Source: an uncultured Atribacterota bacterium
Lineage (GTDB): Bacteria; Atribacterota; Phoenicimicrobiia; Phoenicimicrobiales; Stramentimicrobiaceae
DNA length: 64,000 nt
Reading direction: 5' to 3'
Assembly (NCBI GenBank): GCA_964433635.1
Contig: CAYSSG010000005.1
Span: 11,295-75,294 of the forward strand
In this document: one piece after another, positions 1 through 64,000 of the stretch
Position numbering within the stretch: position 1 is the first letter of the stretch
Layout: every line of letters starts with the position of its first letter
Made by a program: the position numbers and the translations under genes
Notes under the pieces: model-generated
Databases searched by the model: none
Told to the model about the DNA's origin: nothing
What the model saw: only the letters and a program-made list of their open reading frames with translations

Positions 1-149
1 TTAAAAATCAGATCAGGAATTTTTTTGATTATTATCATTTTGCACCCCATTTTTCCGGTTTCATTCTCATGATACTCGGTTCTTTCCTGGTTATTTTAGG
101 TATTTCCAACATCAACCGGTCTGTTTTAAAGAGATTTGTACCGCAACAG

Positions 150-1154
150 ATGGATAAGATTCCGGAGATTATCTTTCTACAGAGAAAATTAGGGAAAGGA
201 CCCCATATTGTGGTTATTGGGGGAGGAACCGGGCTTCATACCCTGTTAAGAGGTCTGAAGCAGTACACCAGTAATATTACTGCCATCGTGACTGTTTTTG
301 ATAGCGGAGGAAGCTCGGGACTGTTACGGGATGAATTAGGGGTTCTTCCTCCAGGAGATATCAGAAACTGCCTGGTTGCCTTATCAACCAAAGAACCGTT
401 AATGACAAGATTATTTCAATACCGCTTTAAAAATGGCAGCTTACAGGGTCATAGTTTTGGCAATTTATTCATTACTGCCATGGCTGAAGTAAGTGGTGAT
501 TTTCCAAAAGGTATTGAAAAATCAAGTGAAATTTTAGCGATTCGAGGGAAAGTATTACCTTCATCCATTGAGAATGTTACACTGTGCGCTCAGTTAAAAA
601 ACAAGCAAATCATCAGGGGAGAAAAAAATATATCTCATAGTAATGAAAAAATCGAAAGCGTTTTTATTGAACCATCACCTATTCTGCCCTTACCGGAAAC
701 TATTCAGGCGATAAAGGAAGCTCAGGCTATTATTCTTGGTCCAGGAAGTCTTTATACCAGTGTGATCTGTAACCTGTTAGTTGAGAGTATACCTGAAGCG
801 ATTTGCCAGTCAAAAGCGTTTAAAATCTATATATGTAACGTGATGACCCAACCAGGCGAGACAGATCATTACTCAGCATCGATGCACTTGGAAGAGGTCA
901 TTAAATACCTGGATCACAATTGTATTGATTATGTTCTGCTGAATAATAAGGAATTGAGTGAAGAAGTAGCAGCAAAATACAGAAAGAAGAATGCATTTGC
1001 AGTCAGGGATGATTTAAATCATCAATTTGGACAGAGAACAAAAATGATTCGTCAGGAATTACTATCAGAAGTTGATTTTGCCCGGCACGATTCAGATAAA
1101 ATCGCCAGGTTGATCATGGATATTATCCAGAAGGAGAAAAAGGTTAACAGGTAA
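150..1154 (+). CDS. yvcK: YvcK/UPF0052 (CofD-like) gluconeogenesis-factor family protein
   Basis: ORF 69-1154. Glycine-rich N-terminal motif VVIGGGTGLHTLLRGLK is typical of the UPF0052/CofD fold. Most plausible start is ATG at 150 (MDKIPE). The gene is directly followed by whiA, as in Firmicute yvcJ-yvcK-whiA synteny. Confidence 0.8.
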   Translation: MDKIPEIIFLQRKLGKGPHIVVIGGGTGLHTLLRGLKQYTSNITAIVTVFDSGGSSGLLRDELGVLPPGDIRNCLVALSTKEPLMTRLFQYRFKNGSLQGHSFGNLFITAMAEVSGDFPKGIEKSSEILAIRGKVLPSSIENVTLCAQLKNKQIIRGEKNISHSNEKIESVFIEPSPILPLPETIQAIKEAQAIILGPGSLYTSVICNLLVESIPEAICQSKAFKIYICNVMTQPGETDHYSASMHLEEVIKYLDHNCIDYVLLNNKELSEEVAAKYRKKNAFAVRDDLNHQFGQRTKMIRQELLSEVDFARHDSDKIARLIMDIIQKEKKVNR

Positions 1155-2117
1155 ATGTATTTTTCACCAATGGTAAAACAGGAATTGGCACGCGTTATGC
1201 CCCTGGATAGAGTAGAACAGGAGAGTGAATTATCCGCTTTTGTCAGAATGACAGGTATCGTAAAACAAACAAATCCAGTCCTGTTATTGATTTTAGAGAA
1301 TCCTGTATTAATTAAGGTTATCTATTTTTTATTCAAGAAAGTGTTTCAGCTGGAAGTCGTGGTTGACATTATTCAGAAAAAAAAGAAAAGGCTTTATCTT
1401 ATTACCATTCCAGATATAAAAAGAACAGAGAAGGTTCTGGATTATTTTGATCTGCAGGTCAGTTTACAGGGAAGAGTCATTGATAAGAAGCTCATGACCA
1501 AAAACAAGAAAGACCCTGCTGTTAATTTTGCATCTGGACCATTCTTACGCGGTGCCTTCCTGGCGAAAGGTTTTGTGAATGATCCTGAAAGGATGTATCA
1601 TCTGGAAATACCCGGACGCGATAAAGACGAGGCAGACATGATCTATGCTGTTCTACAGGATGCTTCGCTCTCTGCAAAATTAGGTCTCTGGCAGAAGAAG
1701 TGGACTGTGTATATGAAAAAAAGCGAGGAAATCTTTGAATTTTTACGATTTATTGGCGTACAGAGAGCTTTACTGAATCTCCAGGATATTATTGCCAGAA
1801 AGGACCTTTTGAATACTGTCAACCGGCTGGTGAACTGTGAAACGGCAAATCTGGATAAAACAATCCTGTCTGCCAACAAGCAATTGAATGATATTGATCT
1901 GATAAGAAAGAATATTGGATTGGAAAATCTACCTCCAAGCCTGATTGAGGTGATTAAAATCCGGTTGGAAAATCCCTATTCCAGCATTCAGGAATTAGCC
2001 AATATTCTAGGAGGAAGTGTTTCCAAATCAGGAATTTATCATCGTCTAAAGAAGATAGAACAGTTAGCGGAAGATCATATGCCGGTGGAAAATCAATCAA
2101 TGCCATGGCAGATATGA
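1155..2117 (+). CDS. whiA: Sporulation/cell-division transcription regulator WhiA
   Basis: 320 aa. N-terminus FSPMVKQELARV matches WhiA. C-terminal HTH segment SIQELANILGGSVSKSGIYHRLKKI matches the WhiA DNA-binding domain. Its start abuts the yvcK stop. Confidence 0.88.
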   Translation: MYFSPMVKQELARVMPLDRVEQESELSAFVRMTGIVKQTNPVLLLILENPVLIKVIYFLFKKVFQLEVVVDIIQKKKKRLYLITIPDIKRTEKVLDYFDLQVSLQGRVIDKKLMTKNKKDPAVNFASGPFLRGAFLAKGFVNDPERMYHLEIPGRDKDEADMIYAVLQDASLSAKLGLWQKKWTVYMKKSEEIFEFLRFIGVQRALLNLQDIIARKDLLNTVNRLVNCETANLDKTILSANKQLNDIDLIRKNIGLENLPPSLIEVIKIRLENPYSSIQELANILGGSVSKSGIYHRLKKIEQLAEDHMPVENQSMPWQI

Positions 2118-2331
2118 AAATGAAACCATGTATAATTCTATAGATAATCCAGTAGAAACATGATACAATACAGCAGATATTTACCATTACAGCAATTATT
2201 TTTGAAGATTTGAACTTTGTTATCTGTATGTATGAGAGAAAATTATATTAACAGCTAGTCAGAAGTAGTTTACAATCATATCGGGTAATATTTTAAAATA
2301 ACCAAACCATAACAGGTGGGTAGATAAGAAG

Positions 2332-3852
2332 ATGTTAATGAATCAGGGAATGGCTTTGGAACAGAGACAAGCTTTGCATTTAACCGCCCAGATGCGGCAG
2401 TCTATTGAGATTTTACAGATGAATACGATTGATCTAAGTCAGTGGTTACAGAAAGAATCACAGGACAACCCGGTTTTGGAGATAGAGATGAATCAAATGA
2501 CTGATAAGGATAGGGAATTGAGTCAGAATGGTGCATCAGGAGAAAAAGATTCATCAAAAAGCATTGAAAGCGATGAAATGAGTCGGGAAGAGGTAAATTC
2601 CTTTTTTTCTAACCGGATAGACAGAACAATGTTGATGAAGAAGAATAGGATAACGACTGAGCTGGAAGGTGATTTACAGAATTTGATTACCCAGAATATG
2701 ACCTTACAGGAACATCTTCTTTTGAGCTTTAATGTGACTGCAAAAAATGAAATTGATTTCAAGATCGGCGAATATTTAATCGGCAACATCAATCGAAATG
2801 GTTATTTAGGTATAAGCTGTCGTGAAGTTGCCCGAGATTTAGGTATTCCGGAAAAAAGAGTCAAGCAGGTTTTAGCAATGATTCAAAATTGTTCAATTCC
2901 GGGATTAGGGGCCAGAAGCTTGAAAGAATGTCTCCTGCTGCAGCTTAAATATCTGAAATTAAAGGAAAAAGACTTGATTAAAAGACTGATTGTTTCCTAT
3001 CTTGATGAATTATCGCGGAAGAATTTTAAGGTAATCTGTAAAGCCCTGGATTTGACTTATTATGAAATTCAGAATCTTCTGGATATGATGATAAGAAATT
3101 TTGACCCCAAACCGGGCAGAATTTTTTATCAGAAAAATGAGATACATTTTCTGATTCCTGATATCATTGTAAAAAAGGGGGATGTCAAATATGAAATCAT
3201 TGAGAATACAAGCTATCTCCCATCGGTTAAAATCAGTTCTTTCTATAACCATCTTCTTTCAGAAAATAAGCTGTCCACAGAGATGAAAAACCGTGATTCT
3301 TTGTCCATAGAAAAGGAAAAGGAACAAGAGAAGACAATGGAATATCTGGAAAAAAAGATAAAATCAGCCCGGTGGATCATGCGATGTGTGGAACAAAGAA
3401 GAAAGACAATATTGGATATTACCCGTCTGATAATTGATTATCAGTCTGAATTTCTGGATAACGGAGTTACATACCTGAAACCTTTATCCATGAAGCGGGC
3501 AGCAGATTTATTGAATCTGCATGAGTCAACTGTTTCGAGGGCTATCAGTGGAAAGAGAATTCAGTTGCCCAGAGGAACATATGAAATGAAATATTTTTTT
3601 TCAAAGGGAATACCTCAAGAGAAGAATGAAATCGTATCCAATGAAAAGATAAAAAGTCTGATCAGGGATTATATTGAAACAGAAAATCATTATTTCCCTT
3701 ATTCTGATCAAAAATTAGCTGAATTATTGCAACAGAGAGAGAATCTTCAGGTTGCAAGGAGAACAGTAACAAAATATCGAAGACTGATGGGTCTGTCTTC
3801 TGCCAAGATGCGCAGGAGATATAAGAAAGCAGGAACAAAAATAAATCAGTAA
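2332..3852 (+). CDS. rpoN: RNA polymerase sigma-54 factor
   Basis: 506 aa. N-terminal activator-interacting region ([22 protein letters not shown]). C-terminal RpoN box [17 protein letters not shown] lies 11 nt upstream of the ATG. Confidence 0.9.
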
Positions 3853-3871
3853 TTTAAAATTGGAGGAGAAT

Positions 3872-4891
3872 ATGAGTATAAAAGTCGGTATAAATGGATT
3901 TGGTAGAATTGGAAGGAATATATTCAGGGCAGCGTTAAAAGATAAGAATATTGATTTTATTGCCGTAAATGATATTGCGGAAGCCAGGACCCTGGCTCAT
4001 CTTCTGAAATATGATTCGGTACTTGGGGTATTAGATGTTGAAGTGAAAACCAGGGGTGAGGCATTTGAGGTTGCCGGTAGAACTGTGAAAGTGATCAGAG
4101 TTAAGGATCCGGCAGATTTACCATGGAAAGATCTGGGTGTTGATATCGTCATTGAATCTACCGGACTATTTAGAGACAGGGCAAGCGCTACCAAACATTT
4201 GACTGCCGGTGCCCGAAAGGTCATCATCACTGCACCGGCTAAGGATGAAGATGTCACCATTGTGCTGGGTGTTAATGAAAAAGATTATGATCATACAAAG
4301 CATCATATCATTTCTAATGCTTCATGCACGACAAATTGTCTCGCTCCTGTAGTAAAAGTGCTTCACGATACCTTTGGCGTGGAGAAGGGCATCATGTCCA
4401 CCATTCATTCCTATACCTCAGACCAGATGTTGTTGGACGGACCTCATAAAAGTGATTTACGGCGGGCAAGAGCTGCTGCCCTTTCCGTGGTTCCCACTAC
4501 CACAGGCGCAGCCAAGGCAGTGACCCTGGTAATTCCGGAATTGAAAGGGAAATTAAACGGAATGGCTTTTCGCGTACCTACACCCAATGTGTCAGTGGTT
4601 GATTTGTCAGTCTGGCTGAAAAAGGAAGTAACAGTTGAACAGATTAACCAGTCTTTTCAGAAAGCTGCCCGTGGTTCCCTGAAAGGTATTCTGGATTATA
4701 ATGAATTACCTCTGGTTTCCAGAGACTATAACGGCAACCCATTTTCTTCTATTGTTGATGGTCTTTCCACCATGGTAGTTGATGGCAACATGGCCAAAGT
4801 TATCTCCTGGTATGACAATGAATGGGGTTATTCCTGCAGGGTTGTTGACCTGGTCAAATATATATCAAAATCATCTTTGAAGAGAGAATGA
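3872..4891 (+). CDS. gap: Glyceraldehyde-3-phosphate dehydrogenase (type I)
   Basis: N-terminal Rossmann motif [12 protein letters not shown] and catalytic [19 protein letters not shown] 5 nt before the ATG at 3872. Confidence 0.95.
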
Positions 4892-4990
4892 AGAAAGGTA
4901 ATTTTTAGCCAATAAGGTGTTATTTGTGATGAAAAGACTCTCTACTTCCGAAGATAGGGAGTCTAATCGAATATTTTGGAGGATACGATC

Positions 4991-5746
4991 ATGCGCAAAC
5001 CATTGATTGCCGGAAATTGGAAGATGAATAAGACAGTTACTGAAAGCATTTCCCTGATTAAGGAATTAATTGATTTTATGAAAGGCTATGAAGATACGGA
5101 AGTGGTGATATGCCCGCCTTTTACCTCATTATGGGTTGCCAGGGAATTAATTCAGGATACGAATATCCTGTTAGGTGCCCAGAACATTTACCATCAGGAT
5201 GAAGGCGCCTTTACCGGGGAAATATCAGCGAGTATGCTGCAGAATATTGGTTGTAGTTATGTCATTGCAGGTCATTCTGAACGAAGAGGTTTTTTTCATG
5301 AAAATTCTCAGGAGGTTGCCTGGAAAGTTCAAAAGGCACTATCCTTTGGTCTTAAGCCAATTATCTGTGTTGGAGAGAAATTAGCAGAAAGAGAATCAGG
5401 ATTAGCTGAAGATGTGGTTAAAGAAGAGGTGGAAGCAATTGTAGAGGTGGTAAAATCTCTGGAAGCCTCAAAAGTTGTTTTTGCCTATGAACCGATCTGG
5501 GCAATCGGCACCGGCAAATCTGCAACCTCCCGGGATGCCAATGATATGGTGAAGTATATTCGTGAACTGTTGAGGAAGAAATATGATGAAAAGGTCAGTG
5601 ATCAAATCAGGATTTTATATGGAGGAAGCGTGAATCCTGAAAATATTAAGGAATTGATGGCTGAAAGTGATATTGATGGTGCATTAGTTGGAGGAGCCAG
5701 CTTAAAAGCCCTTACTTTTTCACAAATAGTAAAATACAGGATATAG
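4991..5746 (+). CDS. tpiA: Triosephosphate isomerase
   Basis: MRKPLIAGNWKMN N-terminus, AYEPIWAIGTGK and GGASLK motifs. GGAGGA SD before the ATG at 4991. Confidence 0.95.
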   Translation: MRKPLIAGNWKMNKTVTESISLIKELIDFMKGYEDTEVVICPPFTSLWVARELIQDTNILLGAQNIYHQDEGAFTGEISASMLQNIGCSYVIAGHSERRGFFHENSQEVAWKVQKALSFGLKPIICVGEKLAERESGLAEDVVKEEVEAIVEVVKSLEASKVVFAYEPIWAIGTGKSATSRDANDMVKYIRELLRKKYDEKVSDQIRILYGGSVNPENIKELMAESDIDGALVGGASLKALTFSQIVKYRI

Positions 5747-5939
5747 CATATTCTTGCTGCCTTATAAAAAGAATCCTGAAGAAATAAGAATATCAAAATT
5801 GGGATTTCTGATTAAATAATTCTCCTGACTACCTTGAAGCAATACTGTAAATATGTTATGATTCATAAGCATATGATTTCAGGTGATTATATGGGGAGAA
5901 GTGTATCCCGAATAAAAACATAGAAGGAGAGAGTAGCCG

Positions 5940-6164
5940 ATGCCAACATGGTTGATGCTGATTCAAATTTCAATAAGCATAGCCCTGATAGCCATAGTTT
6001 TATTTCAAACCAGAAAAGTCAGTCAGGGTGGTGGTATTTTTGGTGGAGGGACATTTGCTGAGCATAAAGGAAGAAAGGGAAAGGAAGCCCTTTTTCTCAA
6101 AATAACGACTGCCGTTGCTGTTTTATTTATGCTATCATCCATTTTGATTAGTATTTATAAATAA
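5940..6164 (+). CDS. secG: Preprotein translocase subunit SecG
   Basis: 74 aa with two TM helices and a central Gly-rich loop (QGGGIFGGG). It sits in the canonical position downstream of tpi. GAAGGAGAG SD. Confidence 0.8.
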   Translation: MPTWLMLIQISISIALIAIVLFQTRKVSQGGGIFGGGTFAEHKGRKGKEALFLKITTAVAVLFMLSSILISIYK

Positions 6165-6186
6165 TCGAAAAGGAAACAGAATAACA

Positions 6187-7224
6187 TTGAATCAATTTAT
6201 TCGTTCTACTTCCGAAATAAAGCACTACCAGGTAGATACTGGGCGGAAACTTTTTTCTGCTAATCATGATGAGATAGAAAAAGGATTGACGACTGATGTT
6301 TATTTTATAAGAGCCCTGGAAATCCTGAAATATCTCCAACTGGATGGTACCAAGGTTACGGCAGAAATATTTGCCAGAAGAAAAGGAATTTTTGCCGGTG
6401 TTCAGGAAATATACAATCTGTTAAAGGATAAAAATATTAAGCTCTGGTCAATTCAAGAGGGAGATTCGTTTCAACCCAAAGAGACAGTCATGCGAATAGA
6501 GGGGCCTTATAACGAATTCGGAATTTTTGAGACAGTCATACTGGGAATACTGGCCAGCAGTTCTGCCTGGGCTACTGCAGCCAGAGCATGTCGTGATGTT
6601 GCTGGTGACAAAAAAATTATCTGTTTTGGATCCCGCCATATACACCCGGCAGTTGCCCCGGTCATGGAGAGATCCGCTATAATCGGTGGTATTGACGGAG
6701 CCAGTTGCATTCTGGGAGCGAAATTGATGGGCCAGGAGCCTCAGGGAACGATACCGCATACCGTGATCATTATTTCCGGAGACACGGTTAAGGCAGCAAA
6801 GGCATACCATCATTGCTGTCCCCCTGATGTTCCCAGGGTTATCCTGATTGATACATTTAAAGATGAGGCTGAGGAATCATTGAGGGTAGCTAATGCCTTA
6901 GGAAAAGATTTATTGGGAGTTCGGCTTGATACTCCCAGTGAAAGAGGAGGAGTATCCCCTGATCTGGTCAAAGAAGTGAGAATTCGGCTGGACCAGGCAG
7001 GATTTTCCCATGTTAAGATTTTCGTCTCCGGAGGTATAACGCCCGAACGGATTGAATTACTGAGTCAAGAAGCAGTAGATGCCTTTGGAGTGGGCAGTTT
7101 TATCAGCGATGCATCCCCCATTGATATGACCCTTGATATCAAGGAAATCGAAGGAAAACCGATTGCCAAAAGAGGGCGGATCCCCGGAAAGATTGAAAAT
7201 AAAAAGCTTGTGAAACTGATATAG
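6187..7224 (+). CDS. Nicotinate phosphoribosyltransferase family protein (COG1488-like)
   Basis: 345 aa. Weak but recognisable PRTase type II features (FGSRHIH, GGIDGAS, LIDTF, VRLDTPSERGG). TTG start with an AAAGGAAAC SD. Family-level call only. Confidence 0.55.
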   Translation: MNQFIRSTSEIKHYQVDTGRKLFSANHDEIEKGLTTDVYFIRALEILKYLQLDGTKVTAEIFARRKGIFAGVQEIYNLLKDKNIKLWSIQEGDSFQPKETVMRIEGPYNEFGIFETVILGILASSSAWATAARACRDVAGDKKIICFGSRHIHPAVAPVMERSAIIGGIDGASCILGAKLMGQEPQGTIPHTVIIISGDTVKAAKAYHHCCPPDVPRVILIDTFKDEAEESLRVANALGKDLLGVRLDTPSERGGVSPDLVKEVRIRLDQAGFSHVKIFVSGGITPERIELLSQEAVDAFGVGSFISDASPIDMTLDIKEIEGKPIAKRGRIPGKIENKKLVKLI

Positions 7225-7246
7225 CATTACGTATTATCTATATCAT
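7222..7246. repeat. Left inverted motif of intergenic cassette 1 (TAGCATTACGTATTAT...), overlapping the stop codon
   Basis: Member of a recurring motif family (see findings). Its partners are at 7811-7840, at 7616-7629 and at the other cassettes. Confidence 0.5.
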
Positions 7247-7498
7247 ATGCTGCATAATGTGAAATACTGGAAGTATAAATGTAAGATAATATAAAAAAAT
7301 CAATCTAAATTTTAAAAATTAAAATAAATCTGTTGAAAACAGAAAAATATCAGTAAACCAATCAGCTGGAAAATAAGTCATAGGAAAAGTGTAAATATAT
7401 TTAATCATTCATGTAGGGTAAATTTTTTTTATAGTGTCATTCGTTTTCGGTTTTTATATTTTGTTATTTTAGACCAGCATCTATACTTAAAAACGGTT

Positions 7499-7629
7499 TT
7501 GAAGTTTGGATTGGCAGATTCTTAATGATTTTTAACCAAAAACGAATAACTAAAAACTGAAAACAAATTTCAAGCTAACGACTGAATACCAACGACTAAC
7601 GACTTATTATTGGACTCAATACGTAATAC
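7499..7629. repeat. 131-bp perfect direct repeat, copy 1
   Basis: Identical to 7694-7824 as read by eye. Contains the AACGACT x3 sub-repeat and ends in the ATACGTAATAC motif. Confidence 0.85.
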
Positions 7630-7693
7630 ACACGACGCTATATCGTTTACCGTAAGGAGAGTTTGTGAATTGACTTTTGACACAGTATCTGAA

Positions 7694-7824
7694 TTGAAGT
7701 TTGGATTGGCAGATTCTTAATGATTTTTAACCAAAAACGAATAACTAAAAACTGAAAACAAATTTCAAGCTAACGACTGAATACCAACGACTAACGACTT
7801 ATTATTGGACTCAATACGTAATAC
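7694..7824. repeat. 131-bp perfect direct repeat, copy 2
   Basis: Identical to 7499-7629 at a 195-bp offset. Ends in the right inverted motif of the cassette, 26 nt before tRNA-Leu. Confidence 0.85.
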
Positions 7825-7850
7825 GGTATACGTTATACTGTCTTTAAATT

Positions 7851-7937
7851 GCCGGGATGGCGGAATAGGTAGACGCGCCAGCTTGAGGGGCTGGTGGGCT
7901 TATTGCTTGTGGGGGTTCAAATCCCCCTCCCGGCACC
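7851..7937 (+). tRNA. tRNA-Leu (anticodon GAG)
   Basis: Acceptor stem GCCGGGA/TCCCGGC. Anticodon stem-loop CCAGC-TTGAGGG-GCTGG, with GAG at positions 34-36. Long variable arm and T-arm GGGGG-TTCAAAT-CCCCC. Aligns with E. coli tRNA-Leu. Confidence 0.85.
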
Positions 7938-7981
7938 TCTATGCTGGTTGACGTGATATTCTAAAGGTTAATATTTTTTTA

Positions 7982-8012
7982 GAGGAAGTGCATACTTCCT
8001 TATTTTAATGTA
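7982..8012 (+). terminator. Hairpin plus T-rich tail downstream of tRNA-Leu
   Basis: AGGAAGT-gcat-ACTTCCT stem followed by TATTTTAAT. Confidence 0.4.
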
Positions 8013-8141
8013 AAAATACGGATTTTCAGTCACGAAATCCAGTCAACAGAAAATACGCTCTCCGGAGAACTTTCCAGGGAGATGAGAGGAAAGCGATTAA
8101 AAGGGTTTCAGGGATCATCTTTTCCTGATTCATTTATTGAG

Positions 8142-8492
8142 ATGCATGAAAGATCAATTGCCCGGAACTTATTGCATATCGTCTTAGATAAAGCAACTGT
8201 TAACGGTAGACAAAAAAAAGTAAAATTAATACGAATCATCATTGGCGAATTGACTATGATTCATGACGAGCTTCTGGTAGGTGCTTTTTATCAATTATCC
8301 CATTCTACAGTGGCAGGGGAAGCCAGAATTGAAATCCTGCATTCAACTTTACATGGAAAATGTCAAGACTGTCAAAAAAAATTCAAATTGAATAAAAGGG
8401 AATTTAAATGTCCTTTTTGTGGAGGTCAGTCTATTCAGATTATTAGTGGAGATGAATGTTTTATTCAGGATATTGAGCTGGTTGACCATTAA
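8142..8492 (+). CDS. hypA: Hydrogenase nickel-insertion zinc-finger protein HypA
   Basis: MHERSIARNLL N-terminus, plus CQDC...CPFCGG zinc-finger pair at the C-terminus. The ORF extends upstream to ATG 8082 (20 extra aa). Neither start has a good SD, so the start is uncertain. Confidence 0.75.
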   Translation: MHERSIARNLLHIVLDKATVNGRQKKVKLIRIIIGELTMIHDELLVGAFYQLSHSTVAGEARIEILHSTLHGKCQDCQKKFKLNKREFKCPFCGGQSIQIISGDECFIQDIELVDH

Positions 8493-8677
8493 ATTTTCTA
8501 AAATCAATTGCACACCTTATGAGGAATATGATATACTTTTGCCAGTGTTTTGAATTTCAGCAATTGAATCAACGCCAATACAGTTTCGACATAAAATTGA
8601 TTGTAATAAAGAAGAAGATTGGTCTAAGAGAATAGGTAAAAATTTTCTTAAATAAAGACTTAAAGTGAGGTGAAGGA

Positions 8678-9187
8678 ATGATTGGTTTTATTGTCAGTTT
8701 TATTTTGAGTTTTGTTGCCTATCTTTTTTTAACCGCCAATCAGGGAGAGATTCTTGGTCTATGGAGTCAATATGAAATCGTTGCTGCTGTGATTATTTCC
8801 TTAATTGTTGCGGCTATTTCAGCAAAGGTTTTGTTTCAGAAGAAGCATTATCGATTATTAAACCCATTGAGATGGGTTCTTTTTTTGTTCTATCTGATAG
8901 GACCTTTTTTTATTGCCATGGCAAAAGCAAATATTGATGTTGCCTATCGAGTGATTACCGGGAAAATCAATCCGGGAATTGTGAAGATATCCCCTCATTT
9001 AAAGACAGATACTGCTATCACGATGTTGGCAAATTCCATTACCTTGACACCCGGAACGCTCAGTGTAGATATCGATGAAAAGAACAATGATCTTTATATT
9101 CATTGGATTAATGTTACCAATCTCAAACCCACCATTGAAGATATTTGCGGCAGCTTCCCTGTATGGGCCAGGAGGATTGCAGAATGA
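8678..9187 (+). CDS. mbhA: Mbh subunit A (MrpE/MnhE-like antiporter subunit)
   Basis: 169 aa membrane protein. First gene of a 14-gene cluster whose sizes and order match Pyrococcus mbhA-N. GTGAGGTGAAGG SD. Confidence 0.65.
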   Translation: MIGFIVSFILSFVAYLFLTANQGEILGLWSQYEIVAAVIISLIVAAISAKVLFQKKHYRLLNPLRWVLFLFYLIGPFFIAMAKANIDVAYRVITGKINPGIVKISPHLKTDTAITMLANSITLTPGTLSVDIDEKNNDLYIHWINVTNLKPTIEDICGSFPVWARRIAE

Positions 9188-9459
9188 ATCAATTAAGTAA
9201 TATTTTTCTGATTCCAGCTATTTTGTTGATGTTTTTTATTTTTATCTCTTTATTGCGTCTTATCTTAGGGCCGACAGTGCCTGATCGTGTGGTCGCTATG
9301 GACACGATTAACACATTAGTCATTGCTGGAATGATTTTATTCGGTGCCGCTTTTAAAGAGATCATTTATATAGATGTGGCAATAGTATATGCCTTGTTAT
9401 CCTACATTGCGACCTTATTCATTGCAAACTATATGGAGAGGAGGGCGAAGGATAAGTGA
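9184..9459 (+). CDS. mbhB: Mbh subunit B (MrpF-like)
   Basis: About 91 aa membrane protein. AGGAGG SD before ATG 9184. Overlapping start/stop indicates translational coupling. Confidence 0.6.
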   Translation: MNQLSNIFLIPAILLMFFIFISLLRLILGPTVPDRVVAMDTINTLVIAGMILFGAAFKEIIYIDVAIVYALLSYIATLFIANYMERRAKDK

Positions 9460-9818
9460 CGATTTTATTAATTATTTTATACCTGTTCCTTTTGATTGGA
9501 ATATTTTTTAACGGATTGGGTTCATTCGGTTTAATGAGATTTCCTGATGTTTATACCCGATTACATGCTGCAACAAAATGTACTACTTTTGGATCTATCT
9601 TTTTTTCATTATCAGTAATTATTTTCGGATTCTATTCCTGGAATGCGAGTGGTGACTCTAAATATGGCGTGATGGCATTGCATACCATTGTAGCCCTGGT
9701 CTGTCTTGTTGCCACTAACCCTACAGGAGCCCATGCCATTGCCCGGGCGGCATACCGCAGTGGTGTGATGCCCAAGCAAGCGGTGGTTGATGATTTAAAG
9801 GAGGCAAACTTAAAATGA
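9456..9818 (+). CDS. mbhC: Mbh subunit C (MrpG/MnhG-like)
   Basis: 120 aa with 3 TM helices. Mrp subunit G-like (RFPDVYTRLHAATK). Confidence 0.65.
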   Translation: MTILLIILYLFLLIGIFFNGLGSFGLMRFPDVYTRLHAATKCTTFGSIFFSLSVIIFGFYSWNASGDSKYGVMALHTIVALVCLVATNPTGAHAIARAAYRSGVMPKQAVVDDLKEANLK

Positions 9819-10057
9819 GTTCATTGATAGGATTTGCCCATATTGCCATATTGCTGATGATGATTGTTGCTGCATTTATGGCTGTTAGTATGAAAAATCT
9901 TTTACCGTCAGTGATTGCTCTGGCTGTTGCCAGTCTATTGCTTTCACTGGAATTCTATCTATTGCATGCACCGGATGTAGCAATAGCAGAGGCTGGAATC
10001 GGAGCAGCATTAACGATGGCTATCTATATTTTTGCCATTCGGGCAACCAGGAAGTGA
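9815..10057 (+). CDS. mbhD: Mbh subunit D-like small membrane protein
   Basis: 80 aa, 3 TM helices. Position and size match MbhD. Confidence 0.55.
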   Translation: MSSLIGFAHIAILLMMIVAAFMAVSMKNLLPSVIALAVASLLLSLEFYLLHAPDVAIAEAGIGAALTMAIYIFAIRATRK

Positions 10058-10068
10058 GAGGTGAAGGA

Positions 10069-10335
10069 ATGAAAAAATCAATCTTTGGTTTAGCTTTGCT
10101 TTTTTTTGTAGCCTTTATGATTTTGGCTGCTTTCAGCATGCGGCTATTTGGAGAGCCAACCTTTAGTGAGGTGGATGATTATTACATTCAAAATGCCCAG
10201 GCTGAAACAGGAGCTAACAATGTAGTAACAACCATTGTTTTCGATTATCGAGGTTTTGATACATTGGGAGAAGGGACAGTTTTGTTTACAGCGGTCATGG
10301 GGATTACGGCATTGTTCAGGGAGGTGGTCAAATGA
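10069..10335 (+). CDS. mbhE: Mbh subunit E (MrpB-domain, DYRGFDTLGE motif)
   Basis: Conserved MnhB-type DYRGFDTLGE motif. GAGGTGAAGG SD before ATG 10069. Confidence 0.65.
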   Translation: MKKSIFGLALLFFVAFMILAAFSMRLFGEPTFSEVDDYYIQNAQAETGANNVVTTIVFDYRGFDTLGEGTVLFTAVMGITALFREVVK

Positions 10336-10808
10336 AAGAAATGTCTCGTATCGTTAGAACAATGACCACATTGATGTATGGTTTTATTCTTGTTTATGGT
10401 TTTTATATCATCGCGCATGGTCATTTAACCCCTGGTGGAGGTTTCCAGGGTGGTGCAATTGCTGCCTCAGCCTTTGCTCTACTGGTAGTTGCCTACGGAA
10501 ACAAGAGAGCCAAAGAATTTTTGCAGAAGGATTTTCTCGCCCTGGTTGAAAGTACCGGATTAGTTATCTTTATTACCTTAGCTTTTTTTGGTCTCGGATT
10601 TACCTTTTTTTATAATATTTTAGCAAACAGTGGCGGTTTATTCGGCAATGCGGCTGTCATTGGAATTAATCCCGGAGACCTGAATACCGGTGGGACCGTT
10701 ACTGCTATGAACATCGCAGTTGGTTTAGAGGTCATAGCAGCATTGGGGGTTGTCATTTTAGTGATGTCTGCTGCTTCAGAGATTATACAGAAGAAGGAGA
10801 ATTCATGA
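10332..10808 (+). CDS. mbhF: Mbh subunit F (MrpB-like membrane subunit)
   Basis: 158 aa polytopic membrane protein with a Gly-rich GGGFQGGAIAAS segment. Confidence 0.6.
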   Translation: MKEMSRIVRTMTTLMYGFILVYGFYIIAHGHLTPGGGFQGGAIAASAFALLVVAYGNKRAKEFLQKDFLALVESTGLVIFITLAFFGLGFTFFYNILANSGGLFGNAAVIGINPGDLNTGGTVTAMNIAVGLEVIAALGVVILVMSAASEIIQKKENS

Positions 10809-10809
10809 T

Positions 10810-11157
10810 ATGATTGGAAATTTTCCTTATATCGCTGTGGCAGTTTTAATCAGCTTAGGTATTTATACATTGATATTTAAAAAGAATCTGATTAAAATTG
10901 CCATCGGAATAACGATTATTGAGAGTGGTGTTAATTTATTTCTCATCACCCTGGGATACAGAAAGGGAGCCGTTGCGCCTATATACACACAGGCACCGGA
11001 GGGAATGAAAATGGTTTTACCAACTCCCCAGGCTTTAACCCTGACCAGTATTGTTATTGGTGTCGCAACCACTGCTCTGATACTTTCAATTGTGATGATG
11101 ATTTTCAAAAAATACGGAACACTGGATGCCGATGAAGTGAGGAGGTTAAAAGGATGA
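10810..11157 (+). CDS. mbhG: Mbh subunit G (MrpC/NuoK-like)
   Basis: 115 aa, 3 TM helices, NuoK/MrpC-like. Confidence 0.6.
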   Translation: MIGNFPYIAVAVLISLGIYTLIFKKNLIKIAIGITIIESGVNLFLITLGYRKGAVAPIYTQAPEGMKMVLPTPQALTLTSIVIGVATTALILSIVMMIFKKYGTLDADEVRRLKG

Positions 11158-12722
11158 GCAGCATTTTAGCCCATGCACCTGCCTTAGTCATAGCTTTTCC
11201 ACTATTGGCAGCATTTTTAACACCTGTTATAGGTCGCTTTAACCGTAAAGGATTGGGCTGGTTCGTATCAGTTGTACTGGGACTTACCCTGATTTTAACT
11301 TTACTCATGGCAACCCATATATTGACCGAGGGCCCGATGATTTATGTTTTTGGTGGGCGTGAAGCAGGGTTAACCCTGCCTTCCGGCTATACGGTACCAA
11401 TCCGGATTATTTTCCATATCGACGGGATGGGAATTTTTATGGGATTGATCACTGCGGTTGTCTCCTTTCTTGGCGCTATTTATTCTGTCTCTTATATGCA
11501 GGAGCATAGTGGTTTGGAAAAATATTATGCCCTTTTACTGTTGCTGGCGGCCGGGATGTTTGGCATGGAACTAACCGGAGATATTTTTAACTTTTTTGTT
11601 TTTCTGGAAATCGCCTCCGTTGCCTCCGTTGCCCTGATTGCTTTCCGGAGCCATATTTCCGGTGAACCTGCAGAAGCAGGTTTTAAATACATGGTGGTGA
11701 GCTCTATTGCTGCCTTAATGGTTTTATTTGCCGTAGGATTATTTTATGGACAGTATGATGTACTGAATATGGCTGCTATCGCCAGTGTAATGCAGTTTAC
11801 GCAACTGGATAAAATTGCCTTAATATTGCTGGTGACCGTTTTAGCAATGAAAGCCGGTTCGGTTCCCATGCATATGTGGACGCCTGATGCCTATTCGGAA
11901 GCTCCTGCGGCGATTACCATGATATTAGTTGCTGCCAGTCAAGCCAGCTTATATGCTCTTTTCAGAGTATCTTTTTCTCTGTACAATATCACCTTAAATA
12001 CTGTTGCTGTTGGCTGGATTATTATTATTCTGGGTGTTCTGTCCATGTTTATCGGCGTTACCATGGCTATTATTCAAAAAGATATAAAAAGGCTTATGGC
12101 TTATCATGCCATATCCCAGACCGGCTATATGCTGTTAGGTGTCGGGGTAGGGCTGGCTGTTCTCGGGAATCCTCAAGCATTGGAGACCTTTGGAATCAAG
12201 GCCATGGAAGGCGGTATATTTCATATTATGAACCATGCCATGTACAAGGGTTTACTGTTTTTAACTGCTGGTGCGTTATTTTATAGAACAGGCACCAGAG
12301 ACCTGAACAGGATGGGTGGATTGGCAAATAATATGTCTTACACCACGATATTCTTTATTATCGGTGCGGCAGCGATTGCAGGGATACCTCCCTTCAATGG
12401 TTTTGCCTCAAAGCTGATGATTTATGAGTCTGTCTATCGATTCAATCCACTCTTATCGATTATTGCCATGTTAGTCAGTATTTTAACGCTGGCTTCTTTT
12501 GTTAAAGTGTTTCATAGTGCTTTTTTAGGTCCTAAACTGGAGCAATATAAAGATGTGCAGGAAGTGCCAAAAACCATGGTATTTGCCATGGCAACCCTGG
12601 CCTGCATTATTGTTCTTTTCGGCTTATTCCCGGACATTATTGTGAAGAATTTAGTTCACCCTGCAGTCATGGCTTTAATCAACCAAACAAATTATACTGC
12701 AGCGATATTGGGAGGAATGTAA
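11154..12722 (+). CDS. mbhH: Mbh subunit H (MrpD/NuoL-like proton/sodium-translocating antiporter subunit)
   Basis: 522 aa polytopic protein. Resembles the complex-I NuoL/M/N antiporter family (HMWTPDAYSEAPA, LMAYHAISQTGYML). Confidence 0.8.
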   Translation: MSSILAHAPALVIAFPLLAAFLTPVIGRFNRKGLGWFVSVVLGLTLILTLLMATHILTEGPMIYVFGGREAGLTLPSGYTVPIRIIFHIDGMGIFMGLITAVVSFLGAIYSVSYMQEHSGLEKYYALLLLLAAGMFGMELTGDIFNFFVFLEIASVASVALIAFRSHISGEPAEAGFKYMVVSSIAALMVLFAVGLFYGQYDVLNMAAIASVMQFTQLDKIALILLVTVLAMKAGSVPMHMWTPDAYSEAPAAITMILVAASQASLYALFRVSFSLYNITLNTVAVGWIIIILGVLSMFIGVTMAIIQKDIKRLMAYHAISQTGYMLLGVGVGLAVLGNPQALETFGIKAMEGGIFHIMNHAMYKGLLFLTAGALFYRTGTRDLNRMGGLANNMSYTTIFFIIGAAAIAGIPPFNGFASKLMIYESVYRFNPLLSIIAMLVSILTLASFVKVFHSAFLGPKLEQYKDVQEVPKTMVFAMATLACIIVLFGLFPDIIVKNLVHPAVMALINQTNYTAAILGGM

Positions 12723-12723
12723 G

Positions 12724-13065
12724 ATGATAATTGGTTTATTGGAAACAGGCAGTGGTTATTGGAATGCGATTAGTTGGGTGATCATGGTCATTGTGGTTGG
12801 AATAGCAGTGATCTGGTTAAGAAATCACGGAGAAGACAAATATAAAAAAGATACGAACCAAACGAAACCATTTCTCTCGGGAAATCCTGAGGTTAGCAAA
12901 GAAGATTCGCATGTTGGTGCCAGTCATATCTATTGGGGGTTTACAGAGGCATTGAAACACTATTATCGGCCTTTGGTTCATCTGCACACGGGAAATATTA
13001 ATGATTACAGTGGATGGATTATACTGGTCATGGCACTTATTTTTATGATAGTAGGGGTGAGTTAA
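12724..13065 (+). CDS. mbhI: Mbh subunit I-like small membrane protein
   Basis: 113 aa with two TM helices. Position matches MbhI. Confidence 0.5.
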   Translation: MIIGLLETGSGYWNAISWVIMVIVVGIAVIWLRNHGEDKYKKDTNQTKPFLSGNPEVSKEDSHVGASHIYWGFTEALKHYYRPLVHLHTGNINDYSGWIILVMALIFMIVGVS

Positions 13066-13069
13066 ATTC

Positions 13070-13537
13070 ATGAAATTAGATAAATATTTAGATCGTTCTT
13101 TATGGGTATTCCATCTGAATACCGGTTCATGCAATGGTTGCGATATAGAAATTGTTGCCCTGTTAACACCCAGGTATGATGTAGAGAGATTTGGTATAAA
13201 ACTGGTGGGAAGTCCGAAGCATGCTGATGTATTGCTCATTACCGGTCCGGTTAACAGGAAGATGTTACCAAGGTTGAAATTGATCTATGAACAGACTCCT
13301 GACCCCAAGGCAGTTATTGTTGTGGGTACCTGTGGCACAAGTGGGGGTGTTTTTTATGATTCTTATAATATCGTAGGTCCTGCAGATCAGCATATTCCCG
13401 TTGATGTATATGTTCCCGGCTGCCCAATCAGACCTGAAGCAATTATTAACGGAGTCTTAAAGGCCTGGCTTAAACTGGAAAGATTAAGAGGTACATCCAG
13501 TGAAAAAGTAAAAGAGCCAGTTTCCACTAAAAAATGA
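13070..13537 (+). CDS. mbhJ: [NiFe] hydrogenase small subunit (NuoB-like, proximal 4Fe-4S)
   Basis: GSCNGCDIE...GTCGTSGG...PGCPIRPEAI cysteine pattern of the NuoB/group-4 small subunit. Confidence 0.9.
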   Translation: MKLDKYLDRSLWVFHLNTGSCNGCDIEIVALLTPRYDVERFGIKLVGSPKHADVLLITGPVNRKMLPRLKLIYEQTPDPKAVIVVGTCGTSGGVFYDSYNIVGPADQHIPVDVYVPGCPIRPEAIINGVLKAWLKLERLRGTSSEKVKEPVSTKK

Positions 13538-13545
13538 AGGTTTAG

Positions 13546-14070
13546 GTGAATACCATGGAATATAAGGAACCAAAAGAGTTACTATCTTTTCTGAAAGAGC
13601 ATCTGAAAGACGCTCTTTCAGATAGCCGTATCGAAACCAGAAAAGCAGGCACCAAACAGCAAGAATTCCATAATATATGGTTAGAAGTTACCAGAGAAAA
13701 GTTCAGGGATACGGTAAAATTATTAGCCAGCTTGCACTACCCGCATATTGCCATTATTTCCGGTAATGATACCGGTGAATCCATCGATTTGGTCTATTTA
13801 CTGTCTATATACTATGGAGAAAAATTTAAAGAGATTTCCGTTAATATAAAAGTCAGATTAGACAGGAAAAAACCCAGCATAGAAAGCATTACTGATATAA
13901 TTCCGGGAGCCCAGACGACGGAAAGGGAGATCAAGGAGATGTTAGGTGTGGAATTTATAGGACTTCCGGATATGCATCATATCTTTTTACCGGAAGATTT
14001 TCCAAAGAATGTTTTTCCTTTAAGGAAAAACGAAAAAGGATTGGACAAACTTGTTCAGAAGGAAAGTTGA
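13546..14070 (+). CDS. mbhK: NuoC-like subunit of group-4 hydrogenase
   Basis: 174 aa. Complex-I 30 kDa-like. GTG 13546 or ATG 13555 start. Confidence 0.7.
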   Translation: MNTMEYKEPKELLSFLKEHLKDALSDSRIETRKAGTKQQEFHNIWLEVTREKFRDTVKLLASLHYPHIAIISGNDTGESIDLVYLLSIYYGEKFKEISVNIKVRLDRKKPSIESITDIIPGAQTTEREIKEMLGVEFIGLPDMHHIFLPEDFPKNVFPLRKNEKGLDKLVQKES

Positions 14071-14081
14071 GGTGATTCAAG

Positions 14082-15305
14082 GTGAGTCAATCATCATATA
14101 AAGTACCTATCGGTCCCATTCATCCCTCGCTGGAAGAACCAATGACCTTTAATTTTGAGATAGCAGGGGAAAAGATAAAATCAATAGATTTAGCCCCGGG
14201 AGATAATCATCGCGGAATTGAATTTATGGGAAGAAATAGAAATATCATTCAGATTATCTATCTTGCAGAAAGAATTTGTGGCATCTGTTCTGCCTCTCAT
14301 CCCTATGCTTTTTGCCGGGCTGTGGAAAATGCCGCCGGTATCGAGGTACCACCCAGGGCTGAATATATCCGGGCGATTATTGCGGAACTGGAAAGAATTC
14401 ATTCTCATATCTTATGGGCTGGTGTTGCCGCCCACGAATTAGGTTTTGATTCGGTATTATTCCTCTCCTGGAAAGTACGGGAAGAAGTTCTGGATCTTCT
14501 GGAACTATTAACGGGAAATCGGATTAATTATGGAATGTATATGATTGGTGGCGTAAGGAGAGATATTTCAAATGAACAGATCCCCCGTATCAGACAGACC
14601 ATAGAATATTACAAAAATGTCTACCAGAAATTAGAAGATGTGTTTCTTGATGATCCCAGTATAGCCATCAGAACCAGAAATATTGGTGTTTTAACTTATG
14701 ATGAGGCGTTGAGTCTGTCGGGTGTGGGGCCGACCACAAGGGCATCTGGCGTAAAAAAAGACGTGAGACAGGACCAGCCTTATTCAGCTTATGCCGATAT
14801 GGATATCAAGGCCATTACGCCGGATATGTATTCGGGTAAAGTCGTTGGCGATGTATATGATCGAATTATTGTTCGCATCCTGGAAGTCAAACAGTCTGTG
14901 GAGATTCTTGAGTATTGCTTAAATCATCTACCTGAGGGAGAAATATTAACCGAAAAAAAACTTGCCAAACTTCTGGGAAGCCTGAAGAAGGCTAAAGGCG
15001 AAGGGGTCGGAAGACATGAAGCCCCCCGCGGTGAGGTTATACATTATATCAAATTAAACGAAGGAGAATATCCGGAAGTGTGGAAAGCGAGGGCGCCTAC
15101 GTATAACAATCTGATGCCCTGGATTCCTATGTTACGAAATCAGGAAGTGGCGGATATTCCCATTGTCATTGCCTCCATTGACCCCTGTATAGGCTGTATG
15201 GATCGGGTGACACTTGTTGATTCTGATTCTCATGAAAAAGAGATCTTAACCAGGGAAGAATTAAGAAAATTAAGTATTGAAAAGACCAGGAGGATGGTGC
15301 GATGA
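14082..15305 (+). CDS. mbhL: [NiFe] hydrogenase large (catalytic) subunit, NuoD-like, group 4
   Basis: N-terminal RICGICSASH and C-terminal DPCIGCMDR Ni-Fe ligand motifs. GTG start with GAGGTGA SD. Confidence 0.9.
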   Translation: MSQSSYKVPIGPIHPSLEEPMTFNFEIAGEKIKSIDLAPGDNHRGIEFMGRNRNIIQIIYLAERICGICSASHPYAFCRAVENAAGIEVPPRAEYIRAIIAELERIHSHILWAGVAAHELGFDSVLFLSWKVREEVLDLLELLTGNRINYGMYMIGGVRRDISNEQIPRIRQTIEYYKNVYQKLEDVFLDDPSIAIRTRNIGVLTYDEALSLSGVGPTTRASGVKKDVRQDQPYSAYADMDIKAITPDMYSGKVVGDVYDRIIVRILEVKQSVEILEYCLNHLPEGEILTEKKLAKLLGSLKKAKGEGVGRHEAPRGEVIHYIKLNEGEYPEVWKARAPTYNNLMPWIPMLRNQEVADIPIVIASIDPCIGCMDRVTLVDSDSHEKEILTREELRKLSIEKTRRMVR

Positions 15306-16309
15306 GTGGCGAAAGTATCTCGATTTTCATTCTAAAAATATTAATTGCATTGGTCATAGCTGCTCTGGGGATCGTCATTGGTTTATTTTATAAAGGTATT
15401 GACCGGAAACTGGCAGCGATGTTACAGTCCCGTGTAGGACCTCCCATCAGGCAACCTTTTCTGGATTTCTTTAAACTGATGGTAAAGGAAAATATCGTAC
15501 CTGAGAATGCGGTTCCCTGGATTTTTAACGGGGCACCTGTCTTAGCACTTGTTTCCACAATCACGATCTTGTTTTATATTCCCCTGGCCACTTTTCCCGC
15601 TTTGCTGGGAAACTCAGGTGATTTGATATTGATTGCTTATCTATTAGCCATACCGGCCATTGCATTAGTAGCGGGAGGTTTTTCATCCGGATCCACCTAT
15701 GCCAGCATCGGAGCCCAGAGAGAAATGGTCATGATGATGAGTTATGAGCTGCCATTGGTCACAACGATCATTGTTTTAGGGTGGCGTTTAAGCTTAGCCT
15801 ATCCCGGCTTGAATGTGTTCTCTCTGGAGGTCTTAAGTGCTAATCCGATTTGGGATTTAGTCGGTCCATTAGGTTTTATTGGTGCCTTATTTCTACTCTT
15901 TACACTGGCTATTGTGACACCGGCAGAGTTATCTATTGTACCTTTCGATATACCGGAGGCAGAGACCGAATTGGCAGGGGGTGTCTTAGTCGAGTATTCA
16001 GGTCGGAATTTAGCTCTTTTTGAATTAGCCAATGCCGTTAAGATGATTGTCATGGCTTCGCTGACTGTGGTACTCTTTTTCCCTTACAATATTTCACCCC
16101 TATTCTCTCTTGGGGGTGTTATTGCAGTTGGTTTGGATGTCCTGTTCTTTTTTGTAAAATTATTTGTCGTTATATTTTTTGAGGCAACATTGATTCGTGT
16201 TGCAGTCGCCCGTTTAAAGATAAACCAGGCTTCAGTAGCTTACTTGCTCTTTCTTTCTGCCATAGGTTTAATGGGTTTATTGTTTATAGCTATCGATTAT
16301 ATCTTATAA
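15302..16309 (+). CDS. mbhM: NuoH-like membrane subunit of hydrogenase
   Basis: 335 aa with about 8 TM helices. NuoH/HyfC/EchB-like. Confidence 0.8.
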   Translation: MSGESISIFILKILIALVIAALGIVIGLFYKGIDRKLAAMLQSRVGPPIRQPFLDFFKLMVKENIVPENAVPWIFNGAPVLALVSTITILFYIPLATFPALLGNSGDLILIAYLLAIPAIALVAGGFSSGSTYASIGAQREMVMMMSYELPLVTTIIVLGWRLSLAYPGLNVFSLEVLSANPIWDLVGPLGFIGALFLLFTLAIVTPAELSIVPFDIPEAETELAGGVLVEYSGRNLALFELANAVKMIVMASLTVVLFFPYNISPLFSLGGVIAVGLDVLFFFVKLFVVIFFEATLIRVAVARLKINQASVAYLLFLSAIGLMGLLFIAIDYIL

Positions 16310-16329
16310 ATAGAACGAGGTGATGAAAA

Positions 16330-16737
16330 ATGCCAACACCAATGGTATTTGAGTTAATCAGGCAGTTGTTTAATAAGCCGGCGACTAATTGTTTCCCGGT
16401 GAAATATTATCCCGGTAAGACTACTGTAACAGATCTTATGAAACAAGTACAGGATGGTGAAGTAAAAATTAATGCACCTGTGACAGTTCCGGAGAAATTC
16501 AGGGGTAAGATCACCTATGACCGGGATAAATGCATTGGATGTCAACTATGTATCAAGGTTTGCCCCTCTCGCGCAATTCAGTTTATTCCTGAAGAGAAGA
16601 AAATAAAGATTAGAATTGATCGGTGTATTTTTTGCTCGCAATGCAATGATATCTGTCCCGTAAGTTGCCTTCATATGTCTGAGGATTTTCTTCTGGCCAA
16701 TGAAGATCGTCTTGCTAAAGAGATGATTGTTGAATAG
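16330..16737 (+). CDS. mbhN: NuoI-like 2x[4Fe-4S] ferredoxin subunit
   Basis: Two CxxCxxCxxxCP motifs (CIGCQLCIKVCP, CIFCSQCNDICP). Confidence 0.85.
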   Translation: MPTPMVFELIRQLFNKPATNCFPVKYYPGKTTVTDLMKQVQDGEVKINAPVTVPEKFRGKITYDRDKCIGCQLCIKVCPSRAIQFIPEEKKIKIRIDRCIFCSQCNDICPVSCLHMSEDFLLANEDRLAKEMIVE

Positions 16738-16783
16738 AGAATAGAATTTTTTGATATAGTTTGAAGGAATGGTAATCACTGAT

Positions 16784-17236
16784 CTATAAACTTAAAATAT
16801 TTTCTATCTGATTTTGCTGTAACCGATCAATCAGCTTATAACATCCTTTCAATACCGGTGGGCTCATTGTCTCACCCTTTTGGAGCAATAGAGGTTGAAT
16901 GCCGACAAAGATAATCTTTTGGCAATAAGGAGTCAGGTATTCTATAAGATAATGAAGTGGCAGGGAATGAGTAGACAGTTGAAGCGAAGCAATTTTTTCC
17001 AGGGGAATGATTCGAAAATGACCGGCATCAAGATTTAGTTGGGCTGTATCGATAATAACAAGTAGTTGAGGCTTAATTTTTTCTATGATTGAGGTAACAT
17101 TTTCTGGAGCGGATTTGCCATCCAGGGAAATCCAGTGATGATGATGAAAATGTTGCGCAACAAAGGAGCCGGCCCCATCATCACATCGCAGGCAATTGCC
17201 TACCCCCAGCAGAATATTTTTAGATTCCTTTTTCAT
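16784..17236 (-). CDS. Hydrogenase maturation endopeptidase (HycI/HyaD family)
   Basis: LLGVGNCLRCDDGAGSFVAQ signature (GxGNxxxxDDGxG). Start likely ATG at 17236 (MKKESK) with a GAAGGG SD. ORF extends to 17296. Confidence 0.8.
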   Translation of the reverse strand: MKKESKNILLGVGNCLRCDDGAGSFVAQHFHHHHWISLDGKSAPENVTSIIEKIKPQLLVIIDTAQLNLDAGHFRIIPLEKIASLQLSTHSLPLHYLIEYLTPYCQKIIFVGIQPLLLQKGETMSPPVLKGCYKLIDRLQQNQIENILSL

Positions 17237-17636
17237 GAAATATTTCCCTTCTACGATGCATGTGATTTGGTTATTTCCATAATATAAGAATATCATAACA
17301 TAATTTTTAAAGAATAACGCCGATATCAGGTAGCTGAATGGGATAAAAATTTGCAGGAAAGTATAAAGAATTGTAATATGTTATTATTGAAGAGAATTTG
17401 ATCATATTTTTATCCTGTTTAAAACAAGTGAATGGGTATTTATCTGTATTGTACCAATAGGGTTAGTACATAAAATGAAACACAAAGAAGTGTCTGTTTG
17501 CTGTATACAAAATGCAACAAATAGACCGGAATGATCATCCTATCAACAAAGCATATCATTGTTAAGAAAAGTGTAAATAGATTTCAGGGGAGATAACGCC
17601 CCTCACAATACTGTTTTTAGGGGGAGGTATAGATCT

Positions 17637-18275
17637 TTGAGACGATCAAGACGGATTTATAAAAGAAAATCCAGAAGTAACCTGGAAACACTCATTATCC
17701 TGATTGGAGCCATTTTTATCTTATCCGTTGCTTTTTATATGGCCAGAGAAAAGAGTTTTCTACCTCCGGAAGAAATAGAATCGGACCAGCAGATTTTTGT
17801 TGAAGAGGAAATTGTCCAGGAAGGTGAACCGGATCAGCAGGTTATCGAAGAACTGGTTGCACAGGGAAGTCCTGTCAGCGAAAAGACGGTCATACAGGAG
17901 GCATTAGAGCAGCCTGAGCCTGCCGAAGTTACGAGGCCTTCACAGCAGGTAGAGCCGGTTGTGCAGGGTGAAGGTGCCAGAATTGAAGGTCAGGCAATTC
18001 CTGAGGTGACCAGACCCACAGAAATAGTCAGTGAGGTAGAACAGCCAACCCTTTCAGGAATTGTGTATACAATTCAAGTAGGTTATTTTTCAGTGGAAGG
18101 CAATGCCAAAGCTTTAGCCGCAGAGATAGGTAATCGTGGATTTCAAACAGCAATTGTTAAACATAATAATGCCTTTAAAGTTCAGGTTGGTGCTTATCAG
18201 GAGCGCGGGCAAGCTGAAAGAGCATCCCAGCAGTTAAAAAATATGGGTTACGAGGTTTGGATTACCCAAAGGTAA
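17637..18275 (+). CDS. SPOR-domain (peptidoglycan-binding) membrane-anchored protein
   Basis: N-terminal basic segment and TM helix, then a Pro/Glu/Gln-rich linker. C-terminal SPOR fold (YTIQVGYFSVEGNAKALAAEI...FKVQVGAYQERGQAERASQQLKNMGY). TTG start 12 nt after GGGGAGG. Confidence 0.7.
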   Translation: MRRSRRIYKRKSRSNLETLIILIGAIFILSVAFYMAREKSFLPPEEIESDQQIFVEEEIVQEGEPDQQVIEELVAQGSPVSEKTVIQEALEQPEPAEVTRPSQQVEPVVQGEGARIEGQAIPEVTRPTEIVSEVEQPTLSGIVYTIQVGYFSVEGNAKALAAEIGNRGFQTAIVKHNNAFKVQVGAYQERGQAERASQQLKNMGYEVWITQR

Positions 18276-18330
18276 CTTTGCGAATAATTATTATTGTTGT
18301 TGTTAAAATTGGAATTATATTTGAGTGTTA

Positions 18331-19047
18331 ATGAGAAAATACCATACAATTAAACATCATCGAAAGAATATACCGCAGCCTACCATCCATCGTTTGTCTT
18401 TATGTCTCAGGAGTTTGGAAACATGGATTGAAACAGAAGAAGGCAGGGAACGAGACACTATTTCTTCATCGGAAATTTCAGAGATTACAGGTATCCATTC
18501 CGATCAGATTCGTAAAGATCTTACCTATTTTGGAGAATTTGGGAAGAGAGGCATCGGGTATCCTGTTAAAGAGCTCATTACGGCATTAAAGCTTATATTA
18601 GGTTCAAGCAGGAAATGGGATATTGTGATAGCAGGTGCAGGGAATCTCGGAGAAGCCCTGGTTCGTTATAAAGGATTTCAAAAGAGAGGTTTTCATTTTA
18701 AGGCAATTTTTGATAATGAGCCATCTAAAATAGGTAAAGTATTTGCTGGTATTAAAATCAGACCTATAGGAGATATGGTAGATTACATCAGGAAAATGAA
18801 AGTCAAAGTAGGTATTATTGCTGTTCCCGCCAAGTCTGCTCAAGAGGTTACTGATTACATGATTGCCGGCGGCATTCAATCTATTTTAAATTTTGCTCCC
18901 GCTAATCTTAAATGTCCTGATGATGTCAGGATCAATTCGATTGATATTTCCATAGAACTTGAGAGACTGGTCTTTTTTTTAACTTCTGAACAAAAACAGA
19001 ATGGGAATATCAGGAAAAAATCCCTGAACTTTCCCTTAGATCTGTAA
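18331..19047 (+). CDS. rex: Redox-sensing transcriptional repressor Rex
   Basis: N-terminal winged helix (IPQPTIHRLSLCLRSL...DLTYFGEFGKRGIGYPV) and Rossmann NADH-sensing domain (IAGAGNLGEALV...IIAVPAKSAQEV...ILNFAP). ORF begins at GTG 18325; the ATG at 18331 is preferred. Confidence 0.85.
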   Translation: MRKYHTIKHHRKNIPQPTIHRLSLCLRSLETWIETEEGRERDTISSSEISEITGIHSDQIRKDLTYFGEFGKRGIGYPVKELITALKLILGSSRKWDIVIAGAGNLGEALVRYKGFQKRGFHFKAIFDNEPSKIGKVFAGIKIRPIGDMVDYIRKMKVKVGIIAVPAKSAQEVTDYMIAGGIQSILNFAPANLKCPDDVRINSIDISIELERLVFFLTSEQKQNGNIRKKSLNFPLDL

Positions 19048-19146
19048 ATCAGGTCATTTATCATCCCTATGAACGGAATAATATACAGTCAATATCAGAA
19101 GAAAAACCATGATTATTTGCGCAAGTGTTCAAAATGGCGGTGGAAG

Positions 19147-19176
19147 TTGACATGCTCTTTGGATGTATGTTAAAAT
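19147..19176 (+). promoter_or_regulatory. SigmaA-type promoter (-35 TTGACA, extended -10 TGtTAAAAT)
   Basis: TTGACA at 19147-19152, 17-18 nt spacer, TGTTAAAAT at 19168-19176. Confidence 0.55.
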
Positions 19177-19189
19177 CATCTGGAGTGTC

Positions 19190-19207
19190 TTGTGATATTT
19201 TTCACAA
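19190..19207 (+). promoter_or_regulatory. Rex operator (TTGTGA-N6-TCACAA)
   Basis: Perfect 18-bp palindrome TTGTGATATTTTTCACAA immediately downstream of the -10 element, about 95 nt upstream of the first gene of the DRTGG-to-fdh cluster. rex is encoded directly upstream. Confidence 0.75.
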
Positions 19208-19302
19208 TTTATTTAAATTATTCGTGTTCTGTAAAAATTTAACATGATAGTAATTAAAACCATATTTAATTGTACGAATGATGGGAATCATAAGAGGCTT
19301 TT

Positions 19303-19650
19303 ATGAAAATCAATGACATTGTTACCATTTTAGATGCGGAAGTATTAACCGGGGAAGATTTTCTTAATCAGGAGATTGAAGAATTTGCCGTAAGTGATCT
19401 GTTAAGTGATGTCCTTGCTCTCAGCAAGGATAATTTTTTGTTATTAACAGGCTTAACGACACAGCAGGTGGTCAGAACAGCTGAAATTGCGGGAGGAATA
19501 GGAGTTGTCTTTGTGCGCGGAAAGACTCCCGAACAGGAAGCGATCGGTTTGGCACGTTCCCATCGCATACCTCTATTAATGACCACAAAGAAGGCTTTTG
19601 AAGCCTGCAAAGCCATTGTTGAGGCATTGAATAATCAAGAGAAGATATGA
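19303..19650 (+). CDS. DRTGG-domain protein
   Basis: 115 aa with a DRTGG-type fold (LLTGLTTQQVVRTAEIAGGIGVVFVRGK). Confidence 0.65.
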   Translation: MKINDIVTILDAEVLTGEDFLNQEIEEFAVSDLLSDVLALSKDNFLLLTGLTTQQVVRTAEIAGGIGVVFVRGKTPEQEAIGLARSHRIPLLMTTKKAFEACKAIVEALNNQEKI

Positions 19651-20585
19651 CCATATTACATTCTAGAGAAAAATTGACCTTGGCAAATGAGCTGATCTAT
19701 GAAATCAAAGTAAAAGATACCATGACCAAAGAGGTCATTTCTTTTAGCCAGAAAGCTACTTTTCGGGAAATACAGATGTCATTAAAGAAAAATAGAATAT
19801 CTGGTGTTCCCATTCTGGATGAAAAGAAGAATATTATTGGCATGATCAGCATCGACAATGTCATTACTGCCCTGGATGAAGGGTATGTGAATGAAGAAGT
19901 GAAGAGCTATATGACCAGGGATGTGATTACGATTCCTCAAAGTGATTCTCTGGTCTCCGCGATTAAAAAGTTTGAGCGGTACAAATACGGTAGGTTGCCG
20001 GTAACCAAAAATGCCCGCAGCAACATGATTGTGGGAATTTTAACCATGGGTGATATATTAAATCGCCTGTTGGAAAGCATCCAATCGATTGCGGAGAAGG
20101 TAGAAGATAAAGAAGCAAAAAATACACTGCTTTCAGACAAAATGGTTAAACAAACACAACAGAAAAACCTGCGTTTTGAGGTTAAAAAATCAGATTTTGA
20201 TAATGCAGGTAGCGTCGCCAGTATGATCCGGAATTATCTGCAAAAATCTGGCATTGATAAGCAAATCCTGAGAAGAGTAGCGATTGTCTGTTATGAGGCT
20301 GAGATGAACATCAGTATCCATTCCCTGGGTGGATATATTTCTATGGAAGTAGGTCAGGAGAATATTGCGATTACTGCTGTTGATTATGGGCCAGGTATTC
20401 CGGATGTAGAAGAGGCAATGAAACCGGGGTTTACCACTGCATCTGAACAGATCAGGGCTCTGGGATTTGGTGCAGGAATGGGCTTGCCTAATATCAAGAA
20501 GTGTTCAGACCATCTTGAGCTGGAGTCTTCTATGGAAACCGGTACCATTTTAAAAGCTGTTATTCGTTTAGGGGGACAAAGATGA
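19647..20585 (+). CDS. CBS-pair domain protein fused to GHKL ATPase (anti-sigma-factor-like Ser kinase)
   Basis: Two CBS motifs (ISGVPILDEKKNIIGMISIDNV; YGRLPVTKNARSNMIVGILTMGDIL). C-terminal HATPase_c (AVDYGPGIPDVEEAMKPGFTT...GFGAGMGL). Confidence 0.75.
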   Translation: MTILHSREKLTLANELIYEIKVKDTMTKEVISFSQKATFREIQMSLKKNRISGVPILDEKKNIIGMISIDNVITALDEGYVNEEVKSYMTRDVITIPQSDSLVSAIKKFERYKYGRLPVTKNARSNMIVGILTMGDILNRLLESIQSIAEKVEDKEAKNTLLSDKMVKQTQQKNLRFEVKKSDFDNAGSVASMIRNYLQKSGIDKQILRRVAIVCYEAEMNISIHSLGGYISMEVGQENIAITAVDYGPGIPDVEEAMKPGFTTASEQIRALGFGAGMGLPNIKKCSDHLELESSMETGTILKAVIRLGGQR

Positions 20586-20926
20586 AACTAAGTCAAATCA
20601 TAAGTCAATGTAATCTACAGAAAATAGTGTTTTGTGCTGATGATGACATCAAAGCAGGTTATTGTGGTGATTTAATGTCAGATGTTATCGCCAATGCTGC
20701 CAGCAGCAGTATCTGGATTACCATTCAGGCTCATAAGAACAGTATTGCAGTTGCCTTGATCAAGGACATACGGGCAATTGTTTTTACAAATAATGTGGAA
20801 GTAAACCAGGAATTGATTGAAAAAGCGAGAGAAGAGAACATTAATCTATTGAGAACTGAGAAGAATTCTTTTCAAATTTCAGGTTTGTTATACAAATTTT
20901 TGGAGGATCATTCTGAAAAAGATTGA
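20582..20926 (+). CDS. DRTGG-domain protein (second copy)
   Basis: 114 aa, similar fold to the 19303 gene. Overlaps the previous stop. Confidence 0.6.
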   Translation: MKLSQIISQCNLQKIVFCADDDIKAGYCGDLMSDVIANAASSSIWITIQAHKNSIAVALIKDIRAIVFTNNVEVNQELIEKAREENINLLRTEKNSFQISGLLYKFLEDHSEKD

Positions 20927-21659
20927 TTTACATATTCACTCTTCTCTTTCTGCCTGCGGGGAAAATATGATGTCCCCGCAAAGTATTCTAAAAAGGGCAG
21001 AGCAAAGTGGATTAAACTTAATTGCTGTCACTGATCATAATGCAGTTGCCCACTCGATCTTGATTAGTATGCTTAAAAAAGCAAGTTCGGTTAATGTTAT
21101 TTTTGGGGTTGAGTTGACTACCAGGGAAGAAATTCATTTATTAGGTTATTTTCCAGATGAATTCAGCATAAGAGAGATGGAGAAAAAGATAGACGACTCT
21201 CTGCCAAAAATAAAGAATAGATCTTCTTTCTTTGGAGACCAGCTCATCTATGACGAAAAAGAAGAAATCATTGAAATAGATGATATGCTAAGACAAAATG
21301 CTTTACAGGTAAGCATGGAGGAGCTGATTAATTTTATACATTCTCTGGGTGGAATCGCAATTCCGGCCCATATTAATAGAGATTATTGCAGTATAAAAAG
21401 CCAGATAGGGTTTTTAGATCCTCAAAGTGATTTTGATGCAGTTGAATTATCAAGATTTGAATGGATCAATAAGAGGTACAAAATAGGGGATCTACTGGAA
21501 GGATTTCCGGTAATGAGCGGTTCAGACAGTCATTTTTTGGAAGATATCGGAACATTTTTTTTGGAAGTGGAAGATGATAATCATATCATAAATTTTGATT
21601 CATTAAAAAATTTTCTAAGGAAGATCAAGATTGAAAAATATAGCGGACCATCTTTTTGA
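20913..21659 (+). CDS. PHP-domain metal-dependent phosphoesterase; probable non-canonical start
   Basis: Reading frame is open from 20853. The conserved PHP N-terminal His motif KIDLHIHSSLSACGE lies upstream of the first canonical start (ATG 20967). A GGAGGA SD at 20902-20907 is followed by CTG 20913 and AAA-AAG-ATT-GAT-TTA-CAT. Downstream: AVTDHNAV and further His/Asp ligands. Confidence 0.6.
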   Translation: MKKIDLHIHSSLSACGENMMSPQSILKRAEQSGLNLIAVTDHNAVAHSILISMLKKASSVNVIFGVELTTREEIHLLGYFPDEFSIREMEKKIDDSLPKIKNRSSFFGDQLIYDEKEEIIEIDDMLRQNALQVSMEELINFIHSLGGIAIPAHINRDYCSIKSQIGFLDPQSDFDAVELSRFEWINKRYKIGDLLEGFPVMSGSDSHFLEDIGTFFLEVEDDNHIINFDSLKNFLRKIKIEKYSGPSF

Positions 21660-22167
21660 TATTATAGAAAATTCGGTGAATGCCGGGGCAGATGAAGTGA
21701 TTGTAAAGATAGCTCACGCTAACAATCATTTTTTTTGCAGCATTTCTGATAATGGAAAAGGAATCAGCGGGCAGGAAGTATTAGATCCCTTTGTAACATC
21801 CAGAAAGACCAGAAGAGTTGGATTAGGTCTTCCTTTATTAAAAAGGGCAGCAGAAGATACCGGGGGATATTTAAATGTAAGGAGAATAGATAAAAACGGA
21901 GGAACTGCTCTTCAATTTAAAATGGACATGTCTCACATTGATGCCAAACCCTTTGGAGATTTGGCCAGGACTTTTTCAGACATCTTCTTTTCCTGGCCGG
22001 AAATTGTTCTAAAATTATTTATTGTAGAAAAAGATACAGAGGACCTTATTTTAGATTTTCAAGAATTACGCAACGAAATCGATGAAGGATTAAAAAATTA
22101 TATCAGCATAAGGAAACATATCAATGAGATTATCAAAAACGAGCTAAAAAAAATCAAGATTGTGTAA
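21631..22167 (+). CDS. GHKL-family ATP-binding protein (HATPase_c)
   Basis: IIENSVNAGADEV...ISDNGKGISG...GLGLPLLKRAAEDTGG. TTG start overlapping the PHP gene end. Confidence 0.65.
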   Translation: MKNIADHLFDIIENSVNAGADEVIVKIAHANNHFFCSISDNGKGISGQEVLDPFVTSRKTRRVGLGLPLLKRAAEDTGGYLNVRRIDKNGGTALQFKMDMSHIDAKPFGDLARTFSDIFFSWPEIVLKLFIVEKDTEDLILDFQELRNEIDEGLKNYISIRKHINEIIKNELKKIKIV

Positions 22168-22227
22168 CTGTATTTTAAAGATAGTAAAAGTATTTTAATA
22201 CAAATAAATGTTTGGATAGGAGGAGTT

Positions 22228-22596
22228 ATGAAAAATTTAGAGGAACTGAAGATGATGCGGGAGAAAGTAAAGAAGGATTTAAAGCTTAGATCAGGGGAAC
22301 ATCGTGTCAAGATCGTAGTAGGAATGGGTAGTTGTGGAATAGCTGCTGGTGCCAGAGAAACAATGAACGAATTTTTGGATTTGATTGAAAAAAATAAAAA
22401 GACTGATATCATTGTTACCGCTTCGGGATGTTTTGGTTTTTGCGCTCAAGAACCTATGATTCATGTGTACGTAGAAGACAATAGACCGGTAACCTATCGC
22501 AATGTTGACGTAGAAGCAGCAAGGCTAATTTTTAACGACCATATTCTCAATAATAGAGTCGTAGAACAATATCTATTTTCAAAGGGGAAAAAATAA
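22228..22596 (+). CDS. Thioredoxin-like [2Fe-2S] ferredoxin (NuoE C-terminal-like small subunit)
   Basis: GMGSCGIAAGA...ASGCFGFCAQEP, the four-Cys pattern of Trx-like 2Fe-2S ferredoxins found in HydABC(D)-type operons. Confidence 0.7.
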   Translation: MKNLEELKMMREKVKKDLKLRSGEHRVKIVVGMGSCGIAAGARETMNEFLDLIEKNKKTDIIVTASGCFGFCAQEPMIHVYVEDNRPVTYRNVDVEAARLIFNDHILNNRVVEQYLFSKGKK

Positions 22597-23093
22597 TGAG
22601 TGAAACAACTGTCATTAAAAATGATGAATTGACTGTTGAAGAGAAATATCAGGAATTAAGAAGCTTCATTAGAGACAATAAAGATAAAAGGGGTTATTTG
22701 ATACCAATCCTGTACGAAGCACAGTCTTTATTTGGTTATCTGCCTTCAGAAGTCCAAAAATTCGTTGCCGAGGAGATGAATATCTCTGTGAGTGAAGTAT
22801 TTGGAGTCGTCACATTTTATTCTTATTTTAAAACCCAGCCTGTAGGTCGGCATACCATTACTATTTGTATGGGAACGGCTTGTTATGTAAGAGGGGCCAA
22901 AAAGATTCTAGAGGCATTACAGGATAAATTGGGTATAAAGATGGGCGAGACAACAGAAGATTTAAGATTTACGTTAGGAGAACAACGTTGTTTTGGATCA
23001 TGTGGTATGGCCCCGGTTATCATGATTGACAAAGAAGTCCATGGGCGGTTAACTCCCAGTAAATTAGATGCAATTTTAGAGAAATACAAATAG
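22596..23093 (+). CDS. NuoE-like [2Fe-2S] subunit (HydC-like)
   Basis: ICMGTACYVRGA...CFGSCGMAPVIMID, NuoE / 24 kDa subunit signature. Confidence 0.85.
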   Translation: MSETTVIKNDELTVEEKYQELRSFIRDNKDKRGYLIPILYEAQSLFGYLPSEVQKFVAEEMNISVSEVFGVVTFYSYFKTQPVGRHTITICMGTACYVRGAKKILEALQDKLGIKMGETTEDLRFTLGEQRCFGSCGMAPVIMIDKEVHGRLTPSKLDAILEKYK

Positions 23094-23112
23094 TCTAAGG
23101 AGTAGATTAATT

Positions 23113-26100
23113 ATGAATAATATAAGAATACAGCTTCTTCTGTGTCATGGTACTTCTTGCATGTCTAATGGTGCAGTAAGAGTAAGGGAAGCACTGGATG
23201 TGGCATTAAAAGAAGCTCACCTGGAAAAAGAAGTCGAAATCATTACTACGGGATGTATGGGAATATGCGAACTGGGACCTATTATGGTCGTTTACCCTGA
23301 TGGCGTTTTTTACCAACAGTTAAAACCGGAAGATGCCCGGGAAATTGTACAGGAACATATTTTAAAGGGTAGAGTTGTGCAACGGCTATTTTACAAAAAG
23401 CCAAGAACAGAAGAATTGGTAGCGATGATAGAGGACATTGATTTCTTCAAATTACAGAGGAAAATTGCTCGCAGAAACTGTGGAATTATAGATGTCAATA
23501 CCATTGATGATTATATCGGTGCAGATGGCTTTATGGCCTTAGGTAAGGTTTTGACAGAAATGACTTCTCAGGAAGTGATTGATGAGATCAAGAAATCAGG
23601 ATTAAGAGGCAGAGGCGGTGCCGGTTTTCCAACCGGATTAAAGTGGGATTTTGCGGCAAAAGCTTCTGGCAAACAAAAATATATTTTATGTAATGCAGAC
23701 GAAGGTGATCCTGGTGCCTTTATGGACCGCAGTATGCTGGAAGGAGATTCCTACAGTGTTTTAGAGGCTATGATGATTGGTGGCTATGCGATTGGTGCCA
23801 ACCAGGGATATATCTATGTGCGGGCTGAATATCCCCTTGCCATAGAAAGGTTGAAGATTGCCATCAAAGAGATGAGGAAACATCAGCTGCTGGGCAAGAA
23901 TATCCTGGGAGCCAGCTTTGACTTTGATGTAGAAATACGAATGGGAGCAGGTGCATTTGTTTGCGGTGAAGAAACGGCTTTAATGCGCTCTATAGAAGGC
24001 AAGAGAGGAGAACCCAGACCAAGACCGCCCTTCCCTGCTAATAAAGGATTATTTGAATCACCTACTGTTTTAAATAACGTGGAAACCCTGGCTAATATAC
24101 CTTATATCATTCTTTACGGAGCTGAGAATTATGCATCTGTGGGTACTGAAAAGAGTAAAGGAACAAAGATCTTTGCTCTTGCCGGAAATATCAACAATAC
24201 CGGCTTAATTGAAGTTCCCATAGGTATTACCTTAGGTGAAATTGTTTATAATATCGGCGGGGGGATCCCGGGAAATAAAAAATTCAAGGCTGTTCAGATC
24301 GGCGGACCATCCGGAGGTTGTATTCCTGCACAGCATCTGAATGCAATCGTTGATTATGAGACATTAAAAGAACTGGGCGCAATTATGGGCTCAGGCGGGC
24401 TGATTGTCATGGATGAAGATACCTGTATGGTTGATATTGCCCGTTATTTCATGGAATTTATTCAGGATGAGTCTTGTGGTAAATGTACTCCTTGTCGTGA
24501 AGGAACCAGGGTCATGCTGGAGATACTGACCAGGATTTGTGAAGGTAAAGGCAAGATGGAAGATCTGGACACCCTGGAAGAATTATCTTATCGAATTAAA
24601 GATACTGCTCTTTGTGGTTTAGGGCAAACTGCCCCGAATCCGGTTTTATCCACATTAAGATACTTTAGACATGAGTATATTGAACATATTAGAGATAAGA
24701 AATGTAGAGCAGGGGTTTGTGCAGAGCTAGTCTATGCACCCTGCACTAATTCCTGTCCGGCTTCAGTCAATGTTCCCGCTTATCTGGCGTACACCAAAGA
24801 AGGTCAATATGAAAAGGCTATGCAGGTACATTTAAGAACAAATCCTTTCCCGGCTGTATGTGGAAGAGTATGCCCTGCTTTCTGCGAAATCAGATGTCGA
24901 AGGAAGGACATTGATGATGCGATCAATATTCGTGCTGTCAAGAGATTTATGGCTGATCAGGTTGATAATTATATTGATTGTTTCCCGGAAAAAAATAGTA
25001 AAAATGGCAAGAAGGTTGCCATTATAGGCGGTGGCCCCTCCGGACTTTCTAATGCCTATTTCCTGACGATGTTAGGCTATGAAACCACAGTATTTGAAGC
25101 GCAACCAAAAGCAGGTGGAATGTTAACCTACGCTATCCCCTCATACCGTTTGCCAAAGGATATTGTGGAAAAAGAGATTCAGGCTTTGGTAGATTACGGA
25201 GTCAGGATACATACAAATACCATAATTGGAGAGGATATCACTTTAGATCAGTTGAGAAAAGAAGGTTATAAGGCATTCTATATTTCTGCTGGCGCTTGGG
25301 ATTGCATTATGCCTGAGATGGATAATTTAGATGATCCCAGAATTTTCAGCGGTTTGGAATTCCTGAATAAGTTCAATAGAAAAGAGAAGCTTGATATTGG
25401 TAAGGAGGTCATCGTTATCGGTGGTGGCAACTCTGCCATTGACGCTGCCAGAACTGCCAAGAGGCTTGGAGCAGAGGTTACAATCGTTTATCGAAGAACA
25501 AGAGAAGAAATGCCTGCCGATGAAGCTGAAATTAATGAAGCTGAAAGAGAAGGTATCAAAATTTCTCTGCTGCAGAATATAAAATCGGTGAAATCACAAA
25601 AAGATTACCTGGAAGTCGAGTTGGTGAATATGAAATTAGGAGATTATGATGCTTCTGGCCGGCGCAGACCTGTTGAAATCAGAGGATCTAATTTTATCAG
25701 GAAAATCGATTGTTTAATCTTATCTATCGGACAGAAACCTGCTATTTCAGATTTATTGAATCATGAAGAGATGACCCTGAATCGCGATCAGACGATTCCG
25801 ACTGAAAAAGGGATAACTAAAATAAAAGACATTTTTGCAGGTGGGGATGTGGCATTAGGTCCTGCTACTGTCGTTGAAGCGATAGGAGAGGCGCAGAATG
25901 CTGCGGAAGCGATTGATTTTTATCTGACTGAAAAGAAGAGAGTTTATCCTTGGAGATTGAAAGATCCCATTAACGTGGATTTTGATCCCGAAGCAGATCC
26001 GGTAGATTATGCACGTTCACAAGTCTGCCTCCTTCCTGTCCAGGAAAGAGGAGTTCATGACGAAGTTGAAAAGACTTGGAATAAAGAGACTGCCTGTCAT

Positions 26101-26142
26101 GAAGGCAGCAGATGCCTGCGTTGTGAATACCGAGAGGACTAA
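23113..26142 (+). CDS. NuoF-like FMN/NAD(H) flavoprotein fused to GltD/NfnB-like FAD/NAD(P)H oxidoreductase (1009 aa)
   Basis: N-terminal Trx-like 2Fe-2S domain (HGTSCMSNGA...GCMGICELGP). NuoF core (GLRGRGGAGFPTGLKW, ESCGKCTPCREGT). Two 4Fe-4S motifs (CTNSCPASV; CGRVCPAFCE). GltD-type dinucleotide folds (VAIIGGGPSGLS...; VIVIGGGNSAIDAARTAKRLGA). Confidence 0.8.
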   Translation: MNNIRIQLLLCHGTSCMSNGAVRVREALDVALKEAHLEKEVEIITTGCMGICELGPIMVVYPDGVFYQQLKPEDAREIVQEHILKGRVVQRLFYKKPRTEELVAMIEDIDFFKLQRKIARRNCGIIDVNTIDDYIGADGFMALGKVLTEMTSQEVIDEIKKSGLRGRGGAGFPTGLKWDFAAKASGKQKYILCNADEGDPGAFMDRSMLEGDSYSVLEAMMIGGYAIGANQGYIYVRAEYPLAIERLKIAIKEMRKHQLLGKNILGASFDFDVEIRMGAGAFVCGEETALMRSIEGKRGEPRPRPPFPANKGLFESPTVLNNVETLANIPYIILYGAENYASVGTEKSKGTKIFALAGNINNTGLIEVPIGITLGEIVYNIGGGIPGNKKFKAVQIGGPSGGCIPAQHLNAIVDYETLKELGAIMGSGGLIVMDEDTCMVDIARYFMEFIQDESCGKCTPCREGTRVMLEILTRICEGKGKMEDLDTLEELSYRIKDTALCGLGQTAPNPVLSTLRYFRHEYIEHIRDKKCRAGVCAELVYAPCTNSCPASVNVPAYLAYTKEGQYEKAMQVHLRTNPFPAVCGRVCPAFCEIRCRRKDIDDAINIRAVKRFMADQVDNYIDCFPEKNSKNGKKVAIIGGGPSGLSNAYFLTMLGYETTVFEAQPKAGGMLTYAIPSYRLPKDIVEKEIQALVDYGVRIHTNTIIGEDITLDQLRKEGYKAFYISAGAWDCIMPEMDNLDDPRIFSGLEFLNKFNRKEKLDIGKEVIVIGGGNSAIDAARTAKRLGAEVTIVYRRTREEMPADEAEINEAEREGIKISLLQNIKSVKSQKDYLEVELVNMKLGDYDASGRRRPVEIRGSNFIRKIDCLILSIGQKPAISDLLNHEEMTLNRDQTIPTEKGITKIKDIFAGGDVALGPATVVEAIGEAQNAAEAIDFYLTEKKRVYPWRLKDPINVDFDPEADPVDYARSQVCLLPVQERGVHDEVEKTWNKETACHEGSRCLRCEYRED

Positions 26143-26173
26143 TATTGAAAGAAAGGATTGAAATAGAATCAAA

Positions 26174-28945
26174 ATGAAAGATACAGTTGTAAAAAAGGAA
26201 AAAACAGCAATGCCAATGGTCCAGGTCATAATAGATGACAAAAAGGTAAGGGTGGAATCTGGCACAACAATCCTGGATGCAGCAACGAAGGCAGGTATAA
26301 AAATTCCCACACTATGCGCTATGCCGGAGATCAATCATTATCCGGGTTCTTGCCGCATGTGTGTCGTAGAAGTGGAAGGAATGCCATGCTTAGCTGCCTC
26401 CTGCGTTTATCCTGTTCAGGAAGGCATGGTAATCCATACGCATAGCGAAAGGGTCGTCAGAGCGCGTAGGGCAGTATTGGAATTGCTTCTCAATTCCCAT
26501 CCCCTTGATTGCATGACCTGTGAGAAGAATGGTGAATGCGACCTGCAGGATTTAGCATACGAATTGGGAATCAAGGAGTCCGGCTTTGGAAGATATGAAA
26601 AAAATCTTCCGATTGATGATAGCAATCCCTTCATCTTGAGAGATTTGAATAAATGTATTCTTTGCCGTAGATGTGTTGAGATATGCAATGAAATACAACA
26701 ATCCAGGGCAATTGGGATTGGCTTCCGAGGAAAAAATACCGAAGTCATTGCCGGATTAGGCAATCAATTAGGGCATGAGACAAAAATTACAATAGGCTCA
26801 GAAGAAAATCCTGATTACTCCAATTGCGTTTCTTGCGGACAATGCGTGGCGGTATGTCCTGTTGGCGCGTTAACTGATAAGGCAGCCGTGGGAAAAGGCA
26901 GAGCCTGGGAATTTGAAAAAGTTCATACGACCTGTAATTACTGTGGATGTGGATGTGGATTTGATTTGAACATTAAAGACGGAAAGGTGATTAAGGTTAC
27001 ATCAAATCCTGACAGCGTAGTGAACGGAATTAACCTCTGCGTTAAAGGACGTTTTGGTAATGACTATATTCACCGAAAAGACAGATTAACAACTCCTTTA
27101 ATCAGAAAAAATGGTAAATTGGAGCCCGCTTCCTGGGATGAGGCACTTCAATTAATCAGTGATAAATTTAAAGATATCAAAGCAGAAAGCGGTAAAGATA
27201 GTTTAGCGGTTCTTTCTTCAGCCAAGTGTACGAATGAAGAAAATTATCTGCTTATGAAATTTGCCAGGGCTGTATTGGGAACCAATAATGTTGACCATTG
27301 TGCCCGGCTTTGCCATTCGGCTACCGTTGCAGGTTTAGCTCAATCCTTTGGTAGTGGAGCCATGACCAATTCTATTAAGGAGATTGCCGACGCTTCGGTT
27401 ATCTATTTGACTGGTTCCAATACGACTGAAAATCATCCTATTATTGCTTTGGAAATAAAAAAAGCAGTCACTAAAAATGGAGCAAAACTAATTGTGGCTG
27501 ATCCTAGAGAAATAGAATTGGCAAAATATGCTGCTTTATGGTTAAGACAGAGACCGGGAACAGATGTAGCCCTGTTTAATGGCCTGATGAATGTCATTAT
27601 TACAGAGGGATTGGAAGATAAGGAATTTATTGAAGAAAGAACTGAAGATTATGAAAAAATGAAAGAAGTAGTTCTCAAGTATACCCCGGAAATCGTAGCA
27701 AAGATTACCGGGGTCCCTGCCGATGATATCAGAGAAGCAGCCAGGATTTATGCTGCAGGTCCCAGTACTTCTTTAATTTATTCGATGGGGATTACACAAC
27801 ACACCAGCGGTACAGATAATGTTCTTTCAACTGCTAATATAGCTATGTTAACCGGTAATGTAGGGAAGGAAAGTTCCGGAGTAAATCCCTTAAGAGGACA
27901 GAGTAATGTTCAGGGAGCTTGTGATATGGGCGCTTTGCCAAATGTGTATTCTGGTTATCAGGCAGTGGCAGATCCTGTGGCTCAGGAGAAGTTTTCTAAA
28001 GCCTGGCAGGCTGAATTATCAGGCAAGGTCGGATTGACAGTCGTTGAAATACTCAATGCTGCTTATGATGGCAAAGTTAGAGGGATATTTGTTATGGCAG
28101 AAAATCCGGCCATGTCAGATCCTGATTTAAACCATGCCCGGGAAGCTTTAAAGAAGACTGATTTTTTAGTCGTATCTGATATGTTTATGACTGAAACAGC
28201 TGAAATGGCGGATGTCGTATTGCCTGGTGTTAGTTTTGCTGAGAAGGATGGAACGATTACCAATACAGAGAGAAGAGTCCAAAGATTCCATAAAGCGATT
28301 GAACCAATAGGAGAGGCAAAACCGGAATGGCAGATCATCTGTGAACTGGCTCAGAAAATGGGATATAAGATGAACTATCATAGTCCTGCTGAAATTATGG
28401 AAGAAATTGCCCAACTAACCCCAATTTATGGAGGGATGTTCTATCCGAGACTGGAAAAAGAAGGTTTGCAATGGCCTTGTCCGGATACAAACCATCCCGG
28501 GACAAAATTCTTGCATAAGGATAAATTCAGCAGAGGAAAAGGAAAGTTCTTCCCGGTTGAATTCAGAGAGGCAGCAGAACTTCCTGATGATGAATATCCT
28601 CTGATTTTTACCACCGGAAGGGTATTGTATCATTTCCATACAGGTACAGTCACACGGAGATCTAAGGGACTGAACGAAGTATATAAAGAAGCATTGGTTG
28701 AAATCAGTCCCCAGGATGCCAGCCAATTAAGCATACAAGATGGTGAAATGGTAGAAGTTGCCTCCCGAAGAGGGAAGATCCAGGCAAAAGCGAAAGTAAC
28801 TGAAAAATCAGATAATGGTGTCGTATTCATGAGTTTCCATTTCCACGAAGCCGCCGCCAATTTATTAACCAATGCTGCACTTGATCCGGTCTCCAAGATA
28901 CCGGAATATAAAGTTTGTGCTGTAAAAGTGAAGAAGATATCTTAA
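26174..28945 (+). CDS. fdhA: Formate dehydrogenase catalytic subunit, Mo/W-bis-PGD, cysteine type, with NuoG-like N-terminal Fe-S domain
   Basis: N-terminal 2Fe-2S ferredoxin plus 4Fe-4S motifs. MopB domain TTCNYCGCGCGFD. Active-site segment HCARLCHSATVAGL aligns with E. coli FdhH CARV-U-HGPSVAG, with Cys in place of SeCys. No in-frame TGA. Confidence 0.85.
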   Translation: MKDTVVKKEKTAMPMVQVIIDDKKVRVESGTTILDAATKAGIKIPTLCAMPEINHYPGSCRMCVVEVEGMPCLAASCVYPVQEGMVIHTHSERVVRARRAVLELLLNSHPLDCMTCEKNGECDLQDLAYELGIKESGFGRYEKNLPIDDSNPFILRDLNKCILCRRCVEICNEIQQSRAIGIGFRGKNTEVIAGLGNQLGHETKITIGSEENPDYSNCVSCGQCVAVCPVGALTDKAAVGKGRAWEFEKVHTTCNYCGCGCGFDLNIKDGKVIKVTSNPDSVVNGINLCVKGRFGNDYIHRKDRLTTPLIRKNGKLEPASWDEALQLISDKFKDIKAESGKDSLAVLSSAKCTNEENYLLMKFARAVLGTNNVDHCARLCHSATVAGLAQSFGSGAMTNSIKEIADASVIYLTGSNTTENHPIIALEIKKAVTKNGAKLIVADPREIELAKYAALWLRQRPGTDVALFNGLMNVIITEGLEDKEFIEERTEDYEKMKEVVLKYTPEIVAKITGVPADDIREAARIYAAGPSTSLIYSMGITQHTSGTDNVLSTANIAMLTGNVGKESSGVNPLRGQSNVQGACDMGALPNVYSGYQAVADPVAQEKFSKAWQAELSGKVGLTVVEILNAAYDGKVRGIFVMAENPAMSDPDLNHAREALKKTDFLVVSDMFMTETAEMADVVLPGVSFAEKDGTITNTERRVQRFHKAIEPIGEAKPEWQIICELAQKMGYKMNYHSPAEIMEEIAQLTPIYGGMFYPRLEKEGLQWPCPDTNHPGTKFLHKDKFSRGKGKFFPVEFREAAELPDDEYPLIFTTGRVLYHFHTGTVTRRSKGLNEVYKEALVEISPQDASQLSIQDGEMVEVASRRGKIQAKAKVTEKSDNGVVFMSFHFHEAAANLLTNAALDPVSKIPEYKVCAVKVKKIS

Positions 28946-28984
28946 GAAAAATTAATTTCTATAATAAAAAAGGAGGAAATTGAA

Positions 28985-29881
28985 TTGAGTGCTGAAAAAG
29001 AAGTAGGACAAAAACAAAAAACAACGGATATTTTTACTCCCTGTAATGCTCCTGCAGCAGTTGCAAATGCATTTTGCGCGATTGGTCAAACGAAGTCTAA
29101 CCTTTCATTGACTAAAATGATTGTATTAGGTATCTTGGCGGGAGCTTATATTGCATTCGGTGCACAGCTTGCCACGATGGTTACCTATGATACAGCAAAA
29201 TATGTAGGAGACGGTATTTCTAAAATATTGTTTGGGAGTGTATTTTCTGTAGGCCTTATGTTGGTTGTAATTGCCGGTGCAGAGCTGTTCACAGGAAACA
29301 ATTTAATCGTCGTGGGGACCCTAAATGGCAATGTATCATTAGGAAAATTACTGAATAGCTGGGTCTGGATTTATGTTGCTAATTTTATTGGCTCACTTTT
29401 ACTTGTTTGGATTATGTATGCAACACAACTTTGGAAAACTGGTGATTTTGCAGTAGGTGCTAAAGCACTTTCTATTGCTAATGGTAAGGTAAATCTTGCT
29501 TGGGGAACAGCGATAGCAAGAGGCATTGCTTGTAACTGGTTAGTTTGTCTGGCAGTATGGTTAGCAGTTGCTGCGAAGGATGTCCCTGGAAAAATTTTTG
29601 GTATTTACTTCCCCATAATGGCTTTTGTAGCCAGTGGATTTGAGCATAGCATTGCTAATATGTATTTTGTTCCCATGGGCATTATGCTTAAGAATGACGC
29701 ATCGGTAGTCGCCGCCGCTGGTCTTGCTGATAAGTTAAGCAATCTTAATTGGGGAGCATTTATATTCAATAATTTACTTCCAGTTACAATTGGTAATATA
29801 ATTGGTGGAGCATTCTTTGTGGCAACCTTATATTGGTTTGTTTACTTAAGGGATTCCAAATATTTAGTTGACAAAAGTTAA
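28985..29881 (+). CDS. focA: Formate/nitrite transporter family (FocA-like) channel
   Basis: 298 aa with 6 TM helices. FNT signatures (ELFTGNNL, GNIIGG). TTG start 8 nt after AGGAGG. Confidence 0.8.
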   Translation: MSAEKEVGQKQKTTDIFTPCNAPAAVANAFCAIGQTKSNLSLTKMIVLGILAGAYIAFGAQLATMVTYDTAKYVGDGISKILFGSVFSVGLMLVVIAGAELFTGNNLIVVGTLNGNVSLGKLLNSWVWIYVANFIGSLLLVWIMYATQLWKTGDFAVGAKALSIANGKVNLAWGTAIARGIACNWLVCLAVWLAVAAKDVPGKIFGIYFPIMAFVASGFEHSIANMYFVPMGIMLKNDASVVAAAGLADKLSNLNWGAFIFNNLLPVTIGNIIGGAFFVATLYWFVYLRDSKYLVDKS

Positions 29882-29889
29882 TTTATTCT

Positions 29890-29939
29890 AAGAAAGAGGA
29901 GTTATATCCAGAAATGAAAAGATATAACTCCTCTTTCTT
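29890..29939 (+). terminator. Long perfect hairpin after focA
   Basis: AAGAAAGAGGAGTTATATC-12 nt loop-GATATAACTCCTCTTTCTT (19-bp stem). No strong U-tract follows. Confidence 0.45.
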
Positions 29940-30023
29940 ATCGATCTAACGAGATGAAAAAGAATATGCCCTAATCATAGAAAATCATCAAAACAATCTT
30001 ATGTTATTTAGATATGTGTATTA

Positions 30024-30662
30024 ATGGATAGCTTGAAAAAAAATATTCCGATATCTATTATAATATTGGCTGGTGGGAAAAGCAGTAGAATTGGTTTGAA
30101 TCGGGACAAGGGTCAAATGAAATTTTCAGGTATCAACCTGATCGATCGAGTCATCTCTAATATCACCTCTTTTCGCGATGTGTCAGAAAAGGATATCATC
30201 ATTGTAGGGCCGAAAGAAAAATTTTCCCATTTTAATAAAGTTGTGGAAGATATCTATCCCCTGAAAGGGCCACTGGGAGGTATGTATTCCGGTTTACAGT
30301 CTTCTTTGACTTTTTTCAATCTAGTGATTGGCTATGACATGCCTTTTATTGAAATAAGGTTAATCCAATACATGATACAAAACACCAATAGCTATGATGT
30401 GGTTATTCCAAACCATGATCAGGGTTTGTTGGAACCATTATGTGCGATTTACAGTAAAAATTGTTTGCCCATCATGAAAAAAAATATCCAGATCGGCAAA
30501 CTGGCAGTGAGAAGTATATTTCCTTATCTGAAAGTAAGGATGATCACAGAGACAGAAATTAAAGAATACGATCCGGAGATGATTTCCTTCTTTAATATTA
30601 ACTACCGGGATGATTTCAGCAGAGCAGAAGAGATTTCCCGAAGGAGGAGAATGGAAAAATGA
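30024..30662 (+). CDS. mobA: Molybdenum cofactor guanylyltransferase MobA
   Basis: LAGGKSSRIG...DKGQMKF N-terminal nucleotide-binding motif. 212 aa. Confidence 0.75.
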   Translation: MDSLKKNIPISIIILAGGKSSRIGLNRDKGQMKFSGINLIDRVISNITSFRDVSEKDIIIVGPKEKFSHFNKVVEDIYPLKGPLGGMYSGLQSSLTFFNLVIGYDMPFIEIRLIQYMIQNTNSYDVVIPNHDQGLLEPLCAIYSKNCLPIMKKNIQIGKLAVRSIFPYLKVRMITETEIKEYDPEMISFFNINYRDDFSRAEEISRRRRMEK

Positions 30663-31435
30663 TGCGAATTAATAAAGGAGTACAGGTTAATCTTCTGCGT
30701 ATCGAGGGAAAAAAGAGAATAAGATCTTCAGATTTGGTTGCCAGAGAAACTGAACTTACCATCTTTGCAAATAAAAAAAGGATCATCACTCTGAATTGCA
30801 GTCCGGGTCACTATCGTTACCTGGGAGTAGGATTTCTTTTTACTGCAGGCATGATAAACAAAAAGGAAGATATATTCTCAATGAAGACGAATAGAAAATC
30901 TATATCTATTGAAATGAAGGACCTTAGCTTACCTGAAAACGGAGCCGTTGTTTCTTCCAGTCATTGGCTGGAGATTCAACAGCCTTCACTGTTGCGGAGC
31001 AAAACCATTTCTGTAAAGGATAAAAAAGTCGGAATCCGATCCTGTACAATATACTCTTTGATGACAGATATGCAGGAAAAGGCTGTTTTTTTTAAGCAAA
31101 GCGGAGGGGTTCACAGTTGTGCATTAAGTGAGTCTGATGGTTCCATCATTTTATTCTGCGAAGATATAAGCCGTTACAATACGATTGACCGGATATTGGG
31201 AGAAGCGCTGCTGAAGAATATCAGCATCATTGATAAGGTCATGTTGACTTCCTGTCGCATTACTTCAGGTATTATGAAGAAGATAGTCATGAGCCATATA
31301 TCGATTATCATTTCCCGGTCAGCTCCAACCGATGCTGCTATTCGTCTGGCTCATCAAAAAGGTATTACCCTGGTAGGGTTTGTCCGGGGAGAAAGAATGA
31401 ATATCTATACCCATCCTGCACGCATCGAAGATTAA
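30659..31435 (+). CDS. fdhD: Formate dehydrogenase accessory sulfurtransferase FdhD
   Basis: 258 aa. GGVHSCAL and C-terminal ISRSAPTDAAIRLAHQKGITLVGFVRGERMNIYTHP, typical of FdhD. Confidence 0.8.
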   Translation: MMRINKGVQVNLLRIEGKKRIRSSDLVARETELTIFANKKRIITLNCSPGHYRYLGVGFLFTAGMINKKEDIFSMKTNRKSISIEMKDLSLPENGAVVSSSHWLEIQQPSLLRSKTISVKDKKVGIRSCTIYSLMTDMQEKAVFFKQSGGVHSCALSESDGSIILFCEDISRYNTIDRILGEALLKNISIIDKVMLTSCRITSGIMKKIVMSHISIIISRSAPTDAAIRLAHQKGITLVGFVRGERMNIYTHPARIED

Positions 31436-31655
31436 TATCATCTCCCGGGAATATATTTTAGAATCCCTGTTTCTTATTGAATAGATTTACTTGACTTTTT
31501 TCAATAGATGATGTTCAAAACGATCCGGTATTGAAGTAAAAGATGCAGCAAGAAAGAAAAATCCCTTTCAGAATTGATTCTTTTCATTTGAAGATCATGG
31601 GTTATTTTACATCAATGTTATAATGATGTAATAAATTGCTTTGATAGCAGGTTAT

Positions 31656-32123
31656 ATGACTGAGAGAATTGTATTATCTATAGATCCAGGAAGAAAAAAA
31701 TGTGGACTTGCAGTTGTTGATACCCGGTTACAGTTGATAGCCGGGGAAATTGTGGGCACTGAGCAATTGGTTAATCAGGTAAAGCGTTATTTAGAACGTT
31801 ATTCGATTGATTGTATATTAATTGGCAGTGGAACCAATTGCGGGGAAATCATGAATTCAATCAGACAGAGGTTCCCTGATTCTATGTTGATTGAGGTTAC
31901 TGAAAAGGACTCCACTATGCTGGCCAGAAAACGATATTTTGATTATTATCCCCCGACTGGGTTTCTGAAAATACTACCTGTAAGTCTGCGTGTTCCGCCT
32001 CGTCCCTATGATGATTTTGCTGCCTTAGTGATTGCTGAGCGGTATTTTCAGATTCATAAAAAGGGTGACTGTAAAAATGAACCATTTATGATTAATCATA
32101 ATCAAAGTCAAAGTAATGATTAG
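31656..32123 (+). CDS. Hypothetical RNase-H-fold (RuvC/YqgF-like) protein
   Basis: N-terminal IVLSIDPGRKKCGLAVVD resembles the RuvC/YqgF catalytic strand. ORF opens at TTG 31641; ATG 31656 is preferred. Low-confidence family call. Confidence 0.4.
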   Translation: MTERIVLSIDPGRKKCGLAVVDTRLQLIAGEIVGTEQLVNQVKRYLERYSIDCILIGSGTNCGEIMNSIRQRFPDSMLIEVTEKDSTMLARKRYFDYYPPTGFLKILPVSLRVPPRPYDDFAALVIAERYFQIHKKGDCKNEPFMINHNQSQSND

Positions 32124-32802
32124 TTCTCAGGAGGAGAGTCTATTGACGAAAGTTAGAGTATTTTCCAATATTATGAAGAGTAACGAAGATATGGCAGCAA
32201 AAAACAGGCAAATGTTCAGTCAATGCCGTATACCGGTCATCAATATCATGAGCTCGCCTGGGTCAGGCAAGACCAGTTTGCTGGAAAAGACCATCGAAAG
32301 ACTTGTTCAGAAAATCAGAATGGCTGTTTTAGAGGGGGATCTACAGACAGATCGTGATGCCCAACGTATAAGTCAATTTCCTGTTCAGGTAGCCCAGATC
32401 AATACAGATGGTGCCTGCCATTTAGATGCCAATATGGTAAATAAGGCATTATCAGCCTTTGATTTAAGTCAGGTGGATCTTTTTTTCATAGAAAATGTGG
32501 GCAATTTAGTATGTCCGGCTGGATTTGATCTGGGAGAAAATTTTCGGGTTAATCTGGTAAGTATTCCTGAGGGGGATGACAAGGTCATTAAATACCCAGT
32601 GATTTTTAGAAAATGTGATGTTTTATTAATTAATAAGATAGACTTACTGCCCTATGTGCAATTTGACATAACGCGCTTAAGAAAAGAAGCCCTGGACATC
32701 AAATCCGATATGAACATTTTTGAGATTTCCTGCCTGACCGGTAAAGGCCTGGAGGATTGGTTTGATTGGATTGCAGCAATAACAGGGGGGAAAAGTATAT
32801 AG
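32116..32802 (+). CDS. hypB: Hydrogenase nickel-incorporation GTPase HypB
   Basis: P-loop SSPGSGKTSLLE, ENVGNLVCP switch region. ATG overlaps the previous stop. Alternative TTG 32144 follows an AGGAGG. Confidence 0.85.
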   Translation: MISSQEESLLTKVRVFSNIMKSNEDMAAKNRQMFSQCRIPVINIMSSPGSGKTSLLEKTIERLVQKIRMAVLEGDLQTDRDAQRISQFPVQVAQINTDGACHLDANMVNKALSAFDLSQVDLFFIENVGNLVCPAGFDLGENFRVNLVSIPEGDDKVIKYPVIFRKCDVLLINKIDLLPYVQFDITRLRKEALDIKSDMNIFEISCLTGKGLEDWFDWIAAITGGKSI

Positions 32803-33087
32803 TATAACGTATACCGTATCACGAGAAAATACATTGAGAATAGTCGAGAGTCATATAAGATTTACGGGAAATATGAATCAAATTACATAACCTACTAAAT
32901 TAATTTTCAATGATGAAATGGTTGCATCAATAGTGTATTGATTCAAATATTGAAGTATCAATAAAACAAACAGATCAGAAATTTTTTTAATTTACATTGA
33001 AGTTTTTCTTATTAAAACGGTATACGATATACGTAATACGGTATACAAAAAGGAGTTTTCCTTAAATTTGCACTTGGTGGTTGAACA

Positions 33088-35427
33088 ATGAAAATAAGAC
33101 AAAAAATCACGATACATGGAATCGTACAGGGAGTCGGATTCAGGCCTTTTGTTCATAAATTGGTTCAAGAGAATCGTCTAACCGGTTGGATTTGTAATTC
33201 TAACCGAGGTGTTGAAATGGAAATTGAAGGGGAAGAAAGAGCTATGCAGCATATGATTGAGGAGATGAAGAACCATCTTCCACCGTTAGCTTTGATTGAA
33301 GATATGCAGGTAGAAAAATTACCTCTTTTGGGGTTTTCAGGATTCTCCATACAGGAAAGCAATTCGAATCACCGGCATCCTGTTATTCTTATCCCTCCTG
33401 ATATTTCAATTTGTGATGATTGTTTAAAAGAACTCACTAATTCCTCTGATCGTCGCTATCAATATCCATTTATCAATTGCACTAATTGTGGGCCCCGATT
33501 CAGTATTATTCAAGACATGCCTTATGACCGGGATAAAACAACCATGAAAAATTTCTCCATGTGTCCGGAATGTTATGCAGAATATACGAATATAGAGAAT
33601 CGGCGTTACCATGCTCAGCCTGATGCCTGTCCGGAATGTGGTCCAGAGATAACACTATTTCAAGGTAACCAGAGAGTAATAATCAGCCAGCCCATAAAAG
33701 ATGCACAAAGAAGATTGAAAGAAGGTCAGATAGGTGCCATCAAAGGATTGGGAGGTTTCCATTTAGCCTGTGACGCAGGTAATATACTGGCCGTATCAAG
33801 ATTACGGGATATGAAGCAGAGAGATGAAAAACCTTTTGCAGTGATGGCTGAGAATGTCGATATCATAAGAAAATTCTGTTATCTATCCTCCTATGCCAGA
33901 AGATACCTGGTAAGCAAGGAAAGGCCAATTGTACTCCTAAAAAAGAAAAAGAATCATCTTCTTTCACCGGATATTGCTCCCGGAAATGGTTATATTGGAG
34001 TGATGTTACCCTATACGCCGCTTCATTTTTTACTGTTGCAAAATAGTGATCTGGTTGTAGTGATGACCAGTGCCAATTTCAGTGATGAGCCGATTATTAT
34101 TCAAAATGAAGAAGCCAGGGAGAAATTAGCTCATCGGGTTGATTTTATGCTTATGCATAACCGGTCAATCTATAATCGCTGCGACGATTCTGTCATGAAA
34201 GTTCATTCCCGTCAGTCAATATTCATAAGAAGATCCAGAGGTTATGCACCTTTCCCCATTGTCCTGTCTGCAAAGAATTGTCAGATTATGGCTGCGGGAC
34301 CTGAAGAGAAAAATACGGTCTGTTTTACCCGTGATCGTTATGCTTTTCCCAGCCAGCATCTGGGTGATTTGAAAAATCCTGAAAGTTATAAAGCTTATCA
34401 GGAAGCAATAAAGCGATTCATCAGGATATTTCAATTTCAACCCGAAATCATAGCCTGCGATCTTCATCCTGATTACCTCTCTACTGTTTATGCCCGGGAG
34501 ATGTCCCTGGAGAAGAATTTACCTTTATTGGAGATACAGCATCATCATGCTCATATTGCCAGTTGTATGGCCGAGAATCAATTGTCAGAGAAGGTTATCG
34601 GTGTTGCCTTTGACGGAACAGGATTGGGTGATGATGGTAAGATATGGGGTGGTGAATTCCTGGTGGCTGATCTGAATCAGTATGTCAGAGCAGGTCATTT
34701 AAAGTACCAGGCGATGCCGGGAGGAGAACAGGTTATACATCAGCCCTGGAGAATGGCGTTCAGCTACCTTTACTCTATCTTTGGACAGAATATATTTGAT
34801 TCTGATATTCCCCTGATTAAGAGGAGAGATTCCCGGGAAATAAGAATCATTGTTCAGATGATGAATCAGAAGATCAATACACCTCATACTTCCAGTTGCG
34901 GGCGATTATTTGATGCCGTTTCTTCTCTTATCGGTCTCAGAGATGAGGTTCATTTTGAAGGACAGGCTGCGATGGAATTGGAATCGATGTGTCAACCGAA
35001 ATATACACAGCATTATCCCTACCAGATTGAAGAAACACCTGCTGGTTTAAATGTAAATTTAGAACAGATGTTTCACGGGTTGATCCATGATATGGCAGCA
35101 GGTGAACCTATCAATAAGATTGTTACCCAGTTTCATAATACCATTACAGAATTTACCCTTTCGATGTGTCTTAAAATAAGGAAGCACTTTCATCTGCATA
35201 CCGCCGTTCTAAGTGGTGGTGTATTTCAAAATGTTTTTTTATTGGAACGGACTATCAGGAAACTGAAAGAGAAGAATTTTGAAGTCTTTATCCATCAGAA
35301 AATGCCACCCAATGATGCCTGTATTTCTCTTGGTCAGGCAGTGATTGCCAATGCAAGGACTCAGTCCAGTCCTTCTGTGGGAAGACGAAAGAATCATATT
35401 GATTATGTCAGTTCAACAATAGGATGA
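33088..35427 (+). CDS. hypF: Carbamoyltransferase HypF
   Basis: Acylphosphatase domain (VQGVGFRPFV). Two CxxC-x18-CxxC zinc fingers. YrdC domain and Kae1-like domain. 779 aa. Confidence 0.9.
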   Translation: MKIRQKITIHGIVQGVGFRPFVHKLVQENRLTGWICNSNRGVEMEIEGEERAMQHMIEEMKNHLPPLALIEDMQVEKLPLLGFSGFSIQESNSNHRHPVILIPPDISICDDCLKELTNSSDRRYQYPFINCTNCGPRFSIIQDMPYDRDKTTMKNFSMCPECYAEYTNIENRRYHAQPDACPECGPEITLFQGNQRVIISQPIKDAQRRLKEGQIGAIKGLGGFHLACDAGNILAVSRLRDMKQRDEKPFAVMAENVDIIRKFCYLSSYARRYLVSKERPIVLLKKKKNHLLSPDIAPGNGYIGVMLPYTPLHFLLLQNSDLVVVMTSANFSDEPIIIQNEEAREKLAHRVDFMLMHNRSIYNRCDDSVMKVHSRQSIFIRRSRGYAPFPIVLSAKNCQIMAAGPEEKNTVCFTRDRYAFPSQHLGDLKNPESYKAYQEAIKRFIRIFQFQPEIIACDLHPDYLSTVYAREMSLEKNLPLLEIQHHHAHIASCMAENQLSEKVIGVAFDGTGLGDDGKIWGGEFLVADLNQYVRAGHLKYQAMPGGEQVIHQPWRMAFSYLYSIFGQNIFDSDIPLIKRRDSREIRIIVQMMNQKINTPHTSSCGRLFDAVSSLIGLRDEVHFEGQAAMELESMCQPKYTQHYPYQIEETPAGLNVNLEQMFHGLIHDMAAGEPINKIVTQFHNTITEFTLSMCLKIRKHFHLHTAVLSGGVFQNVFLLERTIRKLKEKNFEVFIHQKMPPNDACISLGQAVIANARTQSSPSVGRRKNHIDYVSSTIG

Positions 35428-35445
35428 AAGTAGAGGTATATTTCC

Positions 35446-35661
35446 ATGTGTCTGGCTATTCCCGGTAAAGTGATCAGAATCATTGATTCCGAACAAGGGG
35501 AAGTACTCCTGGGAGGAATTAAGAAGATAGTAAGATTAGAACTCTTGTCCGAAGTGAATGAGGGTGATTATGTCCTTATTCATGCCGGTTATGCCATTAC
35601 CAGAATCAATGCCCGGGAGGCGGATGAGATTAATCGCGCCTGGAAGGAGGTTCAGTCTTGA
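35446..35661 (+). CDS. hypC: Hydrogenase assembly chaperone HypC
   Basis: MCLAIPGKV N-terminus. 71 aa. Confidence 0.85.
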   Translation: MCLAIPGKVIRIIDSEQGEVLLGGIKKIVRLELLSEVNEGDYVLIHAGYAITRINAREADEINRAWKEVQS

Positions 35662-36740
35662 AATATCGGGATGAATACCGGGATAAGGAGCTCTGTCAGT
35701 CTCTTGTGCAAAAGATAAAAGGACAGACGAAGGCAGATCTCAATATCATGGAGATCTGCGGTACCCACACTGTATCTATTTTTCGTTTCGGGCTGAAAGA
35801 GATGCTTCCAAAAAATATTCACCTGATTTCCGGTCCAGGTTGTCCGGTCTGCGTAACCCCTATTTCATCAATTGATTATATGATTGCCCTGTCCAGAGAG
35901 AAAAACATGATGATTGTTACATTCGGTGACATGATAAACGTACCGGGCAGTTCTTCCACCTTGAGTCAGGAAAAAGCACGGGGTGCCGATATAAAGATTA
36001 TTTACTCGCCCTTGCAGGCATTGGAAATTGCACGGGATTTTCCGCAAAAAAAGATTGTTTTGATTGGAATTGGTTTTGAAACTACAATACCGCTATTAGC
36101 AAGCGTCGTTCTGGAAGCAAAGAAGCAATCGTTGTCCAATTTTTTTCTTTTGAGTCTGGTCAAGGTGATGCCGCCGATTATGAAAGAGTTGCTGCAGGCC
36201 GGGGAGATAAAGATTGACGGATTTTTATGTCCCGGTCATGTAAGTGCCATTATCGGAACACAACCCTATCAATTTATCTCCCGGAAATTTCATATCCCAT
36301 GTGTCATTGCCGGTTTTGAGCCGGTGGATATTCTGCTTGCTGTCTATCACCTGATTCAGCAGAAATTACGGCAGAAACCTTTTGTAGAAAATCAATATAA
36401 GAGGGCAGTGAGGGAAGATGGGAATCCGTTAGCAATCAGGAAGATAAGAGAAGTTTTTATTCCCGTTGATGCGCTGTGGCGTGGAATAGGTCAAGTGACC
36501 AATAGCGGTCTGGACCTAAAGCCTGCCTTTTCTGCCATGAATGCATGTCATTTTAAGGTGAAAGTAGAGAAAACCAGGATAAATTCTGAATGCCGCTGTG
36601 GAGAGGTCATAAGAGGAATCATAACTCCCTTAGAGTGTCCTCTCTTTAGAAAAGTATGTTTACCGGAGAATCCGATTGGAGCATGTATGGTTTCCAGTGA
36701 AGGAGCCTGCGCAGCATATTATAAATATAATTTAGTATAG
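35658..36740 (+). CDS. hypD: Hydrogenase maturation factor HypD
   Basis: CGTHT, GPGCPVCVTP and CPVC Fe-S motifs. TTG start overlapping the hypC stop, with a GGAAGGAGG SD. Confidence 0.85.
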   Translation: MKYRDEYRDKELCQSLVQKIKGQTKADLNIMEICGTHTVSIFRFGLKEMLPKNIHLISGPGCPVCVTPISSIDYMIALSREKNMMIVTFGDMINVPGSSSTLSQEKARGADIKIIYSPLQALEIARDFPQKKIVLIGIGFETTIPLLASVVLEAKKQSLSNFFLLSLVKVMPPIMKELLQAGEIKIDGFLCPGHVSAIIGTQPYQFISRKFHIPCVIAGFEPVDILLAVYHLIQQKLRQKPFVENQYKRAVREDGNPLAIRKIREVFIPVDALWRGIGQVTNSGLDLKPAFSAMNACHFKVKVEKTRINSECRCGEVIRGIITPLECPLFRKVCLPENPIGACMVSSEGACAAYYKYNLV

Positions 36741-36905
36741 CGTATACTGTATAATGTATTATGTTCCAATACTTAGGGAGTATTGGGTGGGAAAAGTGTA
36801 TACACATGCATGTAGTTTTTATTCTGTAATATTTTTTATCAACTTCAGCTAGAGCTATATTTTCAAACGATATACGTAATACAGTATACAAAATGAGATA
36901 AACAT

Positions 36906-37916
36906 ATGAAAAACAATATAATAACTTTAGATCATGGCAGTGGTGGGAAATTAGCCAATCAGTTAGTTCGTTCCCTGTTTTTAAAATATTTTGGTAATCC
37001 AATTTTAAACCAGCTGCATGACGGCGCTATCTTACCACCTGCAAATAAGCGTATGGCCTTTTCTACAGATTCTTTTACCGTTAGTCCCCTGTTTTTTGCA
37101 GGAGGGAATATCGGAAATCTGGCAGTGCACGGAACAGTCAACGATTTAGCGATGTGTGGAGCTCGACCAAAATATCTGAGTGTTTCATTGATCATAGAAG
37201 AGGGGTTTTCCATCGAAAATCTGGAAAAGATTGTTTCCAGTATGGCCAAGTCCGCACAGAAAGCTGGTATTTTAGTGGTCACGGGGGATACCAAGGTTGT
37301 AAACCGCGGTGATGCTGATGGGATCTTTATCAATACTACCGGCATTGGTTATATTGCTGAAAACGTTCATATTGATGCAGACCAGGCTCAGGAGGGGGAT
37401 GCTGTTATCATAAACGGCCCTATTGGGAATCATGGCATCAGTATTTTAGCCTCCCGGGAAAACCTTCTGTTTGAACAGGTCATTCCCAGTGACACAGCAC
37501 CATTAGCTGACCTGGTTCAACAGATGCTCAGTATCACCAGAGAGATTCATGTTTTGAGAGACCCTACCCGTGGGGGATTGGCAACGGCTTTAAATGAAAT
37601 TGCCCAGTCTTCTCAGGTGGAAATTGAACTTGAAGAGGAAAAAATTCCCCTTGACAGCCAAGTTCAGGATGCCTGTGATATATTAGGCTATGACCCCCTT
37701 TATCTGGCTAATGAAGGTAAACTTGTTGCTTTTGTACCCCCAGGTTATGCCGGTGAAATGCTTAAAAAAATGAAAACATGTCCCTTTGGTGAACACGCTG
37801 ACATCATCGGAAAGGTTGTTTCCAGAGATCGGGCTGAAGTCATTCTTAAAACTGCTGTTGGTGGTAAAAGAGTGGTAGGTATGCTCAGCGGTCAGCAATT
37901 ACCCAGAATATGTTAA
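36906..37916 (+). CDS. hypE: Hydrogenase maturation factor HypE
   Basis: N-terminal LDHGSGG, AIR-synthase-like fold, and C-terminal PRIC. Confidence 0.85.
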   Translation: MKNNIITLDHGSGGKLANQLVRSLFLKYFGNPILNQLHDGAILPPANKRMAFSTDSFTVSPLFFAGGNIGNLAVHGTVNDLAMCGARPKYLSVSLIIEEGFSIENLEKIVSSMAKSAQKAGILVVTGDTKVVNRGDADGIFINTTGIGYIAENVHIDADQAQEGDAVIINGPIGNHGISILASRENLLFEQVIPSDTAPLADLVQQMLSITREIHVLRDPTRGGLATALNEIAQSSQVEIELEEEKIPLDSQVQDACDILGYDPLYLANEGKLVAFVPPGYAGEMLKKMKTCPFGEHADIIGKVVSRDRAEVILKTAVGGKRVVGMLSGQQLPRIC

Positions 37917-37986
37917 GATTTCAGCTGAATAACAATTTTAGATTTTATGACTGTGTGTATCAGTTGATTATGAAGGAGGTATCCTG

Positions 37987-38514
37987 ATGAATATCACAAA
38001 AGATGAAAGTATCCCGGTACAGATAGCTAGAAAGAGTATGATTCATTATTTGAAGACCGGTAAAAAGATGCCACAACCAAAGGAGCTGTCCCGGGAATTA
38101 ACGGATCATCGTGCCGGTGTCTTTGTTTCTTTAAAAAAAAGAGGACAATTGAGAGGATGTATCGGAACTTTTATGCCTGCACAGGATAATATTGCCTTAG
38201 AAATTATTGATAATGCCGTAAGTGCGGCTACCCGGGATCCCCGATTTCCTGCGGTTAATATAAACGAGGTCGATCAGCTGGTTATCTCGGTTGATATTCT
38301 TTCTCCCCCGGAAAAAATTAAGGATATTTCACAGCTTGACCCTGAAAGATACGGCGTTATTGTCAGCAGTGGCTTTAAAAAAGGCCTTTTATTGCCGAAA
38401 CTGGAGGGCGTAGATACCGTGGAATATCAGATTGATATCGCCAGACAAAAAGCCGGTATCACCCCTCAGGAGGACTATCATATCGAGAGATTTGAAGTAA
38501 AGAGATTTTACTGA
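37987..38514 (+). CDS. AMMECR1-domain protein
   Basis: LRGCIGTF motif and overall AMMECR1 fold. 175 aa. GAAGGAGG SD. Confidence 0.7.
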   Translation: MNITKDESIPVQIARKSMIHYLKTGKKMPQPKELSRELTDHRAGVFVSLKKRGQLRGCIGTFMPAQDNIALEIIDNAVSAATRDPRFPAVNINEVDQLVISVDILSPPEKIKDISQLDPERYGVIVSSGFKKGLLLPKLEGVDTVEYQIDIARQKAGITPQEDYHIERFEVKRFY

Positions 38515-38597
38515 CAGAAAATTTCATAAGGTGTTTTTCTGCTATTGTGACAGTCCAGAGAATCCGGTTTTGAAGAGGCATCAGAATGTTCAATTTT

Positions 38598-39881
38598 TTA
38601 AATCAAATAGCGCAGGTAGATGTATAGGAAAGAGATTAAAAAATGAATGACCACCAGGGGAAAACCAATTTTGAAGAAGTACCAGAACCGAATAGGTTGA
38701 TTATTTTTTGCTGCTATATCTGCCACAATTAAATTAGAAGCTGTTCCGATTAGTGTTCCGTTTGCACCTATGTTTGATGCGATAGCCATTGTAATCCAGA
38801 TCGTGGGATCTATTGCCGGGATCTCTCTGATAATATGCTTGGCAACAGGAATCGCCAGATTGACGATAGGAATATTATCCAGGAACGAGGATAAGAAGGT
38901 ATTTGATGCAAAAAACAAAAAATTAATGGATTTGGGATTTTCCCTGGTTATCTGTAACAATTGTTTAGAAAATAGATTGATAATCCCGTGTTCTTCCAAA
39001 GACCCGGCCAGGATATTAAGACCCATGATAAAAAATACAATTTCCCAGTCAACCTGTGCGTAGATTGAATGTACGCTTTTTTCCGAATGTAATACCATGA
39101 GGGTAAGAGCCGCCATCAGAACAATGATGGTCAGGTCTAATTGCAGGAGATGGGAAAATAATGCGAGCGTAATTCCGATAGCCAGAACAATCATTGTTTG
39201 ATGAAATAGTTTTCGATTAATAATGCATACCTTTTCATCAATTCTATGAAAATTAGCAATAAGTTCCCTGGGAATTTTGTTTTTCAGCACCATTTTTCCG
39301 AAAACTCTTTTGAAATAATAGATTGAAATAAAGATTAAGATAATAGCAATCGGCGCAGTATGATAAATAAAATCAAAAAAGCTGAAATGAGCGGATGAAC
39401 CAATCATAATATTGGTAGGAGTGCCCAAATAGGTTGCCATGCCGCCGATGTTGGCAAAAATAATTTGAGCTATCAGGAAGGGGAGGGGTGATATTTCTAA
39501 TATTGATGTAATAGCTAAGGTAATATTGGCCATAAACAGCAGGGTGGTAATTTCATCCAGAAGGGATGATAGAATACCCGTAAGGAGAGATAGCTGAACG
39601 AATAGAGTCCAGGTATTAGTGAAACTGTATCGCATGACCTTGATAGCTAGAAATTGAAATAAACCGCTGTCTTTTGCTATGACGGTTATAATCATCATTC
39701 CAATAATAATGCCTATTTTTGTGAAATCAATATAGCCAAGAGCAGTATCGAAAGAGATGAGGCCAAGAAAAATTGCCAGAATGCCGCCAATAAAAGCCGA
39801 AGAGGTTCGGATGCGACGATTGGTAAAAATAAAATAATATACGATGCTGATAATGATGATTGTTAAAATTAACTGGTTCAT
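38598..39881 (-). CDS. Polytopic membrane transporter (ArsB/NhaD/CitMHS ion-transporter superfamily-like)
   Basis: 427 aa with about 12 TM helices. Internally duplicated. No specific substrate signature recognised. Confidence 0.5.
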   Translation of the reverse strand: MNQLILTIIIISIVYYFIFTNRRIRTSSAFIGGILAIFLGLISFDTALGYIDFTKIGIIIGMMIITVIAKDSGLFQFLAIKVMRYSFTNTWTLFVQLSLLTGILSSLLDEITTLLFMANITLAITSILEISPLPFLIAQIIFANIGGMATYLGTPTNIMIGSSAHFSFFDFIYHTAPIAIILIFISIYYFKRVFGKMVLKNKIPRELIANFHRIDEKVCIINRKLFHQTMIVLAIGITLALFSHLLQLDLTIIVLMAALTLMVLHSEKSVHSIYAQVDWEIVFFIMGLNILAGSLEEHGIINLFSKQLLQITRENPKSINFLFFASNTFLSSFLDNIPIVNLAIPVAKHIIREIPAIDPTIWITMAIASNIGANGTLIGTASNLIVADIAAKNNQPIRFWYFFKIGFPLVVIHFLISFLYIYLRYLI

Positions 39882-40215
39882 GATATCGTTCTCCGATATA
39901 TCATTGAAGTCTATTTAAACAGCTTCTTCTCTAAAAATTGTTATTTTTCTGTCTGATTCTGCAGATCCATATTGAATAAGTTCTGTCAATAAGTGATCCA
40001 ATAAATACGATCAGCTCTGAAACTGAACAGAAAATCATAAAAATTCTAAAGTTCAATTGCTAATAAAACTGATTTTATTATATAATGACGGGAGAACTGT
40101 ATTAAGCATGCTTATTTAGCATAACATAAAATCGAATCATGTGCAGCGGTAATTCACCGTTTTTTTAGGAAAAGCACTCAATTATTCAAAGTAGATTTTA
40201 AAAGGAGTTCAATGG

Positions 40216-41256
40216 ATGGCTAATCTTTCTTTATTTCCTTCTCTTTCCCGAAATATTGGTATTGATCTGGGTACTGCCACAACACTGGTTTATGTAAGAG
40301 GAAAAGGGATCATCCTGGAAGAGCCCTCTGTGGTGGCTTATCAAAAAAAGGATCATCGCATTCTTAAGGTAGGGAAAGAAGCCAGAGCCATGATAGGTAG
40401 AACCCCTCAAGGTGTATACACCGTCCGTCCGTTACAGTATGGTGTCATTGCCGATTTTGAAGTTACAGCAGAAATGCTTCGCTATTTTATTAAAAAGATT
40501 TTCAAGCGGTATCAATTTATTAAGCCTTCTATTACGATCTGCGTGCCTTCGGGAGTAACAGAAGTTGAAAAAAGAGCAGCTTCGGAAGTTGCCTACGAGT
40601 GTGGTTCTAATCGTGTCTTTCTCATTGAAGAGCCTATTGCTGCAGCGATTGGAGCGGGATTGCCTATTTTTGAACCAATGGGGAATTTAGTCATAGATAT
40701 TGGAGGAGGGACGACAGAGGTTGCTGTTATTTCTCTCGGCGGCATTGTGGTTAATGAGATAACAAAGGTAGCCGGTGATTACCTGAATCAGCAGATCAGT
40801 AAATATATCAAGGAGCAACATGGATTATTTATTGGAGACCTAACTGCAGAATCACTGAAGATAGCCTTATCCGAAAAGAATCCAGAGCAGGAAGATGGTT
40901 ATTTTGAAGTTAAAGGAAGAGATCGTCTCAGTGGATTGCCCATCAGGATTGATTTATCTCAAAATGAATTAAGAGATGCCCTTTCTGATGCAGTGAAGGT
41001 GATTGCTAATACGGTAAAAATGGCTCTGGAAAAAACACCGCCTGAACTTATTTCAGATATCATCAATAAAGGATTGATTATGACCGGTGGAGGTGCATTG
41101 CTGGCTGGTTTGGATAGGATACTTCAGGAACAGATCAGGATACCTGTTTTTATATCCAGGGAACCGCTTTACTGTGTCGTTAAAGGAACCGGTGAGGCGT
41201 TAGAGAATTTTGAAAAGTATCAGCGAGTTTTAATTAGAACCTCAAAGAGCAGATAA
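40216..41256 (+). CDS. mreB: Rod-shape determining actin homologue MreB
   Basis: IGIDLGTATTLVYV phosphate-1 motif. DIGGGTTEVAV and MTGGGALL motifs. AAAGGAG SD. Confidence 0.9.
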   Translation: MANLSLFPSLSRNIGIDLGTATTLVYVRGKGIILEEPSVVAYQKKDHRILKVGKEARAMIGRTPQGVYTVRPLQYGVIADFEVTAEMLRYFIKKIFKRYQFIKPSITICVPSGVTEVEKRAASEVAYECGSNRVFLIEEPIAAAIGAGLPIFEPMGNLVIDIGGGTTEVAVISLGGIVVNEITKVAGDYLNQQISKYIKEQHGLFIGDLTAESLKIALSEKNPEQEDGYFEVKGRDRLSGLPIRIDLSQNELRDALSDAVKVIANTVKMALEKTPPELISDIINKGLIMTGGGALLAGLDRILQEQIRIPVFISREPLYCVVKGTGEALENFEKYQRVLIRTSKSR

Positions 41257-41462
41257 TAGAAAATAATGTTCAACCGGTCTCTCATTCCCCTGCTTTTTGG
41301 TCATAAGGTAATAGTCTCAGTATAAATACATTTCTCTGATTTAAGAATGCAGATACGAATATGACCAGGAATGAGATTTCAACCTGGAGAAGCAGAATTG
41401 ATTCATGACAGTTGATCATGATGATTGATCAGGCAAGAGATAAGAGATAAGGAGCTTGGAAA

Positions 41463-42287
41463 TTGATCAGATTTTCCAGAGAAAAAAGGGCGTTTATCTT
41501 ATTTTTAACCTTCTTCCTGTTATCCGCCTTCATTATTACAGTGGATTATCATGGCAAAGGATTTTTCGGCTTTTTGGAAGATGCAGGGATGATCATCATC
41601 AAGCCCATAAACCAGACCTCCCAGAATGTCATCCGTCGTATCACCCGATTTTTCAATATGTTTGGTGAAATAGAAAAAATTCGTCAGCAAAGTAATCAAT
41701 TACGGATTGAAAGCCAGACAATAGCTCAGGAAAATGCCGTTCTGAGAGAGCAATTAGCAGCTTATGAACGAATGGAAAAAATGCTGCAGTTTAAGGAATA
41801 CTATTCTTATGATATGATCGGTGCTCAGGTCATAGGGAGGGATCCGAGCAATTGGTTTCACAGTATCATGATTGACAGAGGAAGTGTAGACCAGATAGAG
41901 ATTGATATGGGTGTTGCAACTTATAATGGTCTGGTAGGGAAGATTATACAGGTGCACCCGAGTTCATCACAGGTGGTATTATTATTGGATCAGGGCTGTT
42001 CAGTGGGTGCGATGGATCAACGTTCCCGGGAAATCGGTGTTATCAGAGGGGGGATGGAGGACAACTATTGTTATTTTGATTATATTGCTCATGATGCGGA
42101 TATTGAAATAAATGACATCGTCATTACTTCCGGTATCGGGAGTTCTGTTCCGAAAGGTATTCAGATAGGACGTATCGTAGCCATCAAGAAGGAGAAACAC
42201 GATCTCTTTCAGAGGATACTGGTCAAGCCGGAAGTTGATTTTAATAAACTGGAAGAGGTATTTGTGGTTAAACAACCTCAGGAATAA
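41463..42287 (+). CDS. mreC: Rod-shape determining protein MreC
   Basis: N-terminal TM helix, coiled coil (QLRIESQTIAQENAVLREQLAAYE), and C-terminal beta domain. TTG start with AAGGAG SD. Confidence 0.75.
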   Translation: MIRFSREKRAFILFLTFFLLSAFIITVDYHGKGFFGFLEDAGMIIIKPINQTSQNVIRRITRFFNMFGEIEKIRQQSNQLRIESQTIAQENAVLREQLAAYERMEKMLQFKEYYSYDMIGAQVIGRDPSNWFHSIMIDRGSVDQIEIDMGVATYNGLVGKIIQVHPSSSQVVLLLDQGCSVGAMDQRSREIGVIRGGMEDNYCYFDYIAHDADIEINDIVITSGIGSSVPKGIQIGRIVAIKKEKHDLFQRILVKPEVDFNKLEEVFVVKQPQE

Positions 42288-42308
42288 AAAAGGATTTTAT
42301 TGATCTGT

Positions 42309-43592
42309 ATGACTAAAGTTGAATTATATAAAATGAAAAACGGATTGAATGTGATATATTGTTCGATGCCCCAAATGCGGTCTATTTCAACCGTCATTGG
42401 AATTGCTGCCGGTTCAGTCTATGAAAATGATAAACAGCAGGGAATATCACATTTTATAGAGCATATGCTCTTTAAGGGCACCGAACAGAGATCAAATACC
42501 CTGGAGATATCCCAGTGTATTGAAGAATTAGGAGGAGAAATCAACGCCTCTACTTCAGAGGAATGTACCTTTCTATACAGTAAAGTTCTTTATAAGAATT
42601 TTACCAGTGCCTTTGAAGTCATGTCTGATATATTGAATCATTCGCTTTTTAGAGAAAGTGACATTATCCGGGAAAAAGCCATCATTATGGAAGAAATTAA
42701 TAAATATAAGGATGTTCCCGAAGACTGGATAGATTTTTTAATGAATCAGTTACTGTGGAAGAACACCGTATTAGAGAAGAATGTCTTAGGAAAGAAAGAA
42801 ACTGTAAAAAGATTTAACCGGAAAGCAATTTTAGATTATTTTCATGACATGTACCAGCCGAGCAATATGGTTATCAGTATTGCCGGTAATATCTCCCCGG
42901 AATTAATCAGGAAGGTGGTTGAAAATTCATCATTTATGATGAAGGACACCAGCATTAAAGCTAAGCCCGGCATTCAACTGTCAGAACAGACAGAACCCAG
43001 GTTGAGATTCATACCCAAAAAAGTGAATCAAGCGCATCTGTGCTTTGCTTTTGAAGGCATTTCCAGGTTTCATCCTGATAAAGTCAGCATGGATTTACTG
43101 AATATTATTCTGGGGGCAGGACTCAGTTCACGATTATTTCAGGAGATACGCGTCAAAGAAGGGCTTGCTTATGATATTCATTCCTATACCCAGTATTTCT
43201 ACGAAACAGGTTCTTTTAATATCTACGCAGGTGTAGATCCTGATAAGTTGACTCGCAGTATCGAAACAATACTGCAGGAGCTGAGAAAAATTAGGGAAGA
43301 TAAAATAGGTATTCATGAATTAAAAAAAGCGAAGGAAATGTATAAGGGGAGCATTTTATTAGGTCTCGAGAATACATTGAGCTATGCTTTTCGTCTTGGA
43401 ACCTATCTATTGTTATATCAGAAGGTATATCAGTACAAGGAGATGGTAGACAGGATAGAATGTGTTCAGTTTGAAGACATCAGGAAACTGGCACAAAATA
43501 TTTTTCTGAGCAACAAAATAAATGCTGTTATATTTTTTCCGGATGATAGAAAGATGAAAAAAGACAGACTGAAGCGTTTAATGGAAATTTAG
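42309..43592 (+). CDS. M16-family (pitrilysin-like) zinc peptidase
   Basis: Inverted zinc motif HFIEHMLFKGT (HxxEH). 430 aa from the ATG at 42309. ORF opens at TTG 42300. Confidence 0.8.
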   Translation: MTKVELYKMKNGLNVIYCSMPQMRSISTVIGIAAGSVYENDKQQGISHFIEHMLFKGTEQRSNTLEISQCIEELGGEINASTSEECTFLYSKVLYKNFTSAFEVMSDILNHSLFRESDIIREKAIIMEEINKYKDVPEDWIDFLMNQLLWKNTVLEKNVLGKKETVKRFNRKAILDYFHDMYQPSNMVISIAGNISPELIRKVVENSSFMMKDTSIKAKPGIQLSEQTEPRLRFIPKKVNQAHLCFAFEGISRFHPDKVSMDLLNIILGAGLSSRLFQEIRVKEGLAYDIHSYTQYFYETGSFNIYAGVDPDKLTRSIETILQELRKIREDKIGIHELKKAKEMYKGSILLGLENTLSYAFRLGTYLLLYQKVYQYKEMVDRIECVQFEDIRKLAQNIFLSNKINAVIFFPDDRKMKKDRLKRLMEI

Positions 43593-43613
43593 GACGATCG
43601 GGAGCCTGAGTAA

Positions 43614-43802
43614 ATGCCGCTGGATTTGAGAAATGGTGACATCGTAAAATTAAAAAAGAAACATCCCTGTGGCGGATATCATTGGGAAATTACCAGAACG
43701 GGAATAGATATCGGTTTAAAATGTCTCTGTTGCGGACACAAGGTACTGGTTCCCAGAGTGAAAATTGAAAGAAGAATCAGACAGGTCATCAAGAGGGATT
43801 AA
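43614..43802 (+). CDS. DUF951-family small zinc-ribbon protein (YyzM-like)
   Basis: GDIVKLKKKHPCGG...CLCCGHKVLVPR, close to B. subtilis YyzM. Conserved neighbourhood upstream of rpsF. Confidence 0.7.
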   Translation: MPLDLRNGDIVKLKKKHPCGGYHWEITRTGIDIGLKCLCCGHKVLVPRVKIERRIRQVIKRD

Positions 43803-43836
43803 TATGATTTACCCAATGAAAAATTTCCTGCCTATC

Positions 43837-43871
43837 TTGCTATAAGAAGAAGCCGGTGTTATAATAATGAA
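43837..43871 (+). promoter_or_regulatory. SigmaA promoter for rpsF-rpsR (-35 TTGCTA, extended -10 TGtTATAAT)
   Basis: TTGCTA at 43837-43842, 17-nt spacer, TGTTATAAT at 43857-43865. A CTCCTGCC-AAAA-GGCAGGGG hairpin lies in the leader. Confidence 0.55.
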
Positions 43872-43931
43872 GCATTTTTCCTTGCTCCTGCCAAAAGGCA
43901 GGGGCTATCAAGACCAGAAGGAGGTGAACAA

Positions 43932-44249
43932 ATGCGTAATTACGAACTGATGATATTATTGGAACCCAATCTTCAAGAAGAAGACAGCACAGCCCTGCTT
44001 GATAAAATCCAGCAAACCATCAAGACCAATCAAGGAAATATCATTAAGCTGAATCAATGGGGAAAAAGAAAATTAGCCTATGATATAAAAAAATTTCAGG
44101 AAGCGATCTATACCCTCATTGATTTTGAACTGGAACCGGCACATCTTGCCGATTTAGAGAAAAGTATCAAGTTTAATGAAAAAATACTGAGATATTTGAT
44201 TGTTCTGGGGCAGGAAAAGATACATTCCAGAAAAGAAGAGGATAAGTAG
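43932..44249 (+). CDS. rpsF: 30S ribosomal protein S6
   Basis: MRNYELMILLEP...KLNQWGKRKLAY signature. Confidence 0.9.
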   Translation: MRNYELMILLEPNLQEEDSTALLDKIQQTIKTNQGNIIKLNQWGKRKLAYDIKKFQEAIYTLIDFELEPAHLADLEKSIKFNEKILRYLIVLGQEKIHSRKEEDK

Positions 44250-44292
44250 AAAAAAAGTTTTATTATTGATTGAAACAGGAAGGAATTAACGA

Positions 44293-44529
44293 ATGTTCAG
44301 AAAAAGTGCCTACCGAGGATTACGAGGAAGGAGAAAAATCTGCTATTTTTGTGCTGAAAAGAAGGTAGCAGATTATAAGGATATTGAACTGTTGAACCGA
44401 TTTATCAGTGACCAGGGAAAAATATTACCCCGTCGGGTAACCGGTAACTGTGCAAAACATCAGAGATCCCTGGCTATTGCGATTAAGCGTGCGCGAGAAG
44501 TCGCATTACTTCCTTATGTTAATCGTTGA
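44293..44529 (+). CDS. rpsR: 30S ribosomal protein S18
   Basis: [11 protein letters not shown]...[12 protein letters not shown] signature. AGGAAGGA SD. Confidence 0.9.
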
Positions 44530-44680
44530 TGAAGGACAATAAAATACCGGACATCTTCTTTCAGGTCATCAATTAAGTATGAATGCAGGATTGAAAGGTG
44601 ATATAAGGAAGGCATCTATAGAGAGAGTAATATCATCTGAATAGACCAGTGTAAACAGGTCAGGCAAAGGGGTTTGACGA

Positions 44681-45643
44681 TTGAAAGAACGCATACCGAC
44701 CAGGTCGATTGTTGAAGGTGCCTTTCTTTCAGCAATAACAGCAATATTATTTTTATTTAGTCTGTATATTCCCTTGCTGGGGACCTTCATCAGTTTTTTA
44801 TGCCCTTTACCGATTATTATTTTGTGCTTACGGCACAATCTTAAAATAGCCTTTCTTTCGTTGTTGATTGCTTTTTTCCTGGTGAGCCTGATAGCAGGTC
44901 CATTTCAGGGATTCGTTGCGGTATTGGGTTTTGGTACCCTGGGGATAGCTCTGGGTGTTACCATCAAACGAAAATATTCTTTGATGGAAATTATCCTGGT
45001 CGGAAGCATTGCTTCGTTTATTTCCAAGATATTTTTAATGTTAGTCAGTCTGTTGATCATGGATGTGAACCCATTATTATTGGGATTGGATGACATTGAT
45101 CAGAGTATTAATCAGAGCTTGTCCTTTTATGGGAATATGGGTTTAAAGCCTGAACAGATTGATGCTTTTAAAGCGTCGCTCTTAAGGTCTTTGGAATTAA
45201 TGAGAATAGCCTTTCCTGCGATGCTGTTGATTGCCTCAGTGTTTGATACGCTGATTAACTATTGGGTTACCGGAAAGGTTTTAAAGCGGTTTGGGTATGA
45301 CCTGGAACCCTTCGTGCCTTTTCGTCAATGGCGGGCAAGCCGGTCATTTTTCTGGAGTTACCTGGTTGGACTATTTATCCTGATTATAAATAGCAGGTTG
45401 AAGATGGCGGTATTGGAAAGGATCGGTATAAATATTCAGTTATTGTTCTCCATTATATTTTTTATTTCCGGATTAGCGGTTGTATCTTATATTCTGTATC
45501 ACTATCAAATCAAACCATTTTTCTGCTGGTTTATTTATATCATTCTATTGATTCAGCCCGGATTGTCTTTCATTGTTACCTGGATAGGAATTTTTGATGT
45601 TTGGATTGATTTTAGAAGATTCATTTCACAGCATGATACTTGA
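44681..45643 (+). CDS. DUF2232/YybS-like polytopic membrane protein
   Basis: 320 aa with about 8 TM helices. Sits in the YybS position between rpsR and rplI. TTG start. Confidence 0.55.
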   Translation: MKERIPTRSIVEGAFLSAITAILFLFSLYIPLLGTFISFLCPLPIIILCLRHNLKIAFLSLLIAFFLVSLIAGPFQGFVAVLGFGTLGIALGVTIKRKYSLMEIILVGSIASFISKIFLMLVSLLIMDVNPLLLGLDDIDQSINQSLSFYGNMGLKPEQIDAFKASLLRSLELMRIAFPAMLLIASVFDTLINYWVTGKVLKRFGYDLEPFVPFRQWRASRSFFWSYLVGLFILIINSRLKMAVLERIGINIQLLFSIIFFISGLAVVSYILYHYQIKPFFCWFIYIILLIQPGLSFIVTWIGIFDVWIDFRRFISQHDT

Positions 45644-45727
45644 TTCTTTGGAAATGCTAAATCATTTATTCAGAATCACAATCAGGTATTTCAGGAAAAA
45701 ATTGATTATAAAACGGAGGTACAAACC

Positions 45728-46258
45728 ATGAAGGTTATATTAAAGGAAAATGTTGATAAAATAGGATATGTTGGGGATGTGGTAGAAGTAAACCGCGGAT
45801 ATGCTCGCAATTACTTATTCCCGATGGGGCTGGCAATTGAATTTACCGGTGGGAACTTAAAATCAATTGAACATCTGAAGAAAAAAGAGTGGGAAAAAAG
45901 AAACCGGGAAGTAAAGGAAGCCCGGCAATTAGCAGAAAAAATCAATGAGATTACCCTCGTCTTTCAGGCTAAAGCTGGAAAAGACGGAAAGCTGTTTGGT
46001 TCTGTAACCCACAAGGATATTGCAGATTCTTTGACAGAAAACTATCAGATTGAGATTGATCGCAAAAAGATTGAACATACTGAACCCCTGAAAAAGACAG
46101 GGGATTATCAGGTAGGCATTCATTTGTATAAAGAGGTTGATGCCAGATTAAAAATTAAGATTATTCCGGAAGAAGAGGAAGTTAAAAAGGAAGAACAGGA
46201 AAAACAATCTGCTGAGAAAAAAACAGAGATAACCGAGCAGGAAAAAGAAAGATCATAA
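45728..46258 (+). CDS. rplI: 50S ribosomal protein L9 with Lys/Glu-rich C-terminal extension
   Basis: MKVILKENVDKIGYVGDVVEV N-terminus. About 30-aa acidic/basic tail (EEEEVKKEEQEKQSAEKK). Confidence 0.9.
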   Translation: MKVILKENVDKIGYVGDVVEVNRGYARNYLFPMGLAIEFTGGNLKSIEHLKKKEWEKRNREVKEARQLAEKINEITLVFQAKAGKDGKLFGSVTHKDIADSLTENYQIEIDRKKIEHTEPLKKTGDYQVGIHLYKEVDARLKIKIIPEEEEVKKEEQEKQSAEKKTEITEQEKERS

Positions 46259-46315
46259 TGCAATCTTGTTTTTTATTCCTGATTGATTTTCATTTTTTTG
46301 GCAATTAGGAGAAAC

Positions 46316-47656
46316 ATGATGGAATTAACCAGAAATGCACCTCAGAATATTAGTGCAGAACAGGCTGTGCTTGGTTCAATTATTCTGGAAAAAGAATCGA
46401 TATTGAATTGCATTGAAATCCTGCAATCTGAAGACTTCTATAGGAACGCGCATCAGTTTATTTACCAGTGTGCACTGGATTTGTTTGAAAAAAATCAGGC
46501 AGTAGATTTGATTACACTGACAGAAGAACTGAAAAAAAGAAAACAGCTTGATGAAGCGGGTGGAGCTTCTTACCTGACCACACTGATGAGCAGCGTTCCT
46601 ACAGCTGCCAATGTTGTTTATTATGCAAAAATTGTAGAAGAAAAGGCCATTCTGAGAAGATTAATTAATCATGCCACTCAGATTGTGACGATGGGATATG
46701 AAGAGCAGGAAGATGCCCGGGTATTGCTCGATAAGGCTGAGAATCTTATTTTTGATATTTCGAAACAGAAAACTGAGCATTATTTCAGCCCCATAAAAGA
46801 TCTGTTGACAGAAAGTTTTGAAAAAATTGAAGATCTGTATCATCGTGATAATTTTATCACCGGTGTACCCAGTGGGTTCATAGAGTTTGATGAACTTACA
46901 ACCGGTTTTCAGCCCTCAGAATTAGTCATCGTGGCCGGAAGGCCATCGATGGGTAAGACAGCATTTTGTATGAATATTGCTCAATATGCAGCAATGCAGC
47001 ATAAAATTCCCATTGCGATATTCAGTCTTGAGATGTCCAAAGCCCAGATTGTCCAGAGGATGTTGTGTTCTGAGGCAAGAATTGATACGCATGCCCTACG
47101 GAGAGGTATTATGCCTGAAGAAGACTGGCCTAAATTGTCGATGGCTGCCGGCAGATTATCTGCTGCACCGATCTTTGTTGATGATTCTGCTGGAATATCC
47201 CCGTTGGAAATTAAGGCAAAGGCCAGACGATTAAAAGCCAAAAATGATCTGGGACTCATCCTGATTGATTATCTGCAGTTAATTCAGACTGGATTAAAGA
47301 TTGAAAACCGGCAACAGGAAATATCTCACATCTCGCGTTCTCTGAAAGGATTAGCTCGAGAACTGAACATCCCCATTATTGCGGTTTCCCAGTTATCAAG
47401 GGCAGTCGAACAGCGTTCTGTTCAACGCCCCCGGCTTTCTGACTTACGAGAGAGCGGGGCAATCGAGCAGGATGCAGATGTCGTGGTTTTTCTTTATCGT
47501 GAAGATTACTATAAACCCAAAAGCAGTAAGAAGGGCATTGCGGAAGTCATTATCAGCAAACAGAGGAATGGGCCCACCGGAACATTGGAACTGGCTTTCC
47601 TGAAAGAGTTTACCCGTTTTGAAAATCTGGCCCGAGTCAGGGAAGAAATGGATTAA
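46316..47656 (+). CDS. dnaB: Replicative DNA helicase DnaB
   Basis: PQNISAEQAVLGSIIL N-terminus. Walker A GRPSMGKTAF. ORF opens at 46283; ATG 46316 after AGGAGAAAC is preferred. Confidence 0.9.
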   Translation: MMELTRNAPQNISAEQAVLGSIILEKESILNCIEILQSEDFYRNAHQFIYQCALDLFEKNQAVDLITLTEELKKRKQLDEAGGASYLTTLMSSVPTAANVVYYAKIVEEKAILRRLINHATQIVTMGYEEQEDARVLLDKAENLIFDISKQKTEHYFSPIKDLLTESFEKIEDLYHRDNFITGVPSGFIEFDELTTGFQPSELVIVAGRPSMGKTAFCMNIAQYAAMQHKIPIAIFSLEMSKAQIVQRMLCSEARIDTHALRRGIMPEEDWPKLSMAAGRLSAAPIFVDDSAGISPLEIKAKARRLKAKNDLGLILIDYLQLIQTGLKIENRQQEISHISRSLKGLARELNIPIIAVSQLSRAVEQRSVQRPRLSDLRESGAIEQDADVVVFLYREDYYKPKSSKKGIAEVIISKQRNGPTGTLELAFLKEFTRFENLARVREEMD

Positions 47657-47750
47657 AATGATGATTGCGCATTGAGGTAAAAATAGTCGAGACAACCAGT
47701 TATTCAAAGTGCAAGATGTAGCATGGCTCATACATTTGACTGAATTTTAA

Positions 47751-47779
47751 TTGACACATTTTTCAAAATAGTGTAACAT
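47751..47779 (+). promoter_or_regulatory. Promoter for tRNA cluster (-35 TTGACA, -10 TAACAT)
   Basis: TTGACA at 47751-47756, 17-nt spacer, TAACAT at 47774-47779. Confidence 0.45.
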
Positions 47780-47816
47780 TGTAAGGCAATTGAAAAGAAT
47801 AAAAAACAATTGTTGC

Positions 47817-47892
47817 GGGCCGTTAGCTCAGTTGGCAGAGCATCTGACTCTTAATCAGAGGGTCGCAGGTTCGAGGCCTGCACGGCCTACCA
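47817..47892 (+). tRNA. tRNA-Lys (anticodon CTT)
   Basis: Acceptor GGGCCGT/ACGGCCT. Anticodon arm TCTGA-CTCTTAA-TCAGA. 3' CCA encoded. Confidence 0.8.
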
Positions 47893-47899
47893 GATATAC

Positions 47900-47975
47900 G
47901 CCTCCATCGTCTAGGGGTTCAGGACACCGCCCTTTCACGGCGGCGACAGGGGTTCAAATCCCCTTGGAGGCACCA
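47900..47975 (+). tRNA. tRNA-Glu (anticodon TTC)
   Basis: Acceptor GCCTCCA/TGGAGGC. Anticodon arm CCGCC-CTTTCAC-GGCGG. CCA encoded. Confidence 0.8.
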
Positions 47976-47993
47976 CGTTTTATATGGATAAAT

Positions 47994-48069
47994 GGGCGGA
48001 TAGCTCAGTTGGCAGAGCACCTGCTTCACATGTAGGGGGTCACAGGTTCAAGTCCTGTTCCGCCTACCA
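47994..48069 (+). tRNA. tRNA-Val (anticodon CAC)
   Basis: Acceptor GGGCGGA/TCCGCCT. Anticodon arm CCTGC-TTCACAT-GTAGG. CCA encoded. Confidence 0.75.
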
Positions 48070-48077
48070 TTTTTTCA

Positions 48078-48108
48078 CTCCATCGGAATTTCTCATAAAT
48101 TCCGATGG
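48078..48108. other. Perfect 12-bp-stem hairpin between tRNA-Val and tRNA-Thr
   Basis: CCATCGGAATTT-ctcata-AAATTCCGATGG, preceded by TTTTTTC. Confidence 0.5.
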
Positions 48109-48204
48109 AACAATCAATATTTATTATTCTGTTTATCATTTTAATCTCAAGGAATTTGAAATACACCTTCACTTGTTAATCCGGGAGATACATGATTTAT
48201 TGGT

Positions 48205-48280
48205 GCCGGTGTAGCTCAATTGGCAGAGCAACGGAATCGTAATCCGTAGGTTGTCTGTTCAACTCAGATCACCGGCTCCA
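48205..48280 (+). tRNA. tRNA-Thr (anticodon CGT)
   Basis: Acceptor GCCGGTG/CACCGGC. Anticodon arm ACGGA-ATCGTAA-TCCGT. CCA encoded. Confidence 0.8.
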
Positions 48281-48450
48281 TGAATGATGCCAACACCATT
48301 TTGAAGATTCCAATGATCTTGCAATGTTCATTTAAATGAAATAATTGATTTCGATACAATTAGGTGAATGCACCCTGCCTGTTACTGAGGAAAGCACTTA
48401 TGGATTTCCATATTCATTCAAATCTATTTTCCCCCAAAGCAATCATTGAT

Positions 48451-49299
48451 ATGATGAACAGATATCAATTCCGGCCTAAAAAGAGATTAGGACAAAACTT
48501 TCTCATCGACAAAAATATTGCCTCAATCATTGTAAAAGCCCTGCGCTTGAATAAAGAGGATTCCATATTTGAAATTGGTACCGGTATGGGATCCCTGACT
48601 TTATCATTAACGCCTGGTGTAAAGCATATTTTTTCTGTTGAAAAGGACACTCGTCTGAAACCAATTTTGGATCATATTGTGTCTGATTATCAGAATGAGA
48701 TTACAATTATGTATCAGGATATTCTGGATTTCGATTTAGTCGACTTTCTGAACAGGAAAAAACAGGAAGGTTATCAAGTAAGAAAATTAGCCGGGAACTT
48801 ACCTTACTCCATTTCACTACCTTTACTGAAAAAACTGATGGAAATGCACGATTATTTGGATACAGCAGTGATCATGGTTCAAAGGGAGGTTGCCGAACGC
48901 ATGATGGCTGTATCCGGTGATAAGAATTATGGTGTCCTTTCTCTTGTGTCCAGCTATTATGCAGATATCAAAAAGATTCACCTGGTAAAACCGGAAGCAT
49001 TCTTTCCAAGACCTGCCGTAGACTCAATGATTGTTAGAATTGAATTTTTAACCAGACCAAGGGTCATTATTGAAGACGAAGACCTCTTTTTTGACCTGAT
49101 TCACGCCATTTTTCAACACCGGAGAAAAAGTGTAAAGAATGCTTTGCAATTGTATTTTGGTGATAGGCTTGATCAGAGTAAACTGGACAATTCACTTCTC
49201 AGAATCGGATTACCATTGAGCCGGCGAGGAGAAAGCTTTAGTTTGGAAGAATTTTCAAGGTTAACCAGCGAAATCAAGAAAATCATAAAATGCAGTTAA
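48451..49299 (+). CDS. rsmA: 16S rRNA (adenine1518/1519-N6)-dimethyltransferase RsmA/KsgA
   Basis: RLGQNFLIDKNI and SAM motif EIGTGMGSLT. ORF opens at 48364; ATG 48451 (MMNRYQFRPKKRLGQNFL) fits the family N-terminus. Confidence 0.85.
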   Translation: MMNRYQFRPKKRLGQNFLIDKNIASIIVKALRLNKEDSIFEIGTGMGSLTLSLTPGVKHIFSVEKDTRLKPILDHIVSDYQNEITIMYQDILDFDLVDFLNRKKQEGYQVRKLAGNLPYSISLPLLKKLMEMHDYLDTAVIMVQREVAERMMAVSGDKNYGVLSLVSSYYADIKKIHLVKPEAFFPRPAVDSMIVRIEFLTRPRVIIEDEDLFFDLIHAIFQHRRKSVKNALQLYFGDRLDQSKLDNSLLRIGLPLSRRGESFSLEEFSRLTSEIKKIIKCS

Positions 49300-49586
49300 T
49301 AGTATTACGTATACCGTATAACGTAGAGACTGAAGAATAATTGAAAATAGTAGAACTTAAGCCTCGACTTACGATTATAGAGAAAATTAATATTCAATAT
49401 AACACTTAACACAGTGAATATAAAGTAAAGTCAATAATCCAGGATTCAATTAGACACTTAAGAAATTGTTTTATCGGATAAAACCAATTCCATGCGACAA
49501 TATAAAGTTTGATGGCTTATGATTATAAGATTTAGCTTTCAATAATACTTAGAAACGTTATACGCAATACAATACGGTATACTATT

Positions 49587-49616
49587 TTAAATCTTTTGAC
49601 AAACAAGCATTATACA
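49587..49616 (+). promoter_or_regulatory. SigmaA-type promoter (-35 TTGACA, extended -10 TGaTAAAAT) upstream of spoVG leader
   Basis: TTGACA at 49587-49592, then TGATAAAAT at 49608-49616. Sits 4 nt after the right inverted motif of cassette 4. Confidence 0.5.
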
Positions 49617-49959
49617 TGATAAAATTTGACAAATTCCAAAATAACCAAGGTAATCAATATCACAGACAGTCTTATGAAGGCACAGAAAAATTTGAATGCT
49701 AAGAAAAAGCTTTAAACTGAATGATGGAGGTACTCCTCAACACAGCAGGTATTCTCTGCTGTGTTTCTTTATCTTTAATACTAATCTGTGTTATAACAGG
49801 AGGTACATGACGATATGTAACAACGGAAAAAAGGAAAAGTATTTTATGGGAATCAAAATGATAGAGGTTTTGTGAAAAAGAACAAAAGAAGATGTTGTTA
49901 AATGTCTGGATACTGTGTTTACAAGAAAACTAAAAAACAAATAAGGCGGTGTACACAAA

Positions 49960-50322
49960 GTGCAAGTTACAGATGTGAGAATTAGAAGAATTCAAACTGA
50001 TGGAAAATTAAGAGCTTATGTTTCCATTACTTTTGATGATTCCTTTGTTGTTCATGATCTAAGGATTATTGATGGAAGAAAAGGTATGTTTGTAGCCATG
50101 CCCAGTAAATTGTTACCTAATGGAAATCATAAAGATATCGCACATCCTATCAATACCGAAGTCAGGGAAATGATTCAGAGTGCGGTATTGAAAGAGTATG
50201 AAGCAACTGAAGGGGAAGCCCAGTCAAGTGTTGAATCTTCAACTCAGGAAGTAGAAGAGGGCAGCGAAGATATGTCAATTGATCTGGATTCAGAGGAAGA
50301 ATCAGAGGAAGAAAAAGAATAA
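49960..50322 (+). CDS. spoVG: Septation protein SpoVG with acidic C-terminal tail
   Basis: [50 protein letters not shown] is near-identical in pattern to Bacillus SpoVG. GTG start. Extra Ser/Glu-rich tail of about 25 aa. Confidence 0.9.
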
Positions 50323-50405
50323 AAGAATGCCTTGCTTAAAATGTAAATTAGTTTGTTTATCATATTAAAACCTGACAGTCCATAGAAAAACGATAGAGAC
50401 GGAAG

Positions 50406-50440
50406 TTTCAGGGGAGTTAACTCCCCTGAATGTCTTTTTT
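50406..50440 (+). terminator. Rho-independent terminator after spoVG
   Basis: TTCAGGGGAG-ttaa-CTCCCCTGAA followed by TGTCTTTTTT. Confidence 0.8.
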
Positions 50441-50514
50441 ATATTACCGGAAATCATTTTTGTAATTCCCTAACACTGGAGATTAAGCAGAAAAAAGTGT
50501 AACGATTCTATGGA

Positions 50515-50589
50515 TGGGGTGTAGCCAAGCGGCAAGGCAAGGGAATTTGGATCCCTCATTCGGAGGTTCGAATCCTCCCACCCCAGCCA
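50515..50589 (+). tRNA. tRNA-Gln (anticodon TTG)
   Basis: TGGGGTG...GCCAAGCGGCAAGGC D-arm and 3' CACCCCAGCCA closely parallel E. coli tRNA-Gln. Anticodon arm AGGGA-ATTTGGA-TCCCT. Confidence 0.8.
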
Positions 50590-50738
50590 ATCTGTTTTTA
50601 TTTTTATATGATTCCTGAAAATCAAGGATTGTAACAATATATTTTCTAAAATCACTTTTTTTGACGGCAATATACCATTCCTCAGGCAAATATGATCTTC
50701 TCGGATTTTTTAAAAAAATGATCAGGCAGGATAGCGCT

Positions 50739-52127
50739 ATGAAATCTATCATATCTGTTATATTAGCGGCCGGACAGGGCAAAAGAATGAAATCTTCCTT
50801 TCCCAAGGTTCTGCATCAATTAGCGGGGAAACCCATGATTTCTTATTCTATTGCCCTGACAAAGTCACTGGAAATGAAAAAGAAACTGGTGGTGATTGGT
50901 CATCAGGCAGAAGAGATAAAGAATGCAATAGGCGATTCTGATAATGAATTGACTTTTATTTATCAGGAAAAGCAACTGGGTACTGCCCATGCCGTACAGC
51001 AGGCAAAACAGCATTTGACTGATTTCCCGGGAATTATCTTGATTTTATCGGCTGATGTGCCTCTTTTAAGAGCTGTCACAATTCAGGAAATGCTTACTTA
51101 TCATATCAATCACAAAGTCTTCTGCACATTACTGACTGCAAATACGGTACAGCCGGAAGGCTATGGTCGTATTATCAGAAATCAAAGGGGAGAGATTACC
51201 GGAATCATTGAACAGAGAGACTTAAAAAAGGAACAGGAGCAAATCAGAGAGATTAATGCCGGTATCTACTGCTTTAGTGCCCCGGAACTGTGCATGGCTT
51301 TACAGCTTGTCAATCAAAATAATGATCAGAAGGAATACTACCTGACCGATGTAATCAGAATACTGGTGAATAAGGGATATTCAGTCGGAAGTGTTCTCGT
51401 CAGGGACAATGAAGAGATCATCGGCGTAAATACCCGTGCAGATCTGTCGCTTGTTTCAAATATACTCTATCAAAGAAATGCATTTGAACATATGTCAAAG
51501 GGCGTTACGATTATAAATCCGGAAAATACCTTTATTGAAGATTCTGTTAAAATTGGTCAGGATACCATTATTTACCCTTTCACCATCATTACCTCGGGAA
51601 GCGACATCGGAAAGTTCTGTCAAATTGGTCCCTATTCTCATATTGTGAAGACGATTGTGGGAAATGATACCAGGATCTATTCCTCGGTTGTGGAAATGAG
51701 TAAAATCGGAAATCGTACTACGATCGGACCATATGCTCACATCAGACCGGAAAGTATGATTGGAAATGAAGTCAGAGTAGGCAATTATGTTGAAGTAAAG
51801 AAATCATTCATAGACCAGGGGAGCAAAGTCGGTCATCTCACCTATCTGGGGGATGCTACGCTAGGCAAAAAAGTAAATATTGGAGCAGGGACCATTACCT
51901 GTAATTATGATGGTAAAAGGAAGAATCCCACCACTATCCAGGATGGGGTATTCATCGGAAGCAATAATTCGCTGGTTGCACCGGTAACCATTGGTCGTGA
52001 TTCTTATACTGCTGCCGGATCAACGATTACTACGGATGTTCCTGAGAACAGTTTAGCTATAGCCAGGTCCCGGCAGAAGAATATACCAGGTTGGGCAGAA
52101 AAGAGATGCAGCAGTGAAAAACCATAA
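50739..52127 (+). CDS. glmU: Bifunctional GlcNAc-1-P uridyltransferase / GlcN-1-P acetyltransferase GlmU
   Basis: VILAAGQGKRMKS N-terminal motif. C-terminal left-handed beta-helix hexapeptide repeats. ORF opens at 50661; ATG 50739 preceded by an AGGCAGGA SD. Confidence 0.9.
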   Translation: MKSIISVILAAGQGKRMKSSFPKVLHQLAGKPMISYSIALTKSLEMKKKLVVIGHQAEEIKNAIGDSDNELTFIYQEKQLGTAHAVQQAKQHLTDFPGIILILSADVPLLRAVTIQEMLTYHINHKVFCTLLTANTVQPEGYGRIIRNQRGEITGIIEQRDLKKEQEQIREINAGIYCFSAPELCMALQLVNQNNDQKEYYLTDVIRILVNKGYSVGSVLVRDNEEIIGVNTRADLSLVSNILYQRNAFEHMSKGVTIINPENTFIEDSVKIGQDTIIYPFTIITSGSDIGKFCQIGPYSHIVKTIVGNDTRIYSSVVEMSKIGNRTTIGPYAHIRPESMIGNEVRVGNYVEVKKSFIDQGSKVGHLTYLGDATLGKKVNIGAGTITCNYDGKRKNPTTIQDGVFIGSNNSLVAPVTIGRDSYTAAGSTITTDVPENSLAIARSRQKNIPGWAEKRCSSEKP

Positions 52128-52164
52128 AATTATGTTATAATATCCAAGGAGGTAAAGAGAAGAG

Positions 52165-53133
52165 TTGATTGCATTTTCTCAAAGAGAATTACAGGTATTT
52201 TCAGGAAATGCCAATCCGGTGTTGGCTAAAGAGATTGTTTCCCATTTAGGAGTGGAGTTAGGTAAAGCGGAAGTATCCAGGTTTCCTGACGGTGAATTAC
52301 ATGTACAGATTGATGATAACGTCCGGGGTCATGATGTATTTGTAATACAACCTACCTGCCATCCTGTGCATGAGCATCTGATGGAATTACTGGTGATGAT
52401 TGATGCACTTCACAGGGCTTCAGCAGAGCGAATAACCGCCGTGATACCTTATTACAGCTATGCCAGGCAGGATCGGAAGACCCGTCCCCGCGAGCCTATC
52501 ACTGCCAAACTGATAGCTAATTTACTGGTACAGGCAGGAGCAGATCGTGTCCTGACGATGGATTTACATGCCGGACAGATTCAGGGATTTTTTGATATTC
52601 CCGTTGACCATCTGGAGGCTGCCCCGATATTGGCAGATTATTTTAAAGGAAAAGACATATCCAATACTGTCATTGTTTCTCCCGACGTAGGAGGAACTGC
52701 CCGGGCTAGAAATTTTGCCGGACATCTGAATAAGCCAATTGCCATTATCGATAAATACCGTGCCTCTGATACGAATGTGGAAATACTGCATATCGTCGGA
52801 AACGTGAAGGATAAAAATGTCATCATTGTGGATGATATGATAGATACAGCAGGTTCCATTATTAAGAGTAGCCAGGCTGTATTAGATGCAGGAGCTAAGG
52901 AGATATATATATGTGCCACCCATCCGGTCTTTGCCGGTCCTGCCAGGGAGAGAATGGAAAAATACTGGAAAGAAAATTTATTTAATGAAGTGGTTGTCAC
53001 CAATACCATTCCTATTCCTGAGGAAAAGAAATTGGAATGTATTAAAATTTTATCTGTTGCTAATTTATTTGCCGAATCAATTAAGCGCATTCATTTTAAT
53101 ATGTCAATCAGCGCTTTATTCAGACAGACATAA
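52165..53133 (+). CDS. prs: Ribose-phosphate pyrophosphokinase
   Basis: LQVFSGNANPVLAKEI. PRPP-binding loop VIIVDDMIDTAGS. TTG start after AAGGAGGT. Confidence 0.9.
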   Translation: MIAFSQRELQVFSGNANPVLAKEIVSHLGVELGKAEVSRFPDGELHVQIDDNVRGHDVFVIQPTCHPVHEHLMELLVMIDALHRASAERITAVIPYYSYARQDRKTRPREPITAKLIANLLVQAGADRVLTMDLHAGQIQGFFDIPVDHLEAAPILADYFKGKDISNTVIVSPDVGGTARARNFAGHLNKPIAIIDKYRASDTNVEILHIVGNVKDKNVIIVDDMIDTAGSIIKSSQAVLDAGAKEIYICATHPVFAGPARERMEKYWKENLFNEVVVTNTIPIPEEKKLECIKILSVANLFAESIKRIHFNMSISALFRQT

Positions 53134-53221
53134 AAACGAGGAATTTTCAGTCGAATCAGGCATGAATCATTTTTAGAGAGATTATAGATAGATCATAGAA
53201 AGAAGCGGAGGAAAACCGAAT

Positions 53222-53908
53222 ATGAAGCGAATTCAATTACAGGTGGAAACCAGGGAAACAAAAGGAAAAGAAGAGAGCAAAAGGCTCAGGAATTCCGGAT
53301 ATGTTCCGGGAATACTCTATTCTCCTCACGATAAGGAAAATATATTGTTAAAAGTGCCGGAAAAGGAATTGCATCATTTTCTATCCGATAAAAAGCATGC
53401 CCACGGAATTATTGATCTCAAGATAAAAAAGGATAATGACAAAGATGTGACACGTTTAGCAGTCGTTAAGGATTTTCAGTATGATTCTTTGCAGAAAAGA
53501 ATCAGTCATTTTGACTTCTATGGCGTTACAATGAAGGAGAAGATTACTTTACAAGTCCCCCTTATCCTTGAAGGAGAACCTAAGGGTATCAAAGAAGGAG
53601 GAATACTGGATATCTCCTTGCGAGAAGTGGAAGTGGAGTGTCTTCCTGCAGATGCTCCGGAAGCCATCACGATCGATATCAGTCAGTTAGGTTTCAATGA
53701 TGTCTTGTCCCTGCAGGATATTGAGTTACCTAAAGATGTCAAATTATTAACTGAACCGGACCGTACCATAGCTTCTGTGGTTGCCCCAACAAAGATGGTG
53801 GAAGAGGTTGCAGAAGAAGAGGAAGAGATTACCGAAGCTGAGGCAGAGATAAAGACAAAGGCGAAGGAAGCGCCCAAAGAGGAGAAGGAAGAGAAAAAAG
53901 AAGCGTAA
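53222..53908 (+). CDS. ctc: 50S ribosomal protein L25 / general stress protein Ctc
   Basis: RETKGKEESKRLRNSGYVPGILY N-terminus and Glu/Lys-rich C-terminal tail. Confidence 0.85.
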   Translation: MKRIQLQVETRETKGKEESKRLRNSGYVPGILYSPHDKENILLKVPEKELHHFLSDKKHAHGIIDLKIKKDNDKDVTRLAVVKDFQYDSLQKRISHFDFYGVTMKEKITLQVPLILEGEPKGIKEGGILDISLREVEVECLPADAPEAITIDISQLGFNDVLSLQDIELPKDVKLLTEPDRTIASVVAPTKMVEEVAEEEEEITEAEAEIKTKAKEAPKEEKEEKKEA

Positions 53909-53968
53909 CAATAATGCTCCTTATCTATACGAAGCAGTGATAATGCGAAATGCCAAGGTCGTATTAAC

Positions 53969-54559
53969 GTGAAATTAATTGTGGGATTGGGAAATCCGGG
54001 AGTTCAATACCAGTTTACCAGACATAATATTGGTTTTCGGGTTCTGGAAAGATTTGCTGCCCGAAATGCAGGTGGGGAAACGAAGTGGAGAAGTGGATTT
54101 TCTTCGCGATTTTTCCGGTATCGTATGAAAGAGGAAGATATCTTTCTTCTTAAACCACAGACTTATATGAATCTCAGTGGTCGGGCGGTCAAAGAAATAA
54201 CAGATTACTATGGGATGAAGAGACACCAGTTGATTGTAATCTATGATGATATTCATCTCCCCTTAGGCAGAATTCGGATACGAAAGAAAGGCAGTGCCGG
54301 TGGACATAACGGGGTGGAATCTGTTATACAGCTTCTGAATAGTGAAGATTTCCCCCGTCTGCGTATTGGCATCAGAAATGATGAACTGTTAGAACACCAG
54401 GATTACGCTTCCTTTGTGTTATCCTGCTTTTTGGCTGAAGAAGAGAGGATGCTTGAAAATATAATCACCCGGGCATCGAAGGCATTAGAGGATATCCTGA
54501 TTTATGGCTATGATTATGCCATGAGACAATACAATCGGACAGATAATCAAACTTCCTGA
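53969..54559 (+). CDS. pth: Peptidyl-tRNA hydrolase
   Basis: KLIVGLGNPG...TRHNIGF and HNG motifs. GTG start. Confidence 0.9.
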   Translation: MKLIVGLGNPGVQYQFTRHNIGFRVLERFAARNAGGETKWRSGFSSRFFRYRMKEEDIFLLKPQTYMNLSGRAVKEITDYYGMKRHQLIVIYDDIHLPLGRIRIRKKGSAGGHNGVESVIQLLNSEDFPRLRIGIRNDELLEHQDYASFVLSCFLAEEERMLENIITRASKALEDILIYGYDYAMRQYNRTDNQTS

Positions 54560-54671
54560 CAGAGTTGCATCTGCATATAAAATTCCTGAGCACTAAAAAA
54601 CGTATCGTAGCTGGAATAGATAATCTGAATATCAGATTACGTGGTATGTAAAGATGACTGAAGAGGTAAAG

Positions 54672-55637
54672 ATGATAAAAAAAATTGCGGTACTGACCAG
54701 TGGAGGAGATTCTCCGGGTATGAATGCAGCTATCCGGGCAGTTGTTCGTACCGGTATTCATCATGAGCTGGAAGTGATTGGCGTTCAATGCGGTTATCAG
54801 GGACTATTGGCTCGCAAGCTGATACCTCTCAATTTGAAGAGTGTAGGTGGATTTATGCAGCATGGGGGAACCCTTCTCATGACTTCCCGAAGTGAAGAAT
54901 TCAAAACGGAAGCAGGAGTCCATAAGGCTGCTGAAATTTTAAGAAGGAGTAAAATTGATGCACTGGCAGTCATCGGTGGAGACGGTTCAATGGCTGGTGC
55001 TCTGGATCTCCATAACCTGGAAGGTTTCCCGGTTATCGGACTGCCGGCAACCATTGACAATGATCTTTATGGTACGGATATGTGCATTGGTGTGGATACT
55101 GCCTTGAATACGGTGATTTCAGCCATTGATAAAATAAAGGATACAGCATCATCCCATCGTCGTGCTTTTGTCATAGAGGTAATGGGCAGAGAATCCGGTT
55201 ATCTTGCCTTGATGAGTGGGATTGCCGGCGGAGTAGAAGCCGTGATTATTCCTGAATTCCCTGCCGATCTGGAAAAGATCAGTGTTCAATTAAAGGAAGG
55301 TTATCAGCGTGGGAAATCCCACTGTATTATTCTGGTTGCCGAAGGGGCGGGTGATGTCTATGAAATCGGACAATTTATGGAGGATAAAATCGGTTTTAAG
55401 ATGCGGATTACGATATTAGGTCACTTGCAGCGCGGGGGTTCTCCAACCGCATATGACCGCATCCTGGGTAGCCGGTTAGGTGCCGAAGCTGTGGAAAAAT
55501 TATTACAGAAACGGGACCATCATATGGTTGGTCTTTCGGGAAATAAAACCCGAACCATTCCCCTGGCAGAAGTATTAGCTCAAAAGAAAAAGCTTCGCAA
55601 ATCCATGTATGAGTTGGCAGCTATCCTTGCCCGTTAA
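54672..55637 (+). CDS. pfkA: ATP-dependent 6-phosphofructokinase
   Basis: IAVLTSGGDSPGMNAAIRAVV, GGDGS and MGR motifs. ATG 54672 after GAGGT; the ORF opens at 54654. Confidence 0.9.
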   Translation: MIKKIAVLTSGGDSPGMNAAIRAVVRTGIHHELEVIGVQCGYQGLLARKLIPLNLKSVGGFMQHGGTLLMTSRSEEFKTEAGVHKAAEILRRSKIDALAVIGGDGSMAGALDLHNLEGFPVIGLPATIDNDLYGTDMCIGVDTALNTVISAIDKIKDTASSHRRAFVIEVMGRESGYLALMSGIAGGVEAVIIPEFPADLEKISVQLKEGYQRGKSHCIILVAEGAGDVYEIGQFMEDKIGFKMRITILGHLQRGGSPTAYDRILGSRLGAEAVEKLLQKRDHHMVGLSGNKTRTIPLAEVLAQKKKLRKSMYELAAILAR

Positions 55638-55703
55638 GAATTATTCAAACCACTTCAGGTTTGATTGGCGCAGCAAAACCTTTTCAATTCCTGGAATCTG
55701 ACA

Positions 55704-58700
55704 ATGAAATTGAATCAGTTATGGTCTAAACATTCTGCGTATGAACAGTTCATACAGGATTTCAAAGAGAAAAGGATCAGGGAATTCAATGTCAGAGGAT
55801 TACAGGGCAGCGCTGTCCCATTCTTTGTTTCTTCTCTGTTGAAAGAGAAAATAGGCATTTCCCTTCTGCTGTTTCTGGCTCCTGATTACGAGACCTCCCT
55901 GCATTTTTTCCAGGATATGACAAGTTTTTCGGGATTACAGGAGAATAAGCGACTTTATATCTTTCCCCCTTTTGAAGTGCTTCCATATGAGGATGTTACC
56001 CGGGATACGCATATTATGGAGCAGCGGATCAATGTTCTTTCCAGCCTGGCTTACCGGCAGAGATATCCTTTAGAGAAGAAAGATTACCAGCCAACATCTT
56101 CCCCCATGGTTATCCTGAGCAGCTATAGGGCAATCCTGCCCAGAATCATGTCCTTCCGTCTTTTTCATCAACACTCCCGGGAATTAAAGCAGCAGGAGCA
56201 GCTCCTTCTGGAAGAATTTTTACCTTATCTGATTCAGCAGGGTTATCAATCGTCTCACATCATTGAATATCAGGGTCAATTCAGCCAACGGGGAGGCATC
56301 ATTGATTTATTCCCTTTTACTGAAGAAAATCCTGTCCGAATAGAATTAAATGGCGAACACGTTGAATCCATCCGTTTCTTCGATATGGAATCCCAGCGTT
56401 CCATTAAAAAAATTGAAAAAATCCTGCTTCTTCCGCAGAAAGAACTGATTGAATCCGCCAGTGGAGAAAAAGTGGAGGCCAGTTCTTTTTTTGATTATCT
56501 GCCTGAAGAAACAGATATCTTTATTCAGCAATATTCAGACTTGGAAAAAACAGTCAGGGATTTCGAAACCGAGAGTCAGAATATTTTTCAGCAGAAACAG
56601 AAAGATAACAGCCAGAAAGTTCTGCCACCCCGACATTACTTTTTAGACTGGGATGAGGTGGAAGGTTTGGTCCATCAGAAAAATCGCTTGATCACCCTGG
56701 AGCAATGGGAAAGGAAAGAGCGTATTCCAGAGAGCAGGATTTCGCAGTATAACATCGAGACAGGCCTGGCTGGAAATTACTTCGGCCAATTAGATTTATT
56801 TTTTTCGGATTTGAGAAAGTGGCAGAAGGAAAAAAAGAACATCCTGGTGCTGACCGGTAACAAGGGAAGGGCATTGCGCCTGGCTGAGATTTTTACTGAC
56901 CGTGGCATTCAGAATTTTCAGGTGAATTCTCTTAGTGACTCAGATATTCAACCTGGTGTTGTATGCCTTGCTTACGGAAAGGTTAATTATGGATTCTCCA
57001 TTCCCTCTCTGGAATTGATTTTAGTAACCGATCAGGAAATATTTGGCAGAGAAAGGGATAAGACTGTTCGTACTAAAAAGTACCAGGGAAAACCCTTCTA
57101 TCAGGTTGATGAATTGAAAGTCGGAGACTATGTCGTTCATGTTCAGCATGGAATCGGTCTGTATGCAGGAATTCAATCACGCAACAATGAAGGTGTAAGA
57201 AAAGAGTACCTCCTCCTGAAATATGCTGCAGATGATGAGCTCTATGTACCGATAGACCAATTGAATCTGGTGCATAAATACATCGGTGTGGCTGGAAAGC
57301 CTCCCAAGCTGTATCGTCTGGGAGGGAGCTCCTGGAAGGGTGTCACCAGAAGGGTTAAAGTGTCTATTCAGAGGATGGCACAGGAATTATTCGCATTGTA
57401 CAAAAAGAGGAAAAGCATTACCGGGTTTTCCTTTTCTGCTGATTCAATCTGGCAGCAGGAGCTGGAAATGGCTTTCCCATTCGAGGAAACTCCGGATCAG
57501 GGTAAGGCATTGATGGATGTCAAAAGGGATATGGAATCTGTCCAGCCTATGGAACGTTTGATATGCGGAGATGTGGGCTACGGGAAGACTGAAGTTGCCA
57601 TCAGGGCTGCCTTTAAGGCGGTAATGGACAGCAAGCAGGTTGCTGTATTAGCCCCCACCACCATTCTTGCCCAGCAGCACTGGGAAAACTTTTCTGAAAG
57701 AATAAGACCCTTTCCGGTAAGGGTTGAGATGCTTTCCAGATTCAAATCCAAAAGAGAACAGCAGGAGATTATAACAGATTTGCAATCAGGAAAAATCGAT
57801 ATCATCATCGGAACACATCGACTTGTTCAGCCGGATATCAGATTTCATGACCTGGGTTTACTGGTAGTCGATGAAGAACAACGTTTCGGAGTCCTGCAGA
57901 AAGAGAAAATCAAGAAGATCAAAGAACAGGTAGATTCCCTTACGCTGACGGCAACGCCAATACCCAGAACGCTTCACTTTTCGCTCATCGGGGTAAGAGA
58001 GATGAGCCTGATGAATACGCCGCCTGAACTTCGTTTGCCGATTCTGACCTATTTAAGGGAAAAAAATGAGAGAACGATCGAAGAGGCTATTCGGAGAGAA
58101 CTGGAAAGAGGCGGTCAGGTTTACTATGTTTATAATCGGGTTCAAAATATTGATCATATTGCTGAAAAATTAAGTAGGATTGTGCCGGATGCCAGGATTG
58201 TAACTGCCCATGGTCAGATGCCCGAAGATCAGCTGGAAAGAATTATGATAGATTTTCTTCATCGAAAATACGATATCCTGGTCTGTACAACGATTATTGA
58301 AATTGGTTTGGATATTCCCAATGTGAATACGATTATAGTGGATGAAGCGCATCAATTTGGCCTGGCGCAGCTCTATCAGCTGCGGGGACGCGTAGGGCGC
58401 GCAGACCGGAGGGCTTACGCCTATCTGCTCTATCCATCAAAGAGAATGCTGACCGACAATGCCCGAAAAAGGCTTCAGGCAATCAGGGAATTCAGCGATC
58501 TAGGATCCGGTTTTCGTTTAGCCATGCGTGATCTGGAAATACGAGGAGCCGGCAATCTGCTGGGAAAGGAGCAGCATGGATTTGTCAGCGAGGTTGGTTT
58601 TAATTATTACTGTCAATTATTGGAAGACAGCATCAAAGAATTAAAACAAGCCGAGTCAGGGATTACCGTTGAATACAGAAGAGATCCCGAAATAGACATT

Positions 58701-59150
58701 CGGCTGGATAGCTTTATACCCGGCTATTATATTCCGGATACAGATATCAGAATCGGTTATTATCAGAAATTGAGTCAGGTTACATCAGAAGGTGAATTAC
58801 ACCTTATCAGAGACGAATTACGGGATATTTATGGCCCCTGCCCCCGCGAAGTAGAAAATTTACTTACGGTTATTCATTTAAAGATTAAATTGAAACAGCA
58901 GGGTATTACCTGCATCAGGATTACATCGCGTAAGCTTTCCCTCAGATATGAACCTGATTCCCCGATTGCAGGGAAATTAAAGAAATTTGCCGATCATCAT
59001 CCATCTATCCGGTTTCACCAGAGAGGAGCTTTTGAAGAAATTGAGTTATTGCCGGAAAAGAATCATCAATCTGAAAGCTCCGATGACATTCTGAGCAGGA
59101 GTCTTTCCATTTTGGATGAAATTCTTGCAGATGCAGGTTCATTGACATAG
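55704..59150 (+). CDS. mfd: Transcription-repair coupling factor Mfd
   Basis: UvrB-homology N-terminus, RNAP-interacting domain, superfamily-2 translocase motifs ([27 protein letters not shown]) and TRG motif. ORF opens at TTG 55665. Confidence 0.9.
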
Positions 59151-59426
59151 ATGGTACAATCATTTTGAGAATGAGAGGAATGTAAAATAAGGTGGTCTTT
59201 TGCAGTTTCCGAAAGACCGAAAGAAGAATGGACCATCGATTCCCGGAAAAAGCGGGTTATAAGCTCAGAATTCCGGGGAATAATTATAAAAATAAGCTGC
59301 TTTTTATAAAAATTTTAGACTTTATTTAAGCATTTTTTATATTCAAATAGTATAATAGCATTTATAAACTGATGTAGATATTTTATCTTAGTAATAATAG
59401 CCCCGGAAGGAAGAATTGTTTTATTC

Positions 59427-59831
59427 ATGTACAGGAAAGAAAAGGAATTGTTCTCTGAATTAATCTCTATTATTGCTCATCTGAGAGGTCCCCGGGGATG
59501 CCTCTGGGACAGGAAACAGACACTCTCTTCCATGGTGCCTAATATTCTAGAGGAAGCCCAGGAGATTAAGGAGGCTGTGCAGGCTGATGATTATCAAAAC
59601 CTCTGTGAAGAATTGGGAGACCTGCTGATGGATATATTAATGGAGATACAGATAGCATACGAGGCTGGCTTATTTGATTATCAGCAGGTATTAAACGGTG
59701 CCCGGGAAAAGTTTGTTCGCAGACATCCGCATGTTTTTGGTGATGTTACGGTGAAGACCCCGGAAGAAGCTTTACTGGTCTGGAAACGGATGAAGAAAGA
59801 GGAAAAGAAGAATCAGGCACATCACGATTAA
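59427..59831 (+). CDS. MazG-family nucleoside triphosphate pyrophosphohydrolase (YabN-like)
   Basis: EEAQEIKEAV...EELGDLLMDIL...RHPHVF motifs. Positioned after mfd as in Bacillus. Confidence 0.75.
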   Translation: MYRKEKELFSELISIIAHLRGPRGCLWDRKQTLSSMVPNILEEAQEIKEAVQADDYQNLCEELGDLLMDILMEIQIAYEAGLFDYQQVLNGAREKFVRRHPHVFGDVTVKTPEEALLVWKRMKKEEKKNQAHHD

Positions 59832-59888
59832 AAAATATTTTAATCTGAAGGATGATAAAAATATGATATGAAAGGGAGGTATCTGGTG

Positions 59889-61205
59889 ATGGGAACAGTA
59901 AAAGTCTTTGCAAGGAAAAGATGGATTCTGTTGGCTTCAGCCATCAGTCTGGCAGTTATCCTGTTTTGGCTTGTTTCCCCAACCGCCTTTGCTTCTGAAA
60001 CGCTTGCCCTGAACCTGAATCAATGTATTGAGCTTGCCCTGGAAAAGAATCTGGGTTACCTGGTTTCACAAAGTACCGTTGAGGTAAAAGAAGCCCAGAT
60101 TGAAGAAGCAGAAGGAGCCAAAAAAATCAATGTAAAATTACAGGGCGGTTATATCAGAATGAATGAAGCACCTGATATTGAGAGTATCATGGAGGGTGAT
60201 TTCAGCTATCTTACTTCTACCGGAAAGGGCGCACCCTATATTAATGTAAGTATTTCCAAAATCCTGTACAGTGGCGGGAAATTTGAGTCGCTCATAGAGC
60301 AGGCAGAAGCTGACCGGTCTATTGCTTTAAATGACCTGGAAAATAAGGCACAGGAAGTGATCTTTCAGGTAACCCGGGCATATTATGGTGTATTACAGAC
60401 TGAAGGGCTGAGAAAGGTCAGTGAACAGGCATTGACTCAGATAAAAGCGCACATGGAAACCTCTCAGGCTTTGTTAGCAGAGGGCATGATCGCCCCGATT
60501 GATTTAAACCGGATTAAATCCCAATTATCAAACCTGGAACACAACCTGATTCGCGCTGAAAACGGTTATGATTTAGCTGTTTACAATCTGAATTCTGTCA
60601 TGGGGATTGGCCTGGAAACGAATGTCCGGTTACAGAACAACCTTTCCTATGAACCCTGTGCCATTACCCTGGAAGAGGCAATGGAAAAGGCGATTGAATA
60701 TCGGCCGGAAATAAAGAATGTAGCGCAGCAGGGGTTGATCATGGAGGGAATGCTGGATATAGCGAGAAGCAATAAGAAGCCGCAAATCTATATGAATCTG
60801 GAATCCGGAATAACCGGCTGGCAGGTTGCTTTCATCGGTGAGGTTCCTATCTTTGATGGTGGTGTGAATAAAGCGAAAATTAAACAGGCAGAGATCAGTC
60901 TGTCTCAGATGGATCAGAACCGGAAGCAGGTGGAGCAGTTCATTGAATTTGAGGTCCGTTCGGCTTACCTGAATATGAAAGAAGCAGAAAAATTAATCAG
61001 TGTAACCGAACAGGGCATTGAAAATTCGAAGGAAAGTTTTCGTATTGCCCAGGTAAAATATAATGAAGGAATTGCCACCAACACCGAAGTCATTGATGCT
61101 CAAAGTGCCCTGATCGAAGCAGAGACCAATCACCTGAATGCACTGTATGATTATAATACCAACAGGGCAGCTTTAATAAAAGCCATGGGTATCATCGGTC
61201 AGTAA
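59889..61205 (+). CDS. TolC-family outer-membrane efflux channel
   Basis: Signal peptide ending AFA-SE. Two tandem alpha-helical repeat halves with beta-barrel segments typical of outer-membrane factor (OMF) proteins. ORF opens at 59868. Confidence 0.75.
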   Translation: MGTVKVFARKRWILLASAISLAVILFWLVSPTAFASETLALNLNQCIELALEKNLGYLVSQSTVEVKEAQIEEAEGAKKINVKLQGGYIRMNEAPDIESIMEGDFSYLTSTGKGAPYINVSISKILYSGGKFESLIEQAEADRSIALNDLENKAQEVIFQVTRAYYGVLQTEGLRKVSEQALTQIKAHMETSQALLAEGMIAPIDLNRIKSQLSNLEHNLIRAENGYDLAVYNLNSVMGIGLETNVRLQNNLSYEPCAITLEEAMEKAIEYRPEIKNVAQQGLIMEGMLDIARSNKKPQIYMNLESGITGWQVAFIGEVPIFDGGVNKAKIKQAEISLSQMDQNRKQVEQFIEFEVRSAYLNMKEAEKLISVTEQGIENSKESFRIAQVKYNEGIATNTEVIDAQSALIEAETNHLNALYDYNTNRAALIKAMGIIGQ

Positions 61206-61276
61206 GTAAGAAGATCAGAAGAATCAAATGCTTTATTTTTTGACGCGATTGCTGATGGCGTTTTTTAAGTATATTT

Positions 61277-61366
61277 TCTGATGATGTCATTTTCAATTGA
61301 TCAAAACACGACCTGGTTTTGATTATTGATTTGCCCAAAAATGCAGGGTTGAAAATGACATCCATA
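61277..61366. repeat. 13-bp inverted repeat pair between the tolC-like and MFP genes
   Basis: ATGTCATTTTCAA (61277-61289) and TTGAAAATGACAT (61354-61366). Confidence 0.5.
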
Positions 61367-61475
61367 TTCAATAAGGTCAATTTTCATGAGAATCATTGAC
61401 AGTTTTTCAAAGAGAGTTTCCTCATGAAATTGTTAATCCTGGAAAAATCATGATGTAGAGAGGAATAGATGCCGG

Positions 61476-62759
61476 ATGAAGATAAGAGGACGCTTTCTCT
61501 TTTTTGTTATTCTACTATTACTTGCAGGTTTGGTAGCATTTCGGGTAGTCAGTCAGCTTAACCTGAATAAAAAAAATGAGCCACAAATCAACCAGGAGTT
61601 ACCTGAAAAAATAATTCCTGTTCAGGCAGCAAGCGTGCAGCACGGTGAGATGAAGACATTTCTGACAGTGACAGGTCTGGTAGAGCCCAGGGAGACCGTG
61701 AGGGTAAATGCCAAAATAATAGGGCAGGTGAAAGAGGTTCTGGTTTCTGAAGGGGAAGATGTTGAAAAAGATGACCTGTTAATACGCCTGGATGATGAGC
61801 AGATTCGCCTGCAGATTGACCAGGCAAAGGCAACCCGGGATTCAGCTCAGGCATCCCTGGAAAAAGTAAAGGCAGGTGCCCGTCCACAGGAGGTTAGCCA
61901 GGCTGAAGCAGCTATGCAGCAGTCAAAAATCAATCTGGACAGCATAGAAGAAAATTATCTGCGGATGGAAAAATTATTGTCTGAAGGAGCAGTTTCACAG
62001 CAGCAGTACGATCAGGCTAAGGGGCAATATGAAATTGCCGTGTCTCAGTACCGGGCAGCTGAAGAGAGATATGATCTGGTTAAGGAAGGTGCTTCACAGG
62101 AAGATATCAGAACAGTTGAAGCGCAGGTCAGGCAGGCACAGTCTGCACTGGAAATAGCTGAATCTCAATTAAGAAATACGATTGTCAGGGCACCCGTCAG
62201 CGGAAAAGTAACTGCTGTTTCGGTGAAAACCGGAGAGATCGTTTCTTCTGCAGTCCCCCTGTTGACCATATTGGATGTCAGTGAGTTATTTGTTATATCA
62301 GGAATTTCAGAAAAGGATATCGCTTCAGTTAAGATTGGGCAGCAATCAGAGGTTTTTATTGACGCATTTCCTCAGGAAAAATTTTCCGGTGAAGTGTTCA
62401 CTATGGGTGCTATCGTTAATCCGACCAGTAAAACGATGGAGATTAAAATCAAGATTATCGAACCGCATATCTATATACCTCCCGGCGTTTTTGCCCGAGC
62501 AAATATTTTAATACAAAAAAATCCCGAAGCATTGGTGATTCCTTCTGCTGCCCTGACCAGGAGATCTGATGGGCTGTTTGTTTATGTGCTCAATCAGGAT
62601 ATAGCAGAGCGGAGAGCTGTCATCACCGGGATCTCACAGGGTAACCAGGTAGAAGTGGTAGAGGGATTACATTTGGATGAAATCATCGTCGTATCGGGAA
62701 ATATTACCCTGGAAGAAGGGGATCGGGTAAGGGTAACCAATCGGGAGGAGATTGAGTGA
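61476..62759 (+). CDS. RND efflux membrane-fusion (HlyD/AcrA-family) periplasmic adaptor
   Basis: N-terminal TM anchor. Coiled-coil hairpin and biotinyl/lipoyl-like and beta-barrel domains (IRLDDEQIRLQIDQAKA...). 427 aa. Confidence 0.8.
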   Translation: MKIRGRFLFFVILLLLAGLVAFRVVSQLNLNKKNEPQINQELPEKIIPVQAASVQHGEMKTFLTVTGLVEPRETVRVNAKIIGQVKEVLVSEGEDVEKDDLLIRLDDEQIRLQIDQAKATRDSAQASLEKVKAGARPQEVSQAEAAMQQSKINLDSIEENYLRMEKLLSEGAVSQQQYDQAKGQYEIAVSQYRAAEERYDLVKEGASQEDIRTVEAQVRQAQSALEIAESQLRNTIVRAPVSGKVTAVSVKTGEIVSSAVPLLTILDVSELFVISGISEKDIASVKIGQQSEVFIDAFPQEKFSGEVFTMGAIVNPTSKTMEIKIKIIEPHIYIPPGVFARANILIQKNPEALVIPSAALTRRSDGLFVYVLNQDIAERRAVITGISQGNQVEVVEGLHLDEIIVVSGNITLEEGDRVRVTNREEIE

Positions 62760-64000
62760 ACCTGCCGAAGTTCTCAGTGGATAGACCTGTTACCATACTG
62801 ATGCTTTTTATTGCCCTGATAGTGATTGGAATCATTTCTTATCAGGGATTAGGTCTTGATTTACTGCCTGATCTTTCTTTCCCAATTTCTGCTGTCATCG
62901 TCTCTTATCCGGGCGTTGCCCCGGAGGAGATTGAAACACTCATTACGATTCCCCTGGAGGAGGCTGTAAGCACCATCAGTCGCATCGATACGATTACCTC
63001 CTATTCCAGGGAGGGCAGTTCTGTGGTGCTTTTATCCTTTCAATGGGGAACGGATATGGATATTGCCTCTCTGGAAATAAGAGAAAAGATAGATCAGATC
63101 AAAAGCATACTCCCTGACGGAGCAAGCGATCCCATCATTTTTAAAGCTGATCCGTCCATGATGCCGATGATGGTATTGGGTATGAGTTCTGAACAATATG
63201 AACTCCAGGAATTAGAAAAATTTGCCCAGGATGTAGCAAAACCCAGGCTGGAAAGACTGGAAGGGATTGCCCAAGCTGCCGTCAGCGGTGGACTGGAGAG
63301 AGAAATCCTGGTTTCCGTAAATAGTGAAAAGCTGCGGGCGAACATGCTGACTTTTAATCAGGTCGTCATGTCCCTGGGCAGTGAGAATATCAACTTACCG
63401 GCCGGTACTGTAAGGGAAGGAAATGTAGATTTTCTTATCAGGACACTGGGTCGTTTTGAAGATATGGAAGATATTCGCAACGTGGTCATCGCCAATATGC
63501 AGGGTCATCAGTTTTATCTCAGAGAAATTGCCCAGGTTTCGGATACATTCAAGGAACAGAACGCCATTGCCCATATGAATGGTTCACCCAGTATAGCCTT
63601 CAGTCTTCAGAAGGAATCAGGAACCAATACGGTGATTGTTGCCAACCGGATAAACAGAGAGCTTGAAACCATAGAGAGCATCCTTCCCGGGGATATTAAA
63701 TTAATTACTATCTATGATTCATCTGATTTTATCAAAAAAACAATCTCCGAGGTTACCAGTACCTTGCTCATCGGAGCGTTGCTGGCAATCCTCGTATTAT
63801 ACATCTTTCTGCGCAGCTTCAGCAGCACATTCATTATTGGTTTAGCGATTCCCATCTCTGTTATCTCTGCCTTCACGCTGCTCTATTTTGCTGATTTGAC
63901 CTTAAATATGATGACCTTAGGCGGGCTGGCATTAGGAATAGGCATGCTGGTGGATAATGGAATTGTGGTCTCTGAGAATATTTTTCGGCATCGGGAATTG
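62756..64000 (+). CDS. RND (AcrB/HAE1-family) efflux permease, 5' portion (runs off window)
   Basis: GTG start overlapping the MFP stop, after GGGAGGAG. VNLPKFSVDRPVTILMLFIALIVIG TM1, large periplasmic loop, and GLALGIGMLVDNGIVVSENIFRH, typical of AcrB. Confidence 0.8.
   Translation, partial: MNLPKFSVDRPVTILMLFIALIVIGIISYQGLGLDLLPDLSFPISAVIVSYPGVAPEEIETLITIPLEEAVSTISRIDTITSYSREGSSVVLLSFQWGTDMDIASLEIREKIDQIKSILPDGASDPIIFKADPSMMPMMVLGMSSEQYELQELEKFAQDVAKPRLERLEGIAQAAVSGGLEREILVSVNSEKLRANMLTFNQVVMSLGSENINLPAGTVREGNVDFLIRTLGRFEDMEDIRNVVIANMQGHQFYLREIAQVSDTFKEQNAIAHMNGSPSIAFSLQKESGTNTVIVANRINRELETIESILPGDIKLITIYDSSDFIKKTISEVTSTLLIGALLAILVLYIFLRSFSSTFIIGLAIPISVISAFTLLYFADLTLNMMTLGGLALGIGMLVDNGIVVSENIFRHREL

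Follow-up and report, generated by a model that had tools for sequence, protein, structure and literature searches.

The window, i.e. the whole 64-kb stretch of Atribacterota DNA analysed, bears a hyp gene cluster in which two long spacers separate co-directional genes. The genes and spacers lie as follows:

8082–8492, + strand: hypA, directly 5′ of an Mrp/Mbh-type hydrogenase cluster that starts at 8678
32116–32802, + strand: hypB (Pfam CobW/HypB/UreG domain, E = 9.6e-21)
32803–33087: hypB–hypF spacer, 285 nt, GC 0.27
33088–35427, + strand: hypF
35446–35661, + strand: hypC
35658–36740, + strand: hypD
36741–36905: hypD–hypE spacer, 165 nt, GC 0.29
36906–37916, + strand: hypE (Pfam AIRS and AIRS_C domains; homologs found)

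An earlier sequence-only reading had given the same coordinates and identities for hypB, hypF-hypC-hypD and hypE and the same spacer lengths, and had placed hypA immediately upstream of mbh; all of this proved correct. Its description of hypC-hypD and fdhD-X-hypB as translationally coupled applies to hypC and hypD, which overlap by 4 nt in the window and in every Atribacterota locus examined, and to X and hypB, which overlap by 8 nt, but not to fdhD and X, which are 205 nt apart (31436–31640, a gap free of the arrays described below). The order fdhD-X-hypB-F-C-D-E-AMMECR1 is kept phylum-wide, and arrays never invaded the hypC–hypD junction in the Atribacterota loci examined.

The whole-window GC content is 0.40, against 0.27 and 0.29 in the two hyp spacers. 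The inverted motif previously noticed at both ends of each spacer was borne out: the pattern GTATNNNGTATNNNGTAT has 10 matches in the window, where 100 shuffles gave an expectation of 0.00, and GTATACYGTATYACG, with up to two mismatches, has 7 against 0.22 expected. That reading missed that the motif consists of heptamers repeated in tandem; in both spacers the left arm has 3–4 units of consensus GTATNNC, running from the stop codon on. The parts of the two spacers are:

32795–32823, + strand: hypB–hypF left arm (GTATATA, GTATAAC, GTATACC, GTATCAC and a final G)
32824–33016, + strand: hypB–hypF core, AT-rich
33017–33046, + strand: hypB–hypF right arm, ACGGTATACGATATACGTAATACGGTATAC, the inverse complement of the heptamer family
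36735–36765, + strand: hypD–hypE left arm (GTATAGC, GTATACT, GTATAAT, GTATTAT and a final GTT)
36766–36866, + strand: hypD–hypE core, with a local hairpin (CCAAUACU...AGUAUUGG)
36867–36889, + strand: hypD–hypE right arm

The first heptamers of the left arm take in the last two codons and the TAG stop (32800–32802) of hypB, and the TAG of hypD (36738–36740) lies within the first heptamer of its own left arm, with HypD running two codons (L-V) into the arm compared with the ancestral end, ...YYKYN followed by the stop. The right arms end 41 nt before the hypF ATG, with a Shine-Dalgarno sequence (GGTGG) at 33076–33080, and 16 nt before the hypE ATG; the latter arm plus the next 4 nt is identical to the hypB–hypF right arm at 26 of 27 positions. 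In the same strain, short-read contigs break at the hypB–hypF right arm. The core of that spacer matches no Rfam family, resembles no other core and has no ORF of more than 32 aa within the spacer; one weak promoter-like site is found in it (32834–32861, 9/12).

Arms of the same family elsewhere in the window

The same arms bracket two further spacers, one after a nadC-like gene and one after ksgA, and all four bracketed spacers in the window begin at a stop codon:

7222–7840, + strand: element between the nadC-like gene and tRNA-Leu
7222–7244: its left arm, degenerate, beginning with the TAG stop
7812–7840: its right arm, consensus
49300–49583, + strand: ksgA element in the ksgA/spoVG gap, directly 3′ of the ksgA stop TAA (49297–49299)
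49300–49325 and 49555–49583: its left and right arms

The first of these contains a tandemly duplicated 144-nt unit (7499–7642 and 7694–7837), which carries two further heptamer families. A strong promoter-like site (49596–49625) lies just 3′ of the ksgA element, which thus occupies the 3′ flank of the preceding gene and does not adjoin a ribosome-binding site. From arm to arm, the four elements measure 155, 252, 284 and 619 nt. Their arm modules are ∼96% identical between loci (26/27 and 22/23 positions), while the cores share nothing with one another, nor do those of orthologous junctions. Neither a target-site duplication at these elements, nor a RAYT gene or GTAG hairpin anywhere in the 64-kb window, was seen.

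The hyp junctions in other Atribacterota

The bracket recurs in a large number of Atribacterota and of their gene junctions. Relatives carry it at the same and other hyp junctions, built from other heptamer families (AGTATTG, AGTTTTT, AGTCGTT/AGTATTT, TAGTGAA and TAGTATA) or from octamers (TGGTTANN, CCAATTNN). Common to all heptamer families is (A/C)GT every 7 nt: in 24 period-7 left arms, the sense strand has GT 102 times and AC 21 times, the GT-to-GT spacing is exactly 7 in 57 of 78 cases, and GT follows an A in 58 cases and a C in 32. The density of period-7 arrays was 0.76 per kb for the Atribacterota loci and 0.10 for other phyla, and that of period-8 arrays 0.44 and 0.02, any genome-wide census being an extrapolation from the 64-kb window and ∼105 kb of loci biased towards hyp. 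Of 67 spacers measuring 90 nt or more, 19 had inverted terminal arms, compared with 5 in a direct-repeat control; a crude survey of single arrays gave no significant preference for one strand.

The stop-codon-proximal siting proposed from the window is real and general: in 14 of 15 hyp-cluster spacers the left array starts no more than 7 nt to either side of the stop. The arrays often supply the stop codon, TAG being found at 18 of 32 array-adjacent stops as against 11 of 60 window genes. A stop codon at one arm and a ribosome-binding site just past the other recur at ∼15 junctions.

Within the gaps, content turns over rapidly even among species with hypD genes 85–95% identical. The relatives' cores are unrelated, and their spacers are ∼100 to 745 nt long; overall, gap length varies continuously between 18 and 745 nt, and the bracketed gaps range from compact hairpins of ∼100 nt to arms 100–700 nt apart with unrelated AT-rich DNA between them. 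Several families may occupy one spacer (L010, L007). The arm family at the hypD end is kept in the window, L002 and L003, the HypD proteins of the latter two being only 67–70% identical to that of the window.

The earlier suggestion that the spacers are insertions between genes fits one junction and not the other. Four more distant Atribacterota (L011, L012, L013 and L016) have a motif-free, 11-nt hypB/hypF overlap, while the spacer measures 285–338 nt in the window and its three closest relatives (L001, L002, L010); since the distant relatives have the overlap, this spacer was probably gained in the window's clade, the tree being unrooted. In contrast, the hypD–hypE spacer is present at every Atribacterota locus (165–745 nt) and, judged from this distribution, is old and no recent insertion. 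The synteny comparison proposed with that suggestion was likewise divided: distant relatives do have a motif-free hypB/hypF junction, but the spacers of close relatives are equally long, with other sequence and a different, analogous heptamer motif, an outcome near to the one that the earlier reading had named as refuting it. In four relatives or lineages, a GTAG-tagged REP hairpin and a RAYT-like HUH/Y1 gene lie inside the hypD–hypE gap; the link to HUH transposases comes from relatives only, because the window has neither.

Likeness to known repeats

Heptanucleotide repeats are known as cyanobacterial STRRs and among long simple-sequence repeats (Mrazek 2007, as cited in PMC4679880), as TAACTGA repeats in Beggiatoaceae, Cyanobacteria and Bacteroidetes (PMC4679880), and as csR1 heptamers in the co-transcribed, extended hyp operon of Nostoc PCC 7120 (PMC2408588), where, as here, arrays lie within hyp operon gaps. 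The arrays described here resemble these in their 7-nt unit, their short head-to-tail runs of 2–6 degenerate copies, their dispersal in intergenic positions adjoining start codons or just past stops, the mixing of families within one gap, the 7-nt steps by which relatives differ and the breaking of assemblies within arrays. An AGT core on the G/T-rich strand is also shared (TCAGTTA for TAACTGA; CAGTTGT and TAGTTGT in Nostoc; Table 3, PMC2408588). They differ in the unit sequences (here GTATNNC and others), in the phylum, a literature search having found no description of such repeats for Atribacterota, and in that inverted pairs here enclose the entire gap, with the stop codon at one end and the ribosome-binding site at the other; the TAACTGA repeats of the 'Maribeggiatoa' genome comprise 169 direct sets and only one inverted set (PMC4679880).

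That arrangement recalls REP/BIME/REPIN elements and their RAYTs (PMC3733652, PMC2817692, PMC3116915): extragenic modules of ∼25–35 nt, mostly just 3′ of coding regions, plausibly transcribed, forming inverted dimers and highly similar between loci of one genome. The terminus of GTAG REPs often supplies a TAG stop, as the arrays do here (PMC3733652), and the hypD–hypE gap of the four relatives mentioned above holds just such a hairpin with its RAYT-like gene. However, the arm here is a tandem array and not self-complementary, it has only (A/T)TAGT and no GTAG or CGTC tag, the arm spacing is long and variable, and the window lacks a RAYT gene. Correia/NEMIS (Neisseria), ERIC (Yersinia) and Nezha (cyanobacteria) are MITEs that fold in operon transcripts (reviewed in PMC3733652); they too have terminal inverted repeats, lie between co-transcribed genes and form stem-loops that may affect mRNA stability or serve as RNase III targets. 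Unlike them, the present elements have no conserved core, target-site duplication or fixed length, and show many arm families at orthologous sites. Phage T7 early mRNA has intercistronic RNase III sites, and long-range stems flank 16S and 23S rRNA. Here as there, flanking complementary segments able to form a duplex of at least 20 bp delimit a segment of polycistronic RNA, but the segment enclosed here is non-conserved and AT-rich, cleavage is hypothetical, and the arms bear no sign of RNA-specific conservation.

Readings of the bracketed spacers

Taken as discrete MITE-like cassettes, i.e. non-autonomous transposons with a preference for stop-adjacent targets, the spacers would have their terminal inverted repeats explained, along with the multiple copies of the arms, the breaking of short-read contigs in them, the best conservation at the outermost arm bases and the missing hypB–hypF gap of more distant relatives. 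Yet they are not copies of one cassette: the cores are unrelated in all copies despite arms ∼96% identical, no target-site duplication is visible, the window elements differ in length (155 to 619 nt), and orthologous gaps, continuous in length, carry different arm families. The insertion-cassette interpretation of the sequence-only reading is therefore largely refuted inside the window, and we give it a low probability. It is very improbable that the arms are operators of a hydrogenase-maturation regulator, each AT-rich core holding an internal promoter and hypB, hypFCD and hypE forming separate units; the palindromic GTATAC core, the AT-rich cores and the weak site at 32834–32861 would suit this, but the same arms stand at the nadC-like gene/tRNA-Leu and ksgA/spoVG gaps, which are unrelated to hydrogenase, the relatives' heptamers at the same junctions are unrelated and non-palindromic, promoter-like sites are not enriched (21 vs 16.9 expected), and a search for a shared motif 5′ of the right arms found none. 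Integron-type gene cassettes with attC-like repeats would likewise present co-directional genes, each followed by an imperfect inverted repeat just past its stop codon; the gene order kept across the phylum, and arms which, read by eye, are tandem heptamers without RYYYAAC/GTTRRRY core sites, leave this idea next to no credence.

A selected RNA element, corresponding to the transcript segmentation suggested in the sequence-only reading, is possible but unlikely: the arms would pair in the mRNA as a duplex of at least 20 bp to be cut by RNase III, or would hold stop codon and ribosome-binding site together for re-initiation across the spacer. The window arms are paired in both MFE and centroid folds, with predicted duplex energies of −21 to −26 kcal/mol and modest spacer fold z-scores (−1.6 to −1.8); in relatives, whole-spacer hairpins are predicted for the L007 hypD–hypE spacer (−72.1 kcal/mol, z = −9.3) and the L006 hypF–hypC spacer (−33.5 kcal/mol, z = −4.7), both with the stop codon in the stem base and the stem ending 20–22 nt before the next AUG. 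The recurrent geometry at ∼15 junctions also favours this, and in the hyp spacers no intrinsic terminator was predicted and no strong internal promoter found. Against it, the arms are only ∼81% complementary, and the mismatches comprise 36 G·U, 45 A·C and 87 transversions, about half the total, with no G·U excess on the sense strand, although this test is noisy, more than one pairing register being open to the arrays. An arm pairs no better with its cognate partner than with one from another locus, the single family in both hyp spacers of the window would permit mispairing across 3.9 kb, and the ksgA element lies 5′ of a promoter. The pairing and mismatch results look like a DNA-level signature and argue against visibly selected RNA pairing. 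Somewhat less probable still is a periodic binding platform, in which an oligomeric or cooperative protein reads (A/C)GT or (A/C)GU every 7 nt and the inverted arms join two platforms; conceivable readers are, for RNA, cold-shock proteins, ribosomal protein S1 or a HutP/TRAP-like ring and, for DNA, a nucleoid protein or gyrase, as for BIMEs. HutP recognises repeats of the form UAG-N4, and the ligands of cold-shock proteins include GTCTTTT-type heptanucleotides. Such a platform would account for an invariant GT with a period of 7 nt in families that are otherwise unrelated and for the arm family kept at the hypD end over deep divergence, with arms ∼96% identical between loci, and MacGregor has proposed S1, Csp or CsrA for the TAACTGA arrays (PMC4679880). 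However, no candidate protein was identified, single spacers hold many families (L010, L007), octamer arrays occur too, and single arrays show no significant strand placement.

On balance, the hyp spacers are probably palindromic extragenic repeats of a lineage-wide class, in which STRR-like heptamer units are arranged like REP/BIME pairs. The building block is a short tandem array of 3–6 degenerate heptamers that keep (A/C)GT in a constant place (GTATNNC here). An intergenic gap is framed by two such arrays, of one family and mutually inverted, of which the first abuts and often provides the TAG stop and the second ends 16–41 nt before the next start, just 5′ of the ribosome-binding site. We infer that they arise and are kept up at the DNA level, by 7-nt slippage, copying or conversion of ∼25-nt arm modules and insertions into the hairpin loop, and would persist only where a coding sequence or tight overlap stays unbroken. 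In polycistronic RNA, the arms could pair and would thereby make a stem-loop of the spacer, with the stop codon in its base and the ribosome-binding site next to that base, and the operon could remain one unit with the spacer looped out. Any effect on expression is likely to be REP-like, through mRNA stability, termination-site structure or possibly RNase III cutting.

A trans-acting reader that keeps the arms under selection, something not predicted by a purely neutral or selfish DNA model, could instead explain both the persistence of an arm family and the ∼96% arm identity.

Heptamer arrays in the hyp gaps and elsewhere in the window

Comparison with Pfam confirmed the coordinates and identities that the sequence-only reading had given to hypB, hypF, hypC, hypD and hypE, and the 4-nt overlap between hypC and hypD and the position of hypA (8082-8492), directly 5′ of an Mrp/Mbh-type [NiFe] hydrogenase cluster, were also as it had described. 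Its proposal that fdhD, gene X (the ORF between fdhD and hypB) and hypB are translationally coupled was correct for X and hypB, which overlap by 8 nt, but not for fdhD and X, which are separated by 205 nt and do not overlap.

Genes of the hyp operon, their two large gaps and the other gaps with arrays (GC of the whole window, 0.40)
32116-32802, hypB, Pfam-confirmed
32803-33087, hypB-hypF gap, 285 nt, GC 0.27
33088-35427, hypF, Pfam-confirmed
35446-35661, hypC, Pfam-confirmed
35658-36740, hypD, Pfam-confirmed
36741-36905, hypD-hypE gap, 165 nt, GC 0.29
36906-37916, hypE, Pfam-confirmed
about 7222-7840, array gap between a nadC-like gene and tRNA-Leu
41430-41452, small AAGAGAT array in the 206-nt gap between mreB-like and mreC-like genes
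49300-49583, array gap directly 3′ of ksgA

The motif reported in inverted orientation at both ends of the hypB-hypF and hypD-hypE gaps is seen in the sequence, and consists of a head-to-tail array of degenerate heptamers in at least three copies. Such an array at one edge of a gap is here termed an arm, and the DNA between two arms the core; a left arm, a core and an inverted right arm make up an element, of which the window contains four. The left arm at hypB reads GTATATA GTATAAC GTATACC GTATCAC G, with the TAG stop codon of hypB within the array, and that at hypD reads GTATAGC GTATACT GTATAAT GTATTAT, with the TAG stop of hypD in the first unit; the right arms, ACGGTATACGATATACGTAATACGGTATAC and ACGATATACGTAATACAGTATAC, are the inverse complement of the left ones. 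Self-complementarity within an arm is limited to a GTATAC core. TRF returned period-7 repeats at 32802-32823, 33017-33046, 36742-36764, 49302-49325 and 7813-7838, and the pattern GTATNNNGTATNNNGTAT, i.e. (GTATNNN)x2+GTAT, gave 10 matches in the window as against none in 100 shuffles. According to a simple period-7 detector run over the 64 kb, all arrays are intergenic and confined to five gaps; the unit families seen were GTATNNC, AACGACT, AAAAACT and others. No inverted partner was detected for the AAGAGAT array. All four left arms begin with (A/T)TAG, at or beside a stop codon (ATAGTAT, TTAGTAT or ATAGCAT). The two hyp right arms are identical at 26 of 27 positions; the left arm at hypB, compared with the inverse of the right arm at tRNA-Leu, agrees at 22 of 23.

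No ORF longer than 32 aa was found within the hypB-hypF gap, terminator prediction on the + strand returned none in the hyp spacers, and promoter-like sites were not in excess over 32000-38100 (21 vs 16.9 expected). A motif search upstream of the right arms yielded nothing common to them, and Rfam returned tRNAs only, both over the whole window at the gathering threshold and over three spacer regions at E ≤ 1.

Three heptamer families (AAAAACT-type, AACGACT-type and CAATACG-type) stand in a row in a 144-nt unit that is tandemly duplicated in the nadC-like/tRNA-Leu gap (7499-7642 and 7694-7837; 96% identity, 195-nt period). The order AAAAACT-type then AACGACT-type recurs after hypD in L010 (74 nt, 74% identity), L010 and the other loci cited here with numbers up to L017 being hyp loci of related Atribacterota. 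Heptamer arrays were not found in the 205-nt fdhD-X gap (31436-31640), though it is AT-rich; in L001 and L002 this gap measures 183-194 nt, and in distant relatives the two genes are 30 nt apart, so that the bracket is missing from some enlarged gaps of the clade. Gene X itself (31641-32123), with only a sub-threshold YqgF/RuvX-like match (E = 2e-5), keeps its place between fdhD and hypB throughout Atribacterota.

Junctions, repeat families and stop codons in related Atribacterota and metagenomes

The closest HypD relatives are from uncultured Atribacterota; identity to the HypD of the window was 76% in L001, 69-70% in L002, 67% in L003 and L010, and about 59% in the rest. The order fdhD-X-hypB-hypF-hypC-hypD-hypE-AMMECR1 (AMMECR1 being the gene after hypE) is kept phylum-wide; junction lengths vary.

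Junction lengths (nt; negative values are overlaps)
hypB-hypF: 285-338 in the window, L001, L002 and L010; -11 in L011, L012, L013 and L016
hypF-hypC: 18 in the window; up to 441 in other Atribacterota
hypC-hypD: -4 in the window and close relatives; -4 in every other Atribacterota
hypD-hypE: 165 in the window; 198-745 in every other Atribacterota locus with both genes

Relatives were to be examined for short, motif-free junctions; these occur between hypB and hypF (-11 nt, in four lineages) but not between hypD and hypE (198-745 nt). In other phyla the hypD-hypE junction was under about 50 nt in nine of 12 loci. Judged from these lengths, the hypB-hypF gap looks gained; the one between hypD and hypE is ancient within Atribacterota. 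Of the suggested insertion beside stop codons, the proximity to stops is real, since in 14 of 15 gaps the left array begins -7 to +7 nt from the stop, but neither a discrete cassette nor a recent insertion between hypD and hypE was borne out. Most right arrays stop 16-41 nt short of the start codon, immediately 5′ of the Shine-Dalgarno sequence.

Both arms of each relative's gap are of one family, inverted. L001 has (A/C)GTATTG units between hypB and hypF and AGTTTTT between hypD and hypE; L002 has AGTTTTT at the former junction and GTATNNC, the family of the window, at the latter; L010 has AGTCGTT and AGTATTT between hypB and hypF; distant lineages have TAGTCGT/TAGTGAA, TAGTATA and the octamers TGGTTANN and CCAATTNN. 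Common to all period-7 families, in the arm after the stop codon, is (A/C)GT every 7 nt: in 24 period-7 left arms GT was counted 102 times vs 21 for AC, 57 of the 78 GT-to-GT spacings were of 7 nt, and GT was preceded by A 58 times and by C 32 times. Period-7 arrays were found at 0.76 per kb in Atribacterota loci vs 0.10 per kb in those of other phyla (7-fold), and period-8 arrays were 20-fold enriched in the same comparison. Among the 67 gaps that reach 90 nt or more, 19 had inverted terminal arms, vs 5 in the direct-repeat control. The octamer arrays, near-palindromic around AATT and in the same inverted bracket, occur in the hypE-AMMECR1 and hypF-hypC gaps of L006, L007, L014 and L017.

Even between species with hypD genes 85-95% identical in nucleotide sequence, the contents of the hypD-hypE gap are quite different (TAGTCGT arrays, TAGTATA arrays, or a GTAG-tagged hairpin, GGGCAGACCTTGTGTCTGCCC, together with the gene of a RAYT-like HUH/Y1 transposase immediately 3′ of the TAG stop), which indicates that these gaps turn over fast and that other repeats settle in them.

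Hairpin GGGCAGACCTTGTGTCTGCCC with a RAYT-like HUH/Y1 gene in hypD-hypE gaps
L008, 2777-3095
L010, 7523-8031
L011, 4696-5203
L013, 7080-7579

In L008, L011 and L013 the hairpin and the TAG stop of hypD are directly adjacent, and a copy of the hairpin lies in frame within the RAYT ORF. In all four loci, the hairpin that adjoins the RAYT-like gene is unlike the arms of the window. Searches with tblastn found no RAYT gene in the 64-kb window and, at E ≤ 50, noise only when decayed RAYT sequences were sought in its cores; GTAG-tagged hairpins were likewise not found there, and are confined to relatives.

TAG is used at 18 of 32 array-adjacent stops vs 11 of 60 window genes, and extra stops in all three frames were present in 11 of 32 left arms vs 4.3 expected from shuffled arms. 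The ancestral end of HypD is ...YYKYN*, then TAG. HypD extends two codons into the array in the window and also in L002 and L003; it reads further in L010 (into an array) and in L011, where 12 extra residues run through the GTAG-tagged hairpin. Overall, reading into arrays or REP hairpins has given HypD a gain of 2-14 residues.

Same-strain short-read (Logan) assemblies were 99.9-100% identical to the window. Two same-strain contigs, L201 and L202, start at window positions 33031 and 33048, within or just past the hypB-hypF right arm, where breaks are expected of a multi-copy repeat; heptamer arrays are thus a practical cause of contig breaks at Atribacterota gene junctions. The hypD-hypE spacer was identical in three independent same-strain assemblies, with no copy-number variation seen. 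Over 120 metagenome contigs, ranging in GC from 0.29 to 0.71, contain the pattern (GTATNNC)x3+GTAT, often beside other heptamer arrays and sometimes as a compact perfect hairpin (contigs L105, L185 and L186), and also in 40 viral contigs (IMG/VR, L207-L246); CGTATTG-type arrays therefore reach beyond Atribacterota. The placement of single GTATNNC arrays was surveyed in 120 metagenome contigs using crude, unreliable ORF calls; strand-specific placement was not significant when all GC classes were pooled, and in low-GC contigs 14 of 15 arrays obeyed a rule that puts a G/T-rich arm after a stop codon and an A/C-rich arm before a start. For inverted pairs this rule is strand-symmetric, and so does not separate RNA from DNA models.

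Relation to known repeats

Cyanobacteria contain heptanucleotide repeats known as STRR. Heptamers are the commonest unit among long simple-sequence repeats (LSSR), according to the citation of Mrazek 2007 in PMC4679880, and the TAACTGA repeats of Beggiatoaceae, Cyanobacteria and Bacteroidetes are intergenic, lie near start codons, break assemblies and are occasionally inverted just 3′ of a stop codon (PMC4679880). In Nostoc PCC 7120, heptamers lie in the gaps of a co-transcribed extended hyp operon (PMC2408588, Table 3). The Atribacterota arrays resemble STRR, LSSR and TAACTGA repeats in having a 7-nt unit (head to tail at least three times in the window) and in forming dispersed intergenic arrays (five gaps of the 64-kb window, and the loci of relatives). 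They differ from STRR1-3 and TAACTGA in unit sequence, the (A/C)GT core alone being common; the TAACTGA and Nostoc units have AGT on the G/T-rich strand, as here. Heptamer arrays in Atribacterota were not described in the literature searched. In genomic behaviour GTAG-type REPs are similar: they are located 3′ of genes, provide TAG stop codons, occur as inverted dimers and are associated with RAYT genes (PMC3733652, PMC2817692, PMC3116915). The elements share with REP/BIME sequences an extragenic location mostly 3′ of genes, a terminus that is often a TAG stop, and inverted dimers (PMC3733652), but a REP unit is an imperfect palindrome of 20-40 bp whereas the arms of the window are direct arrays pairing with each other, and neither a GTAG nor a CGTC tag is present at their ends.

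Terminal inverted repeats are also a feature of MITEs of the Correia/ERIC/Nezha type, and the spacers had been described as motif-bounded cassettes and possible insertions. Against this, core and length are not conserved among the window elements (155, 252, 284 and 619 nt arm to arm), and when the four spacers from the window and seven orthologous ones were all compared with each other by blastn, the arrays alone aligned, the cores sharing nothing; the flanks share no consistent direct repeat, and no target-site duplication was found. MITE cassettes are accordingly a very improbable explanation. Regulator sites of a hydrogenase regulon and integron attC cassettes are hardly credible even when taken together: arms also occur at unrelated genes, and the gene order of Atribacterota is conserved, unlike the varying content of integron cassettes. 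The elements lack properties that define REPs (a self-palindromic unit and a GTAG tag) and MITEs (a conserved core and a target-site duplication); they are heptamer units in REP/BIME-like inverted pairs that span the interval from stop codon to ribosome-binding site.

Pairing of the arms and possible roles

In relatives, whole-gap hairpins built from nested arrays are predicted for the hypD-hypE gap of L007 (-72.1 kcal/mol, z = -9.3), with the AAC-UAG end of hypD in the stem base, and for the hypF-hypC gap of L006 (-33.5 kcal/mol, z = -4.7), where the stem begins at the stop codon and ends 22 nt short of the AUG. The window spacers keep the outer arms alone. These arms, 130-580 nt apart, pair in predicted MFE and centroid folds, with modest spacer z-scores (-1.6 to -1.8) and predicted arm-arm duplex energies of -25.6, -21.3 and -24.0 kcal/mol.

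In the transcript the flanks would form a duplex of at least 20 bp, a length reminiscent of RNase III intercistronic stems, and the sequence-only reading had suggested transcript segmentation. That such a stem has been selected in the RNA, to serve processing or coupling, is unlikely, and the mismatch data are unfavourable to segmentation: in 27 arm pairs with known transcription direction (∼81% complementary), mismatches comprised 36 G.U, 45 A.C and 87 transversions, and the sense-strand wobble excess of a selected RNA helix was absent. The elements thus lack the G.U tolerance of an RNase III stem, and they lack its cognate preference too, as a duplex matrix showed cognate arms to be no better paired than arms of other loci, non-cognate ones being equal or stabler (the hypD left arm gave -39.8 kcal/mol with the tRNA-Leu right arm vs -21.3 with its own partner). 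The ksgA element, moreover, sits upstream of a promoter-like site, not beside a ribosome-binding site; the adjoining sigma-70-like site is strong (49596-49625; TTGACA-18-TAAAAT, 11/12 with TG). Mismatch counts, duplex matrix and ksgA placement favour maintenance at the DNA level, although the pairing of arrays in several registers leaves room for an RNA role. At the hypD end, GTATNNC is kept in the window and in both L002 and L003, though the HypD proteins are only 67-70% identical to that of the window, and from locus to locus the arm modules share about 96% identity, a poor fit to a purely neutral model; the modules are either copied continually or read by something. That they form a periodic protein-binding platform is improbable. 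The most likely account, which we hold with moderate confidence, is that the elements form a system of palindromic extragenic repeats whose maintenance takes place in the DNA, with arms able to close the spacer in the transcript. Slippage, the copying of arm modules and the insertion of DNA into the loop would keep it going.

A bolder and rather improbable proposal is that the inverted (A/C)GT-N4 arrays serve a function throughout the phylum, as a device rather than as repeat DNA that is tolerated. They might provide a periodic platform read by a dedicated oligomeric nucleic-acid-binding protein; or a hairpin from stop codon to ribosome-binding site might loop intercistronic DNA out of the message, ribosomes that end at the stop codon in the stem base re-initiating on the next gene. 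With either version, operons could gain hundreds of spacer bases with coupling kept. The arm modules (∼25 nt) may also be new, very small mobile units, copied between loci by HUH/RAYT-type enzymes, in which case the AGT core of cyanobacterial and Beggiatoaceae heptamers would point to one cross-phylum mechanism. If merely repeat DNA, the arrays would account for the fragmenting of Atribacterota assemblies at gene junctions and for the drift of C-termini and stop codons. Should the hairpin have a role, it would be a general means of tuning or preserving expression within operons, and would bear on the function of STRR and TAACTGA heptamers, a question standing since 1990. Its geometry and the (A/C)GT-N4 rule supply a concrete motif and testable leads on heptamer function in bacteria. 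None of this is specific to hydrogenase maturation; it shows an uncultivated phylum organising and tolerating large structured gaps within operons.

At the ksgA element, the promoter-like site is followed by a terminator-like hairpin (49739-49765), which suggests, from sequence features, that spoVG is preceded by a transcript or leader some 130-140 nt long. Rfam gave no match in 49596-49810, where a 29-aa hydrophobic ORF lies at 49721-49810.
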